Position numbers and translations under genes: made by a program
Source of the DNA: Candidatus Saccharimonadales bacterium
Lineage (GTDB): Bacteria; Patescibacteriota; Saccharimonadia; Saccharimonadales; EFPC-124
DNA: 64,000 nt
Assembly: GCA_035710125.1 (NCBI GenBank)
Contig: DASTDY010000070.1
Coordinates: 25,396-89,395 of the forward strand
Direction: 5' to 3'
The notes under the pieces: model-generated
What the model was told of the DNA's origin: nothing
The model's input: the letters and a program-made list of their open reading frames with translations, nothing else
The model's database searches: none
Part shown: in pieces, positions 1-64,000 of the stretch
Position numbering within the stretch: the stretch's first letter is position 1
Layout: each line of letters opens with the position of its first letter

Positions 1-292
1 CAATGCCGTAAAAATACTTGGCGCCAATTATTGACCCAACGAGCGAATCTGGCACCACGTGCACAGACACCACTTTTTTGCCTGACCCAAATAAAAGATG
101 TAGCAAACCGTAAGGGCCAAATGTTTGGATATGTGTAATATCGGCACCGCGACGGAACTTATTTACGATTACATCTGTATCTGGTTGCGCACGCAAGGCG
201 TGTGTCATTTCTTCGAATGCGGTATGTACGCCATGACCCTGTACCGTAAAAACGCTTTCAGAGATCATGTTGATTTTAAGTTTTCGACTCAT
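1..292 (-). CDS. Partial CDS: N-terminus of a glycosyltransferase (GT4/GT1-like), start codon at 292-290, continues beyond window start
   Basis: Minus-strand translation from ATG at 292: MSRKLKINMISESVFTVQGHGVHTAFEEMTHALR..., typical N-terminus of GT-B glycosyltransferases (HG motif). The ORF is open to the window edge. Confidence 0.4.
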   Translation of the reverse strand, partial: MSRKLKINMISESVFTVQGHGVHTAFEEMTHALRAQPDTDVIVNKFRRGADITHIQTFGPYGLLHLLFGSGKKVVSVHVVPDSLVGSIIGAKYFYGI

Positions 293-382
293 AACTAGAG
301 GTATTGTAGCAGATAATCACGAAACAACCGCCTACCCCCAAGGATTTCTCCAAAAAGAGCAGGCGGTCGTTCGACCAAAAAA

Positions 383-1150
383 CTAGCCACGTGGCAGGCA
401 ACCTGCAGCTCCTTGCCACCACTCGCTGAGCGGTCGCTGGAGCAGGGGCCAGCCATTGCTGATATGCACGCAAATCGTGTCTGGACGGGGCATCGTGTTG
501 TCGAGCACCACGCACACCACCCAACCCACAATGCCGCCGAGCGCCACCAGACGCATCACCATATGCCAGGCTCGCCACGGGGCTTCAACCAAGGCAGGCA
601 ACACCAGGGCGAACAGCGCGTAGCCGTACGTAGGCAGGATCAGCGTGTGATACACCTTGGTGGGGCTAAAAAACGCCCCCCAGGTCATGATGTTCGACTG
701 TCCCTGCATTGAGTAGGTGACAATGGCCTCAGGGATTGTCAGGCCCAACAGGCACGCCACACCAAAGCCGACTGCCAACCAACGGAACCAGCGACGCTGA
801 TACCACTGGTTCTCGCCGTGGAGCTCTTTGGCCAGCATGCTGGCCGCAAACCAGGTGAATCCCAAAAGCAGATCACCAGGCAAGAGTCCCAGGTACTGTT
901 GGCTCAGGTTGACCGATCGACCCTCGACAAGCAACGCCAGAGCCAACAGGCCAACCGGAGTCGCCAACCAACCTATGTAGGGCTGGATTTTCGAGGAGTC
1001 AAAGGTCCAACGCAAGCCAGGGACAATCCGCAGTTGAATCCTCGGAAAGTCAAAAGCCCAACGAAGGCCAGGGACAATCCGCAGCTGCTGCGCCAACATC
1101 TGGCACCTCTTTCGGATCGAACGAACACTTCTTCCGTAACGGAATAGCAA
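383..1150 (-). CDS. Hypothetical polytopic membrane protein, high GC; N-terminal boundary uncertain
   Basis: Long minus ORF with several hydrophobic segments (VGLLALALLV, LAVGFGVACLLGL, LILPTYGYALFALVLPAL, LVALGGIVGWVVCVVL). GC is clearly higher than neighbouring core genes. Contains the duplicated peptide RIQLRIVPGLRW. Confidence 0.4.
   Translation of the reverse strand: MLFRYGRSVRSIRKRCQMLAQQLRIVPGLRWAFDFPRIQLRIVPGLRWTFDSSKIQPYIGWLATPVGLLALALLVEGRSVNLSQQYLGLLPGDLLLGFTWFAASMLAKELHGENQWYQRRWFRWLAVGFGVACLLGLTIPEAIVTYSMQGQSNIMTWGAFFSPTKVYHTLILPTYGYALFALVLPALVEAPWRAWHMVMRLVALGGIVGWVVCVVLDNTMPRPDTICVHISNGWPLLQRPLSEWWQGAAGCLPRG
1006..1084. repeat. Imperfect tandem direct repeat (~52 bp period) inside the membrane-protein ORF
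   Basis: ccaacgcaagccagggacaatccgcag (1006-1032) is repeated as ccaacgaaggccagggacaatccgcag (1058-1084). Encodes the duplicated RIQLRIVPGLRW(A/T)FD peptide. Confidence 0.6.
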
Positions 1151-1244
1151 AAAAGATTATAACATAATTGTCTTCAAAAAGCGAATAGCCGCCCGCTCTC
1201 CCACTGGTGTAGTGGGGAGCGGACGGCTTATCCGACCTTGAGAG

Positions 1245-2564
1245 TTACTTCTTGACCCAGGGCGGGTCAACCCAGCCAGCCGGCTTGGAGTTCTCGTTGC
1301 CCTGGGTGGGCGCCGAGGTCTCCTCGCCGGTCATCCACGGCGGCAGCGGCAGGCTCGACTGCGGCTGCACGATGTGAGGCTGGGTGCCGGTGTCGACCGG
1401 CTGCCTGTCGGCGATCCACGGGGGGACAGCCAACGGGCGGTTCTGCGGTGCGACGGACGGCTGGTCGGGTCCACGCCCGAAAGTCGGACGCTGGACGCCG
1501 CCATCGAACGGAAGCGGTTTCACGAGCACCTCGCCGTCCTGCTGACGGACACGCACGACCTGAGTCGCATCGGAGTCGCGCTTGCTGTCGTCCACCACGC
1601 ACTCCGGCTTGGCTTTCACGAACGTCTGCTTCTTCGGCACCCAACGGGCGTGGCTGAAGCTGTTGTAGTACTTGTACCACTTCCAGACGAACAGCTTGTC
1701 ACGCTTGCCCGCAACCAGCAGACCCAGGAACACCTGAAGCTTGGGGAGCCACCCGTTGTAGGGGTGTACCAGGCTCAGGTCGACCTTGCGGCCACCGTTG
1801 CCTGCCTTGTAGTCCTTGCGTTCCTTGTTGTCCTTGATCACGGAGTTGACGAACCAGACGAACAGGCCGACTGCCATGACGCAGATCAGCTGAGCCGCCA
1901 GCACCTTCTTGCCGACGCTGTAGTCGCCCAGAATGCCGTGCGTCAGTTCCACCGTCGTTGCCGACACGATGACCACCGTGAGGTAGGTCACCAGGAGGAT
2001 CAGTGCGGTGTGCACCAGCGAGGTAGGGCTGAGCTGCTGACCGATGGTGTAGACACCCTCGTCGTTCAGCGACTTCCGCTTGGCCCACCTCATGGTGTGG
2101 TTCTTCGGACGACCCCACGCCCACGTGCGGGCCAGGGTGAAGAAGATCTCCGTTCCCTTGAGCAGCAACATCAACGCGACGCCGAGGCCCCAGCCGATGT
2201 TGTGCAGCCACGCCTCCTGGTACCACATGCCAGTTGTGTCCGGCAGGAGGATGAGGGTGGCGATGGTTCCCGCGGTGAGGGCGATGCCCACGCCGATGTC
2301 ACCGTACTTCAGTCCCTTGTACTGCGCGCTGTAGGGGATCCAGCGGTTCTCCAGGAGGAGTCCCGTGGTCCACATGAGCACGAAGGTGTAGATGAAGCCG
2401 GCGAACAGGGTGGTGAACGGCGTTGTCCACGTTGGCCAGATCTCGTAGAAGAATCTCGCCCACGGGTACAGGTTCAGCTTGTCGGGAAACGACGTGACGT
2501 CGATGTTCATGTGCACCTCTCGGGAAAAATGGTCGGATGGTGCGCCAGGCGGCGACACCAACAT
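1245..2564 (-). CDS. Hypothetical integral membrane protein with Pro-rich C-terminal tail, high GC; likely true start near 2513 (MNIDVTSF...)
   Basis: Minus ORF of 439 aa with multiple TM-like segments (FTTLFAGFIYTFVLMWTTGLLL, IGVGIALTAGTIATLILL, LVHTALILLVTYLTVVIV, LICVMAVGLFVWFV). The C-terminus is P/Q-rich. The overlapping plus-strand ORF 1374-2597 is R-rich junk typical of antisense in GC-rich DNA. Confidence 0.5.
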   Translation of the reverse strand: MLVSPPGAPSDHFSREVHMNIDVTSFPDKLNLYPWARFFYEIWPTWTTPFTTLFAGFIYTFVLMWTTGLLLENRWIPYSAQYKGLKYGDIGVGIALTAGTIATLILLPDTTGMWYQEAWLHNIGWGLGVALMLLLKGTEIFFTLARTWAWGRPKNHTMRWAKRKSLNDEGVYTIGQQLSPTSLVHTALILLVTYLTVVIVSATTVELTHGILGDYSVGKKVLAAQLICVMAVGLFVWFVNSVIKDNKERKDYKAGNGGRKVDLSLVHPYNGWLPKLQVFLGLLVAGKRDKLFVWKWYKYYNSFSHARWVPKKQTFVKAKPECVVDDSKRDSDATQVVRVRQQDGEVLVKPLPFDGGVQRPTFGRGPDQPSVAPQNRPLAVPPWIADRQPVDTGTQPHIVQPQSSLPLPPWMTGEETSAPTQGNENSKPAGWVDPPWVKK

Positions 2565-2636
2565 TATTTTACTATATTACATAACTATTGTCAATAGTAC
2601 CACCCCTGTTCGTTTTGGGTTACAATAAAGGCCAGT

Positions 2637-3098
2637 ATGGCCAAAAAACTACCCGAAACATCTGTCCAAAATCGCCGCGCAAGGCACGACTACGATCTGC
2701 GCGACGAATTTAACGTAGGCATTGTGTTAAGCGGCCAAGAAGTTAAGGCTGCCAGGAGCGGCCATGTGAGCCTAAAAGGCAGTTATGTCACCTTAAAAGC
2801 AGGGGAGTTATGGCTTATTAACGCGTCTTTCTCGGTATTACACACCAAACCTGGGCTAAGCGAACGAACAGTCGACATAGGCGCACGCAAACTTCTCGCT
2901 AAAAAACAAGAAATTGCCGCCATACAATCAGCCAAAGACCAGGGTTTAACTATTGTCCCCCTGAGCATGACAACGCGGACACGCTTCATTAAAGTTAAGA
3001 TCGCCACAGCTAAGGGTAAAAAGCTGCACGATAAGCGCGAGACTATTAAACGCCGCGACCAAGAACGCGAAGCACAACGTCAGATGGCGCGCGCATAG
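2637..3098 (+). CDS. smpB: SsrA-binding protein SmpB
   Basis: 153 aa. N-terminus ...NRRARHDYDLRDEFNVGIVLSGQEVKA...GSYV... and the basic C-terminal tail are characteristic of SmpB. Confidence 0.9.
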   Translation: MAKKLPETSVQNRRARHDYDLRDEFNVGIVLSGQEVKAARSGHVSLKGSYVTLKAGELWLINASFSVLHTKPGLSERTVDIGARKLLAKKQEIAAIQSAKDQGLTIVPLSMTTRTRFIKVKIATAKGKKLHDKRETIKRRDQEREAQRQMARA

Positions 3099-3134
3099 TA
3101 CCTTTACCGCAAACCCATCTGATATACTAGGCGC

Positions 3135-3932
3135 ATGAAACTCTACTCGTGGAATGTAAACGGCATCAGGGCCGTTATGCGCAAAGAACTATTTTTACCC
3201 TTTATCGAACAAGAAAAGCCAGATATCTTGTGTCTACAAGAAACCAAGGCCGAGCGAGGCCAGATTGCAATTGACCTTAAAGACTACCATGAGTACTGGA
3301 ATTCAGCCACTAAAAAAGGGTACTCTGGTACAGCTATTTTTAGTAAAACCGAGCCCATAGCGGTAGTAAATGGTTTTCCAGATGAGCTGGCAAAAAAATA
3401 CACTCTTGTAGACGAGCTAGAGCGGGACTCAAGCAGCGAGGGCCGTGTTATTGCCGCCGAGTTTGAGAAGTTTTTTGTGGTTACTGTATACACCCCCAAT
3501 GCTAAGGACGACCTCAGCCGCATACCGCTTCGTCACAAACACTGGGATCCTGCCTTTTTAGCCTATTGTAAAGAGTTAGAAAAGCAAAAACCGGTTATTT
3601 TTTGCGGCGACTTAAATGTAGCCCACACCGAGCTAGATCTGGCAAATCCCAAGCCTAACAGAGGTAAAAAAGGCTTTACAATTGAAGAGCGCGAGGGCTT
3701 CCAAAACTTCTTAGATGCTGGCTTTGTGGATACTTTCCGTATATTCACCCAAGGCAATGGCCACTATAGCTGGTGGAGCCACTTTGCAAATTCGCGCGCG
3801 CGGAACGTTGGCTGGCGGATCGACTACATATTAGTGTCTGGGGCACTCAAAGATAAAGTAAAAGAGGCTAAAATCCATGCTGATGTCATGGGTTCAGACC
3901 ATTGCCCGGTCAGTATAACGCTCGACATCTGA
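3135..3932 (+). CDS. xth: Exodeoxyribonuclease III (AP endonuclease, ExoIII/Xth family)
   Basis: MKLYSWNVNGIRA..., LCLQETK, GDLNVAH, WRIDYILVS and SDHCPV are conserved ExoIII motifs. Length 265 aa. Confidence 0.9.
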   Translation: MKLYSWNVNGIRAVMRKELFLPFIEQEKPDILCLQETKAERGQIAIDLKDYHEYWNSATKKGYSGTAIFSKTEPIAVVNGFPDELAKKYTLVDELERDSSSEGRVIAAEFEKFFVVTVYTPNAKDDLSRIPLRHKHWDPAFLAYCKELEKQKPVIFCGDLNVAHTELDLANPKPNRGKKGFTIEEREGFQNFLDAGFVDTFRIFTQGNGHYSWWSHFANSRARNVGWRIDYILVSGALKDKVKEAKIHADVMGSDHCPVSITLDI

Positions 3933-4492
3933 TGCCACATATAGCCATTTTATACGGGTTTGCAGAAGGTCCCGCCCATGCGCGCCGCTTAAAACAGCGG
4001 TTAGAAAAAGAGGGGTTTACTATTGTCAATAACCTATCAGAGGCAGACATAATTTTGACACACTCCGGTGGCGTTTTAGAGCTCCCTTCTCTCCCGTTGC
4101 AGGCAAAAATACTTTGTATTACCCCAAATACGGGCTATGCATACAGCTTGCGTAATGCAGCTAAACATAAGATTAGGTTAGACATTGTGCATGCTATCCG
4201 TACCAAAAGTTTGGGCTTTTGGCTAAAAAAGACAGCGCTAAACATATGGTACGGAATGAATATCGTTAGAGGAATTCGGTTATATAAGGCTGCGAAACGA
4301 TGTGGGCGTGACCTTCCTAACATCCCTGCGCACCGCGTCATGGTGGTGATACAGCCGGGTGACCCTTGGTCAGGAAACATCCCAGAACGCACTATTAGAA
4401 AGCGCCTTTACACATTTGTCTCTATAAACGGTTACCACGATGACCTTTGGCGCATTCCAAAAACATACACTGATATTTTAAAACACTTGTAG
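3932..4492 (+). CDS. Hypothetical protein (possible alpha/beta-hydrolase-like); ATG overlaps xth stop (TGATG), suggesting translational coupling
   Basis: ORF MPHIAILYGFAEGPAHARRLKQRLEKEGF...ILTHSGG... has a loose nucleophile-elbow-like segment. No confident family assignment. Confidence 0.4.
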   Translation: MPHIAILYGFAEGPAHARRLKQRLEKEGFTIVNNLSEADIILTHSGGVLELPSLPLQAKILCITPNTGYAYSLRNAAKHKIRLDIVHAIRTKSLGFWLKKTALNIWYGMNIVRGIRLYKAAKRCGRDLPNIPAHRVMVVIQPGDPWSGNIPERTIRKRLYTFVSINGYHDDLWRIPKTYTDILKHL

Positions 4493-4513
4493 GCATGCTT
4501 TATACTGGGGGCA

Positions 4514-5302
4514 ATGCACGTAGAGTATTGGCACCGACAAGAGCCACCTAAACCCCTGTTCCCAGATATTGAATGGCAGAAGCCAGAGCAACGGTCGCTC
4601 GCTGGCACACTGTTGATTTTGGGTGGCAACGCACATGGGTTTGCTGCTGTGGCCCAAGCTTACCAAGACGCGGCAAAGGCGGGGATAGGTGAGAGCCGTG
4701 TTGTACTACCAGATGTACTCAAAAAAACTATCGACCCCTTGGCGCTCGACTGCGTATTTGTACCCACTAATCCAAGTGGCGGGTTATCTAAAGAGGCACT
4801 ACCCCAGTTACAAGCAGCTGCAGCTTGGGCGAGTGGTTTACTGCTGATTGGCGACGCTGGACGCAATTCAGAAACAGCGATTTTATTCGAGCAACTCCTG
4901 CAAGGTTCCCCAGATAAACCCACCGTTATAACCCGTGACGCTGTTGACCTTATAAGTAGTAGCTGGCCAATGTTGCTCGAACGCCCTACCTCTGTATTCG
5001 TGATTACGTTCGCGCAGTTGCAACGACTATTCCAGAGTGTGTATTACCCCAAGACGGTGCTGTTTAGCATGCAGCTCACTACCCTTGTTGAGACGCTCCA
5101 TAAATTTACCACGACGTATCCGGCAACTATTGTGACGTTCCACCAAAAACAGCTCATTGTGGCATCTGGCGGGCAAGTGAGCACTACTCCTTGGGACGAT
5201 CCTTTGCGCATTTGGCGGGGGAGTGTGGCAAGTGTGGCCGCTGTGTACGCGGTGCAGCATGCAAATATGTTCCAGGCGATTACTGTTTCGGTGAGCCGAT
5301 AG
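4514..5302 (+). CDS. Hypothetical protein with degenerate YjeF C-terminal (carbohydrate-kinase fold)-like N-terminal region
   Basis: LLILGGNAHGFAAVAQAYQDAAKAGIGESRVVLP resembles the start of YjeF_C/NAD(P)HX dehydratase domains (vlgGs..GAa.laa.aAlraGaGlv.v). The canonical GDxLxG motif was not found. Confidence 0.3.
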   Translation: MHVEYWHRQEPPKPLFPDIEWQKPEQRSLAGTLLILGGNAHGFAAVAQAYQDAAKAGIGESRVVLPDVLKKTIDPLALDCVFVPTNPSGGLSKEALPQLQAAAAWASGLLLIGDAGRNSETAILFEQLLQGSPDKPTVITRDAVDLISSSWPMLLERPTSVFVITFAQLQRLFQSVYYPKTVLFSMQLTTLVETLHKFTTTYPATIVTFHQKQLIVASGGQVSTTPWDDPLRIWRGSVASVAAVYAVQHANMFQAITVSVSR

Positions 5303-5368
5303 AGTTGTAAAATAACTCTAAATATGTTTTAATTTTATTGACACTATCGTCTAAAGCAAAGGGTAGAC

Positions 5369-5926
5369 ATGGACACCGGGGATTCCCTGTACTCCATTCC
5401 GCTGCTGGGTGCAACCTACAGCGTGTCCGTAGGCCGTGAGAGCGCTAGTCTGGTGCTCGCCCAGGCCATCGAATCGCAAACAGCAAGCATCAGGCATCGT
5501 CTGCCGGCGCGTCCCCACACTCTCTACGGAGGTGAGATCATCGACGGCAAAGAAGATGACGATGGCTTCTTGGCTGACATCAGACTGACGAGGCCGTTTG
5601 AGAGGTCCTCGCTCACCTCACACTTCGACGCGAGCCTGGTGCTGCAGACTGATGGGCAGCGGTACTTCCAGCTGACAACCAGAGCTCCACACAAAAAGGT
5701 GAGCCTGCGCGTCAGCTTCCCGCCCGAAGACGTCCCTACGTGGGTTGGCTTTGCCACCTGGGAGTCAGCCACACCAGAAGGCGCGCTGCTGACATGTGAT
5801 TACGAGTTGGAACGCAAAGAAGACGTTTCCGACGAGGATCACCCCAAGCCGGTTGTGAAGTTCCACAAGAAACTGACAGATGTCGCACCCGGCATCTACG
5901 GTTTCTTGTGGAGCTACTGCAGCTAG
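5369..5926 (+). CDS. Hypothetical protein, high-GC islet
   Basis: 185-aa ORF with no recognisable motifs. About 62% GC against ~48% in flanks. Followed by a GC hairpin. Confidence 0.4.
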   Translation: MDTGDSLYSIPLLGATYSVSVGRESASLVLAQAIESQTASIRHRLPARPHTLYGGEIIDGKEDDDGFLADIRLTRPFERSSLTSHFDASLVLQTDGQRYFQLTTRAPHKKVSLRVSFPPEDVPTWVGFATWESATPEGALLTCDYELERKEDVSDEDHPKPVVKFHKKLTDVAPGIYGFLWSYCS

Positions 5927-5940
5927 AACGTGTGTCGGAA

Positions 5941-5967
5941 CCACCCGGGCCTCGTCGGCCCGGGTGG
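5941..5967 (+). terminator. Perfect 11-bp stem hairpin (ccacccgggcc tcgtc ggcccgggtgg), candidate terminator
   Basis: Inverted repeat read directly from sequence, 14 nt after the stop of the 5369-5926 ORF. Downstream sequence (cgcccgcTTGTTTAT) is only moderately T-rich. Confidence 0.45.
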
Positions 5968-6132
5968 TCGCCCGCTTGTTTATAAAAATTTCGTGGCTAC
6001 CGCCCAACAAATTAGAAAGCATACGTACCCAAACAGGGGTAATGCAGCGATGAGGATGCCGCAGATTCACACGGTAGTCAGTAAAATCACACACCAAAGA
6101 AAGATGGCAGTATCAAAACTGCCATCTTTCTT

Positions 6133-6219
6133 TGGTGGGCGAGGTGGGACTTGAACCCACACGATATTGCTACCACAGGATTTTGAGTCCAGCGCGTCTA
6201 CCAATTCCGCCACTCGCCC
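6133..6219 (-). tRNA. tRNA-Leu (anticodon CAA), class II with long variable arm, CCA encoded
   Basis: Reverse complement GGGCGAGTGGCGGAATTGGTAGACGCGCTGGACTCAAAATCCTG...GTGGGTTCAAGTCCCACCTCGCCCACCA. The acceptor 7 bp pairs, the anticodon loop is CTCAAAA (CAA), and the T-arm is GTGGG/TTCAAGT/CCCAC. Confidence 0.85.
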
Positions 6220-6284
6220 ATGTAAAGCAAAAATCCTGTCCAAAATATTATATACTATCTACAGCATCAGATCACGTATTTTTA

Positions 6285-7489
6285 TGCAAAACGATACACC
6301 AAAATTTACCCCAAACGACCGGCACCTGCTTGTGCCCCCTAGAGACACCTCCAATTCGGCGGTGTCCGCTATGCGTTCAGAGGTAGATAAAATTTACGCT
6401 ACCAACCCGCCAAACCAGGTTAAAAAGCAACCTGTCACTATACAACCTATTGGCCATGCCACCCAGCAAGCTCCTGTAAACCCACAGAGCCCTTATGAAC
6501 GCACGCACCAAGAAAACTTCGACTGGCGCAACTACCACTCGGCCTGGCAAAACTATTACCAGCAATACTATCAGCAATATTATACGTACCACTTGCATGC
6601 CGAGCGGTTAAAACTGCATGCCGATAAAGCCGCTCAGGCTGCTGCACCAGCACCCCAAGAGCCTCAGGTGGTTACTGGCACCAACACTAGTAACGACCAA
6701 AAATCCAAAATTGCAAAACTTAAACACGATATTACCGACACAGTAAAGGCGCAGGCACAAAAAGCACGCAAAAGCCATCATTTTATACCAATCTTTAGCG
6801 CGGTTATGGTTGGCTTGGTTTTTATATTCTTGCAGTTTAACAGTGTGTTAGTCGCGCACGTAAAAGCATATGTGAGTCCTGGTAACCTTAGCAACGAGTC
6901 GCTTATTCTTGACCCAACCTCTAGCGCCAACGTCGGCCCAGAACCGAAATTGATTATTCCTAAGATTAATGTAGATGTGCCCGTTGATTACAGCGTAACT
7001 GGCCTCACCGAGGCCCAGATCCAAACCTCGCTCCGCGACGGAGCAACCTGGTACAACTTGCCTGGGGCAAATGCCAAACCAGGCCAAAATGGCAACACGG
7101 TTATTTTAGGCCACTCAAGCAACGATATTTTTAACCAAGGCAAATACAAATTTGTATTTGTACTGCTAGACAGGCTCCGCCCCGGCGACACTTTTTACCT
7201 TAACTACGAGGGCAAACGCTTTATATACAAGGTGACAGACATTAAAGTGATTGACCCCACCCAGGTAAGCGCACTCCAGATCGGCACAAGCAAACCTATG
7301 GCTACGCTAGTAACCTGCACTCCGCCGGGCACTGCGCTTAAACGCTTGGTAATTTTTGGAGAACAAATTAGCCCCGACCCAGGCGGAGCGGTTGCATCAG
7401 AGCCACAATCTGCCCCAGCACAAGAAAACACGGTGCTACCAGGCAACGAGCCTAACTGGCTCGACAACATCTGGAACTTCTTGTTTTAG
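6285..7489 (+). CDS. Sortase family transpeptidase with N-terminal Q/Y-rich low-complexity region and TM anchor
   Basis: Catalytic TLxTC motif (PMATLVTCTPPG), conserved His (NTVILGHSSN) and downstream Arg (ALKRLVIFG). TM segment IPIFSAVMVGLVFIFL. Start chosen at ATG 6285 downstream of the tRNA; the longer 6167 ORF overlaps the tRNA. Confidence 0.7.
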
Positions 7490-8955
7490 TATGGCGTTGT
7501 AAGTTGTGACGCTTGCAGGAAGTACGAGTTTGTTACTGTATTTTTACCTATGCTAAATAACGTTTTGCCGCTAGGGCTGAGCGTTGCAGAGAACCCGGGG
7601 GCAACAGTGGTGATTTCGCGCTCGTTTTGGCCATCGAACTCGAGTAGACGCAAACGCTCGCCGCTGTCTGACCACAGGTAATAATCGTCTAGCCACTGTA
7701 AGGGCTGGGAATTAGCGGCGCCTGCGAAAGGCAAAATCGAGCGGTATGAGCGGCCTAGCTCAAGGTCGTATGTAATCATCACATCGTCTACCCCGGCCAC
7801 AACCATTCGGCCATTGTTGCTCATTTTAAGCCATTGCACGGGCTTGCCGGTGGTGAACGTGGCGAATTCGGCGTTGCCTTGGTTTTCGCTAAAAGGGTTA
7901 CGCAACACCCGTACATCGCCATCGCCAGTGTGAATTGCAAAAAAATCATGGTTATCGTACTGGCCAAAGGCAATTCTTACAGTTGCGTTTAACGGGAAGG
8001 CTTGCAGCACCAATTCTTTGTTGCCGCGGTACAAGCCCACAAATTGCTGGGTTTGCGTACCGTCGGCCGAAGGCCGTTTTGCAATATAAGATATAGTGTC
8101 GTCCCCATATACCGAAAACTGCTGCACGCCAACTACCAATGCGGCAGATGCGCTATTGGCATTTATATCGAGTTTTCTAAGCACATCGTCTGTTTTTACA
8201 TACACAAAATTAGGGTTGCCGCCCGAAAAATGAATATCAGTTATGGCAAGCCTAAACTTGTCACTTATATTGATTGTTTCATTAGGATTAGTCCGGTCTA
8301 CCCGAAGCCACTGGTCAACGCCTGCGTTTTGCTGCCGCACAATAAAGTAGCGCGAGCTTAGATCCCACTCCACTAAAGATAGTGTGCCAATTTTACCATC
8401 TTTTTTTGGCAGTGCGGCGTCGGGTATTGTAAGCGTTGTGAGCACGGGCTTTTTTTCGTCTGCTAGGTCTACCAGGGTAAACGATGGCGTATCTTGTTTT
8501 TCTTGTATAACTATCCACCGGTGGTCGGGTGCGGGCAACATGCCAGTGACTGAAGGGAATGTCTTAACCGGCACAGTAGTAATAGATGTTGGGAACAATC
8601 TGGCGTAATTAAGCCACAAAAGCTGGCCAGGCGCGAGCGACACCGTCCGCTGCCAATCGCGGTAGCCACTCAGCTGCATCACTATAGTGTGGTCGCCAGC
8701 AGGAAAATTAGCACGGCCTGGTGTCTTAAAGTTTTGGGCGACGCCATCTACTACCACAGTTGCGGCTTCTGGGAGTGACCTAAATTGCACCAGGCCACCT
8801 TGCTCAAACTCGAGCGAAGATTGGTTAAACCGGTAGCCCATCGCGTAAAAAATAGCCAACGTTGTGAGTACAACGGTGGCCAGCGTCATGACACCGTAGG
8901 TAAAGAACCTGAGTGCTAGTTGGGCACGTTTGGAGCGTAAAGAAATAGGGAACAT
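7486..8955 (-). CDS. PEGA-domain protein with N-terminal TM anchor and large beta-rich (propeller-like) extracellular region
   Basis: N-terminal TM (VMTLATVVLTTLAIFYAMG). PEGA-like segment SLPEAATVVVDG...FPAGDHTIVMQLSGYRDWQRTVSLAPGQ. The rest is hypothetical. Confidence 0.55.
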   Translation of the reverse strand: MFPISLRSKRAQLALRFFTYGVMTLATVVLTTLAIFYAMGYRFNQSSLEFEQGGLVQFRSLPEAATVVVDGVAQNFKTPGRANFPAGDHTIVMQLSGYRDWQRTVSLAPGQLLWLNYARLFPTSITTVPVKTFPSVTGMLPAPDHRWIVIQEKQDTPSFTLVDLADEKKPVLTTLTIPDAALPKKDGKIGTLSLVEWDLSSRYFIVRQQNAGVDQWLRVDRTNPNETINISDKFRLAITDIHFSGGNPNFVYVKTDDVLRKLDINANSASAALVVGVQQFSVYGDDTISYIAKRPSADGTQTQQFVGLYRGNKELVLQAFPLNATVRIAFGQYDNHDFFAIHTGDGDVRVLRNPFSENQGNAEFATFTTGKPVQWLKMSNNGRMVVAGVDDVMITYDLELGRSYRSILPFAGAANSQPLQWLDDYYLWSDSGERLRLLEFDGQNEREITTVAPGFSATLSPSGKTLFSIGKNTVTNSYFLQASQLTTPY

Positions 8956-9060
8956 GGTGATACAGCCAGTGTATCATATGCTCGCAAGTTATGCTGAACG
9001 AAGAGTCTACCCCAGATTGTTTAAGCACTTGCGTGTTTCAGAAAAGCCTCGTACTATTAA

Positions 9061-10173
9061 GTGAGACTCGCGTTATATCGCACAAAAACCGCAGAGGGAA
9101 TATTGAGACGGGGTATGAAAAAAGCAACCACTATTATTATCAACGGTAAATTATACGATGCCACTACGGGCAAGCCCATGCCGCAGAACGCACCAGGGCA
9201 GCCAAAGGCACCAGTCCCTAAACGACCAATGCGCGCATTTAGCGATATCGGGCCGCATCCTAGCACGATTGCTAGGCCTCAAACCGTAACCCCGACCGCA
9301 CAAGGGCAAGCCAGTGCAAAAGCCCGCGACACGCACCTCCCTGCGCAAGCCATACACGCCAAACCCCAAAAATCGCATACCTTGTACCGCAAGGCGCTTA
9401 AAAAACCAGAGACCACACCCCAACCAGCAAGTTTTAGCACGCAACAATTGCCTACGCGTAGTCCACTTATTAGCAGATTCCACAGCAACGCAACTGTCCA
9501 CACTGACCTCACCCGTAAAGCAGAGAGGGCCAGCCAGGCAGAAGAGGCAATCACCCCTGCGCAAACACACCCAACTGTGGCAAAGATTTTGCAGCAAACC
9601 GCCCCAGCGCCAGTCGCACAGGCGAGCGGCAAAGAGCTAAAAGAACAGCTCATAAAAGAGCGTCTGGCAGAGGTGAGTGACTCACCAAAAGTCACCCACA
9701 AACAAAGCTGGCTAAAGAGTAAACCGCGCATGGCGAGTGTCCTTACGGCAACGCTCGCGCTGTTAGTGCTGGGCGGCTACCTTACATATATGAATTTACC
9801 TGTTATTTCTATGAAGGTTGCTGCATCCCGTGCTGGCGTGAGCGCGACGTTCCCGAATTATAGGCCTGACGGCTACGGACTGAACGGCCCCATCACGTAT
9901 TCACCAGGCGAGGTGAACATAAATTATAAATCGAACACCAACGATAACTCGTTTAAGATCAGCCAAAAGCATTCTAACTGGGACAGCCAGGCGCTGCTCG
10001 ATAATTACGTAACGCGACAAACCGAAAACTACCTCACATTCCAGGAGCGTGGCGTAACCGTATACACCTTTGGCAACAAGGCAGCCTGGGTAAACGGGGG
10101 CCTACTTTATACGCTTGATGGCAATGCCAGTTTAAGCTCAGACCAAGTTTTGCGACTCGCGACAAGCATGTAG
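9061..10173 (+). CDS. Hypothetical membrane-anchored protein with Pro/Gln/Thr-rich linker (GTG start; alternative ATG at 9117)
   Basis: ORF with a low-complexity P/Q/T/A region, one TM (VLTATLALLVLGGYLTYM) and a C-terminal globular domain. No family recognised. Confidence 0.4.
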   Translation: MRLALYRTKTAEGILRRGMKKATTIIINGKLYDATTGKPMPQNAPGQPKAPVPKRPMRAFSDIGPHPSTIARPQTVTPTAQGQASAKARDTHLPAQAIHAKPQKSHTLYRKALKKPETTPQPASFSTQQLPTRSPLISRFHSNATVHTDLTRKAERASQAEEAITPAQTHPTVAKILQQTAPAPVAQASGKELKEQLIKERLAEVSDSPKVTHKQSWLKSKPRMASVLTATLALLVLGGYLTYMNLPVISMKVAASRAGVSATFPNYRPDGYGLNGPITYSPGEVNINYKSNTNDNSFKISQKHSNWDSQALLDNYVTRQTENYLTFQERGVTVYTFGNKAAWVNGGLLYTLDGNASLSSDQVLRLATSM

Positions 10174-10232
10174 CGTATAAGTTTAGGCTGCGGTGCGGCG
10201 TGGTTCTTAGGTAGAACCACGCCGCACCGTTT

Positions 10233-10892
10233 TTAGGCGTCCACCAGCTGGGACTGGGCCTTAGCAACGTCCTGTGGGAACATGGCCTTGGCTTTGTCCT
10301 GGCCAGGTTCCCAGAGTAGTTCCACGCATGATCGGTTGCGATCAGGGGGGCTGTCGTTGCTGAACTCACGAACGATCCGCAGTTGCAGTTCGCCGAGTTG
10401 AATCTGGCGCACCGCGTCGGGCTCGAGAAGACGACAGCACAAAGGCTCTTGTGACCCCTGCAAGAACACCTGCAGCTCGGCGGGGCTCTTGCCCTGCATG
10501 TCGAACATGCACACCTTGAGTTCAAACCCTGCAGCACTCGAACGGTAGAAGCGAACGACGGCCTTCAGACCATCTACCACCTCATTTGCCGACCAGTGCT
10601 GCTGGCCGAACAGGTGATGTGCATATAGCCGGTGGCGCAACAGCATGGCGCACATCGCTGCCGACACAACAAAGCCGGCGGCGCATACACCAAACAGCTG
10701 CCACGACCAAACCGAGGCCGACACCCTGTACACGAGCCAAACGCAGCCCGCTCCGATCAGGACTGCTACCAGAGGCACGTACAGCGACGTGTACTTGGTG
10801 GATCCTGGCTTTCCGGACAACCGGATTGCCAACGACACCAGTACGGGACACGCCACGCACAAACCAATGGCGGCCAAAACCTGGGCGAACAT
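10233..10892 (-). CDS. Hypothetical membrane protein, high-GC islet (start set at MFAQVLAAIG; the longer ORF extension to 11150 overlaps the gltX 5' end and is rejected)
   Basis: Two or three N-terminal TM segments (VLAAIGLCVACPVLVSLAI, LVAVLIGAGCVWLVY, LFGVCAAGFVVSAAMCAML) followed by a soluble domain. About 62% GC. Confidence 0.4.
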   Translation of the reverse strand: MFAQVLAAIGLCVACPVLVSLAIRLSGKPGSTKYTSLYVPLVAVLIGAGCVWLVYRVSASVWSWQLFGVCAAGFVVSAAMCAMLLRHRLYAHHLFGQQHWSANEVVDGLKAVVRFYRSSAAGFELKVCMFDMQGKSPAELQVFLQGSQEPLCCRLLEPDAVRQIQLGELQLRIVREFSNDSPPDRNRSCVELLWEPGQDKAKAMFPQDVAKAQSQLVDA

Positions 10893-10989
10893 GAGTTCCT
10901 TCCCGCTAGATAGATGGACTGCTCCAGCCATTAAACCGCACGCTCGCGACTTGCACAAGTGCAAATTTCGCGCCATACTAGACCAGATC

Positions 10990-12405
10990 ATGAACGTACG
11001 AACACGCTTTGCCCCAAGCCCTACAGGCGCGCTCCACAGTGGTGTGGTGCGGACCGCACTTTTTTCGTGGCTCCTTGCCCGTAAACATGGCGGCCAATTT
11101 TTACTCCGTATAGAAGACACCGACCAAAAACGTGAAATCCAAGGCGGCACGCAAAATATTATCGATAGCTTGCGCTGGATCGGCCTTACATGGGACGAAG
11201 GCCCAGAAGTAGGCGGCCCGTTTGCACCGTATATACAATCGCAGCGCCTAGAAATTTATAAAAAATACGCACAAGAACTCGTAGCTAAAGGCCTTGCTTA
11301 CGCCGACCCCTACACACCAGCCGAACTACAAGCCCTCCGCGAACAAGCCCAAGCCGCAAAACGCCCATTTTTGTACCGCGACCACCGCCCAAAGAACCCG
11401 CCTGTGTGGGATGGTTCCCAGGCGCTACGTATTAAATTAGAGCCTAAATCATGGGAATGGAACGACGCCGTCATGGGCACAGTAAAAATGGGCCCAGAAA
11501 TGATAGACGACTTTATAATCATAAAGGCCGACGGGTTCCCAACGTACAACTTTTGCCACATTATAGATGACCACATTATGGGCATAACCCACGTGCTCCG
11601 TAGCCAAGAGTTTATAAGCTCTGTGCCAAAATTTTTAGCGGCACACGAAGTATTAGGCCTAAAACCGCCAATCAACGCCATTTTGCCGCCAATCATGGAC
11701 GACACTGGCAAACGCAAGCTGAGCAAGCGCCACGGCGCAAAGCCATTGCTTGCATACCGCGACATGGGTATTTTACCCAGTGCTATGATTAATTTTTTGG
11801 CAACAATTGGCTGGAACGACGGTACAGAGCAAGAGGTCTACAGCATTGAAGAACTTATCCAAAAATTCGACCTATCGCGTGTGCAAAAAAGCGGCGGTCG
11901 GTTTGATGAGCAACGGCTTTTGTACCTAAATGGCGTACACATTCGTAACTTAACCCCCGACCAGCTATACAAGCATGTAACTGGTTTTTGGCCAGATGCC
12001 GCAAACGACACACCTGAAGGTTACAAAAAAGCCGTGCTCTCGCTGGTACATGAACGACTTAAGTTCTTTGCTGAGCTGCCCCAATTGACCGATTTTTTCT
12101 TTACCGAGCCGCAGCTGCATGAAGGGCTCTTTGAATCCAACAAACAACTCAAGAAGCTTTCAGCCCAAGAACGCAAAACTATGATAGCGGCAGTAATTGA
12201 AGCCGTGCAAGACAACGACTTTACGATAGAGAGTTTAGAGGCTACGCTTCGCCCGCTGGTAGAAACGCTCAACACCAAAACCGGCGTATTGTTTGGACTA
12301 ATCCGCGCCATAATTACCGGCAGTAGTATAGCGCCAGGCTTGTTTGAAACCATGCATGTACTTGGTAAAGAAAAAGTTCTGGCCCGTCTTAAAAAAGCCT
12401 TGTAA
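10990..12405 (+). CDS. gltX: Glutamate--tRNA ligase
   Basis: RFAPSPTGALHSG (HIGH-class motif) at the N-terminus and the class I catalytic core. Start taken at ATG 10990 (MNVRTRFAPSPTG); the upstream in-frame extension from 10645 has no homology-like features. Confidence 0.9.
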   Translation: MNVRTRFAPSPTGALHSGVVRTALFSWLLARKHGGQFLLRIEDTDQKREIQGGTQNIIDSLRWIGLTWDEGPEVGGPFAPYIQSQRLEIYKKYAQELVAKGLAYADPYTPAELQALREQAQAAKRPFLYRDHRPKNPPVWDGSQALRIKLEPKSWEWNDAVMGTVKMGPEMIDDFIIIKADGFPTYNFCHIIDDHIMGITHVLRSQEFISSVPKFLAAHEVLGLKPPINAILPPIMDDTGKRKLSKRHGAKPLLAYRDMGILPSAMINFLATIGWNDGTEQEVYSIEELIQKFDLSRVQKSGGRFDEQRLLYLNGVHIRNLTPDQLYKHVTGFWPDAANDTPEGYKKAVLSLVHERLKFFAELPQLTDFFFTEPQLHEGLFESNKQLKKLSAQERKTMIAAVIEAVQDNDFTIESLEATLRPLVETLNTKTGVLFGLIRAIITGSSIAPGLFETMHVLGKEKVLARLKKAL

Positions 12406-12413
12406 AAGCGAAA

Positions 12414-12460
12414 CCGCCCAACCCTTTACGTGCACCGAAGTACAAATAAGGGTTGGGCGG
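12414..12460. terminator. 13-bp inverted repeat (ccgcccaaccctt ... aagggttgggcgg) between convergent gltX and the 12485-12886 ORF
   Basis: Arms at 12414-12426 and 12448-12460 with a 21-nt loop. Positioned 9 nt after the gltX stop. Confidence 0.4.
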
Positions 12461-12484
12461 TAGACGCCAGCCGATCCTGCAGCG

Positions 12485-12886
12485 TCAGCCCTGCGGGTGC
12501 CGGGCTGCCAGCTTGTGGTGTCGGTGGCTGTAGACGAACGCGAACGTGTTGATCTGCTGTGTGGATGCCTTCTCGGCGATCTCGGCGAGCACGAGCTTCA
12601 TGTAGTCGGGCGCTGTGGCCCACTCACGGAGCATGCGCCAGAACGCGATCGCAGCGGCTTCCAGCAGCGGAAGCACCACCCGACCCAGCAGCATCGCCTG
12701 AACCATGAGGTAGTAGATTGTGGCTCTCAGGTCCCAGTTGTCTCCGTCGAGCGTGCGCCACAGTGACAGCGCAGCGAACAGAGCGAGCGGGTAGAAACCG
12801 GACGAGCGAGCCTTCAGTGCCTTGGAAAAAGCCGTGGACATCTCACACTCCTCTAACAGGTCGTATCCGGAATTATATAATACCAT
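12485..12886 (-). CDS. Hypothetical protein, high-GC islet (true start possibly at MSTAFSK)
   Basis: 133-aa ORF at about 62% GC. Hydrophobic middle segment (FYPLALFAALSLW, LMVQAMLLGRVVLPLL). No motif recognised. Confidence 0.35.
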   Translation of the reverse strand: MVLYNSGYDLLEECEMSTAFSKALKARSSGFYPLALFAALSLWRTLDGDNWDLRATIYYLMVQAMLLGRVVLPLLEAAAIAFWRMLREWATAPDYMKLVLAEIAEKASTQQINTFAFVYSHRHHKLAARHPQG

Positions 12887-12973
12887 ATAGAATACAATTA
12901 ATCAATACTAGATGCCCATATTATGATCAGAAGTTGCTATTACGCTTATGCATTTTTGCTATAATAAAACAAT

Positions 12974-14068
12974 ATGCGACTCAAAAAGCCAAACCTCTGG
13001 TACAAGCTTAACCAATTCGTAAGCTCCCACCCTAAAGCCTCTGCCGTGCTTAGTTGCTGCATGGTTATTTTAGGGATCGGCGCGGCGGGGGCTGGCTACT
13101 CACTACAAGCGCAGCCTACCACCCAAATTCAGCCCCAAGCCAAGGCCCAAACTGTCCAAACCGCCCAAGATGGCACAAAGACCTTTTATTCGCCCTTAAC
13201 TGGCAAACAGGTGCCCGACGAAGCCACAACAAAACGGCAAGTCACCGCGATTATGCTAGAAAACAGCCCCGATTCACGCCCGCAATCTGGGCTTAAAGCC
13301 TCTGGCGTGGTGTTCGAGGCAATCGCAGAAGGCGGTATTACACGCTTTTTAACCTTGCGACAAGAAGACCGCTCAGGTTTGATCGGACCTGTCCGCAGCC
13401 TGCGGCCATACTATATTGATTGGCTAGCGCCATTTGATGCGTCTGTGGCGCACGTTGGCGGCAGCGCAAACGCACTTGGCGAAATCCGCAACGGCTCATA
13501 CAAAGACATAGACCAGTTCTTTGCCGGCAGCTTTTATTGGCGCGCGACTGACCGCTACGCGCCGCATAATGTGTATACGAATTCAGACAAGCTAGACGCA
13601 CTCAATGCTTCAAAGGGCTTTACTAGCAGTACATTTAATGGTTTTGTGCGTAAACAAGATTCGCCATCGGCCACACCAAATGCCACGCAAATTTCTGTTA
13701 CAGTTTCTGGGCCAACGTACAACAGTGCATACAGCTACGACGCACCAAGCAACAGCTACATCCGCTCCCAGGCTGGCAAGCCGCACACCGACCGCGAAAC
13801 CGGCCAAATCGCCCCAAAAACAGTTATTGTTATGCGAGTGCCGGTACAGATCGGGTACGAAGACGGCTACCGCGAGCAAATGTCTACCCTTGGACACAAC
13901 CAGGCCTATATTTTTCAGGACGGCATTGTAACCGACGGGTTCTGGCGCAAGGACAGCAAAAAAGACCAGATTAAGTTTTACGACAAAGCCGGCGTTGCCG
14001 TAGCACTCAACCCAGGGCAAACCTGGATCACAATAGTCGCACCCGATAAGGCGGTATCATGGCGGTAA
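12974..14068 (+). CDS. DUF3048 (YerB-like) secreted/lipoprotein-type protein
   Basis: N-terminal TM/signal (AVLSCCMVILGIGAAGAG). The core TAIMLENSPDSRPQSGLKASGVVFEAIAEGGITRFLTLRQ matches the characteristic DUF3048 block (from memory of YerB-family proteins). Confidence 0.55.
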   Translation: MRLKKPNLWYKLNQFVSSHPKASAVLSCCMVILGIGAAGAGYSLQAQPTTQIQPQAKAQTVQTAQDGTKTFYSPLTGKQVPDEATTKRQVTAIMLENSPDSRPQSGLKASGVVFEAIAEGGITRFLTLRQEDRSGLIGPVRSLRPYYIDWLAPFDASVAHVGGSANALGEIRNGSYKDIDQFFAGSFYWRATDRYAPHNVYTNSDKLDALNASKGFTSSTFNGFVRKQDSPSATPNATQISVTVSGPTYNSAYSYDAPSNSYIRSQAGKPHTDRETGQIAPKTVIVMRVPVQIGYEDGYREQMSTLGHNQAYIFQDGIVTDGFWRKDSKKDQIKFYDKAGVAVALNPGQTWITIVAPDKAVSWR

Positions 14069-15588
14069 AAATCCACGAGTTCTTTACCACGTACAACCGC
14101 AAGGCAACGATGATTTTCTTGGCGCTGCAAACCGTGGCAGCCCTGTTTGCCGGTTGCCTGGCTTGGCTTGCGTGGCACAGTATGGACCTCAGCCCGATTG
14201 CCAGCCTTATTGTTGGCCTGCTTGTTATGGTAGCGACAAATGGCATTGCAGCGGTATTGCTACTGTCTTACACAAGCGAACCGCTGCGCATTTTGAGCCA
14301 GGCGGTCGCACATGTGTCAAACGACCCGGTAGTAACACCACCGCCAGATATAAACATAAAGCGCTACGAACACTCTGGGCTCAAGGCCATGGTTAAGGCC
14401 ATTTACGAACTTGCCGTGGCGTCGCCAAGCTCACCGCCAACAACGACCGACCAGTCCACAAACCCCGACTTTTTTAGATTTTTAGCAGATGGTATGCCCA
14501 GCGGCATAATCGCGCTCGATGCAAACGGAGCAATCATGTACGCCAACGCTGCTGCGCCTGTGAATGCGACCTCACACGGCACACAAGAGATTAATTTAAT
14601 TTTTGAACAAAACGACGACCTCGCCAAATGGCTGGCTGACTGCCAAGCCAACAAAGTGCGCGACGACCACCTGTGGCTTCGGGTCGCTAACCAAATGCCT
14701 GGAGCGGCCGACCGGCGCATTTTTGACGTTGCTGGCCACTACCAAAAAAATGCCCAAGGCGGCATAGAGGTATTACTAGTGGCGTTCGACCGTACCGCAG
14801 CCTACGCACCCGACCAAGACGACATGGACTTTATTGCCCTTGCCGCACATGAACTGCGCGGGCCAATTACCGTCATCCGCGGTTATCTAGATGTGTTCAA
14901 CGAAGAAATCGGCCAAAGCCTCACTGCCGAACAGCACATTTTACTGGAGCGTTTGCAGGTTTCGGCCGAGCGGTTATCTGGATACATTAATAATATTCTT
15001 AATGTATCGCGCTATGACCGCGACCGGTTTAGTATGCATCCCCAAGAAGAACAGCTTATGGACATTTTAAAGGGCCTAGCACCAGACCTTGCACTCCGTG
15101 CCCGTACTCAGCGCCGCAAATTGACGTTTCAGATCCCTAATGACTTGCCAACTATTGCCGCCGACCGCACCAGCCTAAGCGAAGTTATTGTAAACCTAAT
15201 AGATAACGCAATAAAATACAGCCACGAGAACGGCGAAGTAACAATCGCTGCTGCCCGCAAAGAAAACATGGTAGAAATTACCGTAACCGACCACGGCATA
15301 GGCATGCCAGGCGCGGTAGTCAACAACTTGTTTAACAAATTCTACAGATCGCACCGCTCACGCGAGGCTGTTGGCGGCACCGGCCTAGGACTGTATATTT
15401 GCAAAGCCATCGTAGAAGGCCACGGCGGCACCATTTGGGTACGCTCTAAAGAAGGGCAGGGTACAACCTTTGGCTTTACACTCCCAGTGTACGCCACCGT
15501 TGCGCAGAAGCTGGCAAACGGCGATAATAAAGACATTGTTCAACGTAGCGAAGGCTGGATAAAAAACCACGCGATGTACCGGAGGTAG
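14059..15588 (+). CDS. Sensor histidine kinase (2 TM, HisKA + HATPase_c)
   Basis: H-box ALAAHELRGPITVIRGYLD, N-box IDNAIKYS, G-boxes VTDHGIGMP and GGTGLGLYICKAIVEGHGGTIWV. Two N-terminal TM segments. Confidence 0.85.
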   Translation: MAVKIHEFFTTYNRKATMIFLALQTVAALFAGCLAWLAWHSMDLSPIASLIVGLLVMVATNGIAAVLLLSYTSEPLRILSQAVAHVSNDPVVTPPPDINIKRYEHSGLKAMVKAIYELAVASPSSPPTTTDQSTNPDFFRFLADGMPSGIIALDANGAIMYANAAAPVNATSHGTQEINLIFEQNDDLAKWLADCQANKVRDDHLWLRVANQMPGAADRRIFDVAGHYQKNAQGGIEVLLVAFDRTAAYAPDQDDMDFIALAAHELRGPITVIRGYLDVFNEEIGQSLTAEQHILLERLQVSAERLSGYINNILNVSRYDRDRFSMHPQEEQLMDILKGLAPDLALRARTQRRKLTFQIPNDLPTIAADRTSLSEVIVNLIDNAIKYSHENGEVTIAAARKENMVEITVTDHGIGMPGAVVNNLFNKFYRSHRSREAVGGTGLGLYICKAIVEGHGGTIWVRSKEGQGTTFGFTLPVYATVAQKLANGDNKDIVQRSEGWIKNHAMYRR

Positions 15589-15593
15589 GCAAA

Positions 15594-15980
15594 ATGGCGG
15601 CAATTAAAACAATCCTGTGCATAGAAGACGACTTATTTATTGGCGATATGTACGCCCGGAGCCTACGCAAAGCCGGCTTCGAGGTAGATCTTATGACAAG
15701 CGGCAACCAAGGCCTGAATGCAGCGCTCTCTAAAAAATACGACCTTATACTTTTAGATATCTTGCTGCCCGAAAAGCACGGCACCGAAATCTTACAGACC
15801 CTTCGCGGCCAAGGCAAAGACCTTGTGCCAGATTCGCGCATTTTAGTACTGACTAACTTTAGCCAAGACGACGAATCGCGCCTTGCCATGCAAAACAAGG
15901 CTGACGGCTACCTTATTAAAGCCGATATTACTCCGCGCAAACTTATAGACATTATAGAGAGCTTGCAAACCACTACTTAG
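15594..15980 (+). CDS. Response regulator, receiver (REC) domain only, no output domain
   Basis: 128 aa. ILCIEDD...DLILLDILLP (phospho-acceptor Asp context) and the T/K positions of CheY-like REC. Immediately downstream of the kinase. Confidence 0.8.
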   Translation: MAAIKTILCIEDDLFIGDMYARSLRKAGFEVDLMTSGNQGLNAALSKKYDLILLDILLPEKHGTEILQTLRGQGKDLVPDSRILVLTNFSQDDESRLAMQNKADGYLIKADITPRKLIDIIESLQTTT

Positions 15981-16029
15981 CTTTATATAGTGGTTAGGTT
16001 CGGTTTTCTGTTTTTGGAGAGGGCTTTTT

Positions 16030-16773
16030 ATGGACGTCTTTCGACTGCATGAGGGCGAACTGCAAACCGCGGTTCTGGAGCTCGAGCACCCCGAACTGCG
16101 GCGCGTGAAACTGGTGGCCGTGTGCGACATTGGCAGGCCTGACTACTTCCGAGTGATCAAGCACCATGCCGGCCAGCAGACCAGCGATGTGTGGCTGGGG
16201 TTCGAGGCATTGCGAGAGGTAGAGGTTAGTGCGGAACTCTCGCACGGGCTGTCAAAGCGCGTAGAGACCATGCGTAACCACCTGATCGGCCGCAACAAAC
16301 TGGCGAACGCCGTTGGTCTCATGACGCTGCGCCAGCGGCTGCTCGACCTCGACGGCGTGAACCTTGGCCTGCCGCTCAACGTGTTCGTGCAGCACATGAC
16401 CAAACAGCACTACTCCGGAGTAAAGAGGTTCACGACGATCGCCAAGCTGGTAGTCAAGGCTACCGACAGCCAACGTGCCCGCAAAGCCGAAAAGGCGCGC
16501 GCAACCTGCCGCAAGCTGATCCGCAAGTCACTGTCGGGCCAGCTCAGGAACGTGAACGATCCGCGCAAGCTTGCACGTATGAACCAGGAGGACGCACGGC
16601 AGAACGACGTCACGTTCTCGCTGGCCTACAACCAGTTGAACCAAGGCAAGAGGGTCCATCTGGTTCTGCCGTCGGCGCATGCGCACGACATCGCCACCAG
16701 GCTGATCGGCGACGGTTACCAACTGGCCAACCAGCAATGGGTGGACTGCTTGAACCTCGACCATCTGGGATAA
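16030..16773 (+). CDS. Hypothetical protein, high-GC islet
   Basis: 247-aa ORF at about 62% GC. Basic/alpha-helical C-terminal half. No motif recognised. Confidence 0.4.
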   Translation: MDVFRLHEGELQTAVLELEHPELRRVKLVAVCDIGRPDYFRVIKHHAGQQTSDVWLGFEALREVEVSAELSHGLSKRVETMRNHLIGRNKLANAVGLMTLRQRLLDLDGVNLGLPLNVFVQHMTKQHYSGVKRFTTIAKLVVKATDSQRARKAEKARATCRKLIRKSLSGQLRNVNDPRKLARMNQEDARQNDVTFSLAYNQLNQGKRVHLVLPSAHAHDIATRLIGDGYQLANQQWVDCLNLDHLG

Positions 16774-16785
16774 GCCGATACCAGG

Positions 16786-16815
16786 GCAGCGCCGTGTATC
16801 CGTACACGGCGCTGC
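16786..16815 (+). terminator. Hairpin gcagcgccgtgta-tccg-tacacggcgctgc after the 16030-16773 ORF
   Basis: 13-bp perfect stem with a 4-nt loop, 13 nt after the stop. The downstream tract is not strongly T-rich. Confidence 0.4.
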
Positions 16816-16966
16816 TCTGCCAGCCCAATTTATAAATGCGGCACGGCGTCGGACCGATGCGGCACGCTTTGTATACGCGCCACCACTTGGATTCTAAAAT
16901 TATTACCTCGTATAGACACAACACCTCTGTTATGTTATTATTCTACACGTCTTCATGACGCAACAT

Positions 16967-17041
16967 GGCCCTATCGTCTAGCGGTTAGGACGCCGCCCTC
17001 TCACGGCGGCAACCCGGGTTCGAGTCCCGGTAGGGTCACCA
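16967..17041 (+). tRNA. tRNA-Glu (anticodon CTC), CCA encoded
   Basis: GGCCCTATCGTCTAGCGGTTAGGACGCCGCCCTCTCACGGCGGCAACCCGGGTTCGAGTCCCGGTAGGGTCACCA. The acceptor pairs (one G-U), the anticodon stem is CCGCC/GGCGG with loop CTCTCAC, and the T-arm is CCGGG TTCGAGT CCCGG. Confidence 0.85.
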
Positions 17042-17059
17042 TGAATTATTCCAACTCAC

Positions 17060-17122
17060 AACAGAGGTAAAAAGTCCCAGAAATATTACTGGGACTTTTT
17101 ACTAGTTAGCCACCTCTGTTAT
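17060..17122. repeat. Nested inverted repeats immediately 3' of tRNA-Glu: outer aacagaggt/acctctgtt (17060-17068 / 17112-17120) enclosing hairpin aaaaagtccca-N10-tgggacttttt (17069-17100)
   Basis: Read directly. The inner hairpin with flanking A/T runs looks like a bidirectional intrinsic terminator. The outer arm motif cacctctgttat also occurs as a direct copy upstream of the tRNA (16922-16933 vs 17111-17122). Confidence 0.6.
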
Positions 17123-17227
17123 TTTGATATTTGATCGCCATAGGGCTGCGTAGATGAGAGCGAGGCGAAGATAAGCAAGTATTTTGCAGTGAGAGCAAAA
17201 GGATGAATACGACCTGATCATTACAGC

Positions 17228-19237
17228 CTATGCATTTACTACGTAATCAAAATTCAACATAGAGCCGCCTTGTAAAGCTTTGCGAGTTGATACGGTAAAA
17301 CTACTTGTACTACGTGCTGAAACGTACAGATCTGCAGAAACGGGCGAGTGATCATTAATAGAAATTGCTAGCGGAATGGCAGCGTAAGGCCTAGAAAAGG
17401 TAACTGTTGCGATCGTCCCAGGCTCGGTAGGACTAGGACGGACAGCTGCGTTAATGTTGCCGGCAATGTCGCGAACCTGCACGCCCGGGTTTGCATAGCT
17501 TACTTGAGTACCGACAGTTACTCGAGCAGGAGTGCCTACGGCAATTGGCCGTCCATTTGAATCAAAAGCCTGACCTTGAATGTTATTAGCTTCATCCTGG
17601 AATTCCAGCAAACGGTTAGTGGCATTACTAGTAGGCCTCACAATCGCCAACCCTCTGTCGCCCTCCGATGCTGCTTTTACAAGTATTGCTACGCCAGTGA
17701 ATGGCTCTGTATTTATACCCACGTAACCCTTTGTGCCCTCAACTTGGAACTTACCACCAGCAAAGCGTGCCGCGCCGTTTGCACCTATAACACGCCATTT
17801 TTCGGCGGTATAATTGTCGGAATAGCCGGTTAAATCCGTTGAATTAGCAATATTAAGCGCTGGACGCGTGCCCGTATTATCGACTTTTATTAGATCTTTT
17901 TTGGTAATATGCGAGCTAACAATAAAGGAACCACTGGCATCAATTGGCACCTCTACGCCTTCTCTCGGGCTTTGCACCATAACCGTACTAACATCGCCTA
18001 TAGTTAACCTGCCACGGTTGGTTACGTTACAAGACACAATCACGTCAGTGCTGCCTGGCTCGGCAATTATAGCTGCCTGCACAGGATCGCCGGTGGGGTA
18101 AAAAGTACTAAGCTTGTAGTACATATGCGGGCCGCTTTTATACACATGCACCAAAGAGTTTGCCAGCGTGACTTCAAACCCCCATTGCACGTACACGTCT
18201 GTCATAAAAATGTGCGTACCGTAGTCATCGATGGCATCGATTGGTTTTGCAGTGATGGGCAGAGCGGCCATAATGGCGATATATAATTGGTTTACAAAAA
18301 CAATAGTGGTGCCGTCCATAATCTGCATGACAGGACCAGCGCAAAAACGGGTTTCCATTTTGCAAGAAGTAAAAAAGACCCCGTTAAGTTTTCTGGGTGA
18401 CCCATTAGCTGCGCCATCCATTTTAATTGCCCCATAGCGAAAGCTCTCCCAGCGACAGCCTGTAAAGTAAATTTGGTTCGTATTATCGTTGCTGTAACCA
18501 AATTGCCCTGGCGGCTGAGTGTTGCGGAGCAGCACGGCAGCTTCAGTCTCTGTACCGCAATTCTCCCAAATACACTCTAAAAAACGCGTATCCCATGTTT
18601 CAATAAGGTCGGTTGATACCCCCTTGCAATATACAAAATGAAGGTCCGAAAAGGTGCTGCTATCGGCATAGTAGGACCGAAGCAGGACACCCGGGGTGCG
18701 ATTACCATTGAGCGTCATGTTAGCCACGGTACTGTACCGCAAATGCCCCGTCATAGAGGCGGTGCCACTGGCATCAATAAGGGGTTCGTTACCACTAATA
18801 CGCACGAGACGGGTACCCCACCGTGCATCCCCGGCAATTCTTGTGCCAGATTTTTTAATTTTTAACCCGCGGACCATGAACGTGCCTTCTGGAATCTGAA
18901 TATTACCGCCGTTTCCTGCGGCATCGATGGCCGCCTGAATAGCGTCCGTATCATCGGTTACGCCATCGCCTTTAGCGCCAAAATCCCGCACGTTAATTTC
19001 GTTGGTCGACCTCCATATAAGGTCGGTTCCATTATTGGACAATATTGGGGTTTTAATTACGGGATCGGACGGTCGGTTAATAGTACGCAAATCTTTTAGG
19101 CCAACGGTTGCAGCTAGATGGCCGACTTCTTTTGTTGCCCTGGGCGTGCCATCGGGATTGTGCGCTACAAGCAAAAATTCATTAAGAATTTGGGCCCATG
19201 TATTGACGTCGCCACCGGGCTTAGGAAGTCTTGCCAT
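17228..19237 (-). CDS. Pectate-lyase-superfamily right-handed beta-helix protein (Pectate_lyase_3-like), phage tailspike/depolymerase-like; no signal peptide
   Basis: INVRDFGAKGDGVTDDTDAIQAAIDAAGNGGNIQIPEGTF is the hallmark N-terminal motif of the pectate lyase superfamily / tailspike depolymerases. The remainder is a long beta-rich, G/N/T-rich region consistent with a parallel beta-helix. Confidence 0.6.
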   Translation of the reverse strand: MARLPKPGGDVNTWAQILNEFLLVAHNPDGTPRATKEVGHLAATVGLKDLRTINRPSDPVIKTPILSNNGTDLIWRSTNEINVRDFGAKGDGVTDDTDAIQAAIDAAGNGGNIQIPEGTFMVRGLKIKKSGTRIAGDARWGTRLVRISGNEPLIDASGTASMTGHLRYSTVANMTLNGNRTPGVLLRSYYADSSTFSDLHFVYCKGVSTDLIETWDTRFLECIWENCGTETEAAVLLRNTQPPGQFGYSNDNTNQIYFTGCRWESFRYGAIKMDGAANGSPRKLNGVFFTSCKMETRFCAGPVMQIMDGTTIVFVNQLYIAIMAALPITAKPIDAIDDYGTHIFMTDVYVQWGFEVTLANSLVHVYKSGPHMYYKLSTFYPTGDPVQAAIIAEPGSTDVIVSCNVTNRGRLTIGDVSTVMVQSPREGVEVPIDASGSFIVSSHITKKDLIKVDNTGTRPALNIANSTDLTGYSDNYTAEKWRVIGANGAARFAGGKFQVEGTKGYVGINTEPFTGVAILVKAASEGDRGLAIVRPTSNATNRLLEFQDEANNIQGQAFDSNGRPIAVGTPARVTVGTQVSYANPGVQVRDIAGNINAAVRPSPTEPGTIATVTFSRPYAAIPLAISINDHSPVSADLYVSARSTSSFTVSTRKALQGGSMLNFDYVVNA

Positions 19238-19413
19238 ATATACTCTCCCACATTTTCTTGATTGGCGTCATCAAAAAAACTTAGTTCTGTTAAGTAATAG
19301 CATGCTCACTATAATACAAAGTCATTAGATAATCATTAAGCAACCAATGCTATAAAGGTAGTCATTTTGCTAATGGCAAATAGCGTCGGAACCTAGCGCA
19401 CCAAGCTTTGGCG

Positions 19414-20544
19414 CTAATGCTGTTCCAAAGCATTCCTAAAAGAATAGTAAGCTTGCTTCGGCCGGTATGCATCATCGAACATCAGCGGCCGTGCGCCCAC
19501 AGTTGAAGGGCCCATGTAGTTATACCATGTCTCTTTGTCCGTTATACCAAGCAGGGCAAAACTATGGCACACTTTGGATTCAATACATGCGCGCATCATA
19601 TTGTAGTAGATATCTCCGGCAATCTTGTCTTTTGTAGCATTATCAGCTGGGATGGCGCTCATATTCACATCGAACTCGGTTACGTATACCGCAACCCCTA
19701 AAGCAGCAAAGCGTTGCATGTTACCAATGACTTCTCGTTTATCGGGAACATGGGTACCGTCAATATGCATTTGCATGCCAATGCCATCGATCGGTACACC
19801 ACGCGCTTTTGCATCTTTAATGTACTGATACATGGCATCAGAAATAGGATTGTAATGTTCATTATTGAAGTCATTTAAAATTAACCGGGCATTTGGGTCA
19901 GCTTGGCGGGCCGCTATGAATGCTTGGTCTATATATTCAGTGCCACCACCGGTATGATCAGCCCACCAATCACTGAGTCCATTAAGGTGTTGACTGCGCG
20001 TGAATGCTTCGTTGACAACCGACCATTGTTTAATTTTTCCCTTGTAACGCCCAACAACGGTAGCAATATGGGCGTCCATAATGCTACTAAGCTTAGCCTT
20101 GTCGTAATTACCGTTTTTTAGCCATTCGGGCAACCACTTATCTTCGCCCCACAGTAAATGGTGTGCCTCGATAGACATAGTATGTGTCTGTGCATAGGCC
20201 ACAACTTCGTCCATTTGCTTAAAATTGTAGGTGGTTTCGCTTGGCCTTAGGCCTCCATCCGTAAAATACCAATTAGGCGTGTTGTCAGCCAAGACAAAAT
20301 CGAACTGGGTCGTGAGGATATGGCGATAAAGTGGGTCGTCCATTTGGTTCAGGATGGCAAAATTGCCCAGTTCTATGCTATGTCGGGCAGCTAATTCCTT
20401 AAGTGGCGGCGACACAAGCGGGAGTGGCGGCGGCCCATTGTGAATCATCGCCCAGTAGAAACAAACGAACACAAAAAAAGATGCTATACCTATAGGAATT
20501 ACCAGTTTCTTCCACCTTAGACGAACCTGGGAGTAAAATGCCAT
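19414..20544 (-). CDS. Glycoside hydrolase family 10-like (endo-beta-1,4-xylanase-like) with N-terminal TM anchor
   Basis: WSVVNEAF (acid/base Glu in the VNE context) and VYVTEFDVN (nucleophile Glu in the TE[LF]D context) in a (beta/alpha)8-compatible spacing. N-terminal TM LVIPIGIASFFVFVCFYWAMI. Confidence 0.55.
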   Translation of the reverse strand: MAFYSQVRLRWKKLVIPIGIASFFVFVCFYWAMIHNGPPPLPLVSPPLKELAARHSIELGNFAILNQMDDPLYRHILTTQFDFVLADNTPNWYFTDGGLRPSETTYNFKQMDEVVAYAQTHTMSIEAHHLLWGEDKWLPEWLKNGNYDKAKLSSIMDAHIATVVGRYKGKIKQWSVVNEAFTRSQHLNGLSDWWADHTGGGTEYIDQAFIAARQADPNARLILNDFNNEHYNPISDAMYQYIKDAKARGVPIDGIGMQMHIDGTHVPDKREVIGNMQRFAALGVAVYVTEFDVNMSAIPADNATKDKIAGDIYYNMMRACIESKVCHSFALLGITDKETWYNYMGPSTVGARPLMFDDAYRPKQAYYSFRNALEQH

Positions 20545-20775
20545 ACCTCTATTATAAAGCGTATGCGCCTAAAGACCTATCTTGCGATACCATCGATCCA
20601 TTGACATATTTTAATTTCCTGTTATCGTCTGCCTACTTCGTGAATGAAAGTTCCAGATGAATTAGGTTAGAACGTGTCAGCACTGGATCGGGAAAGATCG
20701 GGCGCTTCACACTTTATGCCTAATTTTTCAAGTTCACCTTTAATATATGGAAACCAGTTGTCTGTGCCCCGGCCA

Positions 20776-21477
20776 TCACCGTTGCCGTGCCGACCTTCTC
20801 TCCTGGGCTAGCATTTTAAGCAGTTCCACGGCTTTCGCCCTGTTTTTAATACCTTGTCCCACCGGAAAGTAGCAGGGTATAACCTCTCCGACTTCTGTTG
20901 GCATACTTTGGATCGTTCCCGTATCTAACATTGCCTCGTTCATTACGCCAAACTTTTGCTGTGTCTTTGTTCCAAGCTCGCGGAGTAGACCATCATACGT
21001 AAGCTGCCCAAAAACAATAATCCGCTCTGGTCGGATTTTGCGTAGTTCGTCAATAAGGAGTGGCGCATAAATTTTTACCTTCTCGCGCTCAGGGAGCTTC
21101 GCATCTAGCCCCGCCCATTTTACGATATTTGTAATGTATGCATCCTGGTTCGCAACATGGCTATATACATCTAGCGCAAACTGCTCTGACCAATTTGTTT
21201 TAGCATTCTGAATAGACCGGTTCAGCTCATCGCCAATTAAGCCTGCATCTGCAAAAAGTTGCCAAATGTTAGCGCAGCCAATCCAGGGCGCTTTTAGGCC
21301 CTTCCAGTTAGGATCGGTAGATATATTGCGGTGGGTGGGATTTATAAAGACGAGTGCGAGATACGGGTTTTTAATCTGTCCTGCGCCAGAAATAGCATCG
21401 AGCGTATGGTCGCCGTAATATTGCTGGCTGATTTCTATAACTCGCTGGCTAATCTCTGGAACTTGTAACAATGGCAT
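20776..21477 (-). CDS. Uracil-DNA glycosylase superfamily protein (MUG/TDG-like)
   Basis: FINPTHRNIS (cf. GINPG), ANIWQLFADAGLIGDE (cf. NRFWKVIYQAGFTD of MUG), AYITNIVKW (cf. the LTNIVKC block) and IIVFGQLTYD (cf. ILGKQAYE). Assignment is from memory of family motifs. Confidence 0.45.
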   Translation of the reverse strand: MPLLQVPEISQRVIEISQQYYGDHTLDAISGAGQIKNPYLALVFINPTHRNISTDPNWKGLKAPWIGCANIWQLFADAGLIGDELNRSIQNAKTNWSEQFALDVYSHVANQDAYITNIVKWAGLDAKLPEREKVKIYAPLLIDELRKIRPERIIVFGQLTYDGLLRELGTKTQQKFGVMNEAMLDTGTIQSMPTEVGEVIPCYFPVGQGIKNRAKAVELLKMLAQERRSARQR

Positions 21478-21528
21478 ATTTACATGCTAACAGGCGGGGC
21501 GGCATTTTAGGTACACCCGCGATGATTT

Positions 21529-21562
21529 AGTCCGGAGTGCAAAATATTACACACTCCGGACT
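21529..21562. promoter_or_regulatory. 11-bp perfect inverted repeat (agtccggagtg-N12-cactccggact) in the divergent intergenic region between the MUG-like and PD40 genes
   Basis: Read directly. Its position in a divergent promoter region suggests an operator or attenuator rather than a 3' terminator. Confidence 0.3.
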
Positions 21563-21653
21563 AACACCTACTGCGCTCCGCGTACACCCCAATCGTCATT
21601 GGCAACTTAACCTGGTTAATCTTAATTATATTTTTGCCCATTATATTTTAGGC

Positions 21654-23057
21654 ATGAACACTACAAAGAAACATCGTAACAAAATAAAAATCACGGCTCT
21701 GCTATTTGCGGCGCTCATTTTACCTGCATCTTCAGCCGGAGCAAGCAGCTTGAGCACAAACTGGATAATGGCTGGCGTATGGGAAGGGCCGTCTGGGTCG
21801 CTCGCACACCATGCGCCGCAGCAAAGCCGCACCAATACCGTGACTGCAGATGGGCGGCTTGCCGTGTTTTGGTCGCAGGCAAATAACCTTGTGGCAGGGG
21901 ATACCAATAATTCGTCTGATATTTTTATATTTGACCGCACCACAAAGGTTACACAACGTGTGAACCTGGGCGCAGGCGGCACTCAAAGTAACGGGCATAC
22001 CCGCAATGTTACTATTTCTGCCGACGGACGATATATTGGTTTCACTACCGCTGCTACCAATACAGCAGTAGGGCCACAGTGCGTACCTGGACATGACTGC
22101 ACCTTTAGCGGCGTACTCGACCGCTCAACCGGCGCGATCACCGTAGGCAGCAAAGATAACAGCGGCCAGCTTATGCCAGTAACCTATGGCATACGGCCAA
22201 TTGTTACCATGCATACTGCGGTTATAAGCGGCGATGGCAAATCACTGCTTTTTAGCGCCACATCACCTTCAGAAAGAGCACCTGATATTTATGTAAGGAA
22301 CCTCGCAGCTAGCACTACCAAACAAGCTAATATTAGCGACCAAGGAATACGTAGCCAAGGAGGAGTGTACGACCCAACAATAAGCAACGATGGCCGCCAC
22401 GTAGCCTTTAGCACAGCATCGTCATTGGCAGCAGAAGATAACAACAGCCTTCCCGATGTCTACGTGCGCGATATGCTCCAGGCGAAAACTAAGGTGATAA
22501 GCCTTGAACATAATGGCACTTACCCAGTTGGCAATACCTCGGAATCGGCTGTTATAAGTGGGGATGGCCAATTTGTGGTATACAAGGCATACACCACAGG
22601 TCTACCAGGTAGCCCCAATGACATAAGTAATATTTTCTTATATAACACACAAAACGGTAGCACTAAACAAATTAGCAATGCCAAGTTCGGCGGGCGGCCA
22701 AACGGTTCTAGCTACAACCCAAGTATTTCGGCAGATGGATCACATATTACGTTTTTGTCTGCTGCCAGCAACCTTGTACGCGCAGACTTACATGATTCAT
22801 CAGACATAGATATTTTCTTGTATTACGGCAATGCTGGCATTACAAGGGCAATTAAATTACCACCCCGCACCGATGTAGAGATGTCTGTCATGGGGTCGCC
22901 TGTTATAAATGGCAACGGCAAAGCTATAACTTACCAGCTTTTTACCCGCTCAGCCAGCAACCAGGCGGCGAATGCGCATAATATTTACTTTAATTATGAC
23001 CCAGTATCATATATTCCTTTTTATGATCCGGGGGATATATTAGACTTGCTTCCGTAG
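21654..23057 (+). CDS. Secreted PD40 (WD40-like beta-propeller repeat) protein
   Basis: Signal peptide MNTTKKHRNKIKITALLFAALILPASSAGA. Repeated blocks ISADGRYIGFTT, ISGDGKSLLFSA, ISNDGRHVAFST, ISGDGQFVVYKA and ISADGSHITFLSA are typical of PD40 propellers. Start set at ATG 21654. Confidence 0.6.
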   Translation: MNTTKKHRNKIKITALLFAALILPASSAGASSLSTNWIMAGVWEGPSGSLAHHAPQQSRTNTVTADGRLAVFWSQANNLVAGDTNNSSDIFIFDRTTKVTQRVNLGAGGTQSNGHTRNVTISADGRYIGFTTAATNTAVGPQCVPGHDCTFSGVLDRSTGAITVGSKDNSGQLMPVTYGIRPIVTMHTAVISGDGKSLLFSATSPSERAPDIYVRNLAASTTKQANISDQGIRSQGGVYDPTISNDGRHVAFSTASSLAAEDNNSLPDVYVRDMLQAKTKVISLEHNGTYPVGNTSESAVISGDGQFVVYKAYTTGLPGSPNDISNIFLYNTQNGSTKQISNAKFGGRPNGSSYNPSISADGSHITFLSAASNLVRADLHDSSDIDIFLYYGNAGITRAIKLPPRTDVEMSVMGSPVINGNGKAITYQLFTRSASNQAANAHNIYFNYDPVSYIPFYDPGDILDLLP

Positions 23058-23113
23058 CACCTTTACAAGTATGCAAGTATGCGAATGTTAGAATATTATG
23101 CTAGAATATAGCC

Positions 23114-23614
23114 ATGTACGAGCGGCTATTCAAACTACAAGAAGAGACGTTAAAGGTTCTTGCCAACCAAAAACGGCTCGAAATTGTTCAACTCTTGCAA
23201 AATAAGGCGCTGACCGTCAGCGAAATGGTAGATATGCTGGGCGTACCCCAGGCTAACATTTCGCAGCACTTGAGTTTGCTACGGCAGGTACGAATCGTTA
23301 CTACCCGAAAGGATGGCCTTCGCGTCTACTACCATCTAAGCGACAAGCGCATCCTTGCCGTTGTCCGTGAGCTGCGCGGCTTTCTAAAGAACCAATTCGC
23401 CCATGAGCCAGAGATTACGCATATTAGCTCGCTCGATAACAATGTTTACCCAATTGTCCGTGACCCTGTCTGTGGTATGCGCATAAGCGCATCCGAAGCC
23501 TACTCCCGCGTCGAGCATGACGGCCACGTATATTACTTTTGCGCCAGTGGCTGCAAGCTACATTTCGAGCAGCATCCTAACCAGTATGTGCGTAAAGAAG
23601 CATTAACACGATAA
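23114..23614 (+). CDS. ArsR/SmtB-family HTH regulator fused to a C-terminal TRASH/YHS metal-binding domain
   Basis: N-terminal LKVLANQKRLEIVQLLQNKALTVSEMVDMLGVPQANISQHLSLLRQVRIV (ArsR wHTH). C-terminal DPVCGMRIS...GHVYYFCASGCKLHF with the C-x(19-22)-C-x3-C pattern of YHS/TRASH. Confidence 0.75.
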   Translation: MYERLFKLQEETLKVLANQKRLEIVQLLQNKALTVSEMVDMLGVPQANISQHLSLLRQVRIVTTRKDGLRVYYHLSDKRILAVVRELRGFLKNQFAHEPEITHISSLDNNVYPIVRDPVCGMRISASEAYSRVEHDGHVYYFCASGCKLHFEQHPNQYVRKEALTR

Positions 23615-23639
23615 ACTAAGAGAGTAGGAGGATATAAGA

Positions 23640-24071
23640 ATGACATTACAAAAAGAAACGATCTACGTAGGGATTATTGGGCTACTCGCCGGCATCATTA
23701 TTGCCGGTGCCATCGCCGTGGCAGCGGTCAACAGCAACAACCGTGGCATGATGAAAATGATGGGTATGGATACTTCGCAAATGAAAGATAACGATGCCGG
23801 CCATATGGGCATGTCTATGAACGATATGTCGAACGAGCTTAAAAATCGCACCAGTGACGATTTTGACAAAAACTTTGTAGCCATGATGATCGCCCACCAC
23901 CAAGGTGCAATAGATATGGCCAGGCTCGCAGAAACCCGCGCCAAGCACGATGAGGTTAAACAACTCAGCAAAGAAATCATTACAGCCCAAACAAAAGAAA
24001 TTGAAGCCATGAAACAATGGCAGCAGACTTGGGGCTACACCGAAAACAACAGCATGCACAACATGCACTAA
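23640..24071 (+). CDS. DUF305 family protein (copper-resistance associated), N-terminal TM
   Basis: FVAMMIAHHQGAIDMA matches the HHxGAIxMA signature of DUF305. Preceded by an AGGAGG RBS. Confidence 0.7.
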   Translation: MTLQKETIYVGIIGLLAGIIIAGAIAVAAVNSNNRGMMKMMGMDTSQMKDNDAGHMGMSMNDMSNELKNRTSDDFDKNFVAMMIAHHQGAIDMARLAETRAKHDEVKQLSKEIITAQTKEIEAMKQWQQTWGYTENNSMHNMH

Positions 24072-24086
24072 AAATAAGGGTTTGCA

Positions 24087-26078
24087 ATGGACCACTCTCA
24101 CCACGGCCACGATAACCACGACAAGCATGCTGGCCATAGTCCGAACATGTTTAAGCAGAAATTTTGGCTTAGCTTATTGCTAACAATCCCAACGCTTGTT
24201 TTTTCGCACACCGTCCAGGGTTGGTTTGGGGTGAGCTGGATGTTTGCCGGAAGTGAGTATATACCTGCTATTTTTGGTACAGCTATTTTCTTTTACGGTG
24301 GGCTTGTTTTTCTAAGGGGCGCCAAAACCGAACTGGCTAATAAGGCGCCTGGCATGATGACCCTCATTTCTATGGCCATTACCGTTGCCTTTGGGTATAG
24401 CTTGGCTGTAACGCTCAGCATTATTACTGGCATGGATTTCTGGTGGGAGTTGGCAACGCTTGTGACGATCATGCTGCTTGGCCACTGGCTCGAAATGGCG
24501 TCAGTAATGAGCGCACAGGGAGCACTCAACGAACTCGCCAAGCTGTTGCCAGATGAAGCCGAGCTAGTGAATGGCAATGATACCAAAAAAGTGCCTGTCG
24601 GCGACCTAAAGGTTGGCGACCTTGTTTTGGTTCGCCCTGGGGCACAAATCCCTACAGACGGAGAAGTTGTGCGCGGCGAATCCGACGTAAACGAATCCAT
24701 GCTCACTGGCGAATCCAAACCAGTCAAAAAGGTCACAGCGACGCAGGTTATTGGCGGCACGATTAACGGCAGTGGGTCACTCACCATAAAAATTACTAAA
24801 GTCGGCAACGACACCGCCCTTGCTGGCATAATGAAACTTGTTGCCGAAGCCCAAAGCAGTAAATCTAAGACCCAAATCCTTGCAGATAAAGCGGCTTTCT
24901 ATTTAACCTTTGTTGCCGTAGGCGCGGCCGCCATAACAGGAGTTGCCTGGGCTATTGCAGGGGAATCTGCCGGATTTATCCTTGAGCGCATTGTAACCGT
25001 GCTTGTTATTGCTTGTCCGCATGCGCTTGGTTTAGCCGTGCCACTTGTTACAGCTATCTCTACCACGCTGGCCGCGAGGAATGGCTTGCTTGTCCGGCAG
25101 CGAATGGCGCTCGAAGCGGCCCGCAACGTAGATGTTATTTTGTTCGACAAAACAGGTACCCTCACAAAAGGCGAACAAGGCGTGGTTGATATTGTGGCCG
25201 AAGGTGAAAAAAACAAACTCCTAACCCTGGCGGCGGCAGTCGAGGCTGAATCAGAGCATCCCATTGCCCGTGCCATCGTTGTATCCGCCAAAGGGCAGCG
25301 CCTGCAGATACCAAAGGTTGCCCACTTTTCTGCGCTGTCTGGTCGGGGCGCAACGGGTGTGGTCGACGGCAAAACAGTGTATGTCGGCGGGCCGCGCCTT
25401 ATTGAGGAACTGCAAGCCACCATGCCTAAAACCATTCGAGCGGCGTCCGATCAGGCTTCTGCAGATGGCAAAACGGTAGTTTACGTTATTCAAGGCAAAA
25501 CCGTTGGCGGCGCAATTATGCTCGCCGATGTTATCCGTGAGGAATCCCACGAAGCCATTGCCGGCTTGCACGCAATGGGCAAGCGCGTTGCTATGCTCAC
25601 TGGTGACGCCAAAGGCGTAGCCGCCTGGGTAGCAAAAGAGCTTGCCATTGATGAATTCTTTGCCGAGGTCCTGCCAGAGAACAAAGCCGAGGCCGTAAAA
25701 AAACTCCAGGCAGACGGCAGCAAGGTTGCCATGGTCGGAGACGGCGTAAACGACGCGCCTGCCTTGGCGCAAGCCGACATTGGCATCGCCATTGGCGCTG
25801 GCACAGATGTCGCAATCGAATCTGCTGGTATTGTGCTTATTAGCAGCGACCCTCGTGGCGTCGCCAAAATTGTGCGTCTGTCCCGCAGTACCTACCGCAA
25901 AATGCTGCAAAACCTGTGGTGGGCTACAGGCTACAATATGCTGGCTATCCCGCTCGCGGCTGGCGTGGTGGCGGCATTTGGGTTTATATTGTCGCCAGCC
26001 ATTGGTGCAGTCCTAATGTCGCTCTCGACCATTATTGTAGCCGTTAATGCGCAATTCTTGCGTAGGTCACGGCTCTAA
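24087..26078 (+). CDS. copB: Heavy-metal (copper) translocating P1B-type ATPase, CopB-like (His-rich N-terminus, CPH motif)
   Basis: MDHSHHGHDNHDKHAGH His-rich N-terminus. TGESKP, CPHALGLAVP (CPH), DKTGTLT, GDGVNDAPALAQAD and eight TM segments. Confidence 0.8.
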   Translation: MDHSHHGHDNHDKHAGHSPNMFKQKFWLSLLLTIPTLVFSHTVQGWFGVSWMFAGSEYIPAIFGTAIFFYGGLVFLRGAKTELANKAPGMMTLISMAITVAFGYSLAVTLSIITGMDFWWELATLVTIMLLGHWLEMASVMSAQGALNELAKLLPDEAELVNGNDTKKVPVGDLKVGDLVLVRPGAQIPTDGEVVRGESDVNESMLTGESKPVKKVTATQVIGGTINGSGSLTIKITKVGNDTALAGIMKLVAEAQSSKSKTQILADKAAFYLTFVAVGAAAITGVAWAIAGESAGFILERIVTVLVIACPHALGLAVPLVTAISTTLAARNGLLVRQRMALEAARNVDVILFDKTGTLTKGEQGVVDIVAEGEKNKLLTLAAAVEAESEHPIARAIVVSAKGQRLQIPKVAHFSALSGRGATGVVDGKTVYVGGPRLIEELQATMPKTIRAASDQASADGKTVVYVIQGKTVGGAIMLADVIREESHEAIAGLHAMGKRVAMLTGDAKGVAAWVAKELAIDEFFAEVLPENKAEAVKKLQADGSKVAMVGDGVNDAPALAQADIGIAIGAGTDVAIESAGIVLISSDPRGVAKIVRLSRSTYRKMLQNLWWATGYNMLAIPLAAGVVAAFGFILSPAIGAVLMSLSTIIVAVNAQFLRRSRL

Positions 26079-26083
26079 AAGCT

Positions 26084-26479
26084 TTAAGAGTCACCAAGTT
26101 GGCGGTGTAATCTTTTGACTTCGTCCTGTAATGAGTCGAGCTGTTTTTGTGCTGATTCGATTGTAGCTTGCTGCTCTTTTATGGCCTCTATGGCATAGGG
26201 CAGCAAGTCGTGGGTAGACATAACCTTGGCTGCTTCGCCGTGCCACACACCATCTTTAATTACATCAGGGAACAATTGTTCAACCTCTTGGGCAATAAAG
26301 CCGTATTGGGTTGTGTTGCTGTCACCACCGGCTTTCCATCGCCAGGTAACCGGCCTTAAAGAGAGTACTTTTTGGAGCACATCTTGCAGGGCGGTTACAT
26401 CTTTTTTAAGAACTAAGTCTGAACCGCCAGTTGGCATGTCTTGAAGCCGGACAACGCGAGTATGATCTATATTTTTCAT
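26084..26479 (-). CDS. Stand-alone peptidase S74-like domain protein (tail-fibre / endosialidase intramolecular chaperone domain)
   Basis: GSDLVLKKDV...LRPVTWRWK...QYGFIAQEVEQLFPDVIKDG...LLPYAIEAIKEQQATIESAQKQLDSL follows the canonical S74 chaperone-domain pattern (SDxxLKK ... YGfIAQEVe.vfPelV ... l.peLIeAIKeqq..I..L). Only 131 aa with no upstream fibre domain. Confidence 0.6.
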   Translation of the reverse strand: MKNIDHTRVVRLQDMPTGGSDLVLKKDVTALQDVLQKVLSLRPVTWRWKAGGDSNTTQYGFIAQEVEQLFPDVIKDGVWHGEAAKVMSTHDLLPYAIEAIKEQQATIESAQKQLDSLQDEVKRLHRQLGDS

Positions 26480-26615
26480 AACACCCCTTTACTATGTACA
26501 GCGTACGGTTTTAAAAAATTGTCCGAAAGCAGGAATTTTATGAATTATGACTACCTATAACTACAATCCGCATGCCGCCATAACAGATAGGTCTGTGTAA
26601 AACCTTGCGTACTAT

Positions 26616-27866
26616 ATGGTAGAGTTAAATAAAGCAAAGATTATCATGAAAAAAACCGGAAAAAACAAGGAACTTCTTAGACCAGAGCAACTACTAAAAG
26701 AATTGTTGCTGTTCCGCAAGGGCCAGGGTCTTACGCACCTTAAGCTTAACGAGACAACGCAACTTAAACGCGTTGTAGCCACACACACTGGACTGCCAGA
26801 AAGGGAATTATCCGCCGGCCAACTCCACGCCTATTTGTTGTACGAAATAGAAAAACTAGGCCGCGGCCCAAAAACCGAGGCACTCAAACACGCCTTTGCC
26901 CTGACCGACAAAAATGCACAACCGACCTTAACAGAAAGAAGGCAAGACCTAGCGTTCCAACTTGGCCGCCACCCCGACACAATAAAGGCCTACGAAAACC
27001 AGGCGTTGCAAGAACTTGCGTACCGATTGAGCCGCGTTGACGAAAAGATAGTACCGCACACAACAAAAGCATCAGCCGCGCCCGCCGAGAGGCCCACGCC
27101 AGACCACCTTAGAGCGCTTAAAAACGCCGCCACAGAAAGCCTAACTGGCCTGTACTCTTTAGGTAAAAATGGTTCAAAAATCCTGCAAACACTAGGGCGG
27201 AGTAGCCATCCTTTTTTAGATGTTAACTATTATTGCGCGCTCTCTCCAAGCGATAAAGGCCCTAAATGGTATAAATTTGTTATAAAATACCAGTTCAAGA
27301 CCGCCAGGACAACGTTTAGGCTGGGCGCCTGTGCATCGCCGCTCGATACAGGCACGCTCATGGCCACAGGACTCGTAGACGACATAATCCAGTTCGACGA
27401 CAGCGCCGACTTATCCCACGAAACCTCTATGGAGGCCTGGCGCCTTGTGGTGCGTGACACACATAAAAACATATCAAAGACACTAGCATTTTCGGAACTA
27501 AGCAGGCAGGATACAAAGAACCTGCTCGAAGGCGTATGGCAACTCGACCCTTCCCATTGCCGGATTTTAGAGACAACAGTCCCAGAAGAATTCCATAACA
27601 GTAACGTCATATACGAAATCCGCGCCACGCTAGACCTCGACTTTGACGGACATTATGCGTTCTGGGAGGCTCCAAGCCTGATGTACCTCAACACAATAAA
27701 TATAGACTTATCTGGTTTTAGCAACCAGGGCGAATCACGTTTCTCGGTAAAGCCGTTTTTGGGTAATCTTTTTCCGGCGGTTATTGAGTCTGAGCAGCGT
27801 ATCTTTCATCTCTCGGTGAATAGTTGGATTACGTCGGGCCACGGGGTAGCTATAATCTGGCGTTAG
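26616..27866 (+). CDS. Hypothetical protein with a sigma-70 region-4/LuxR-like HTH segment near the N-terminus (possible regulator)
   Basis: TLTERRQDLAFQLGRHPDTIKAYENQALQELAYRL resembles sigma70_r4-type HTH. The C-terminal ~280 aa are unassigned. The start could be the internal MKKTGKN. Confidence 0.35.
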   Translation: MVELNKAKIIMKKTGKNKELLRPEQLLKELLLFRKGQGLTHLKLNETTQLKRVVATHTGLPERELSAGQLHAYLLYEIEKLGRGPKTEALKHAFALTDKNAQPTLTERRQDLAFQLGRHPDTIKAYENQALQELAYRLSRVDEKIVPHTTKASAAPAERPTPDHLRALKNAATESLTGLYSLGKNGSKILQTLGRSSHPFLDVNYYCALSPSDKGPKWYKFVIKYQFKTARTTFRLGACASPLDTGTLMATGLVDDIIQFDDSADLSHETSMEAWRLVVRDTHKNISKTLAFSELSRQDTKNLLEGVWQLDPSHCRILETTVPEEFHNSNVIYEIRATLDLDFDGHYAFWEAPSLMYLNTINIDLSGFSNQGESRFSVKPFLGNLFPAVIESEQRIFHLSVNSWITSGHGVAIIWR

Positions 27867-28468
27867 CGGGCTTCTTTTTTGTTTGCCTTTTGCCGCTTAA
27901 GTTTTGGCGCAGCTGTTCTGCGGGTTCGCAGAACCTTAAGATGTACCAAAGCCTTTTGCAGCCTCGCCTTAAGCTGGTCTCGGCGCAGTAGCGCCAATCC
28001 CGCTCCCAGACCAAACAAAAAGACTATGGCCGTATGGGCAATAAAAATAAGCAGGCTCTCGCCCAATCCCTTTTGGACTGCAATCGGAAACTCGGCGTGA
28101 GACACCTGTTTATCGTTATCTATAAAACTCAGGGTGAGCGTGTATGCTCCTTGGTGAGGGTAGGTGAAGGTTAAATTTGCATCGTTGTTTGCCGAAAAAG
28201 GTAAATCTTGGGCTTGTAACAAAGAGTCGCCCTGCTTCATTGTGGCATGTACTTTCTGGAAAGGCACCAACTGACCCCCTAAGCTATATAGCCGTATATT
28301 ATAGGAAATAGGAATACCCGACACAGCGTCGTGCACATTATGCGTGACCATGACCATATTAGCGCCATCAATATATTTAAAAGTATAAATAGAACCATGG
28401 GCCGCGGCCGATGTGGCCGTTACTAGCAAAAAGATAGTTGTAGCAGCGAGGTAGCGGAGTAGTTTCAT
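27863..28468 (-). CDS. Hypothetical secreted/membrane-anchored protein (signal peptide + C-terminal TM and basic tail), co-oriented just downstream of the giant protein gene
   Basis: N-terminal signal MKLLRYLAATTIFLLVTATSAAA. C-terminal TM AIVFLFGLGAGLALL followed by a K/R-rich tail. The gap to the upstream gene is 1 nt. Confidence 0.45.
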   Translation of the reverse strand: MKLLRYLAATTIFLLVTATSAAAHGSIYTFKYIDGANMVMVTHNVHDAVSGIPISYNIRLYSLGGQLVPFQKVHATMKQGDSLLQAQDLPFSANNDANLTFTYPHQGAYTLTLSFIDNDKQVSHAEFPIAVQKGLGESLLIFIAHTAIVFLFGLGAGLALLRRDQLKARLQKALVHLKVLRTRRTAAPKLKRQKANKKEAR

Positions 28469-28469
28469 G

Positions 28470-31400
28470 TTACAGTGCGGTGTTCATATCTGTTTGGATT
28501 TCTGACTGGTTAAGCGCACGGTTATACACGCGGATTTCATCAAGCTGGCCGGCAAAATATTCGCCCCACACGGCGTTACCGCCAAATTTGAGCGGATTCG
28601 TAGATGTGTACAGATTGCCTGTGGTGGCCTGTGTCTTTACAAGCACACCATTTACATATAGCCGCATATTTGTGCCGTCATACGTAGTCGCCAAGTGGGT
28701 CCAGGTGTTGAGCGCAAGCCCAGAAGTACCAGTCACAGATTTAGAGCTGCCCGAAGTTGGATTAGTGCGCAGCCACCCAGACGGCCGGTTAGTACTTTCG
28801 CGGGCGTACAGTGCATAGGCAAGCTCGCTCCCGTTTTCTTTTAGCATCACCGTGCGCCAACCCGAATTTGCAGTTGGACGTACCCAGGCTTCAAGGGTAA
28901 AGCGGTTAAGGTCAAGGCTGTTGGAATCTGGCACGCTTACGTAGTCGTTCGTACCATCGAACGCAAGCGCCTTGCCAAACTTGCCAGCCGCATACCAAGT
29001 GGCCTGGAATATGCTGCCGTGGTTGCCATTACCAGACTGGTCCGAAACAGCGCTGCCCGAGCCTTCATTAAAGCCATAAGATGCAACTAAGCCACCGCCG
29101 CCCGTGTTATTAACAGTTACGGTTACCGCAGACGAAATAGTTACATTACCTGCCGCATCGCGCGCCACCGCAGTAAGCGAGTGGCTACCATTACTCACAG
29201 ATTGCGTGCTCCACGAAGCGCTAAAGGGGCTACTTGTGTCTTCCGGTCCTACATTAGTACCATCTACTTTAAACTGTACACCAGCTACGCCCACATTGTC
29301 TGACGCGTTAGCAGTCACGGTAATCGTACCGCTCACAGTGCTACCATTTGCGGGTGACGTCATTGTTATGGCCGGCGCTTGCGTGTCGGGAATTGTGGTG
29401 GTAAACGTCATGTCGCCAGATGTTGCTAAGTTTCCGGCTGCGTCGCGGCTTTTAACGCGGTAATGGTAAAGTGTGCCTGTGGTTAGCCCCGTAAGTTGCT
29501 GCGAGTGCGCAGTAACAAGGGCGGTATTGAGCGTAGTAGAGGATCCGTAAGAGGTGGTAGTGCCGTATTCTATTTGGGAATCAGCAGTTTCATTGGTATT
29601 CCAAGTTATTGTTGCGGAGTTACTTGTAATATTTGTAGATTGAATATCGCTAACCGCGGGGGCGGTGGTGTCAGGGCTGCCTAGGCGTACAATTTTAGCT
29701 TCCGATGGCACGCCGCGGCTATCTACAATAAAGACCATGTAGTGGTTATCGGGGGCTAAATTTGCATTCGCGGGGGTATTTACCGTTATGGTGTCGCCGT
29801 TTTGGGTGAATGGCAATTCCATAAAATGCTGGTTCCAGTCGGTGGCATGAGTAACAGAGGCTAATGTAGACATTGTAACCTTACTTACATCTGCCGCATT
29901 AGGGGAGGTGAGATTCATGGTAGCGTTGTGCTGGATATTAGTTGGTGCGCTCGTAATGGTTGGCCGCGCACCTTGGAACATGTATGGCGGAGAGTAAATC
30001 TGTGCATTTAATTGGTCGCTCGCAGGAGATAGCCGCCCGCCGCCCGACGACAAAACACGGCCGTCAGGCAACAAAATTGAAACCGAGTGGTACATACGTG
30101 GCTTCGCAGGCGCCGCCATCTGCGACCAGCTATTTGTTGCAGGATCCCACTGTTCTGCCGTGACGGTAGCTTTTTGCTCGCGGGCAAAGTCGCTCACAAT
30201 GGTTGCACCACCTATGGCCAAAGCCTTGCCAGTAGGCAGCATGGTAACGTTATGGAAAGAACGGCCTTGGTTCATATCGCCACCGTTACTCCATACTGGC
30301 GAGCCGCTGGTCATGTCGAGTATTCTTGTGGTTCTTTGTGAGTCCACAGCATTAGGGTCGTCTGGCATGTCGTGGTAGTCGTTAAATGTGAGGCCGCCGC
30401 CGGTAATTAAGTACTTGCCTGGCGCAAATGACGTCCACACACCATACGGACGCTCAGAAGTCCCAACCCGTTGCCACGTAGAGTTAGCGGGATCGTAAAT
30501 CATAACACCGCCATGTTCGGCCGAAATAGACATAATTTTGCCAGACGGGAGCAGCGTAGTTTGCGGATACTGGATCTCGGCAAGCTCAGGGGTGGTAAAC
30601 GGCAGCTGGGTTATAGTGTTGCTTATAGGATTAAAAATCTCTGGCGTATTAGAAAAACTACCGTTAACAGATTGTCCGCTAAAAGTGACCATGCGGTTGT
30701 CGGCCATTTGCGTCACACTCGGGTACCACCTGGCAAAACCCATGTCTGGCCGACGGGTCCAGCTCTTTGTGATAGGGCTAAAGGTGTACACCGTTTTTGT
30801 ACCGAGCGTGCCGCTAAAGGAATGCCCGCCCATTACCACAAGTTCGCCGTTAGAACCCGTAGCTTGGCCAGCACAAAACAATTCGCTGTTTGGAACACTG
30901 AGAGGCACGTTTGTCCAGGTGTTCGTAACGTAGTTCCAAAGCTTTGCGTTTGTAATGGCCGAATCTTCCCAGGCGTCCCACATTAATATTTCGCCGGTGT
31001 GGAACAGCGTTGCATGCACCGAAACAAGCGGCCAGTCCATGGTCTGGCTCCACTCACCAAGCACAGCGCGCGGGTCGGAATTTTGCACAGTTATGGTAAT
31101 GGGGGCCGACGTGGTTTGGTTCAAAGAATCACGGGCGCGGGCGGTGAGGGTATGCGTGCCATTGCTCACAGGCTGCGTGTTCCAGCTCACGCTATAGGGC
31201 GCGGTTGTGTCTTCGCTTCCCAGTGCGGTGCCATCTAGTAAAAACTGGACCCCGAGCAGGCTGGTCTCGTCTGCGGCGTCGGCAGTGACAACCACCGTAT
31301 TTTGTACCGTCGAATTGTTGGCAGGGGAGGTAACCGACACAGTGGGCGGGGTAGTATCGGGGGCGGTAGTACTAAACGAAAGAGTGCCGCCCGAGCCTGC

Positions 31401-32795
31401 AATCTCGGCGTGAGCACCGTCGGCAACTATAAATTCAAGCGAGTGGGCGCCGCCAGGGACGTCTAATAATGTATACGACTGGTCGCCGTCAGCATTGAGG
31501 TCCATTTTAGTGGGGCCGCCATCTAGCCTAAAATGGGCGTGTTTGCCATTTGTCCAATCGCCAGCGCGCGTATATGTTATTGTCACGTTGGTAGCTGCAA
31601 CATTCTGCCCCGCAGTTGGCTGGGTGATGGCAAGTTTTGATGGATTATTAGTAGTTACGTTAACGGGCGAGCTGGTTGTGACATTGCCCGTGGTATCAGT
31701 CGCTACGGCTGTAATCGTATGGGCTCCATCGAACAAGTTAGCAGTATCCCAACTCACACTGTAAGGCGCGGTTGTATCGGCAGCGCCGAGGTTATTGTTA
31801 CCAAGCTTAAACTGGACACTCGCTATTGCATTGTCGTCTGTAGCATCGGCCGTGATAGATACCTGGCCCGATACAACCGACGTATCGGCCGGACTGGTTA
31901 TGTTTACTGCGGGCGGCGTGATGTCATTCACAAATGAGGCGTACATAGAAAACGTTACATTTTGCCCTGTAAACGACCCAAACGAAGCCGGCCATGTGCC
32001 AAAAATTTGGCCACTCGAGCTCCAGCCGCTTACGCCGCCATCTGCATAATGCATATTGTTCACACTCGAGCTGGTCCCATTAGTGTTATAGGCAATAAAA
32101 TAGCTCGTGTTTGGTGCGAGCGTGGCAGTTATGGGCAGCGTATTCCAACTATTTGCCACAAGCGTTCCGCTTGCGGTGCTGGCAATTAATGCACCAGGCA
32201 CACTACCGTTGGCGGCATAAAGCGCGAGCTGAAAACTGCGGTTACCAAGCGATGGGTCTACCGCACCCACATGCACAGAAAGCGAGGCGACTTTGCCTCC
32301 TGCCACGGTAGTAAACCGGCTCGCGTTCATTGTGTTTGAGTTAGAGCTATCAGTAGAAGAGCCAGGAGTGGTGGTGCCGAGCGGCGTTATAAAAGTCCGG
32401 TTTTGCGACAAAGCTAAATCGCCCGACGAATCACGGCTTTTTACTCGGTAATTATAAAGTTGGTTGGCTACCAAGCCGGTAATTTGCTGGCTGTGGCTTG
32501 TGACAAGCTGGGTGTTTAGTGTGGTGGAAGACCCATAGGCGGTTGTGGTGCCGTAATCAATCTGGGTGTCTGCCGGAATGTCGGTAGTCCAATTTACCGT
32601 CGCGCCCGACGTGGTCAAATTAGAAGTTGCAACACCGCTAATAACAGGGGTAGCAGCATTAGCCGAGGTAAGAATAAAAAGCGAAACAATCAAACAGGCA
32701 ACAACACATGCTGCGACGATCCTGAATAACGGAGTAGTGATCAGCCGTAGGATAGATGCCGCATATATACGCATATTGGTCCTTAAGCTCATCAT
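28470..32795 (-). CDS. Giant (1441 aa) secreted multidomain protein: FN3/Ig-like repeats + glyoxal/galactose-oxidase-like kelch beta-propeller (+DUF1929-like) + FN3/Ig repeats + C-terminal LamG (concanavalin A-like, Laminin_G_3) domain
   Basis: N-terminal TM/signal. Repeated ATV(N)WTT...DYGTTTAYGSSTT FN3-like blocks. Central WSQTMDWPLVSVHATLFHTGEILMWDAWEDS...GGHSFSG...WYPS... matches glyoxal-oxidase N-terminal propellers. The C-terminus GNHGSI...GKALAFDGTNDYVSVPD...FTLEAWVRP...WTHLATTYDGTNMRLYVNGVL...GQLDEIRVYNRALNQSEIQ is classic LamG_3. Confidence 0.7.
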   Translation of the reverse strand: MMSLRTNMRIYAASILRLITTPLFRIVAACVVACLIVSLFILTSANAATPVISGVATSNLTTSGATVNWTTDIPADTQIDYGTTTAYGSSTTLNTQLVTSHSQQITGLVANQLYNYRVKSRDSSGDLALSQNRTFITPLGTTTPGSSTDSSNSNTMNASRFTTVAGGKVASLSVHVGAVDPSLGNRSFQLALYAANGSVPGALIASTASGTLVANSWNTLPITATLAPNTSYFIAYNTNGTSSSVNNMHYADGGVSGWSSSGQIFGTWPASFGSFTGQNVTFSMYASFVNDITPPAVNITSPADTSVVSGQVSITADATDDNAIASVQFKLGNNNLGAADTTAPYSVSWDTANLFDGAHTITAVATDTTGNVTTSSPVNVTTNNPSKLAITQPTAGQNVAATNVTITYTRAGDWTNGKHAHFRLDGGPTKMDLNADGDQSYTLLDVPGGAHSLEFIVADGAHAEIAGSGGTLSFSTTAPDTTPPTVSVTSPANNSTVQNTVVVTADAADETSLLGVQFLLDGTALGSEDTTAPYSVSWNTQPVSNGTHTLTARARDSLNQTTSAPITITVQNSDPRAVLGEWSQTMDWPLVSVHATLFHTGEILMWDAWEDSAITNAKLWNYVTNTWTNVPLSVPNSELFCAGQATGSNGELVVMGGHSFSGTLGTKTVYTFSPITKSWTRRPDMGFARWYPSVTQMADNRMVTFSGQSVNGSFSNTPEIFNPISNTITQLPFTTPELAEIQYPQTTLLPSGKIMSISAEHGGVMIYDPANSTWQRVGTSERPYGVWTSFAPGKYLITGGGLTFNDYHDMPDDPNAVDSQRTTRILDMTSGSPVWSNGGDMNQGRSFHNVTMLPTGKALAIGGATIVSDFAREQKATVTAEQWDPATNSWSQMAAPAKPRMYHSVSILLPDGRVLSSGGGRLSPASDQLNAQIYSPPYMFQGARPTITSAPTNIQHNATMNLTSPNAADVSKVTMSTLASVTHATDWNQHFMELPFTQNGDTITVNTPANANLAPDNHYMVFIVDSRGVPSEAKIVRLGSPDTTAPAVSDIQSTNITSNSATITWNTNETADSQIEYGTTTSYGSSTTLNTALVTAHSQQLTGLTTGTLYHYRVKSRDAAGNLATSGDMTFTTTIPDTQAPAITMTSPANGSTVSGTITVTANASDNVGVAGVQFKVDGTNVGPEDTSSPFSASWSTQSVSNGSHSLTAVARDAAGNVTISSAVTVTVNNTGGGGLVASYGFNEGSGSAVSDQSGNGNHGSIFQATWYAAGKFGKALAFDGTNDYVSVPDSNSLDLNRFTLEAWVRPTANSGWRTVMLKENGSELAYALYARESTNRPSGWLRTNPTSGSSKSVTGTSGLALNTWTHLATTYDGTNMRLYVNGVLVKTQATTGNLYTSTNPLKFGGNAVWGEYFAGQLDEIRVYNRALNQSEIQTDMNTAL

Positions 32796-32918
32796 AGTGC
32801 AAGAAACTTACAATAACAATAAAAAAGTTAAAAATGCCGCAATCTTTACTTTAAAAATTGCCCAGAAGAGGACTAGGCTTTTAAGAGCCTGTGCCATCGA
32901 TGGATTACGTTGGTTATC

Positions 32919-34142
32919 CTAGCCGTGCTTAACTTTAGAAACGGTAAGAATGTATTCTCGGCTGTCGGTTTGGCTTGAATGGAGTAGGTAGAAATCGTTG
33001 CGGTCAAATTGCTCGTTAACGTCGGCGGCGGTTTGCTGGAGACCTCGCCATGTCAGAATAGTGTCACCTTTATTAAAATGTATCGGACGTTCTCCGTCCT
33101 CAAACTTGAGCTTAATAGTAAGCGACACGTTCAGACGAATTTGCTCAAACCGCTGTTTAAGTTTGGGATCATACCCCAACTCAACTTTGTAGTATGTGCT
33201 GTCTATGCCCAAAAGGTTTACAACAAGTCCGTGTATTGCAGCTAGCCGCGTTTCACCTGGTTTTAGGTCAAAATCAAAAAAGCTTCGGGTGGCTTCTGTA
33301 TCAAGCTTTGTAGAGTGAATAAGGATATCGTTAATACCCATGCTGTCATGGATAATTTTAAGTCCACTGTCTGGTTTTCGCATGTTTGAGAGCGTGCCAC
33401 CAAGCAGCAAAACTAGATTAACAGTTTCCTTAGCGTCACTTTGTGCGTACTCCCGAATAAAAAGGTCAGAAAAACGGTCATAATTTATATCGTGTTCATA
33501 ACCTTCAAAAGCAACAGTGTCACCAAACCATTTTTTTATATTGATACGGGCGATAGCCAACATAGTTGGGCTCACATCCAGGGCGATATACCGACCCAAT
33601 TTTTTAGCGTCTAGAAGGTGAGTGAGCAGCCCTTTTACTGGATATGCATTACCCACACCGACATCAATAACATTTACTCGTTTATAGCGGTCGAGCAGGT
33701 TATCTATATAGCTCTGGTTAGCCTTGAGAAGCCTTACAGTGCTGTTAACAAGGTTGGGTGACTCTTCACCATCGAGGCGTTCTGCATATTTATCCCAATA
33801 ATTAGCACCGCCATCAAAATAATTGTATTGGCGTGGAATCTCATGATGGATTTCTAGGTTGGTTGCGATATCAAAAATCTGCTTCTGGCTGTATGTCTCA
33901 TAAAACTCAGGCAAAGGTTCAACTGTTTTAATCGCAATGGAGTTGCGGTACTTGCGCCTGCTTTCGGTTAGCTCGGAGAGCATATCAATGTTTCTTGCGA
34001 TATTTGCAACATATAGCTTATCGCCCTCACGATGGAGTGTAAGGTCTAATTTGCCCTCTCGGGTCTCGTCGATCCAGTTATGAACTGTTCTAAGAGATAC
34101 AGCGTACTTTTTGGCGAGATCACTATGTTTAAAATAAAGCAT
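32919..34142 (-). CDS. HTH (excisionase/MerR-like) domain fused to an EgtD-like SAM-dependent methyltransferase (Methyltransf_33 family), in an AT-rich islet
   Basis: N-terminus LYFKHSDLAKKYAVSLRTVHNWIDE (HTH). Then YNYFDGGANYWDKYAERLD...ESPNL (cf. EgtD YFYDerGSeLFEqIt.lPEYY), VIDVGVGNAYPVKGLLTHL (cf. LVELGSGss.Ktr.LL), RYIALDVS (cf. YvPvDIS) and LLLGGTLSNM (cf. GSTIGNf). About 40% GC. Confidence 0.5.
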   Translation of the reverse strand: MLYFKHSDLAKKYAVSLRTVHNWIDETREGKLDLTLHREGDKLYVANIARNIDMLSELTESRRKYRNSIAIKTVEPLPEFYETYSQKQIFDIATNLEIHHEIPRQYNYFDGGANYWDKYAERLDGEESPNLVNSTVRLLKANQSYIDNLLDRYKRVNVIDVGVGNAYPVKGLLTHLLDAKKLGRYIALDVSPTMLAIARINIKKWFGDTVAFEGYEHDINYDRFSDLFIREYAQSDAKETVNLVLLLGGTLSNMRKPDSGLKIIHDSMGINDILIHSTKLDTEATRSFFDFDLKPGETRLAAIHGLVVNLLGIDSTYYKVELGYDPKLKQRFEQIRLNVSLTIKLKFEDGERPIHFNKGDTILTWRGLQQTAADVNEQFDRNDFYLLHSSQTDSREYILTVSKVKHG

Positions 34143-34236
34143 ATTCCTATTAATTCTTCACAACTTTACTAATTTAATATCTTGTATGTTTCACATTTGC
34201 TATGTTAACATAAGATTAAGAGTTAATACTACTGGT

Positions 34237-34262
34237 AATCGTATCAGCTACAAATCGTATCA
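34237..34262. promoter_or_regulatory. 10-bp direct repeat aatcgtatca x2 (34237-34246, 34253-34262) in the divergent promoter region between the HTH-methyltransferase and the small ORF
   Basis: Read directly. A 16-bp centre-to-centre spacing is compatible with an operator for the HTH domain (inference). Confidence 0.25.
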
Positions 34263-34329
34263 TCTCTACCACCTTTGTTCAAGGTGCTGTGAACGTTGAA
34301 ACCATTTAAAGCAAAGTGAGGAATGTTAT

Positions 34330-34623
34330 ATGTCAACCGACACCATAAACGCAAACACACAACAACTACAGTGTAAACCCGCTCAATATCCGATTGCCGA
34401 AATAGAGATCGCCCCTCACGAGAATTCATTAGTGGTATTAAATACATACGAAGATAAAAAACAACCAAAAGGCTTTTGTGTAGAGTTTGAACAAGATGTT
34501 GATACAGAAGAGCTTGTAAAAGTAGAAGTTTTTACCCGCGATGTAAAAGGCGGGTTCCAATATCTGCTTTCTGTTGTTAACAAAACTAGCCAAACGCTGG
34601 GTATTGGCGTAAGCGTTCTTTAA
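34330..34623 (+). CDS. Hypothetical small protein (97 aa), AT-rich islet
   Basis: ORF MSTDTINANTQQLQCKPAQYPIAEIEIAPHENSLVVLNTYEDKKQPKGF... preceded by a GAGG-type RBS (aagtgaggaatgttatATG). No family recognised. Confidence 0.35.
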   Translation: MSTDTINANTQQLQCKPAQYPIAEIEIAPHENSLVVLNTYEDKKQPKGFCVEFEQDVDTEELVKVEVFTRDVKGGFQYLLSVVNKTSQTLGIGVSVL

Positions 34624-34683
34624 ATAAAAGAGGGCCCCAGAAGGGGCGCAGACAGAGTTCGTCTGACAGCCTCTTTTGGGGCG

Positions 34684-35064
34684 CTAGCGGTGACGCCTGT
34701 GACCACGGTCGTAGGACGTCCCCTCGGCTTCTTCCACCTCTTCGAGTTCGTCCCTGAGCTTCTTGAGCTCGGCCTCGAACTCCTCGACGAACGCCATCTG
34801 GAACGGCGCTGCCTCGAGCTGGGCCAGCAGGGCCGGACGGTCGAGGCACTCGGCCGCCTTGCTGCCCGGTTGCACACCGTCGAGCTGCGCCTTGATGAGC
34901 TCGTACGAGTCCATGGCCTTCTTGAGTCGATCGGACAACGCCTGTAACGTCCGCGCCTCGCGGTCGCTGTCGGCCTGGACCTCGGCGAAGGTCTTTTCGT
35001 CGCCTCCAGGGGGAAGCGAGCTGCCGATTGCACGAAGCGCGGCGAGCACATTGCTGTCGAGCAT
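34684..35064 (-). CDS. Hypothetical alpha-helical acidic protein; last gene of a four-gene high-GC operon
   Basis: 126-aa ORF at about 65% GC, E/A/L-rich. Same strand as the three upstream ORFs. Upstream RBS-like GGAG noted. Confidence 0.35.
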   Translation of the reverse strand: MLDSNVLAALRAIGSSLPPGGDEKTFAEVQADSDREARTLQALSDRLKKAMDSYELIKAQLDGVQPGSKAAECLDRPALLAQLEAAPFQMAFVEEFEAELKKLRDELEEVEEAEGTSYDRGHRRHR

Positions 35065-35247
35065 CTGCGGATCCTTAGTTCTCAGAGAGTGGATTTTGCA
35101 ATTACATGCCCCAATATTATAAATTCTATATACAGATCTGTCAAGAGTTGTTTATATAAAACACCCCTGGTTTAAACCCACACTTTCATTAAAAGAAGAG
35201 TGGGTCTGGGGCAGCGACTAACTGCCCCAGGAACCCGCGTTACCTTG

Positions 35248-36078
35248 CTATACAGCCCTGAGTTTTTTGCTTGCTTTGCTAACGAGCTTCTTTGCAGATG
35301 CGATCCCTGCTTTAATGTCGCTCGTGTCAGAAAACTTGCCGGCCTCTTTGTGCGCCTGTTTGGATGTAGCGGCGACACTCTCTAGATCGCTCGCGTCGGG
35401 CAATGAATCGGATGACTCTAGGTCTACTGCTTGCAGCTGCGACAGCACGGTGTCGAGTGGCGTGCTGTCTGGCACCTCGAAGGTGCTGATCATGCCCTTG
35501 CATTCGCCAATCTTGTCGCACGCAGCCGAAACACCGCCATGAGCGTTTTCGACTGCCTTGCTGGCAATCTCAGTCCGATCTCGGATTTTCTCGGCTGGCG
35601 GCAAGGCTGGATGTTTTGGCCCGAGTTCTTCCTCGAGCCTTTTACGGCGGCTCTCGGCCTCTTGGAGCAGTCCAGATGCCTTGCTCGCAGCATCGCCGAT
35701 TATCCCGGCGCATCCATCATCTGAACCTGCACCCACCGCAGCCGAAAGCTGCTTTGCATCTTCTAAGGCCTTCTGGCGATACTGCTTTGCCAACCGGAGC
35801 CCTTCTTTTGCCCCAGCTACTACCCGAATCACTTCTTCGAATAAAGATCTGGCTCTAGCCTGGGCTGCATCGTCTGCCTGGCTGCGTAGAGTGGCGATTT
35901 CTTTCAGGTTTTCTACCACGGTCACCAGCGGAGTGCAGACATCTTCGAGAGTGTTTTCTAGCAGCGCAACCGAAGACTTTAAGGGCAACACCTGATCGAG
36001 CGCACCGTTGAGCTTCTGGGCTGCACCTTCGAGCTTACCGGCAAGTTGCTTCGTCTGAGACCGCACAGATTCAGTCAT
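35248..36078 (-). CDS. Hypothetical coiled-coil protein (A/E/K/L-rich); third gene of the high-GC operon
   Basis: 276-aa ORF. Its start overlaps the upstream ORF by 8 nt (36071-36078), indicating operon coupling. No motif recognised. Confidence 0.4.
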   Translation of the reverse strand: MTESVRSQTKQLAGKLEGAAQKLNGALDQVLPLKSSVALLENTLEDVCTPLVTVVENLKEIATLRSQADDAAQARARSLFEEVIRVVAGAKEGLRLAKQYRQKALEDAKQLSAAVGAGSDDGCAGIIGDAASKASGLLQEAESRRKRLEEELGPKHPALPPAEKIRDRTEIASKAVENAHGGVSAACDKIGECKGMISTFEVPDSTPLDTVLSQLQAVDLESSDSLPDASDLESVAATSKQAHKEAGKFSDTSDIKAGIASAKKLVSKASKKLRAV

Positions 36079-36763
36079 CGAGCAACCCCACTACCTGTTT
36101 GGAGCCTTCTAGGTGACTAAGGACGGTTTTCATGTGGGTCTCGACAGGAAGGAGTTTCAATGCATCTTCCAGCGCTTTCACATCTCGCATAAAGCGCTTG
36201 AAATCATCGGTGAACGACTGTACGTCGCTACCCCTTGGCCGCCCAACTGCATCGATCTTCTCGACTACCTCTGCCATCGGAGCCTTTGCAGCCTCGGCCG
36301 CATCAAGCCCGGGTTGAAAAAAGTTGTCAGCCAATTGCTTTGCGAGCTTATACGTTATCCTTACCGGCGAAACTACATCCTCACCCAAGCCCTCTGCAAT
36401 CTGCAGGCTCGCCGTAGCAACCCCAGCAATGTCGTTGGTGCATTCAAGCAATTGCGTTTCGAAACACTGGCACAAGTCATGTAGGCGATCCACCTTGCCG
36501 TTGGCTTCGCCTCTCATTGAGACCAGCATGAGCATGAGTGTCTCAGACTCGTAGTCAGCTTTCTCTATCTTTGTTGTCTCGTCTATGTCGGACTCGAGTT
36601 TAGCAAGAAGGTTGCCCGCCCTTTCATGCATCTTGCCACAATGGCTAATGCAGGCCAAAAAAATCTTTCTGACTCCTTTTGCCATTTTCTCGGCGTCCTC
36701 GGTGCTTTCTTTCACAAACTTAAGTAGCTCGGGAAGAGAAACGGCTCGCCTAAAAATCGCCAC
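36071..36763 (-). CDS. Hypothetical protein; second gene of the high-GC operon
   Basis: 230-aa ORF with a Cys-containing segment (FLACISHCGKMHE...LCQCFETQLLEC). No family recognised. Confidence 0.4.
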   Translation of the reverse strand: MAIFRRAVSLPELLKFVKESTEDAEKMAKGVRKIFLACISHCGKMHERAGNLLAKLESDIDETTKIEKADYESETLMLMLVSMRGEANGKVDRLHDLCQCFETQLLECTNDIAGVATASLQIAEGLGEDVVSPVRITYKLAKQLADNFFQPGLDAAEAAKAPMAEVVEKIDAVGRPRGSDVQSFTDDFKRFMRDVKALEDALKLLPVETHMKTVLSHLEGSKQVVGLLDD

Positions 36764-36905
36764 AAAACCCCCTAAAGGTGCAAGGAACGTATGCTACTGT
36801 ACCACAATTTTAGTGCTGCTGCTGTAGTCTGCCTAAAGCGGCGAAAATCGTCGCATTAGGCAGACCCCAGAGCCTCACACAGCGGGTGTGAGGCTCTGGT
36901 TGTGG

Positions 36906-38036
36906 TCAGACCGACTTCTGGTGCGAGAGGAGTTCACAGCTTGCAGGCTCCACGGGTGAGGTGGTGGGGGAGAGGGGCACGTTGTAGATCTTCATGCCAG
37001 GCACCATGGTGCTCGGCAGACCCTTCAGCTGCGCCTCGTGGACCATCACTTCCATGTTCGCCGACAGTGGTTCGCCGGAGTGCCGCAGCACGATCGTCTC
37101 AGCGTTGGGACGCCAGACGACCACCTGCTGCACGCCGTCTTCCCGCTGCTCCACACGCGCGAAGTGCCAGCCACGCCGCGTGAACAGCTCATGAACCGGG
37201 CTCTCCTTGATGAGCACGTGGGCGTAGTCGCGGTTGGACTGGACTGCCCCTTCCGTCAACAGGCGGTACACCTGGACCGCCAGATCAGGACGAAGGTCGA
37301 GCAGCTTGTCGATGGGCTCGAGGAGCTCGTCGACGTTCTGGCTACGAGTGGCCAAGATCGCTCCGTAAAGCCTCAGACCGAGACTGTTGAGCGCCATGCG
37401 CGCGGCCAGCTTGATGCCGTCGAACGGCCCCAGCTTCTTGACGTGGAACAACGCCACGTTCAGCTGGTACGGCGATTCGATCGTCCGCAGGTAGCGCAGG
37501 GCGAGCATCTGGAGTTCCGTGATGCTCGACAACGCCGCGGACTCGTCGCCGCCAGACAGGGCCACGAAACGCCGCTGCATGCTGTTGTGGGCGTTGGCGC
37601 TGAGCACCGCCGACGGGTCGTCGGTGGCCATGCGCTTCACGAACTCGAACAGCCCGCTGTACGTGCCCACGAAACACTGCGCGGTTTCATCGAGCCAGAA
37701 CGCGCGGCGGTGCAGGTGGCTGGTGTCGTACCCGAAGCACAGGGCTTCCAGGAACGAACCGATGTCTGCAGCACTCCAGCCGGCGCGGATCAGGACACCA
37801 ACGTAGGGCAAACCCACGGGGTCGCCTTGGCCGTCGAAGTCCAGGTAGTTGCGCGCGATGCGCAACAGCGCCTCACGGCCTACGCCGTGGACCAACGCGT
37901 GGGCGAAGTAGGTGCCCACGGGGGTGCCATGCGGTAGGCTTTCCGGCTGGACGCCGTCCGGTCTACCCTCCAAAGTTGCTGTCATGACGCACTCCTTTTG
38001 TGCAATCCGTATTCCTGAAAAAGGACGAGTACGCAA
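36906..38036 (-). CDS. Hypothetical protein; first gene of the high-GC operon (likely start at MTATLEGR, ~37986)
   Basis: 376-aa ORF at about 65% GC. The antisense ORF 37038-37937 is R-rich junk. No family recognised. Confidence 0.4.
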   Translation of the reverse strand: MRTRPFSGIRIAQKECVMTATLEGRPDGVQPESLPHGTPVGTYFAHALVHGVGREALLRIARNYLDFDGQGDPVGLPYVGVLIRAGWSAADIGSFLEALCFGYDTSHLHRRAFWLDETAQCFVGTYSGLFEFVKRMATDDPSAVLSANAHNSMQRRFVALSGGDESAALSSITELQMLALRYLRTIESPYQLNVALFHVKKLGPFDGIKLAARMALNSLGLRLYGAILATRSQNVDELLEPIDKLLDLRPDLAVQVYRLLTEGAVQSNRDYAHVLIKESPVHELFTRRGWHFARVEQREDGVQQVVVWRPNAETIVLRHSGEPLSANMEVMVHEAQLKGLPSTMVPGMKIYNVPLSPTTSPVEPASCELLSHQKSV

Positions 38037-38282
38037 AGCCGGTTTTCAAAAGCCTAAGCCTTTGCCAACCAAGTCTTGCTGCACTTTGCTTATGCCAATT
38101 ATCGGTTTGACAGGGTGGAATTATATAATATATCGAATAAAAATACAATAGTAATTAAGTGAGGTAACTATTAACGAGCATCCAACAATCCTTAGTGCCA
38201 AATACTCAGATTGACACATTTTTTAAATTATTTTAAAGTAAAAAAGACAACCCGTTTTCGATGCCTTATTTAGGAGGCGCAC

Positions 38283-38882
38283 GTGACCGCAATATTCCAG
38301 ATGCTGGCATGCGTGGTGGTGTTGGCGTCGGCGATCCCCACGGCTATCGCCACCGCCAAGCGCGAGGCCAGACCGCGAATTGCGACATGGTTCATACTGG
38401 TGGTGTTCAACGCCGTCCTTGGCGGAGTGGCGCTAGGCAACGGCGAGCAAGTAACTGCCGTGTTCGCCCTCAGCGCCACCGTCGGCGCCACGCTGGTGCT
38501 GGTTCTGGCGCTCGCAACGAAACCACGGCCGTACGGCACTGCCGATGCAGCCTGCCAAGCACTGGCGTGCCTTTTCATGGCGCTGATTCTGCTCACCGAA
38601 GACCCACAACGGACCGTGGCAACTGTCATGGTTGTGGCAATCGGGCTGCTCTCGGCGCTACCGGCTGTCTACTACCAGCTGCGTTCGCAATCAGACGAGT
38701 TCTGGGGCACCTACCTGGGCTACGCAATGGCGGCAGGAATCATGCTGGCTGTGACTGACCGCGGTGACTTCTTCGCGATCATGTTGCCCCTGTTCATGTT
38801 CAGCAACGGTGGCGCGACCGCACTGCTGCTCCTGGGCACGTGGCTGCGTACACGGGCCGTGCACAAGGCAGCAACGAGTTGA
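38283..38882 (+). CDS. Hypothetical polytopic membrane protein, high-GC islet; GTG start with AGGAGG RBS
   Basis: taGGAGGcgcacGTG. About six hydrophobic helices rich in A/L/V/G. 199 aa. Confidence 0.5.
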   Translation: MTAIFQMLACVVVLASAIPTAIATAKREARPRIATWFILVVFNAVLGGVALGNGEQVTAVFALSATVGATLVLVLALATKPRPYGTADAACQALACLFMALILLTEDPQRTVATVMVVAIGLLSALPAVYYQLRSQSDEFWGTYLGYAMAAGIMLAVTDRGDFFAIMLPLFMFSNGGATALLLLGTWLRTRAVHKAATS

Positions 38883-38887
38883 TCAAT

Positions 38888-38924
38888 GCGGCTACCTCGC
38901 CCCAATGTGGGGCGGGGTAGCCGC
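38888..38924. terminator. 16-bp imperfect inverted repeat (gcggctacctcgcccc aatgt ggggcggggtagccgc) between convergent genes
   Basis: One mismatch in a 16-bp stem with a 5-nt loop. Starts 6 nt after the 38283-38882 stop, then ...gtatttta. Likely a bidirectional terminator. Confidence 0.5.
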
Positions 38925-38937
38925 GCAACGCTGTATT

Positions 38938-39594
38938 TTAATTAAGGCCCGCCAACTCCACCGCAACTCCGCCAAAAATACGCGGTCGGAGAAGTACCAT
39001 CCGGATAAACACTATGTGTAAATGAATACAAAAGGCAAAAAGGATTGCCGCCAACAATGCAAGCAGCCAACCCCAAAGCGACCCTAGACTGATCGAATCT
39101 ATTCCAAGCTGCAACAAACTAATGCAAAAGGGCACGAGCAGCGCCATAAAAGCAATCCAATATAGAGTCCAACTTAAAATTGCCATAATCCTTACCTGCA
39201 ACCGCACAATATTTGCGCGCAGCTCGGCCTTAATATCTGCGGTAGGCGATAGTAGACGATACCACAAATTTGCCGATCCACTAGCAGTCCGGCGCGAGAT
39301 TTCTAAAACCTCGTACACAATAAAACCGATGGCAGCGGCGGCGGCAATAATTAATGCGTTATAGGTCATCGGGCTGTTAAGCACCGCCGTACGCAAAAAT
39401 ACCGACCAATCCGGCGCTGCTAATAAGATTGTCACAATGCCTGATTCGCCAAATAAATAACCAGAGAATGCATCGGTCTCGCTAATGTACACCCACGCAT
39501 TAAGCCCAATAAACGCAAGCGTCACGCACACAATAGTAATACCACTTATCAAAGAAGGGGTGAGCAAAAGCCAGGTAAGCCTAAATTGAGCCAT
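38938..39594 (-). CDS. Hypothetical polytopic membrane protein
   Basis: 218 aa with six predicted TM-like segments. About 48% GC, so core-like composition. Confidence 0.5.
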   Translation of the reverse strand: MAQFRLTWLLLTPSLISGITIVCVTLAFIGLNAWVYISETDAFSGYLFGESGIVTILLAAPDWSVFLRTAVLNSPMTYNALIIAAAAAIGFIVYEVLEISRRTASGSANLWYRLLSPTADIKAELRANIVRLQVRIMAILSWTLYWIAFMALLVPFCISLLQLGIDSISLGSLWGWLLALLAAILFAFCIHLHIVFIRMVLLRPRIFGGVAVELAGLN

Positions 39595-39718
39595 GTACCC
39601 ATATAGTAGGCGAGCCCGCCCAAGATGTCTACACGCTAATTTTGCGTTTAGGCCTTGATATTCTGTTGTTCAAAGTGCATTATTCATAGCATAAGGGTAT
39701 TAAAAAAACGGAAACCAA

Positions 39719-41314
39719 ATGAAAGTACATTCTCTTTTTGCAAGAGCGCCACGCAAAACGCTCGTATTAGGTATAACCGCTTTAATTACAGGGGTATTAT
39801 GCGTCGCAGGTATTACTAGCTCGCGCGCTGTTGCAGCCGCCTGTCAGGCGCCTAGCACAAACTTTGGCTCTGGGTCGGCAACAGTTAATGTTACAAATGC
39901 CGGCACCTACAGAGTGTGGAGTCGCGTAATGGCTCCAAACATTCAAGACAGCAACTACTTGCTAGAAATAGACGGCAACACTTGCTACAGCGTTGGTGGC
40001 GGCACGGTCACACCAAACACATGGACTTGGATTGACTACAAAGACAGTGCTGCGGACTCTAAAATTGACATCGCCCTCAGTGCAGGCAACCACACACTGA
40101 AGTTTATAGGTACTAAAGCAGACGTGAAACTCGATAAGGTCATGTTTGTTTCTGACCTTACTTGCACCCCCGTAGACGACGGCAGCAACTGCGATACTCC
40201 AAGTGATGTAATGCCTCCGACCGTTAGCCTTACTGCCCCCACCGAAGGCAGCACTGTGAGCGGCAATACGAACGTTACGGCAAACGCCACAGACAACGTA
40301 GGTATTACCAAAGTACAATTCTACGCGAATAGCGCACTCATTGGCGAAGACACAACCGCCCCTTACAGCGTAAGCTGGAACACGACAGCTGCGCCAAACG
40401 GTACCTATTCAATAATTGCCCGTGCTTTCGACAGCGCCAATAACTTAAGTACGGATAGCTATAGCGTGGTTGTGCAAAATGGCGACACCCAAGCACCGAC
40501 AACACCAAGCGGACTAACTGTTGTCGTTAACAGCGCAACAAAATCCACGCTCACCTGGAAGGCTAGCACCGACAATGTAAGCGTTAAAGGCTACACTGTG
40601 ATCCGCGATGGCTCACCGCTAGCCAACCTAGGCGCTGTCACTACATATAGCGACAGCACGCTTACTCCTGGCACACAGTACAAGTATCAATTAGTAGCGT
40701 TTGATGCAGCCGGAAACAAGTCAGCACCCACCCAAATTGTGGCAGTTACAACACCTAGCGCGCCTGACACACAAGCTCCTACTACTCCTGGTGACCTTAG
40801 GGCAACAACAGTAAGCGCGTCACAGATCAACCTTTCTTGGCAAGCCAGCACTGACAATACAAGTGCCGTGACATACGAAATCTTTAGCAAACCTCGTAAC
40901 GGCAACGCTACAAAGCTAGGCACCAGCACCACAACAAGCTTTGGTGTCACAGGCCTTAAGGCAAACACCGAATACAGCTACTATGTTGTCGCAAAAGACT
41001 CTGCTGGCAACACCAGCCAGGCATCTAACACTGCCACGTCTAAAACCGCCCCTAAACAGCGACGGTCTACTCTATGGGGCACCGTCACAACAACGTCTGG
41101 CCGAAGCGTTAAGGACACACACGTGATTGTACAAACCCAAGGCAAGAAGCGCGTATACCACGCAAATCGGAACGGCAAATACGTTATAAACAACCTTGCC
41201 GCTGGCAGTTACACTGTGACGTACCGTGCGCCAGGATACGTATCTAAATCAGTCCGGCTCACCTTAGGCGCCGAAGCAGTGCGCATGCAAAACATTACCA
41301 TGGTAAAGAGATAA
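39719..41314 (+). CDS. Secreted protein with Ig-like (Big) and three FN3 repeats plus a C-terminal CarboxypepD_reg/PEGA-like beta-sandwich
   Basis: Signal peptide/TM anchor (MKVHSLFARAPRKTLVLGITALITGVLCVAGITSSRAVAAA), assigned because the ORF heads a same-strand cluster of secreted proteins. DVMPPTVSLTAPTEGSTVSG (Big-like). Repeated ...QAPTTPSGLTVVVNSATKSTLTWKASTDNVSVKGYTV and ...QAPTTPGDLRATTVSASQINLSWQAS FN3 blocks. C-terminal TVTYRAPGYVSKSVRLTLG. Confidence 0.65.
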   Translation: MKVHSLFARAPRKTLVLGITALITGVLCVAGITSSRAVAAACQAPSTNFGSGSATVNVTNAGTYRVWSRVMAPNIQDSNYLLEIDGNTCYSVGGGTVTPNTWTWIDYKDSAADSKIDIALSAGNHTLKFIGTKADVKLDKVMFVSDLTCTPVDDGSNCDTPSDVMPPTVSLTAPTEGSTVSGNTNVTANATDNVGITKVQFYANSALIGEDTTAPYSVSWNTTAAPNGTYSIIARAFDSANNLSTDSYSVVVQNGDTQAPTTPSGLTVVVNSATKSTLTWKASTDNVSVKGYTVIRDGSPLANLGAVTTYSDSTLTPGTQYKYQLVAFDAAGNKSAPTQIVAVTTPSAPDTQAPTTPGDLRATTVSASQINLSWQASTDNTSAVTYEIFSKPRNGNATKLGTSTTTSFGVTGLKANTEYSYYVVAKDSAGNTSQASNTATSKTAPKQRRSTLWGTVTTTSGRSVKDTHVIVQTQGKKRVYHANRNGKYVINNLAAGSYTVTYRAPGYVSKSVRLTLGAEAVRMQNITMVKR

Positions 41315-41327
41315 GCGAGGAAAACGT

Positions 41328-41771
41328 ATGAACCCGTCAACACCAACTCCGCAACAACCTCTTGCTCAAGGATCAAAAAATGGCCCTGCTGGTAAAATGA
41401 GCAATAAAAAGTTCTGGCTCATCATTGTTGCACTGCTCGCGCTCATCGTCATTTCTGCTGGGGCCCTCATTTACACCCAAACTATTGGGCAGGCACCCAC
41501 TGAAGAACAGCTATCTGAAGCCCAAGTTTCAATAACCGCCGATGGGTTCTCGCCCTCGACAATACAGATTAAAAAAGGCCAAAGCGTTGTATGGAGCAAT
41601 ACTGACGAGGCAGCGCACCTTCTTACCTCTGATGCAGGCGATTCACCAATAAAAAGCGACACGCTCAATAGGGGCGACGAATACTCAACCATTTTCGACG
41701 AACCAGGAACCTACCCATACTACGACCAACAAGATCCTCAAAAATTTAAAGGCAATGTAATAGTAGAGTAG
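41328..41771 (+). CDS. Cupredoxin-like (plastocyanin/amicyanin-fold) secreted protein lacking the type-1 copper ligands
   Basis: TM/signal. FSPSTIQIKKGQSVVWSNTDEAAHLLTS...GDEYSTIFDEPGTYPYYDQQDP follows the cupredoxin layout (F.P..i.vk.Gd.V.w.N.D...H.v....GTY.Y.C..H...M). Here the Cys/His/Met ligand positions are replaced (YYDQQDPQKF). Confidence 0.5.
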   Translation: MNPSTPTPQQPLAQGSKNGPAGKMSNKKFWLIIVALLALIVISAGALIYTQTIGQAPTEEQLSEAQVSITADGFSPSTIQIKKGQSVVWSNTDEAAHLLTSDAGDSPIKSDTLNRGDEYSTIFDEPGTYPYYDQQDPQKFKGNVIVE

Positions 41772-41781
41772 GGCCACTACA

Positions 41782-42981
41782 GTGAAACATTCGAAAAAAC
41801 GCATAGACTTCTTAAGGTTAAAGGCATCGTATCGCAACAAAATCATTGCCCTGGTAATTGCAATCTCTGTCTTTGGTGTGGGGTTCGCAATAATCCGCTC
41901 CGGTGCGGCAGGCTTTCTGTTCGCAACCGAAGCAGAGCAAGGTGCTGTTAGTGATTCGGCCGTAGTACTAAATGACCCAACAGCATCAGGCGGCAAGGCA
42001 ATCCAATTTAAGGCTGCGCCAACAACACCGCCTCCAACAACACCTCCGCCGGTTGGTCTTAAAGGCTGGCAGATCAATCCAACTAACGTTGGCCTGGCGC
42101 CGCATGGCTTAAGCTGTGCGAGCCTCCCTGAATACAACGGCCCTGTGAGCAACGGCAACTTTAAGCCAGCGGCCGGCTCAGTTATATCTAAGGTGCGCAT
42201 TAGCAAGCCTATGAACCTCTCTAACGGCAATATAACTATAGAAAAAAGCTGTATCCGTGGCGGTGGCATCATTAATGAACAGGGCATGACAGTTACGTGG
42301 GAGCCAGATGGCTGTGGTAACTCTTGCACCCCAGGACGCGGCCCAGTAACTATCCGTGATTCTGAATTTGACGGATCCAACATAGGGCGCGAGGCAGTGT
42401 CGAGAGGTTGCGCATTCCACGGGCTTGGCTTCTTGGAGCGAAACTACATCCATGACCTCGGCAGCGGCCTCTGCTTTGTGAACACCGGCAAAGAGCTCAG
42501 CGGATCTATGGTGAACAACTACATCCATAAGCTACGTGGCAACGGTATTGATCCAGGTACTCCACAAGGCTCGCACAACGAAGCAGGTACAATCCGCGAT
42601 TTCCCAACCAATAGCAACCCAAACCGCACCATTTTAATAGCTAACAACATGTTTGACTCTAAAGACACTGGCGATAACGACTCAGGCGCATTCTTTATTC
42701 AACCAATTTGGGGCGAAATTAATAACGCAACCTTAGAGGGCAACTTGTTTGTAAGCGGAAACTTCAACCTGACCTTAGAGGCGTACAACCGCGACGGCGA
42801 ACGAATCCCTTACGGCCGCAATATGCGTGCAAATAACAACCGGTTCGATGGCGGCTACTACGGCCCGCATAACAACCAACAAAATGGCGTCGTAAATTAT
42901 GGTTGGGCAGAAGCTAAAGAGAACTACATTAATGATCCTTCCAAGCCTGACAATAAAGGACGTGCGCTTAGCCTCGACTAA
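41782..42981 (+). CDS. Secreted parallel beta-helix repeat-like protein with Pro/Thr linker
   Basis: N-terminal TM (IIALVIAISVFGVGFAII). TTPPPTTPPP linker. Repeated NYIHDLGSGLCFVN / NNYIHKLRGNGID segments resembling PbH1 repeats. Confidence 0.4.
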   Translation: MKHSKKRIDFLRLKASYRNKIIALVIAISVFGVGFAIIRSGAAGFLFATEAEQGAVSDSAVVLNDPTASGGKAIQFKAAPTTPPPTTPPPVGLKGWQINPTNVGLAPHGLSCASLPEYNGPVSNGNFKPAAGSVISKVRISKPMNLSNGNITIEKSCIRGGGIINEQGMTVTWEPDGCGNSCTPGRGPVTIRDSEFDGSNIGREAVSRGCAFHGLGFLERNYIHDLGSGLCFVNTGKELSGSMVNNYIHKLRGNGIDPGTPQGSHNEAGTIRDFPTNSNPNRTILIANNMFDSKDTGDNDSGAFFIQPIWGEINNATLEGNLFVSGNFNLTLEAYNRDGERIPYGRNMRANNNRFDGGYYGPHNNQQNGVVNYGWAEAKENYINDPSKPDNKGRALSLD

Positions 42982-43080
42982 CGGCCGAACCGTGCACGAC
43001 TAGGCGCCTTGCATTGCCGCTGCTGGACACATTAATACAAACTGCTTAAGATAATAGCGACAAAACTATAAGAGAGTCAT

Positions 43081-44508
43081 ATGCAACCAAACAATCCAGT
43101 CCCGAACCAGCAGGACCAGCAAGGGCAACCGCCAATACAACCTACGCCACAAATTACGCCACAGCCTATTACGCCACTCCCACCTAACAAACCGCGCGGT
43201 AAGCTGTACGTTATTGCAGCGGTAATTGCAACGTTTATTATTGGAGCTGTCGCAATAGCTATAGTTATGAATGGCTCACAGCAAAAGCAAAGCTCCCAAG
43301 ATAAAGCGCAATCTACCAAAGTACCTATGTTCGGTGACAAACCGTATGCCAATGCCTGCAGTGTTGCCACCGAAGACGATTTTAGGCGCATTTTTGCCCT
43401 CGATAACAATGCCGTTGGCACTATAACCGAAACTGGAACCCTGCCGCCTAAGGCCATGCCAGAAGGCATAGATATAAGTAGCTTTGCAAGCGCATTCGGC
43501 AATAAATCAGACAGGAACGCAACCTGCCACATGGCACTCGGCAAAAATGGGGCAGGCAAAATTTGGACTATCGAGCTAAAACTAAACCAGCTCACCCGAA
43601 ACGAAGACGCTAAAGAGGCGTTTGAGCTTGGCAAAGAAAGAATAGCCTTGCTCCGCGACAGCAACGAAAAAGACATACAACTGCCATCTTTTAAGGCCGA
43701 CGCAGCACAGGCGCGTGCAACCAGCAACGAAATCTCGGCAATAATCCTGCATAATAGCTACGTTGCAGAAATTTCGTATGACTTTGTGCAAGGCGAAACC
43801 GCAGAAGCAATTACGCCAAAGCTAGATCAATTTGCCCAAGCTGTCATAAAAAACCTAGACGACCGTCAAAAACTCTCTACCCAAATTAATCTTTCGGGTC
43901 GCACTGCACAATACGGCAAAAAGTTTGCAGATGTTTGCCACAGCCTGGACGTAAAGGCCATTGCCGCGGCGCTCAATAATATTGAATACAAGGTAGAAGA
44001 CGCCTATTGCTACAATGCGTTTGGCTCACTACCAGGATCGCGGGCTTACGACGACGGCATGGTCTCTAGGCTCGACATAGACTTTAATAGCGAAAAAGAC
44101 CGCGAAGCAATTGCCACAAACAGCCAGTTAACACGCAGCGAACAGTTCCCTCATAAGGCAACATTCAAGACCACTACTGTAGAATCCAATAAAAATGCAC
44201 GTGCGCTACTTGCCGATAAAAAAGCCACGCGCACAAAACCTGGCGCGACCATAACTGCTACTACTGGTCTAGGCGACGAAGGCTTTAGGGTTGTCAAACC
44301 AAGCACTACTAAGCTTAGCTATAAAGGCCAGCCGGTGGAGATACAGTACATGCTCACCACGTACTTTATTGTGAAAGATGCGCATGTTATAGAGATAGAG
44401 TTCGACCAAACAACCGGCAACCGTGGCTACCAAATGACTCCAACCGAACTGACGGACCAAAATATTGCCAAAGTCTACCAAGAGTTTGAAAAGCTGCTAA
44501 GCCAATAG
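43081..44508 (+). CDS. Hypothetical membrane-anchored protein with Q/P-rich N-terminus
   Basis: MQPNNPVPNQQDQQGQPPIQPTPQITPQPITPLPPNKP low-complexity region, then TM LYVIAAVIATFIIGAVAIAIVM, then a ~400-aa extracellular domain. No family recognised. Confidence 0.45.
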   Translation: MQPNNPVPNQQDQQGQPPIQPTPQITPQPITPLPPNKPRGKLYVIAAVIATFIIGAVAIAIVMNGSQQKQSSQDKAQSTKVPMFGDKPYANACSVATEDDFRRIFALDNNAVGTITETGTLPPKAMPEGIDISSFASAFGNKSDRNATCHMALGKNGAGKIWTIELKLNQLTRNEDAKEAFELGKERIALLRDSNEKDIQLPSFKADAAQARATSNEISAIILHNSYVAEISYDFVQGETAEAITPKLDQFAQAVIKNLDDRQKLSTQINLSGRTAQYGKKFADVCHSLDVKAIAAALNNIEYKVEDAYCYNAFGSLPGSRAYDDGMVSRLDIDFNSEKDREAIATNSQLTRSEQFPHKATFKTTTVESNKNARALLADKKATRTKPGATITATTGLGDEGFRVVKPSTTKLSYKGQPVEIQYMLTTYFIVKDAHVIEIEFDQTTGNRGYQMTPTELTDQNIAKVYQEFEKLLSQ

Positions 44509-44531
44509 GCAATCTAGCCCAGGCTCAGCAA

Positions 44532-45626
44532 CTACTTATATTCAACTGCTGTGCTTAGGCCTAAAAAGCCACCGTAGCGCTTGGCTTGCGCAGCAATCTG
44601 CGCTTGCACAGCCAAAGAAAGCGGCTGTAGGGGCATGCATGTTAGTGTTACGGCATCTTTTTTGAGGCTACGGTTCCACATGCCAACAATGCGGCCATCT
44701 ACAACGATATTATTGTTATTAACGCCATAACCGGTTTGCAGCAGCAGGTCGTTGCTTACAGCAGCGCTGCGGTCTTTATAGGCAACTGTGTACTCGTCGA
44801 AGCGAGGCAACAACAGAGTTGTAGGCCCATGATTCTTTGGCGCGAAGTCGAGCGGGAGCCAATACTCCGAGCCACTCTGGTCGTGGCGCGCGAACTCTTG
44901 CTGTACCAGCGAAGCAGCCTTACGGGATTCGCCTAAAGTCAGGCCCGACCACCATGCAAAATCGCGCACTGTAGCTGGCCCGTGGCTTCTAAAGTAGCGG
45001 CGGGCAAGCTCTGCCAAGGCCTGGTCGCCAGTTAAGGCGCGTTGGTTGGGCGCCCATTCGTGCAGCAATACATATGTTGGCTGCTTACCTTGGCGAGGAC
45101 CGAAACATATCAGACTCTCTTGCGCCCAATAGCTAAGCGCATGCAGGCCGCGTGACTGCGATGGGTCAACACCTTGCTGCAAAAGTGCAGCGTATAAATC
45201 TTGGCGGGTGAGTTGCTTGCCGCCAGACAATGCCCGCTTAAACACTTTGCCGCACAATGCAAGTACATCTGGGGTAAGGTTGAGTGACTTCAAGCGATAC
45301 GCTGATTTAACGTTAACGCGGCGCGCCAATAAAGCTTGCATCCAGGAAACATCTTGTGCGGGAATATAGTGTATTGTGCCACGCATTGGCCATGTCCTTA
45401 CAATGGTACGGTCATCTATTGCCTGGGCGACCGATTGTTCAGTGACACCCGCCGGCAACCGAATTCCCAATGCCCATAACGACCAATAATACTCTTGTGC
45501 CTGCACGGCGCCGAACCACTGCACAAGCTCAAGCGGCGTAGAGAAATGGCCGCCCACCAAGCGCTGGTTATGTAATCGAAGTTGTGAAATATCCATACAA
45601 ACAAGTATACCCGAACCGCAGACCAA
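44532..45626 (-). CDS. Winged-helix DNA glycosylase, AlkZ/YcaQ-like (HTH_42 / DUF1006 family)
   Basis: LRLHNQRL...TPLELVQWFGAVQAQEYYWSLWALGIRLPAGVTEQSVAQAIDDRTIVRTWPMRGTIHYIPAQDVSWMQALLARR closely matches the conserved N-terminal block of AlkZ/YcaQ proteins (LGAVQAQDY..A.WSL..R....T...V..AL.DG.LVRTWaMRGTLHLV.AEDL.W..ALLAPR). Confidence 0.65.
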   Translation of the reverse strand: MVCGSGILVCMDISQLRLHNQRLVGGHFSTPLELVQWFGAVQAQEYYWSLWALGIRLPAGVTEQSVAQAIDDRTIVRTWPMRGTIHYIPAQDVSWMQALLARRVNVKSAYRLKSLNLTPDVLALCGKVFKRALSGGKQLTRQDLYAALLQQGVDPSQSRGLHALSYWAQESLICFGPRQGKQPTYVLLHEWAPNQRALTGDQALAELARRYFRSHGPATVRDFAWWSGLTLGESRKAASLVQQEFARHDQSGSEYWLPLDFAPKNHGPTTLLLPRFDEYTVAYKDRSAAVSNDLLLQTGYGVNNNNIVVDGRIVGMWNRSLKKDAVTLTCMPLQPLSLAVQAQIAAQAKRYGGFLGLSTAVEYK

Positions 45627-45669
45627 AGCCGGCTACGGGGCGATGTAGTTAATTTGCTATACTTAAAAC

Positions 45670-45906
45670 ATGCAAGATACGCATTTCTTCATAGATTATT
45701 CACAACGAATCCGCAGCAGTAATGGCCATCCAAGAGATAACGAGTTCTTCATAAAAGATGGCCAGCACATTTTTGGCCCTAAAAATAGCGCAAAATATTG
45801 GATAGAGGGCGATCAAATTTTAAGCGACCAAGGCGACACTGGCTTTAGAATAATGCCCGATAAAAAAATCTTTGGCCCATCGCAACAACTGCCGTGGTTT
45901 GATTAG
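45670..45906 (+). CDS. Hypothetical small protein (78 aa) with internal short repeats (FFIKDGQHIFGPK / YWIEGDQILSDQGD / FRIMPDKKIFGPS)
   Basis: ORF only. A repeated [FY]-x-I-x-[DG]-x-x-IFGP-like unit was noticed by eye. Confidence 0.3.
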   Translation: MQDTHFFIDYSQRIRSSNGHPRDNEFFIKDGQHIFGPKNSAKYWIEGDQILSDQGDTGFRIMPDKKIFGPSQQLPWFD

Positions 45907-45965
45907 ATAATTAAAACGCTATATTGTACTAGGGTCTTGATACGTCTAGCGCAAAGGTGTAACAG

Positions 45966-46379
45966 ATGGACCGGCTCTGGGCTTTGGTTGGCGAATGGCT
46001 GGAGCGACTCGCACGTTGGAGGGCGCAGGGATACCTCAACCAAGCGCTCGCCACACGGATAAACGACAAGAAAAACCGCAAGTACAGCTGGGAATTGCGT
46101 GGCAAAAGCGCCACATGGCGAAAGCTCATGTACGGCAACAACCTAGAAGAAATAGTAGCCTGCACGGTTGTGTTGGCATATGGAAAACGGGTTGCGGTTG
46201 GCGCGTCGTTCCACATTGGCGAGCTGGTTGACCCCCAGTGCTTCCCGCCACGCAGCACGCTCACAGAGGTATTGCCGTATATCGGCTACTCCCCGGAGTA
46301 TTTCAGGCGCGATCCCGTGCTCTTTTATTCGCCCAAAGAGTTCAAGGTGGCAGTCGAGAACCTCGGTATACCCACTTGA
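45966..46379 (+). CDS. Hypothetical protein
   Basis: 137-aa ORF, moderately GC-rich, followed by an intrinsic terminator. Confidence 0.35.
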   Translation: MDRLWALVGEWLERLARWRAQGYLNQALATRINDKKNRKYSWELRGKSATWRKLMYGNNLEEIVACTVVLAYGKRVAVGASFHIGELVDPQCFPPRSTLTEVLPYIGYSPEYFRRDPVLFYSPKEFKVAVENLGIPT

Positions 46380-46465
46380 CATAAGAAGTGGGTGAGTACT
46401 GACGGATCGAGCGCAGCGGGCTTCCCACTCGGGAGGCCCGCCCCGTCATTTCCAGACAAATCCAC

Positions 46466-46492
46466 CACACCTTTACCGGTGTGTTTATTTTT
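46466..46492 (+). terminator. Rho-independent terminator (cacacc tttacc ggtgtg TTTATTTTT)
   Basis: 6-bp stem, 6-nt loop, then a 9-nt T-rich run. Sits 87 nt downstream of the 45966-46379 stop. Confidence 0.55.
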
Positions 46493-46637
46493 GGCCGAAC
46501 ACTCGACATATACCAAACTAATCTTCATAATATAAAGCATAAGCCAATTAGGGGGGCGTATTTCTTTCGACCGATCAATATCACCGTTCTGGTACCGCCG
46601 CATATGCGAGGTAGCACTGCTGATTTCGGTAACGATT

Positions 46638-48317
46638 ATGGTGTTGTACGGATTATCCGGCACAACCCTGGTTGTACCGCAGCACGCAGCGCTTATTGCG
46701 GGCTTCAACGCGCTTTTTAGTATCGGCGCATATTTTTTGGCACGCAGAAAAGCATCGTATTATGTGGCTCTTTCGGCATATATCACAACCTTTTTCACAG
46801 CCGGCGTGCTTATCCAGGCCACAGGGAATACATGGTCTCCGTTTATTTCTTTATGGCTGCTTATTGGCGTATTCTCGGGCGTACTAGGTTGGTGGGTGAT
46901 CTTATTTTTGGCTGCATGTTCAAACGCATTTGTTGCATACCAACTGTTTGCTTCTGGCATAGAATATTCCGCAGTCCGCATTATAGAAATCATTCTAGTT
47001 GCCGAGGCTCCCTTGGTCGCCAGTTACATAATTTGGCACAGCCAAAGCAAGAGCGAAAAAGAAGGCGACAACAAACAAGTAACCGCCCTTACCCAACAGC
47101 TTACAGCCGCCACCAGCAAATCCGATATTGTTATTAATGCCATTGCCGACGGTGTAGTTGCCATTGGCAGCGACCGCACTATCCAACTAATAAACCCTGC
47201 GGCGCAAACCCTTTTGGGCTGGCCAAGCAAAGACGCTTTAGGCCTAGACTACCGCTCAGTCATTAAATTAAGCGGCGCAAAGGGGCAACCGATCCCAGAG
47301 GATTTTTCGCCGATCCGGCAAGGCTTGCTATCTAACAAGCCAATCGAAAACCACGATCTAGAACTCACCACAAAATCTGGCAAGATCATCCTTATTTCAC
47401 TCATTGTATCTCCGGTGAGCCAAGAGGGTGGGGGAGTGATTGCCGTATTCCGCGACATCACCCGCGAAAAAGAAGAAGAACGCCAAAAGGCCGAGTTCAT
47501 TAGCACCGCCAGCCACGAAATGCGCACGCCTGTTGCCGCAATAGAAGGCTACCTGAGCCTAGCCATGAACCCAGCGACCGCCACCATAGACAGCAAAGCC
47601 GCGTCGTACCTGCAAAAAGCACACGAATCTACGCAGCATTTAGGGCGGCTTTTTCAGGATTTGCTTACTGTCTCTAAAGCCGACGACGCCCGCCTTGTGC
47701 CTCACCCTACAGTAATAGACCTCGTGGCGCTCACGCGCGAGATCATTTTTAGCTTGCAAGACAAGGCCAAAAAGAAGGGGATATTCTTAACCTTTATCCC
47801 AGGAGACAACGACACCGATAGCACCCGCCGCATTACCCCCGTGTACTACACATATGCCGACCAAGACCAAATCCGCGAAGTCTTAAGCAACTTAATTGAT
47901 AACGGCGTAAAATATACTAAACAAGGCACGGTGAGTGTTGATGTAACGGGCGATGACCAATCCGTAAGCGTTATAGTAACCGACAGTGGCATCGGGATCC
48001 CACCCGAAGACGTATCGCACCTGTTCCAAAAATTCTACCGAGTAGACAACAGCGATACACGAGAAATCGGCGGCACCGGCCTTGGCCTATACATTTCGCG
48101 CCGCCTAGTAGAAAGTAACAACGGCCATATTGGCGTTAACAGCACCTTTGGCAAGGGTAGCACTTTTTATGTGCAGCTACCGCGCCTCACCCACGACCAA
48201 GCAAATGCCATAATGGCGGCTGATACTTCGCCAAAACAAACCCAGGCAAAACCGGTGCCTGCCGCAACAAGCTCACGGCCGGCAACAAATCCGCCAACTC
48301 AAGCACAAGCAGTATAG
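46638..48317 (+). CDS. Sensor histidine kinase with multi-TM N-terminus, PAS domain, HisKA and HATPase_c; Thr/Pro/Ala-rich C-terminal tail
   Basis: Five or six TM helices. PAS-like SDIVINAIADGVVAIGSDRTIQLINPAAQTLLGW. H-box STASHEMRTPVAAIEGYLSL, N-box IDNGVKYT, G-boxes VTDSGIGIP and GGTGLGLYISRRLVESNNGHIGV. Confidence 0.8.
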   Translation: MVLYGLSGTTLVVPQHAALIAGFNALFSIGAYFLARRKASYYVALSAYITTFFTAGVLIQATGNTWSPFISLWLLIGVFSGVLGWWVILFLAACSNAFVAYQLFASGIEYSAVRIIEIILVAEAPLVASYIIWHSQSKSEKEGDNKQVTALTQQLTAATSKSDIVINAIADGVVAIGSDRTIQLINPAAQTLLGWPSKDALGLDYRSVIKLSGAKGQPIPEDFSPIRQGLLSNKPIENHDLELTTKSGKIILISLIVSPVSQEGGGVIAVFRDITREKEEERQKAEFISTASHEMRTPVAAIEGYLSLAMNPATATIDSKAASYLQKAHESTQHLGRLFQDLLTVSKADDARLVPHPTVIDLVALTREIIFSLQDKAKKKGIFLTFIPGDNDTDSTRRITPVYYTYADQDQIREVLSNLIDNGVKYTKQGTVSVDVTGDDQSVSVIVTDSGIGIPPEDVSHLFQKFYRVDNSDTREIGGTGLGLYISRRLVESNNGHIGVNSTFGKGSTFYVQLPRLTHDQANAIMAADTSPKQTQAKPVPAATSSRPATNPPTQAQAV

Positions 48318-48350
48318 CTTTTTTTGCCATTGGTACGTACAATATAGGCA

Positions 48351-49313
48351 ATGACAAAGATAATGTTAGTTGAAGACGATAAAAGCCTGCGCGAAATCTA
48401 CGGCGTTCGCTTGCTTGCCGAGGGGTACGATATTGTATCGGCCGGCGACGGCGAAGAAGCCTTAGCCATGGCAATCAAAGAGCGGCCCAAGCTTATTATT
48501 ACCGATGTGATGATGCCCAAAATTAGCGGCTTCGACATGCTGGATATTCTGCGCTCTACCACCGAAACCCGAGATATTAAAGTAATAATGATGACCGCAC
48601 TCAGCTCAGACGACCAACGCGCCCGAGGCGAGCAAATGGGTGCTGACCGATATTTAGTAAAATCGCAAGTCGGCATAGAAGACGTCGTGCGTGTGGTGCA
48701 CGAGGTACTCGGCGACGCAGCCAGCCGCCCTTCGCCTGTACAGACCGCACCCGCTGCCCCTGTTGCTGCACGCCCTGCTGTACAGATGCCACCGGCGCAA
48801 CCACAAGCTGCTTCGACAACCCCGCAAACAACCTTCGCCGCGCCACCGCCGCGTGCACCAGTACCGCCGGCATCGGCAACAACCGCGCCTGCACCTCGAC
48901 CCTCTCAGCCGCAACCTGCACAGCAGTTCCACCAGATGCCGCCAATTAGCTCATCTACTGCAACCCCGCCATCAGCCAAACAACGCGTGATCCAACCAAT
49001 TGCCAATGCTACACCCAAAATAGATATCAACGAACTGCTCGACCGCGAACTCGCGCGTGAAGCTGGTGCCGCCGTTCCCCAAGTAGCAACTACCGCCCAA
49101 GAAAAAGCAGCGGTGCAAAGCCAGATTAGTTCTTTTGCGCCACCAAATGCGCAGCCTGTTGCGCAGGCTCAACCAGCACAACCTCAAGCTGCTGCTCCGA
49201 CTGCCGCGCCAGAACCACAACGGCCAGCCGTACAAGTACCGCCGCGCCCTGTGGCACCGGCACCGCCACAACCACCGCAGCCGCCTCAAACTCCTCCAGC
49301 GCCAGCTGCATAA
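48351..49313 (+). CDS. Response regulator: REC domain followed by ~200-aa Pro/Ala/Gln-rich low-complexity tail, no recognisable DNA-binding output
   Basis: MTKIMLVEDDKSLREIY...LIITDVMMPKISGFDML...MMTA (REC). Then APAAPVAARPAVQMPPAQPQAAS...PPQPPQPPQTPPAPAA. Confidence 0.75.
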   Translation: MTKIMLVEDDKSLREIYGVRLLAEGYDIVSAGDGEEALAMAIKERPKLIITDVMMPKISGFDMLDILRSTTETRDIKVIMMTALSSDDQRARGEQMGADRYLVKSQVGIEDVVRVVHEVLGDAASRPSPVQTAPAAPVAARPAVQMPPAQPQAASTTPQTTFAAPPPRAPVPPASATTAPAPRPSQPQPAQQFHQMPPISSSTATPPSAKQRVIQPIANATPKIDINELLDRELAREAGAAVPQVATTAQEKAAVQSQISSFAPPNAQPVAQAQPAQPQAAAPTAAPEPQRPAVQVPPRPVAPAPPQPPQPPQTPPAPAA

Positions 49314-49332
49314 ATGCGCTACAATACCAGGT

Positions 49333-50034
49333 ATGAATCCAGAACCTGTCCGGTTAAATAAGTTTATTGCCCAGCATCTTAACCTTGGCCGCCGTGCGGC
49401 CGATGACCTTATTGCTGACGGCAAAGTTACTATAAATGGGACACCCGCGACACTAGGCGACAGAGTACATCCAACCGACACAGTTATTGCAGACGGCAAG
49501 CAGATTACCTGGACAACCGAGCCAAACTTTTTATACGTACTCATGGACAAACCAGAGGGCTACGTGTGCAGCCGTAGGCAGCAAGGCGACACTCCCACTA
49601 TCTATTCGCTTTTGCCGCCCAAATACCAACACCTAAAGACAGTTGGGCGGCTCGACAAAAACTCGTCTGGCCTTATTTTGCTCACTAACGACGGCGACCT
49701 TGCACATCGCCTAACACACCCTAGTTTTGTAAAAATAAAACAGTACGAAGTAACACTTGACCGCCCCTTGGCGCCGCTACACCACCAAATGATCGCCGAC
49801 CACGGCATTACACTTTCTGACGGCGTAAGCAAGTTCCAACTACAGCGCCTGCGCGACAGCGACAGTACCGCCTGGCAAATAACCATGCACGAAGGCCGCA
49901 ACCGTCAAATCCGGCGCACATTTGCCGCACTTGGTTACGACGTTATAACGTTGCACCGCACTGCATTCGGATCTTTTACGCTTGCGGATTTACACGGCGC
50001 ACGCCTGTTACCAATTGCCAAACCGCACGCATAG
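49333..50034 (+). CDS. rRNA pseudouridine synthase (RsuA/RluB family; S4 domain + PseudoU_synth_2)
   Basis: VRLNKFIAQHLNLGRRAADDLIADGKVTINGT (S4). YVLMDKPEGYVCS...GRLDKNSSGLILLTNDGDLAHRLTHP (catalytic Asp in the GRLD context). Start set at ATG 49333; the longer upstream ORF lies within the preceding gene's tail region. Confidence 0.8.
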   Translation: MNPEPVRLNKFIAQHLNLGRRAADDLIADGKVTINGTPATLGDRVHPTDTVIADGKQITWTTEPNFLYVLMDKPEGYVCSRRQQGDTPTIYSLLPPKYQHLKTVGRLDKNSSGLILLTNDGDLAHRLTHPSFVKIKQYEVTLDRPLAPLHHQMIADHGITLSDGVSKFQLQRLRDSDSTAWQITMHEGRNRQIRRTFAALGYDVITLHRTAFGSFTLADLHGARLLPIAKPHA

Positions 50035-50107
50035 CTTGTACTTATAGGCTGTTCAATATATAATCCCAAGGCCAAATTAAAACTGGCGCCGACATGCGAG
50101 GTCGCTT

Positions 50108-50608
50108 ATGTCGCAGCATGCAGCAATTGTCCACGTCGCTCTTTTTGATGCCCGCGAAGGCCAGGGGTTAACCCTGGACCGGCACGGCCTTCGCCCAAAG
50201 GCGCTGTTACCAGCATTCCGTCAGGTGAGTTGGCGGCACAAATTGCCGCTGAGCGAAAGCCGCACCCTCCGCCGCTACAACACAGATTGCGTGACAGTCC
50301 GGCTGTTAATCTGGCCCTGGACTGTGATGGTGACGGACCACGACGGGCAAGAGGTAGCCATGCCGCTCCAGCCAGAGCTGGCGAAAAACACGCCACTCTT
50401 GCAGGCAATGTTTTTGCAGGCACAAATGACATCTATCCCGAACCTGGCCAGAGAGGAGCTCGAGGTTCACACTGCACAACTGCACCAGCACCTTACACGC
50501 AGCTCACGTTTAGCTGGCTCAAAGCCACGACTGCCAGACCTACCTGGCCCTGGCCTCATTGACGAGCTGCGTGTGGTCCTTACGGACCAGTTCGAAAGGT
50601 TGGACTAA
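50108..50608 (+). CDS. Hypothetical protein, high-GC islet
   Basis: 166-aa ORF at about 62% GC. No motif recognised. Confidence 0.35.
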   Translation: MSQHAAIVHVALFDAREGQGLTLDRHGLRPKALLPAFRQVSWRHKLPLSESRTLRRYNTDCVTVRLLIWPWTVMVTDHDGQEVAMPLQPELAKNTPLLQAMFLQAQMTSIPNLAREELEVHTAQLHQHLTRSSRLAGSKPRLPDLPGPGLIDELRVVLTDQFERLD

Positions 50609-50712
50609 GGTGACTGAACCCCCTCCGTCGCGGCGCGTAGCCCGGGGTATAACGTGCATTGCACGCAAGTACTTCGGGCTACGCCTAACCAGATCTGATA
50701 TAATCAAGCATA

Positions 50713-52059
50713 ATGAGCAATAAAAAAATCCCCACTGTCGCCATTGTTGGCCAAACTAATGTTGGAAAATCCAGCATTTTTAACCGTATGGTGGGTTCGC
50801 AGCAGGCCATTGTCGCCCGCGAGGCCGGCACCACACGCGATAGCGTAGTTGGTAAAGTCACCTCTGGGGACCACACTTTTTGGCTCGTTGACACTGCCGG
50901 GCTAAAAAACCCAGAAGACGAATTTGAAGCTACAATCCAAGAGCAAATAGAAGACGCAGTTACAGCAGCCGACGTTATTATTATGATGGTCGATGCCACT
51001 GCAATGGCCAGCGACGAAGACCGCGGTATTGCTAAAAAAGCCCTAAAATCACGCAAACCAGTCATTTTAGTTGTAAATAAGGCAGATAAAACCGGCGCAC
51101 TCCCAAGCGAAGACTTTTTGCGCCTTGGCATAAAGCACATGTTCCGCACAAGCGCAGAGCAGGGGAGCGGGGTGTACGAACTACTCGATGCCCTTACCGC
51201 CTTGCTGCCGCCCGCGCGCGATATTCCGCAAGACAACACACTGCGCATTGCTTTAATTGGCCGGCCAAATGTGGGCAAATCATCGCTCATAAACACACTT
51301 GCAGGCAAACAACAGGCGATTGTGGCGAACGTTGCAGGCACCACGCGCGACGTTAACCGCATCCGCGTGCGCTACCACCAGCGCGACGTTGAACTACTCG
51401 ACACTGCGGGTATCCGCCGAAGCGGCAAAATAGAGGTAGGCATAGAAAAATTCAGCGTGCTCCGCAGCCTACAGGCGATCGAAGAATCCGATATCTGCCT
51501 GCTTCTCATTGACGCAAACGACACACATGTATCACTCGACCAAAAGCTTGCCGGCATAATTAAAGAAGCAGGCAAGGGCTTGGTGATTGTAATCAGCAAG
51601 TGGGATAGCCTAGAAGACAAAACGCCATTTACGCGCGACCAGATTGCAGCCAAGCTTACCCAAAACTACCACCATGTGCCGTGGGCGCCGCTTATTTTTA
51701 CTAGCTCGGTAACAGGCCAAAATGTCGCAAAATTATTTGAACTCGCAGTAGAAATAGACGCCCGCCGCAAAACGCAGCTAAAAACAGTACAAGTAAACAA
51801 AGTCCTGCAAAAATCAATTCATGAGCACCCGCCAGCCGGCCTTAAAAACACGCGCCCTAAACTACGTTACATGGTACAAACCGATGTATCACCACCTTGG
51901 TTCGTTATATTCGGAGGCCACCTAAAACTCCTTCACTGGGGTTACAAGCGCTACCTAGAAAAAAACATGCGCGAAGCCTTTGATTTTACCGGCACGCCCA
52001 TAATGTTTAGTTTTAGAGAAGAAAAAAGCGAAAAATCTCACAAAAAACACTTGATCTGA
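50713..52059 (+). CDS. der: Ribosome-biogenesis GTPase Der (EngA), tandem GTPase domains + KH-like C-terminus
   Basis: Two G1 motifs, GQTNVGKSS and GRPNVGKSS. DTAG/DTAG G3 motifs. NKAD/SKWD G4 motifs. Confidence 0.9.
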   Translation: MSNKKIPTVAIVGQTNVGKSSIFNRMVGSQQAIVAREAGTTRDSVVGKVTSGDHTFWLVDTAGLKNPEDEFEATIQEQIEDAVTAADVIIMMVDATAMASDEDRGIAKKALKSRKPVILVVNKADKTGALPSEDFLRLGIKHMFRTSAEQGSGVYELLDALTALLPPARDIPQDNTLRIALIGRPNVGKSSLINTLAGKQQAIVANVAGTTRDVNRIRVRYHQRDVELLDTAGIRRSGKIEVGIEKFSVLRSLQAIEESDICLLLIDANDTHVSLDQKLAGIIKEAGKGLVIVISKWDSLEDKTPFTRDQIAAKLTQNYHHVPWAPLIFTSSVTGQNVAKLFELAVEIDARRKTQLKTVQVNKVLQKSIHEHPPAGLKNTRPKLRYMVQTDVSPPWFVIFGGHLKLLHWGYKRYLEKNMREAFDFTGTPIMFSFREEKSEKSHKKHLI

Positions 52060-52170
52060 TTTATAAATTTTAGTAAAATCGCCCTTGATGTGCCGCCAAA
52101 AGCGGCGCTTTCATTGTACCTACTACCGAGCGATCCTGAAGCAAGCTGCTTTACCTGTATGTAAACCGAA

Positions 52171-53031
52171 ATGCACTACTCGACAGGAAAGGGACACATC
52201 CCCGTGTTCACGCGTAAGGGAGTGCGTCGCGCACTCGCCACGCTGACGCTGGCGGCAGTCGCCAGCCTCTCAGCAGCACCGATTGCCAATGCCGACCCGA
52301 CCACCAACGACACCGTCACGGCCACCGAGATCGCGGCCGCGCTGACCAAGGCCGACGCGCAGAACTCGGCGACCATCGCCGCGCCCGTGGCGTCCACAGC
52401 GGACGCCGACTCGGCCGCGCAGACACTCACCATCGACGTCCCCAAGGACGCCGACGCGGGCGTCAGCATGAAGTCGACCGACGGCCTGCCCACCCTCACG
52501 GTGGACCTGCCCAACGCCGACAACGCAGCCAACGCCACGCGCCTGCCGGACGGCACGGTGGTGTACCCGTCGAACGACGGCTCGGCCAACGCCGTGATCG
52601 CCGCCGAGGGCGACAGCGCACAGATGATCACGACCATCGCCAACAACGGCGCGCCGACGCACTACGAGTACGGCCTGAAGGTGGCCGGTGGCAGCAACGT
52701 GGTTCTGATGGAGAGCGGCGGCGCCCTGGTGAACGACACCAACGGCAACACGCTGCGGGCCGTGCCGGCTCCGTGGGCGCGTGACGCCAAGGGCGCGACC
52801 GTCCCCTCGCACTACGCGACCAACAACGGCGCGCTCACCCTGGTGGTCGACCACACCAGCGGCAACTACGCGTACCCCATCGTGGCTGACCCCATCTGGA
52901 TCCCGGCCTACCTGGTCTGGCGCATCATCAAGTGCGGCGGCTCGGGCGCGCTGGCGTGGATCACCGCGGGTGGCTTCAACTGGTGGCAGCGCCTGCTCAT
53001 CTCGGTGGGCGCGTGCGTGTTCTCGCTGTAG
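52171..53031 (+). CDS. Hypothetical secreted protein, very high GC (~68%); probable GTG start near 52204 with signal peptide ...ALATLTLAAVASLSAAPIANA/DP
   Basis: Actinobacteria-like signal peptide and A/T/D/G/N-rich mature region. C-terminal hydrophobic/Trp-rich segment (IWIPAYLVWRIIKCGGSGALAWITAGGFNWW). The antisense ORF 52270-53037 is R/G junk. Confidence 0.45.
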   Translation: MHYSTGKGHIPVFTRKGVRRALATLTLAAVASLSAAPIANADPTTNDTVTATEIAAALTKADAQNSATIAAPVASTADADSAAQTLTIDVPKDADAGVSMKSTDGLPTLTVDLPNADNAANATRLPDGTVVYPSNDGSANAVIAAEGDSAQMITTIANNGAPTHYEYGLKVAGGSNVVLMESGGALVNDTNGNTLRAVPAPWARDAKGATVPSHYATNNGALTLVVDHTSGNYAYPIVADPIWIPAYLVWRIIKCGGSGALAWITAGGFNWWQRLLISVGACVFSL

Positions 53032-53065
53032 CCACAACGGCTACATGCAAGTAGGTGCATGAACG

Positions 53066-53362
53066 GTGGGCGTCATTCTTCGGAATGGCGTCCCACCGCG
53101 TGTACATGATATAGTAACCAAAAATAAGGGTGTAAAAATGATAGAAATTCTAATAACCGCAACAATTTTTATTGGCATTATCTTGTTCTTCATTAAACAA
53201 AAAACCGCCGCGTACGTTATAGGCGGAATCGGATTTGCATGGTTGGCATTTTACCAGCTTACACAGGGCCAAACAGTTGGTTTAATCGCACTAATCTTTA
53301 CCGTTGGCTGCATAGAGCGGCTCATAGATATTTGGCGACCAAAAAAGTCGGCTAAAAAATAA
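53066..53362 (+). CDS. Small two-TM membrane protein (likely true start at ATG 53139, MIEILITATIFIGIILFFI...)
   Basis: AT-rich ORF with two hydrophobic helices and a basic C-terminal end (RPKKSAKK). Confidence 0.4.
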   Translation: MGVILRNGVPPRVHDIVTKNKGVKMIEILITATIFIGIILFFIKQKTAAYVIGGIGFAWLAFYQLTQGQTVGLIALIFTVGCIERLIDIWRPKKSAKK

Positions 53363-53382
53363 CCTTACCCTACAAACGAAAG

Positions 53383-53413
53383 AAGGCGTCTGCACCAGAA
53401 GTACAGACGCCTT
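53383..53413. terminator. Hairpin aaggcgtctg-N11-cagacgcctt followed by TCTTCGTT; likely bidirectional terminator between convergent genes
   Basis: 10-bp perfect stem, read directly, 20 nt after the 53362 stop and upstream of the stop of the minus gene 53445-54128. Confidence 0.5.
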
Positions 53414-53444
53414 TCTTCGTTACTGCTTAGGGATGGGCAGGCTG

Positions 53445-54128
53445 TCAGCGCGTGCGGCGTTTCCGCTGACCGGGCTTCAGCCGCTTGGGGCGCTCCTTCT
53501 TGGCCTCCTTGCGGACTGTCTTGGCCTCGGTCTCAGCCGCCACGGCACCTTCTTGCTCAGCGCGCAACCAGAGCTTGGCCCGGTTGAGCCACATGTTCCA
53601 GAGCGTCCAGCCGATCAGCGCGCCAAGACCGTAGTGGGCGATATCCCACCAGTCGAAACCACCAACACCAAGCTCCTCCTTGGAATCGGGGTTCTCTTGC
53701 TTGAGCTTGAAGATGATCGCACCCGCCAGCACTTCGTAGCCAACAGAGACGACAAAGCCGATCAGCGCGCCACGGCGCCACACGCCGCCGTACTGAACTG
53801 CCCGCTCTGCACGCTCAAGTTTTGGCATTGACCGGTCCCAAGAGAACCGGGCAGCCACCCCTCTGCTGAAGATCACGGCAGCGAACAACGGAAACCCGAT
53901 GTCGCCCATGTGCCAACGAACCCACTCAGGACCCACTTGGGCGAACTTCAGCCCTGTGCCCAGGCCGTAGAGCGAAATTGTGACCCAAAAGAGTCTTTCG
54001 AGCCACTCGTACCGACTACGGCCAAGCGAGCGAACTGCCTGCACAACGCAAAAGGCCCCGTGCAGGGCGCTCGCAATCGCAATCACGAGGCCGCCGTAAA
54101 ACCGTATCCAATCCGGAATCAAGTTCAC
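53445..54128 (-). CDS. Hypothetical membrane protein with Lys/Arg-rich C-terminal tail, high-GC islet
   Basis: 227 aa. Four or five TM-like helices, then ...AETEAKTVRKEAKKERPKRLKPGQRKRRTR. Confidence 0.4.
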   Translation of the reverse strand: MNLIPDWIRFYGGLVIAIASALHGAFCVVQAVRSLGRSRYEWLERLFWVTISLYGLGTGLKFAQVGPEWVRWHMGDIGFPLFAAVIFSRGVAARFSWDRSMPKLERAERAVQYGGVWRRGALIGFVVSVGYEVLAGAIIFKLKQENPDSKEELGVGGFDWWDIAHYGLGALIGWTLWNMWLNRAKLWLRAEQEGAVAAETEAKTVRKEAKKERPKRLKPGQRKRRTR

Positions 54129-54234
54129 GATTACTCCTAATTCGCAACGAAGCTAGATAAAACCATACCATAAAAACAATAAAACTACAAGACAAAGCGC
54201 CCTCTTGCAGGGCGCCCGTCTTCACCTTAAAACA

Positions 54235-54717
54235 TCAGCTGCTGATTTGGTTGAACCGGCGCCCCCACAGCCACAGCATGAACGTGCCGTACGCACCACC
54301 CACCACATGGGGGAGGGCAGCAACCGGATCCAGTCCCACGGCCGGCGTCTGCAATGCGTGCAAGGCAAGCGCCAAGGCGCAGCTCACCATGATCGCCGGC
54401 GAGAGCCGAACGAACCGCTTCATCGCGTGGTTGGACGGCAGCCTCCGAGAGAAGCCACACATCAGCAAGAACAGTCCAACTAGCACCGGCGCCGCCACCA
54501 GGGTGGACATGTTCGCATCGCCAACGAACTGCCACAGAGGGCTTGGCTGCCACGACATATCAATTGCCGCTGTTACACTCAACCACAAGGGCAAGGGCAA
54601 CGAGAACAGCCAGACGTACGCCCACGCACGGAACTCGTACGCGAACCACAGCCAGATTGCCACGCCAACCACACCGACCGCAAAGACCGCAGGAGCAAAC
54701 ATCACGTCACACCTCAC
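54235..54717 (-). CDS. Hypothetical polytopic membrane protein, high-GC islet
   Basis: 160 aa, four hydrophobic helices rich in W/L/A/V. Confidence 0.4.
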   Translation of the reverse strand: MRCDVMFAPAVFAVGVVGVAIWLWFAYEFRAWAYVWLFSLPLPLWLSVTAAIDMSWQPSPLWQFVGDANMSTLVAAPVLVGLFLLMCGFSRRLPSNHAMKRFVRLSPAIMVSCALALALHALQTPAVGLDPVAALPHVVGGAYGTFMLWLWGRRFNQISS

Positions 54718-54777
54718 AAAATAGGGTATGATAAAAGGGAAGACCCTAAAACTATACTATAAAATATATTTTTTACA

Positions 54778-55341
54778 ATGAAGCTTATTATTGGACTTGG
54801 TAATATCGGAACACATTTTGAAAAAACCAGACATAACGTTGGATTTATGGCGGTAGATGCGTGGGTACAAGCACACCAGAGTGAATGGCAATCAAAAGAT
54901 AAATTTAAGGCGTTGGTCGCCGAAACGACGTTGCATAACGAAAAAATCATACTTATTAAACCTACAACGTATTACAACTTGTCTGGGGATGCCACACGGC
55001 TAGTGAAAGACTTTTACAAAATAGATACCCAAAATATTTTGGTTGTTCACGACGAGCTTGCGCTCCCGTTTGGAACGGTTCGTATGCGGCAGGGCGGTAG
55101 TGATGCAGGAAACAATGGCATAAAAAGTATCGTGGCCACGATTGGCGCCGACTTTGCTCGCATACGGGTAGGTATTGCAAATGACCTTCTTGCCACACAT
55201 GATGCCGCAGATTTTGTACTCAATCGTTTTACGCCTAGCGAAACCGAGCAATGGCCAACTATCAACCACGAGGTTATGCGACATATAACAGCGTTCGCAG
55301 ACGAATCGCAAACCTTCTTCCCCACGAGTGTCCGGGTATAA
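54778..55341 (+). CDS. pth: Peptidyl-tRNA hydrolase
   Basis: MKLIIGLGNIGTHFEKTRHNVGFMAVD...VVHDELALPFGTVRMRQGGSDAGNNGIKSI carries the conserved Pth catalytic His/Asp context. Confidence 0.85.
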   Translation: MKLIIGLGNIGTHFEKTRHNVGFMAVDAWVQAHQSEWQSKDKFKALVAETTLHNEKIILIKPTTYYNLSGDATRLVKDFYKIDTQNILVVHDELALPFGTVRMRQGGSDAGNNGIKSIVATIGADFARIRVGIANDLLATHDAADFVLNRFTPSETEQWPTINHEVMRHITAFADESQTFFPTSVRV

Positions 55342-55392
55342 AATTAAAGAGAAGGGACACCCGGCTGGGCGCCCCACTCTTCACTGCATGAA

Positions 55393-56001
55393 TCAGGGTG
55401 CGCTGAAATGGAGTTTGTCGACGCGCATGCGGGCCTCGACATAGTTAGAAAACCAGACGTCACCGAAGCGACGCGTAAGTCCTCCGGCCCACAAGCGCTT
55501 TTCGACCTCCCACAACCAGTACGCAACAGCTGTGGCAACCAGGCCTGCGCCCACTCCCCACCAGCTGAACTGAAAAAACGAACTCGTACGAAGCGCCAGG
55601 TTGCTATCGGCAACGATGGCGGCTGTGACCTGGATACCCACAGCCACCAGAACGCCCGTCGCCAGCGTCCCTTGCCGGTAGCGGCAGAATCTTATGCGTA
55701 TAGCGGGATAGTCCTGTGCGCATGATGCCTGCGAAGCTATGTACGTCATACGGCAGACAAAACTTGCCAGCGCCAACGGCAAGCCTGCACTCGCCAGTAT
55801 TGGTGGCGCCCAGGCCATCTCCAGACCAGTCAAGCCAAGGCCCACACCTACGCCAAGACAGTAGGCGAGTGCGGCGTACAGATGGCTGGGCACTTCGGTT
55901 GGTAACCATCTGCGACGTACGGCCTCGAGCAGGCTTCTAGACCCCTCAATCACGCCGGACAGCGCAACACCCCAGCCGATTATCTGGACAATGATGTTCA
56001 C
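55393..56001 (-). CDS. Hypothetical polytopic membrane protein, high-GC islet
   Basis: 202 aa, five or six TM-like helices. Confidence 0.4.
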   Translation of the reverse strand: MNIIVQIIGWGVALSGVIEGSRSLLEAVRRRWLPTEVPSHLYAALAYCLGVGVGLGLTGLEMAWAPPILASAGLPLALASFVCRMTYIASQASCAQDYPAIRIRFCRYRQGTLATGVLVAVGIQVTAAIVADSNLALRTSSFFQFSWWGVGAGLVATAVAYWLWEVEKRLWAGGLTRRFGDVWFSNYVEARMRVDKLHFSAP

Positions 56002-56123
56002 AACACACCTCGATTTCAGGCAATGAAGTCGGAATAATTATATCATCGAGCAAAAAATTATCAACCTCACTTTACAATCCTCAAAAAAGAGCGCCCCCGA
56101 AGAGGCGCCCTTCCTGCACTCAC

Positions 56124-56600
56124 CTACACCCTAGTGAGCTTTTTGGCCGCCCGGCACCACAAGTGCAACAGAGGCAGGCCCACCAGGCATCCAGCTGCGA
56201 TCAGCCAGACATCGAGCCACTTGCCCATGATGGCCAGAGTGACGCCCAGCACCAGTGAACTGAGCACCAGCAAGGCCTGCGCCCAGTGGACGAACTTGAT
56301 CTCTGCCTCGGTGTTCCAGTCTACGAACCAGTCGAAGAGAAGCGCCGTGAGCAGTAGGGCGGACACCTGCATCACCGTGATGGCGGCGATGCAGTACATC
56401 ACACTGGGGTACACGCCAGCGTGCTTCAGCGATTCCGCAGCAGCGGTGATCGGAAGCATGCCTTGGAAGAGGCCAACGTAGCGCGACCTTCCCCCGTGCT
56501 TGAACCCGCGGAAAATCAGCCATCCAGCGACCACCAACAAAACAGCGGCCACAGAGATCAACTCAATGCGCAATACCGACACCTGTCTTCCGGTTGACAT
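56124..56600 (-). CDS. Hypothetical polytopic membrane protein, high-GC islet
   Basis: 158 aa, four TM-like helices. Confidence 0.4.
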   Translation of the reverse strand: MSTGRQVSVLRIELISVAAVLLVVAGWLIFRGFKHGGRSRYVGLFQGMLPITAAAESLKHAGVYPSVMYCIAAITVMQVSALLLTALLFDWFVDWNTEAEIKFVHWAQALLVLSSLVLGVTLAIMGKWLDVWLIAAGCLVGLPLLHLWCRAAKKLTRV

Positions 56601-56690
56601 ACAAGAAGGCTCCCAGAGTATAGCAAACCTAAACAGCTAATTCTAATGTCTGCCGGACAACAAGCATATCCTCATGTAGATAATAAAAAT

Positions 56691-56740
56691 TACACACAAA
56701 AAAGCGCCAGGAGAGGGTGGGCTTCTCCTGGCGCTATTTC
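56691..56740. terminator. Strong hairpin agcgccaggag-N11-ctcctggcgct flanked by an A-run (5') and ATTT (3'); bidirectional terminator-like element in a 430-bp divergent intergenic region
   Basis: 11-bp perfect stem (56703-56713 / 56725-56735), read directly. Confidence 0.45.
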
Positions 56741-57035
56741 ACCCTTCAACCCACCCGATCTGGGCATTAGCGTGACCCACCTCACATTATAAGAGGTCCG
56801 CCGGTTAAAGGGGTTAGTTTGCATGCAACGCTTGTAACAGATTTATTTCAACCTGCAAGCGTATAAAGTGGAGGGTAGAAACTTTAGGACGCACGTTGCA
56901 CGCAATCTAACTTCACTTCTTACGAAGTGATGATAGAATTTGGGGGTATAAGGTGCAGTTTGCCCTTTTGGGGCTTACCACGTAACAATTTAACACACAT
57001 AAGCGTTTGTGTCAATACTTTTTTACACATAATCT

Positions 57036-57890
57036 ATGAAAATCAATAACATTTGCCCAGATTACCCCGAATATCTTAAGATAATACAAACTATTGCTAA
57101 TGCGCCAAAAAGGTTATGGTATATTGGCAGTATTCCGCACAGACGACTACCAACCGTGGCTATAATCGGCACACGCCGGCCAACCGCTTATGGCCAAATG
57201 GTTGCCCATAAGCTTGCCTACCAGCTTGCAAAACAAGGGGTGGTTATTGTGAGCGGTTTAGCCCTTGGGGTAGATGCCATAGCCCACAGGGCTGCACTCG
57301 AAGCCGGAGGTACTACCATTGCGATTATGCCAGGCGGGCTCACACATATTTCGCCCCGATCCAACTACAACCTGGCTGTCGATATTATAAAGAACGGCGG
57401 CATGTTACTGAGCGACTATGCGCCCGAAGACCCAATTTACAAGCAAAACTTTATTGCGCGCAACCGCATTGTGTCGGGCATTAGCGATGGCCTGCTCGTT
57501 ATTGAGGCCACTGCCAAAAGCGGCACCATGCACACCGCCAGTTTTGCACTGGAGCAGGGCCGTGCAGTCATGGCCGTGCCAGGCAACATAACCAGCGCTG
57601 CAAGTGAGGGCTGCAATAACCTTATAAAGCGTGGGGCACTCGCAGTAACAGACGTAAACGACATCTTTGCCGAAATTGGCCTTGCCACTGCACGCCAAAC
57701 TTCACTGCCGCTCGGCAACTCACCCCAGGAGCAGTCATTACTACAACTATTATTTGCGGGCGAGTCAGATGGCGACGTACTGCAACAAAAAAGCAAACTC
57801 CCATCTGCAGCATTTAGCCAAACGCTAACCATGCTAGAGCTAAGCGGTAAAATCCGTGCGTTAGGTGCCAACCAGTGGTCTCTTAAATAA
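57036..57890 (+). CDS. dprA: DNA processing protein DprA (Smf)
   Basis: VAIIGTRRPTAYGQ...VIVSGLALGVDAIAHRAALEAGGTTIAIMPGGL...ARNRIVSG... is the characteristic DprA Rossmann-like fold. Confidence 0.85.
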   Translation: MKINNICPDYPEYLKIIQTIANAPKRLWYIGSIPHRRLPTVAIIGTRRPTAYGQMVAHKLAYQLAKQGVVIVSGLALGVDAIAHRAALEAGGTTIAIMPGGLTHISPRSNYNLAVDIIKNGGMLLSDYAPEDPIYKQNFIARNRIVSGISDGLLVIEATAKSGTMHTASFALEQGRAVMAVPGNITSAASEGCNNLIKRGALAVTDVNDIFAEIGLATARQTSLPLGNSPQEQSLLQLLFAGESDGDVLQQKSKLPSAAFSQTLTMLELSGKIRALGANQWSLK

Positions 57891-57904
57891 CTTTACAAGA
57901 AGAC

Positions 57905-57952
57905 GTCCGGTCCGCTTCGGAGTTTACAGGTGAACTCCGATAGCGGCCGGAC
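57905..57952. terminator. Long imperfect inverted repeat (gtccggtccgcttcggagtttaca ggtg tgaactccgatagcggccggac) after dprA, between convergent genes
   Basis: About 20 paired bases with a few mismatches, read directly. Lies 15 nt after the dprA stop. Confidence 0.4.
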
Positions 57953-57983
57953 ATTGTCTTCATGCTTTTTAGCACAGCCTGAC

Positions 57984-58472
57984 CTACCACTCGATATACC
58001 GGAACTGATTGCAGAGCGGCAAAAAGGCGAGCTGCTTCAAATTAGGCCGCAGCGCCACCACCAGCTCCAACATCCACGACCCGGAAGCCAAAAAGAAGTC
58101 GCAGACCAGAGAAGGGCAGCCAAGGTCGCTCATCTGTAGGTGACCACGCAAGTGTGACACCTGGAGCTGCAAGTCTAGCTCCCAAAGGAACTTTGCATCA
58201 TCTGGCAACCGCTTGCCACTATGCTGAATCGCCAACTGGCTTTGCCACAATTGGCTCAGCGTGGGCGGACAAGAGTACGGCTTATCAAACACAACCTGGG
58301 AGGTCGCGAATTTTGTGCCGCCGAACCAAACCTGCTTGGTTTCGAGCGCCTCGGCCAATGCCAAGTCCCTGCCTGGCCGCAAGTCCGTAAACGTCCGCCG
58401 GATCGACCCGAGAGTCAGCTCTCGAGGGCTGAGCTCTTCCGCCGTGGGTGTTTCCGCCGCTTTGCTTGTCAT
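57984..58472 (-). CDS. Hypothetical protein, high-GC islet
   Basis: 162-aa ORF at about 60% GC. No motif recognised. Confidence 0.35.
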   Translation of the reverse strand: MTSKAAETPTAEELSPRELTLGSIRRTFTDLRPGRDLALAEALETKQVWFGGTKFATSQVVFDKPYSCPPTLSQLWQSQLAIQHSGKRLPDDAKFLWELDLQLQVSHLRGHLQMSDLGCPSLVCDFFLASGSWMLELVVALRPNLKQLAFLPLCNQFRYIEW

Positions 58473-58686
58473 TTCTTTTTACGCCCCATAACTTTGCTTC
58501 GGAGAGCGCCGTGCTGTCTTGCTAAAAACATGAAAGACCGGCAACGCATAAGCTCGCACTGTAGTCGGCGGGCCGCGTTGGTAAGCTTTGACATTACGCC
58601 GTTTTAACCTTTTTGTCAATGTAGGTCTTGCCAGCTCCCCGTGCTTGCTGTACGATGAGCCACTGAAACCTGTAGTATAAAAAAGC

Positions 58687-60987
58687 ATGAGCAAAAACCT
58701 AGTAATAGTAGAGTCCCCCGCAAAAGCCAAAACCATTGCCAAATACTTAGGCAAAGACTTTGTAGTTAAAAGCAGTTTTGGCCACGTACGCGATTTGCCT
58801 AAAAAAGGCATGAGCGTCGATATTGAGCACAACTTTGAACCAAAATACGAAGTCACCCCAGATAAAAAGAAAACTGTCGCCGAACTTCGCGCCGCCACAA
58901 AAGCCGCCCAAACAGTTTGGCTGGCATCCGATGAAGACCGCGAAGGCGAGGCAATTGCCTGGCACCTAAGTGAGGTGCTCAAATTAAAGCCGGCTAACAC
59001 AAAACGAATTGTATTCCACGAAATCACCAAACCAGCAATCGAAGCCGCCGTAAAAAACCCCCGCACAATAGACATCAAACTGGTGGACGCCCAGCAAGCC
59101 CGCCGTATTTTAGACCGCATTGTGGGGTACGAGCTAAGCCCAGTTTTATGGAAAAAGGTCCGCACGGGCCTCAGCGCTGGCCGCGTACAATCTGTTGCCG
59201 TACGCCTTATTGTTGAACGCGAACGCGAGATAGAGGCATTTACCCCCACTGCCAGCTTTAAAGTCAGCGCCATTTTTACCCTAAAAGACGGCACCGAACT
59301 AAAGGCAGAGGCACCTGTTAAATATGAATCCGAAGCCAAGGCGGCAAAATTCTTAGAACAACTCGCAAAAAGCGACTGCACCATTGCCGATGTCGCCAAG
59401 ACGCCTGGCACCCGTAGCCCAAGCGCGCCGTTTACCACGAGTACACTACAACAAGAGGCATCGCGTAAACTCGGCTACAGCCCTAAACAAACCATGATGC
59501 TCGCCCAACGGCTGTACGAAGAAGGTAACATTACCTACATGCGTACAGACTCATTCAACCTAAGCGCAATTGCCGTTGCCGCCATGTCCGACCTTATCAC
59601 CAAAGAATACGGCGCAGATTACCTACAAGCCCGCAAATACACCACCAAGTCTGCCGGCGCACAAGAGGCACACGAAGCAATCCGTCCTACAGATGTCACC
59701 AAACGTACCGCTGGTGCTGATGCACAGCAGCAAAAATTATATAACCTTATATGGCAACGCGCCGTAGCCAGCCAAATGGCCCAGGCAAAAATAGAAAAGA
59801 CCACCATTACAATTGGGCTGAGCGAAAGCAAAGATACACTAGAAGCCAAAGGCGAAATTGTACTGTTCCCAGGCTTCTTAAAGATATACGGCGATGCCAA
59901 AAACGCCGAAGAAGGGTTGCTCCCCGTAGTCGCTGTAGGCGATCCACTAAAATTGGTGGATGCCGAAGCCGAACAGGTATACAGCCGCGCCCCAAGCCGC
60001 TACACCGAGGCCAGCCTAGTGCGCAAACTAGAAGAACTCGGCATTGGCCGACCAAGCACCTACGCACCGACCATTAGCACCGTACAAGACCGTGGGTACA
60101 TAGAAAAGGCCGACGTAGAAGGCGGGGAACGCGAAATCATCCGTCTAAAATTAAAAAATGGCAACACGACACGCACCCAAGCTATAGAGCCCATTCCGAC
60201 CGATAAAGGCAAACTTGTGCCAACAGATATCGCAAAAGTGGTCACAGACTTTTTAGTGCAGCATTTTCCGAGCGTGATCGACTACGACTTTACAAAAGAC
60301 GTAGAACAGCTATTCGACGATATCGCCGAAGGCAAAGTCACCTGGCAACACATGCTCAAAGGTTTTTATGACCCATTCCACGCCATTGTAGACAAATCTG
60401 CCGACATTAGCCGCGCAGAAGCCATGCAATCGCGCCCACTCGGCAACGATCCCAAATCTGGCCGGCCTGTCAGCGCACGCTTTGGCCGCTACGGCGCAAT
60501 GGTGCAGATGGGCGAAGCAGAAGACGAAGAAAAACCAAAGTTCGCCTCTATACCGGCCGGTAAAAATATAGACACCATCACCCTAGAAGAAGCACTCACA
60601 TTATTCAACCTGCCGCGGGCCCTTGGCGTTACAGACGACGGCGAAGAGATACAAGCCAACATTGGCCGCTTCGGCCCTTACATTAAAGTTGGCAGCCGTT
60701 ATGTCAGCCTTGGCAAAAACGACCCTTACACTGTAGACCTCGCAACCGCCCAGTCCCTACTAAAAGAAGATGCCGAAAAACGCGCCAAAATGACCATCCA
60801 CGACTTTACCAAAGAAGGTATCCGCGTCTTAAATGGCCGCTTCGGCCCTTACATTACCGACGGCAAAAAAAATGTTAAAGTCCCCAAAGGCCAGGAGCCG
60901 ACCGAGCTCACCTTAGAGGACTGCAAAGCCCTCCTAGAAAAAGCACCCGTTAAAACCCGCAAACGCCAAATTAGAAAACGCGCCTAA
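58687..60987 (+). CDS. topA: DNA topoisomerase I
   Basis: MSKNLVIVESPAKAKTIAKYLG...VKSSFGHVRDLP (Toprim). ...YMRTDS... (catalytic Tyr context). C-terminal Lys-rich repeats. 766 aa. Confidence 0.9.
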   Translation: MSKNLVIVESPAKAKTIAKYLGKDFVVKSSFGHVRDLPKKGMSVDIEHNFEPKYEVTPDKKKTVAELRAATKAAQTVWLASDEDREGEAIAWHLSEVLKLKPANTKRIVFHEITKPAIEAAVKNPRTIDIKLVDAQQARRILDRIVGYELSPVLWKKVRTGLSAGRVQSVAVRLIVEREREIEAFTPTASFKVSAIFTLKDGTELKAEAPVKYESEAKAAKFLEQLAKSDCTIADVAKTPGTRSPSAPFTTSTLQQEASRKLGYSPKQTMMLAQRLYEEGNITYMRTDSFNLSAIAVAAMSDLITKEYGADYLQARKYTTKSAGAQEAHEAIRPTDVTKRTAGADAQQQKLYNLIWQRAVASQMAQAKIEKTTITIGLSESKDTLEAKGEIVLFPGFLKIYGDAKNAEEGLLPVVAVGDPLKLVDAEAEQVYSRAPSRYTEASLVRKLEELGIGRPSTYAPTISTVQDRGYIEKADVEGGEREIIRLKLKNGNTTRTQAIEPIPTDKGKLVPTDIAKVVTDFLVQHFPSVIDYDFTKDVEQLFDDIAEGKVTWQHMLKGFYDPFHAIVDKSADISRAEAMQSRPLGNDPKSGRPVSARFGRYGAMVQMGEAEDEEKPKFASIPAGKNIDTITLEEALTLFNLPRALGVTDDGEEIQANIGRFGPYIKVGSRYVSLGKNDPYTVDLATAQSLLKEDAEKRAKMTIHDFTKEGIRVLNGRFGPYITDGKKNVKVPKGQEPTELTLEDCKALLEKAPVKTRKRQIRKRA

Positions 60988-61059
60988 AACCTCTTGCTTT
61001 CTCTGTTAAAAAAAGGTAGAACTAATACAAGCTCACTTTAATTTGTGCGTTTAAAATGC

Positions 61060-61850
61060 TAACCCTCCGCCCTGAGCACGGCGGAGGGGTAGACAGCCAG
61101 GCCAACGGCTACCCCGAAGGCTGAACGTCTGGCTGGGGAACGGCGGGGTCAGCGCCTCGCCGTTCCGTAAAACTTGTGCTGGGTAACACCGCCGAACGGA
61201 CATCCCGGCGAGTGCCAGTGCGGGAGCCAGGGCTTTTTTCCTTTCACCTGGCTGGTGTCAGATAGTTTTCTGTCTGCTCCGGCCTAGAGAAGGACAGAGA
61301 GCTATCTGGCATCGAAAAAACTTGTGCTGTGGAGCACCCCTCGTCGTATTCCACAGCACAGCTGCATCAGGTAACTCTTCGGGGGTCGCCTGATGCAGAG
61401 CCAGACAGATGTGGTCCGAACTCACCCCCGGGAACCACCACATCTGTCTGGCACCTAAACCTCGAGGTGTCTTACTCTCCTGAGACATCTCAAGGGTTGC
61501 TTGTGTCCTGTCATGCTGTCCGACGGAAGGCAGGGCATAAGCACTGGTCAGGGGTTCAGCCCTGGCCATTTCACCCCGATGCCGGTCCAAGAGGTATAGG
61601 TTCGGGGTGAAAAGGGGAGTGCGTGAAGGTTTAGGGATCCCGCGCACTTTGGTTCCAACCGCATCAGCGCGAGGTTGGAACTACAGGGGGCGCGCATGTA
61701 AGAGAGATTCGCCATTCCGTGTGGCTTGAGTCTCCGGTGCGCGCCTCCTGCCTCTTAACCAAAGGCTTGGGCTATCCACCTCCTCGAGGGTAGTCCAAAT
61801 AGGGCCCCCTCTCTGGTAGATCACACTGCCAGAGAGGGGCGCCCCTCTAA
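61060..61850 (+). ncRNA. Candidate large structured ncRNA, copy A (family unassigned)
   Basis: ORF-free, hairpin-dense region. Landmarks: cttgtgctg (61321), agccagacagatgtgg-loop-ccacatctgtctgg hairpin (61399-61453), tcctgcctcttaa (61746). Terminal hairpins ccctctctgg/ccagagaggg and gagggg cg cccctc (61807-61847). Several helices contain G-T pairs only on the plus strand. Confidence 0.35.
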
Positions 61851-61989
61851 CTTGTAACGTTATTCTTATTAGAAGATCTTGACTTACACGGTCGAGAAAA
61901 GGTAGAAATAGTATCAGCGCAACCGCTATGTTCAACCTTAAGTTGGCATTGCTGGCGGCACAAAACGCAGGCGAACTCCACAGCTGCCC

Positions 61990-62560
61990 GAAAGTTCGGC
62001 TCCGGTGACGAAAGACTTCAGACTTGCACTTAGCCTAGTCTTTGGGAACCGCCGGGTAAGGCGTCTGGGCGCCGAAAGCTTGTGCTGCGACACCTTGCGC
62101 TGTCTGCAGCACATATACATCGGCGCCGACGGGTTCCGATGTAGCCAGACAGATGTGGCGCCCACTCCTGGCACCCCCCACATCTGTCTGGCCCAAAAAC
62201 CTCCCGAGTGCTCAAGAGCACACTCGGAGGTGCTTGTGTAGGATCCGGACCTGTCGGCGGACACTTCACAAGCATGTGACCAGGGAACACCACTCCTTGG
62301 TTACAAACACACCTCGTTATGCTCAAGATAGCTGGGTAACGAAGTGTGGGGGAGTACGCGGACTCTGGCGTACTATGACTCTGCCTGGCAGGGCAGAGCC
62401 TCAGGGACGCGCGTCAGTGAGATTCGCTGCACCGTGAATGCAGCTCGAGTCCTGACGCGCGTTCCTGCCTCTTAAATCGGACTGCACGATAAGTCCAAAA
62501 CCATTGCATAGGATCCCATTCGGTTATTTCATACCAGAAAGGGGATCCTTTTTCATTGCT
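61990..62560 (+). ncRNA. Candidate large structured ncRNA, copy B (diverged tandem paralogue of copy A), ending in an intrinsic-terminator-like hairpin + T-run
   Basis: The same landmarks are collinear with copy A at a ~745-bp offset: cttgtgctg (62079), agccagacagatgtgg hairpin (62143-62195), tcctgcctcttaa (62463). Helices corresponding to copy A show compensatory changes, for example tgtgctgtgg/ccacagcaca vs tgtgctgc/gcagcaca, and catcagg/cctgatg vs catcgg/ccgatg. Terminal hairpin aggatccc-N24-gggatcct + TTTTT (62510-62554). Confidence 0.35.
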
Positions 62561-62656
62561 CGAGCGCCTACTAATCCATGTTATCCACTGTTTAAAAGTC
62601 TCACAGCAGAGACTATCTTGTACGCCAAGAAAATGCTATAATAGATTAATAAATTG

Positions 62657-62685
62657 TTGACACTAATAAGCATTTGTGTTACAGT
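62657..62685 (+). promoter_or_regulatory. Candidate sigma-70 promoter for the downstream regulator gene: TTGACA -17- TACAGT with TGn extension
   Basis: ttgaca (62657-62662), 17-nt spacer, tacagt (62680-62685) preceded by tgt. About 47 nt upstream of ATG 62733, with a GAGGAAGG RBS in between. Confidence 0.35.
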
Positions 62686-62732
62686 AATATTAACATTTTG
62701 TAAAATGATGATGAGGAAGGCTTAATTAGACT

Positions 62733-63776
62733 ATGAACGACACTGCCGAAGCCGTCGTTACCCTAAATCTGCAAACTGCTGTCAAGGACATATTGGCAAC
62801 TGTTGAACGTGAGCGCGAGCGCGAAATTATCGCCCGGCGCTTTGGTTTGTATGATCGAAAGGAAACACTCGAACAAATCGGTGAACTCTTAGGTATCACC
62901 CGCGAGCGTGTTCGCCAACTAGAAAAGGCGATTATGATTCGCCTTAAGATTGCCGCCGAAGACAATCTTCCTCACATTGCAAATATCGAAAAACACTTTA
63001 TTCGCCACCTGCACGACCTTGGCCGTGTCGCCAAAGTACACGACCTCGCCAAACGAGCCGGTAACGACACGAGCGACCGCACCAAGGCCCATGTTGCCTT
63101 CTTAGCTGAAATCGCCCCACGCCTTGCCGTGGTAGACGAAAACGACCACTACCACCATGCGGTAGGCATAAAAGAGCACCACAGCGAAGCAGACATTAAA
63201 AAACATGTCGACACCATTGTAAGTACCGTAAAAAAACACGGTGAGCCTATTAGCATTGAAGAGCTTCATGCTAAAGTAGACCATGACCACCCTAGCCACG
63301 TGCGTGCGCTTGCAAGCGTCAGCAAAGAGCTAGCAAGCCTTAAAGACCGTTGGGGGCTTAGCCGCTGGCCAACCGTGAACCCTAAAAACATCCGCGACAA
63401 AATTTACGTGATTTTGCAAGAAAACGGCAAACCGCTGCACTTTAGTGATATTGCCAAGGCTATTAAGGCTTCCGATTTCCGCCGCAAAGATGTTACCACC
63501 CAAGCAATCCACAACGAACTGATTAAAGATGGTCGTTTTGTGTTGATTGGCCGAGGCATATACGCGCTTAAAGATTGGGGCTACAACAAGGGAACCGTTG
63601 CCGATATTATTATCGACATCTTAAACAAAGAGGGCGGCCCCTTGCACCGTGACGAAATCGTAAAACGCGTACTAAAACACCGCCAAGTTAAAGAAACAAC
63701 CATTCTTCTAAACTTGCAGGGCAAACAACGCTTTAAGCGAGTCGCCAAGGCAACCTACGCACTGGTTGAAAGCTAA
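62733..63776 (+). CDS. Predicted transcription factor with unusual architecture: N-terminal sigma-70 region-4 HTH + two C-terminal HARE-HTH domains
   Basis: REREREIIARRFGLYDRKETLEQIGELLGITRERVRQLEKAIMIRLK is a textbook sigma70_r4. KPLHFSDIAKAIKASDF...TTQAIHNELIKDGRFVLIGRGIYALKDWG and GPLHRDEIVKRVLKH...ETTILLNLQGKQRFKRVAKATYALVE both match the HARE-HTH pattern known from the RNAP delta subunit (phF.eIa.......tp.atl...l..D.RFv.vgRGlY.LkeW). Confidence 0.6.
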   Translation: MNDTAEAVVTLNLQTAVKDILATVEREREREIIARRFGLYDRKETLEQIGELLGITRERVRQLEKAIMIRLKIAAEDNLPHIANIEKHFIRHLHDLGRVAKVHDLAKRAGNDTSDRTKAHVAFLAEIAPRLAVVDENDHYHHAVGIKEHHSEADIKKHVDTIVSTVKKHGEPISIEELHAKVDHDHPSHVRALASVSKELASLKDRWGLSRWPTVNPKNIRDKIYVILQENGKPLHFSDIAKAIKASDFRRKDVTTQAIHNELIKDGRFVLIGRGIYALKDWGYNKGTVADIIIDILNKEGGPLHRDEIVKRVLKHRQVKETTILLNLQGKQRFKRVAKATYALVES

Positions 63777-63803
63777 AAAAACTTGAGCCATTCTGGCACC
63801 CTC

Positions 63804-63850
63804 AAGCCGCCACCTCTGGCCTGACTTTTGCAGGATAGAGGTGGCGGCTT
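63804..63850 (+). terminator. 14-bp inverted repeat aagccgccacctct-N19-agaggtggcggctt after the regulator gene; T-run follows at ~63865
   Basis: Perfect 14-bp stem, read directly, 28 nt after the stop. The TTTTT run is 15 nt downstream of the stem rather than adjacent. Confidence 0.4.
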
Positions 63851-64000
63851 GGGGCAGTCGGCACTTTTTACATCAAAAACTAAACAGAGAGGGCAAAATT
63901 ACCCCAACTGTAGTTTGCAACTACAGCGTATTTGCGGGACAATAGTATAAAGCAATGGACGTGCTATCTTTTCTATTTAGCTTGCTTGGCAAGTGGTACA

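Follow-up and report, generated by a model that had tools for sequence, protein, structure and literature searches.

Why does a Saccharimonadales chromosome encode region 4 of a sigma factor on a protein of its own, followed by winged helices? This question was raised by an open reading frame at 62733 to 63776 (+ strand, as are all features described here) of the window, meaning the whole 64,000-nt stretch of DNA that was analysed. The frame begins with ATG and encodes 347 aa, comprising a sigma region 4 and four HARE-type winged helices. In profile searches, no match to Sigma70_r2, Sigma70_r1_2, or Sigma70_r3 was obtained at E ≤ 1. Therefore, the absence of regions 2 and 3, which the initial annotation had claimed, was confirmed. 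Because the homologs are equal in length, no further sigma regions are hidden 5' of the frame. AlphaFold2 modelled the 347-aa protein with high confidence as a compact fold (pLDDT 94.1, pTM 0.86; pLDDT above 87 from residue 11 onwards).

Region 4 (4.1 and 4.2) occupies residues 10–78 (62760 to 62966), with the recognition helix GITRERVRQLE, and was matched by Pfam, NCBIfam, PDB, and Foldseek. Pfam Sigma70_r4 (PF04545) aligned with residues 27–72 (E 1.2e-11; 44.3 bits against a cutoff of 24.1) and was present in 36/36 family members checked. Residues 3–73 aligned with the C-terminal region 4 of the NCBIfam models for SigB, RpoS, and RpoD. The PDB sequence search retrieved sigma region 4 alone, with Mycobacterium tuberculosis SigB (7pp4_f) as the top match at E 9e-11. 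Furthermore, Foldseek placed the domain on region 4 of M. tuberculosis SigA at approximately 1.0 Å over 61 columns with 43% identity. The Sigma70_r4_2 and GerE/LuxR profiles did not match the protein even at E ≤ 1. Judged by sequence, this region 4 is of the primary-sigma type: it matched group 1/2 sigmas best, and neither ECF nor LuxR-type families were hit. The assignment of the N-terminal 80 aa to sigma70 region 4 in the initial annotation was thus upheld, and a generic LuxR/GerE domain was not indicated, since the best NCBIfam matches were SigB, RpoS, and RpoD.

The helix of region 4.2, GITRERVRQIE, was at least 90% conserved across the family, and the known -35 contact residues lie inside it. 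Among 129 representatives with 30–60% overall identity, the equivalents of the -35 contacts (R28, R36, L46, E47, T56–R59, R61, and Q62) were kept at 70–100%. Their sigma-70 counterparts are R554, R562, L573, E574, T583-R584-E585-R586, R588, and Q589, which we take to be -35 DNA contacts from the literature on region 4 of sigma-70 and Taq sigma-A with -35 DNA. The activator-contact positions K593, R596, and K597 were not conserved in the family. The earlier suggestion of -35-like DNA recognition is supported by the retention of these contact residues, which makes such recognition a plausible property of the protein. Isolated region 4 of known sigmas binds -35 DNA weakly.

Four winged helices follow region 4 in the AlphaFold2 model (residues 80–146, 152–209, 220–279, and 289–344), here called A to D. 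They were related as homologous repeats by hhalign profile–profile comparison (B–C 95.4%, B–D 96.5%, C–D 95.7%, A–B 87.5%, and A–D 85%). Domain borders were taken from AlphaFold2 secondary structure and hhalign for A (residues 79–150; 62967 to 63182) and B (residues 151–215; 63183 to 63377), both of which were poorly conserved. A is neutral to acidic (mean column conservation 0.29, median net charge -2). B has a conservation of 0.35, ends in a near-invariant WGLxxWP motif, and gave weak Pfam matches to WH_Rok and TFIIE_beta.

Winged helix C (residues 216–285; 63378 to 63587) is a bona fide HARE-HTH domain, basic and similar to the N-terminal domain of the RNA polymerase (RNAP) delta subunit. 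It was the most conserved domain (0.64; median charge +6), and its VHNELIKDxRFVLxGRGIYAL segment was nearly invariant. Pfam HARE-HTH (PF05066) matched residues 224–282 (E 3.3e-11; 43.9 bits against a cutoff of 25.9) and was found in 35/36 family members checked. NCBIfam RNAP_delt_lowGC (TIGR04567) matched residues 222–282 with 48.9 bits against a cutoff of 42, and Staphylococcus aureus RNAP delta (8x6g_E, E 8.7e-5) was the sole significant PDB match of residues 216–347. Winged helix D (residues 286–347; 63588 to 63773) is a second conserved and basic HARE-type unit (conservation 0.54, median charge +5; net +6 in the protein of the window). It was tied to C by hhalign as given above, and its own Pfam HARE-HTH match passed at the lenient threshold of E ≤ 1 only. 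Two HARE-HTH copies had been claimed initially. A delta-type HARE domain in the C-terminal half was recovered by Pfam, NCBIfam, and PDB searches, but the AlphaFold2 count is four winged helices, of which only the third is a strong Pfam match. C and D look like nucleic-acid binders, in that they are the best conserved and basic units and C is a delta-type HARE-HTH. To our knowledge, sequence-specific DNA binding has not been established for the N-terminal domain of delta. In addition to DNA, arrays of tandem winged helices can bind RNA (SelB) or proteins.

The protein was compared with known systems that contain similar modules. It has the same region 4 fold, TRERVRQ recognition helix, and -35 contact residues as the primary (group 1/2) sigmas RpoD/SigA, SigB, and RpoS. 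Unlike them, it lacks regions 1.2, 2, and 3, and with these core-clamp binding and -10 melting, as well as the conserved activator-contact basic patch. Its region 4 is followed by four winged helices, and a separate complete RpoD exists. The protein appears to be derived from the C-terminal promoter-reading module of a primary sigma.

The delta subunit (RpoE) of Bacillota, which is dispensable, consists of one HARE domain and a long acidic disordered tail within approximately 170–200 aa. Winged helix C scored above the TIGR04567 cutoff and has the DGRF...G...W.L..W signature in common with S. aureus delta. In contrast to delta, the present protein has 347 aa, is folded throughout, contains four winged-helix units with basic conserved units, belongs to CPR bacteria, and has an essential ortholog. 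An acidic disordered C-terminal tail of the delta type was not found in the AlphaFold2 model or in the charge of the protein. Resemblance to delta is confined to one winged-helix domain; the acidic tail is missing, and both conserved HARE units have a positive median net charge (+6 and +5).

Tandem winged-helix arrays, namely SelB WH1-4, UFL1/DDRGK1, Dcc1, and Pol III RPC62, were the best whole-chain Foldseek matches. With TM-scores of 0.2–0.3 and approximately 12–14% identity, this likeness is one of architecture only, and none of these proteins has a sigma region 4.

The family contains at least 609 clusters at 50% identity with one fixed architecture, and among the matches listed, full-length ones were confined to Patescibacteria (CPR). 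Contigs were also scanned with the back-translated family motif [IV]TRER[VI]RQ[IL][EQ] of region 4.2. Most of the matches listed were region 4 sequences from ordinary sigmas of many phyla. This is in line with the primary-sigma type of region 4, and the scan says little on absence outside CPR. No description of the family was found in the literature on HARE-HTH with sigma, delta, or CPR, a scope outside which the HARE-HTH paper of Aravind & Iyer (2012) lies. A defence-system or phage origin was considered and rejected, since PADLOC, PHROGs, IMG/VR, and BFVD gave nothing past sigma-4 or generic winged-helix matches. The PADLOC and PHROGs matches were partial and covered the sigma-4 segment only (e.g., MzaA and phrog_351), one IMG/VR contig carries a family member at 71% identity, and no BFVD structure has the same architecture.

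An ortholog, SEML1_0294, was identified in Southlakia epibionticum by matching architecture and synteny, not by direct sequence alignment. As in the family, it has PF04545 at ~27–72 and PF05066 at ~225–283 in ~349 aa, and the gene order is topA / gene / T4CP. Mis-named "RpoS", SEML1_0294 was classified as class I essential (ES/ES/ES), with Tn-seq insertions falling from 24 in the input DNA to 1, 1, and 2 in the selected samples (Wang et al. 2023, PMC10633639, Table S1). It was also flagged as core and as a Patescibacteria-enriched family (Tables S1 and S2 of the same study), and the main text of that study never discusses it. The gene of the window is probably essential too. The only other sigma named in Table S1 is a complete and essential RpoD with regions 1.2, 2, 3, and 4 (PMC10633639). 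The S. epibionticum annotation lists neither a delta nor an omega subunit.

Since the S. epibionticum RpoD is complete, and no region-2 coding sequence was found in the window, a split (two-subunit) sigma was rejected. No region-2 partner was found near the gene either, the neighbours in 25 loci being topA and the ATPase gene described below. In the two-subunit sigma SigO-RsoA (YvrI-YvrHa) of Bacillus subtilis, one polypeptide has region 4 but no functional region 2. The present protein likewise has region 4 without region 2; however, it differs in having no region-2 partner encoded nearby and in the presence of a complete RpoD.

Downstream of the gene, at 63957 to 64000, the window ends within the start of a gene for a membrane-anchored DUF8128 and TrwB/VirD4-like ATPase (window MDVLSFLFSLLGKWY; L001 MDLLSILFGLLGKWY). 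Its orthologs in loci L001 and L084 matched Pfam TrwB_AAD_bind, DUF87, and TraG-D_C, the 'TraM recognition site', and the ATPase also matched T4SS-DNA_transf. Of the first 25 loci, 21 had this gene next downstream in the same orientation, among them 13/14 distant CPR loci (30–36% identity) with gaps down to 32 nt; the same held for 34/58 Saccharimonadia metagenome loci. A gene order conserved so deeply usually means a physical or pathway link. In a Saccharimonadia subclade (24/58 loci, together with L008–L010), the gene adjoined topA without the ATPase downstream, and it was retained at 58–64% identity where the ATPase had gone from the locus. The ATPase was better conserved than topA.

In S. 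epibionticum, the neighbouring ATPase SEML1_0293 is non-essential and a second T4CP-like gene, SEML1_0142, is essential (PMC10633639). Because SEML1_0293 is non-essential and the gene is kept without the ATPase downstream, its function does not depend on the adjacent ATPase. Patescibacteria contain approximately two T4CP homologues per genome, most of them far from virB4 and without a relaxase, and their role was left open; relaxases are nearly absent in the phylum (PMC12102498). A role of the protein as a stand-in for the FtsK gamma domain was rejected, as FtsK is present in canonical form, complete with a gamma domain.

Both genes are preceded by conserved promoters. The TTGACA-17-TACAGT promoter that had been noted for the gene was confirmed at 62657 to 62685 by a promoter scan (P2; sigma-70-type, 10/12 matches, with TG before the -10), and its TTGAC and TAnAnT positions were invariant in 11/11 aligned Saccharimonadia loci. 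The promoter of the ATPase gene, TTGCAA-17 nt-GACAAT, lies at 63915 to 63943, and its TTGC and G.G.GA.AAT positions were invariant in seven aligned Saccharimonadia intergenic regions.

The explanation we prefer, and hold tentatively, is a Patescibacteria-specific transcription factor, itself not a sigma, that reads -35-type hexamers and possibly touches RNAP. Since it lacks regions 2 and 3, the protein cannot direct initiation itself. Its stand-alone region 4 would most likely dock on TTGACA-type elements, given the -35-reading residues that are kept. The basic and near-invariant C and D could then grip neighbouring DNA or a conserved partner, for instance RNAP, and the variable A and B may serve as a rigid spacer. 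At promoters, such a factor would either rival region 4 of the one housekeeping RpoD or work together with it. It would control no fewer than two promoters, its own and the ATPase promoter, and probably many others, within a regulon that may be global or limited to the operon.

A stronger role, in which this 'sigma-4 in trans' is an essential lineage-specific general transcription factor or an extra RNAP subunit, seems unlikely to us. It would read the -35 and bridge to the polymerase via delta-type winged helices, with its availability maybe coupled to the membrane ATPase. If true, it would tie transcription control to secretion or DNA translocation and constitute a previously unrecognised layer of bacterial promoter recognition. 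Against the explanation we prefer, a general factor leaves unexplained the place of the gene directly 5' of the DUF8128/T4CP-like ATPase in nearly all of the distant CPR loci. This gene order could be accounted for by a DNA-recognition or substrate-recruiting partner of coupling-protein-like ATPases, which would bind DNA via sigma-4, C, and D and hand it to the DUF8128 and TrwB/VirD4-like hexamer. TraM, TrwA, and PcfF with TraD, TrwB, and PcfC are precedents, as is the FtsK gamma winged helix that reads KOPS. The synteny in both sets of loci, the TrwB_AAD_bind, T4SS-DNA_transf, and TraG-D_C matches, and the orphan T4CP homologues of Patescibacteria argue for such a partner. Essentiality is compatible with an ATPase-tied role, since SEML1_0142 is essential and a partner shared among the ATPases could be essential too. 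We nevertheless regard this partner as doubtful. The adjacent ATPase is dispensable whereas the gene is class I essential, and the gene is highly conserved in the subclade without the ATPase at the locus. Nor would serving an ATPase explain why precisely the -35-reading residues of a primary sigma are retained, and the canonical FtsK already has its own gamma domain. Known T4CP accessory proteins and kil-kor regulators are small proteins of the ribbon-helix-helix or GntR type, carried by mobile elements that have a relaxase. By its sequence, the present protein likewise appears to be of a DNA-binding type beside a VirD4/TrwB-type ATPase; unlike them, it is chromosomal, phylum-wide, sigma-derived, and composed of five domains.

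The pairing of an essential regulator with a dispensable ATPase next to it matches exactly the genetics of a kil-kor system, such as that in which KorA/TraR repress the FtsK-like Tra gene of Streptomyces plasmids. The protein would then be a repressor on the -35 hexamers of the ATPase promoter and its own, essential only because the unregulated ATPase is toxic. The conserved synteny and the sigma-70-type promoters of both genes, with invariant TTGAC and TTGC -35 elements, are in line with this. We consider such a repressor quite improbable, because the gene persists where the ATPase has left the locus and the ATPase exceeds topA in conservation, in contrast to a selfish 'kil' gene. Moreover, the operator-reading residues of local repressors normally drift along with the operators, whereas here they are almost invariant radiation-wide and equal the primary-sigma consensus. 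We judged it very unlikely that the protein is an RNAP accessory subunit blind to DNA sequence. In that role, sigma-4 would sit on the helix of the beta flap tip, in core or elongating RNAP, and the delta-like HARE domain on beta-prime, as in a delta-, elongation-, or recycling-factor-like protein. Both recognisable modules originate in RNAP-bound proteins, Foldseek aligned 86–110 columns to SigA-region-4/beta-flap-tip chimeras (8d5v), the gene is essential like rpoB, rpoC, and rpoD, and S. epibionticum has no annotated delta or omega. Against it, conservation clusters on the side of helix 4.2 that contacts DNA. The HARE units also depart from delta in being basic and in having no acidic tail, and the flap tip is already taken by RpoD region 4 in the holoenzyme.

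Patescibacteria represent a large share of bacterial diversity, with very few regulators and, apparently, only one sigma factor. If the -35-reading head of that sigma is reused in a separate protein that is essential and phylum-wide, this would reveal how minimal cells control transcription and assign a function to a Patescibacteria-enriched essential gene that the first Tn-seq study left unexplained. The deep linkage to the orphan coupling-protein-like ATPase offers a handle on the role of that ATPase. Saccharibacteria are now genetically tractable, so these hypotheses are directly testable. The annotations 'RpoS' and 'RNA polymerase delta subunit' are wrong for this family and unfit for inferring alternative sigmas in CPR genomes. 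One 659-aa protein (P0155), which joins SecF to a family member, was discarded as an informative fusion: given that secDF is found upstream in some CPR, two genes were most likely merged in gene calling.

Several further elements flank the gene. It follows a tandem of highly structured non-coding units, as had been described, but the proposed tie between the two was dropped: the 1.7-kb element was not found at that position in relatives, apart from its promoter-bearing last ~79 nt, and a functional link to the family was therefore rejected. An exact-motif scan of metagenomes for the upstream RNA hairpin gave nothing. A conserved extended -10-like element, TGCTATAAT, at 62634 to 62642 may represent an upstream promoter (P1). 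In an alignment of 11 Saccharimonadia upstream regions (A2), its positions T52, A58, and A59 were invariant, and C54, T55, A56, and T60 were conserved at 90% or more. In line with the use of -35/-10 promoters by this genome, on which the explanation we prefer draws, the pattern TTGAC-N17-19-TANNNT occurred 8 times in the window compared to 4.3 expected, a number reached by 5 of 100 shuffles. A Shine-Dalgarno-like sequence, GAGGAAGG, was read at 62713 to 62720, 12 nt 5' of the ATG. Downstream of the gene, a terminator-like region at 63803 to 63868 exhibited a 15-bp stem (CAAGCCGCCACCTCT / AGAGGTGGCGGCTTG) followed by a short hairpin and T-run, which were picked up at 63845 to 63860 by the terminator scan.

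The open reading frame at 62733..63776 on the + strand encodes a 347-aa protein from an ATG start, exactly as delimited in the initial annotation, and a Shine-Dalgarno-like GAGGAAGG can be read in the sequence before the ATG. The gene's own promoter, TTGACA-17-TACAGT, was likewise present upstream at 62657-62685 (+). In Pfam searches, Sigma70_r4 matched residues 27-72 (E 1.2e-11) and the best HARE-HTH stretch was residues 224-282 (E 3.3e-11), both above the gathering score. Sigma70_r2, r3, r4_2, and GerE/LuxR gave no Pfam match in the protein even at E<=1. Residues 3-73 aligned with the NCBIfam models of SigB, RpoS, and RpoD at their C-terminal ends, and residues 222-282 scored 48.9 bits against the RNAP-delta model TIGR04567 (cutoff 42). 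A PDB sequence search with the whole protein returned sigma region 4 only, led by M. tuberculosis SigB (E 9e-11), and the sole significant match to residues 216-347 was S. aureus RNAP delta (E 8.7e-5). These results confirmed the proposed N-terminal sigma70 region 4 and the absence of regions 2 and 3. Because of them, a generic LuxR/GerE helix-turn-helix and a C-terminal half other than HARE-HTH were both set aside.

The AlphaFold prediction suggested at the outset was performed with 36 diverse homologs as input. The AlphaFold2 model was compact and confident (pLDDT 94.1, pTM 0.86), with sigma region 4 (sigma-4; helices at 13-21, 27-37, 46-53, and 57-76) followed by four winged-helix units, A (residues 80-146), B (152-209), C (220-279), and D (289-344). 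The HARE/delta assignment thus held at residues 224-282, but the claimed count of two HARE-HTH copies did not, as four winged helices were modelled. Profile-profile comparison of four sub-alignments gave probabilities of 95.4% (B-C), 96.5% (B-D), 95.7% (C-D), 87.5% (A-B), and 85% (A-D), so the four units are homologous repeats; no likeness to sigma-4 was found in this comparison. Pfam detected unit C strongly and unit D at a lenient threshold only. Foldseek matches in the PDB fell into two classes, namely tandem winged-helix proteins (UFL1/DDRGK1, SelB WH1-4, Dcc1, and RPC62) with low TM-scores, and SigA region 4, which superposed at about 1.0 A rmsd with 43% identity.

Mean column conservation and median net charge were determined for each domain across 129 representatives. 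The values were 0.64 and +6 for unit C, 0.54 and +5 for unit D, 0.48 and +4 for sigma-4, 0.35 and 0 for unit B, and 0.29 and -2 for unit A. In the helix GITRERVRQIE, residues T56, R57, E58, R59, R61, and Q62 were each at least 90% conserved. The sigma-4 domain was mapped onto E. coli sigma-70; the residue numbers are consistent, and the mapping is matched by the PDB alignments. On this mapping, the known -35 DNA contacts are all retained (R554 = R28, R562 = R36, L573 = L46, E574 = E47, T583-R586 = T56-R59, R588 = R61, and Q589 = Q62), and the activator-contact positions K593, R596, and K597 are not. The roles of these residues were established by the structure of Taq sigma-A region 4 with -35 DNA and by sigma-70 genetics. 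Since the DNA-reading helix is near-invariant across a radiation in which other parts of the protein diverge to 30% identity, its target should be equally invariant, and the -35 hexamer would be the obvious candidate.

More than 8000 close homologs were found, mostly in Saccharimonadales, and when 1.84 billion cluster representatives were scanned in full with HMMER, at least 609 clusters matched at E<=1e-30. Of these 609, the best 150 were mostly full-length (about 330-400 aa) with some shorter fragments, and identity went down to about 32%. Sigma70_r4 was present in 36/36 sampled members and HARE-HTH in 35/36. In a scan that took a single genome for each species, all 20 full-length proteins among the matches listed came from Patescibacteria (CPR), namely Saccharibacteria, Parcubacteria, Peregrinibacteria, Kaiserbacteria, and Paceibacterota; region 4 of ordinary sigma factors accounted for the remaining 60 loci listed. 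Viral collections, like the profile libraries for defence and phage proteins, contained essentially none of the family. The sole IMG/VR 'viral' contig carrying it (L086, IMGVR_UViG_3300006302_000097; 71% identity) is probably a misclassified Saccharibacteria fragment. One 659-aa member, P0155, has an N-terminally joined SecF domain and probably results from two genes merged in gene calling, given that secD-secF lies directly upstream in some CPR, such as at locus L084.

Databases already list the family, under names that are generic or wrong, and no published description was found in a literature search. These names conflict and mislead: 'RpoS' (Prokka), 'DNA-directed RNA polymerase delta subunit' (JGI), 'sigma factor-like helix-turn-helix DNA-binding protein' (NCBI), and, in one case, 'Zn-ribbon and HTH transcriptional regulator'.

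In Southlakia epibionticum the ortholog is SEML1_0294, to which Prokka gave the name 'RNA polymerase sigma factor RpoS' (Wang et al. 2023, Cell, PMC10633639, supplementary tables). It is 1050 nt long, with PF04545 at 27-72, PF05066 at 225-283, and an ECOD parse of 'tri-helical, winged, winged, winged', and is flagged as a core, Patescibacteria-enriched family (PMC10633639). It is flanked by the coupling-protein-like (T4CP-like) SEML1_0293 and topA (SEML1_0296), and the window shows this arrangement too. Insertions numbered 24 in input DNA and 1, 1, and 2 after selection; the gene was essential at 3/3 time points and is therefore class I essential (PMC10633639). This result stands in a supplementary table, unremarked, and the main text does not mention the gene. 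SEML1_0293 is non-essential, and a second T4CP-like gene, SEML1_0142 (3060 nt, 'TraM recognition domain-containing protein'), is class I essential (PMC10633639, Table S1). The tables also name NusA, a canonical FtsK with gamma domain, RNAP subunits alpha, beta, and beta-prime only, and SEML1_0294 as the sole sigma-related gene besides RpoD. A split sigma was rejected because this RpoD is complete (regions 1.2, 2, 3, and 4) and essential (PMC10633639).

A membrane-anchored DUF8128 + TrwB/VirD4/HerA-type ATPase follows on the + strand at 63957-64000 (MDVLSFLFSLLGKWY), and only the first 44 nt of this gene fall inside the window. The ATPase matched TrwB_AAD_bind, DUF87, TraG-D_C, and T4SS-DNA_transf; the DUF8128 domain had no match in the Pfam copy searched. 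In Saccharimonadia both parts are fused in one gene (about 920-990 aa); other CPR encode them separately, in two genes. Downstream orthologs occur, for example, at 11170-14133 of locus L001 and 4263-7259 of L084. The ATPase lay 3' on the same strand in 21 of the first 25 loci (among them 13 of the 14 distant CPR loci, at 30-36% identity) and in 34/58 Saccharimonadia metagenome loci having enough downstream sequence. The 24 exceptions and L008-L010 belong to one subclade, 58-64% identical to the query, from whose locus the ATPase is lost; there (for instance in L089, L102, and L103) the gene adjoins topA with no ATPase within 5 kb. topA was upstream in 43/45 Saccharimonadia loci and not upstream in other CPR. 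Each of the two genes has its own conserved sigma-70-type promoter, and in the window a terminator-like hairpin lies between them. Among Saccharimonadia, the ATPase is better conserved than topA (66-74% versus 55-60% identity), and its C-terminus is a roughly 200-aa low-complexity P/Q/S-rich tail with a KKRKRRRR stretch. A Patescibacteria T4SS survey counted 5,713 VirD4-type T4CP homologues in 2,918 genomes, of which 148 were near virB4, with relaxases almost absent; its authors left T4CP function open (PMC12102498).

The best-supported reading, held tentatively, is that the protein may be a sigma-derived transcription factor, itself no sigma factor, whose essential function is not confined to the neighbouring ATPase. 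Region 4 would dock on -35-type hexamers, and the two basic HARE units, C and D, would grip either the DNA alongside or a conserved partner, for example RNAP. Unlike sigma factors, the protein lacks region 2, and it is therefore not one of them; it differs from the RNAP delta subunit in its missing acidic tail, four winged helices, basic conserved units, and CPR host, and is therefore not delta either. It is also no known T4CP accessory protein. The deep synteny with the ATPase is the main fact that the transcription-factor reading leaves unexplained, and it keeps two ATPase-centred explanations alive. One is a DNA-recognition adaptor for coupling-protein-like ATPases, which we consider unlikely overall; the other is a kil-kor-type repressor, which was rated lower again. 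An accessory subunit of RNAP with no reading of DNA sequence was judged the least probable.

An ORF-free, GC-rich, extremely structured element lies at 60997-62500 as two diverged tandem units (about 60997-61880 and 61883-62500). Rfam gave no hit for it, whether at gathering score or at E<=5, and it was missing from the corresponding position in relatives. Each unit contains a perfect 15-16 bp hairpin, GCCAGACAGATGTGG...CCACATCTGTCTGGC, with no exact match in JGI metagenomes, and folding of unit 2 gave z values of -12.8 (+ strand) and -10.6 (- strand). A promoter-like extended -10 element, TGCTATAAT, at 62634-62642 (+) was conserved in an alignment of 11 Saccharimonadia upstream regions, where TTGAC-17-TAnAAT (62657-62685 in the window) follows 14-60 nt further. 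Because the -35 hexamer of this second element is just 3' of the first, the sequence arrangement would let a -35-binding protein regulate its own gene at these tandem promoter-like elements.
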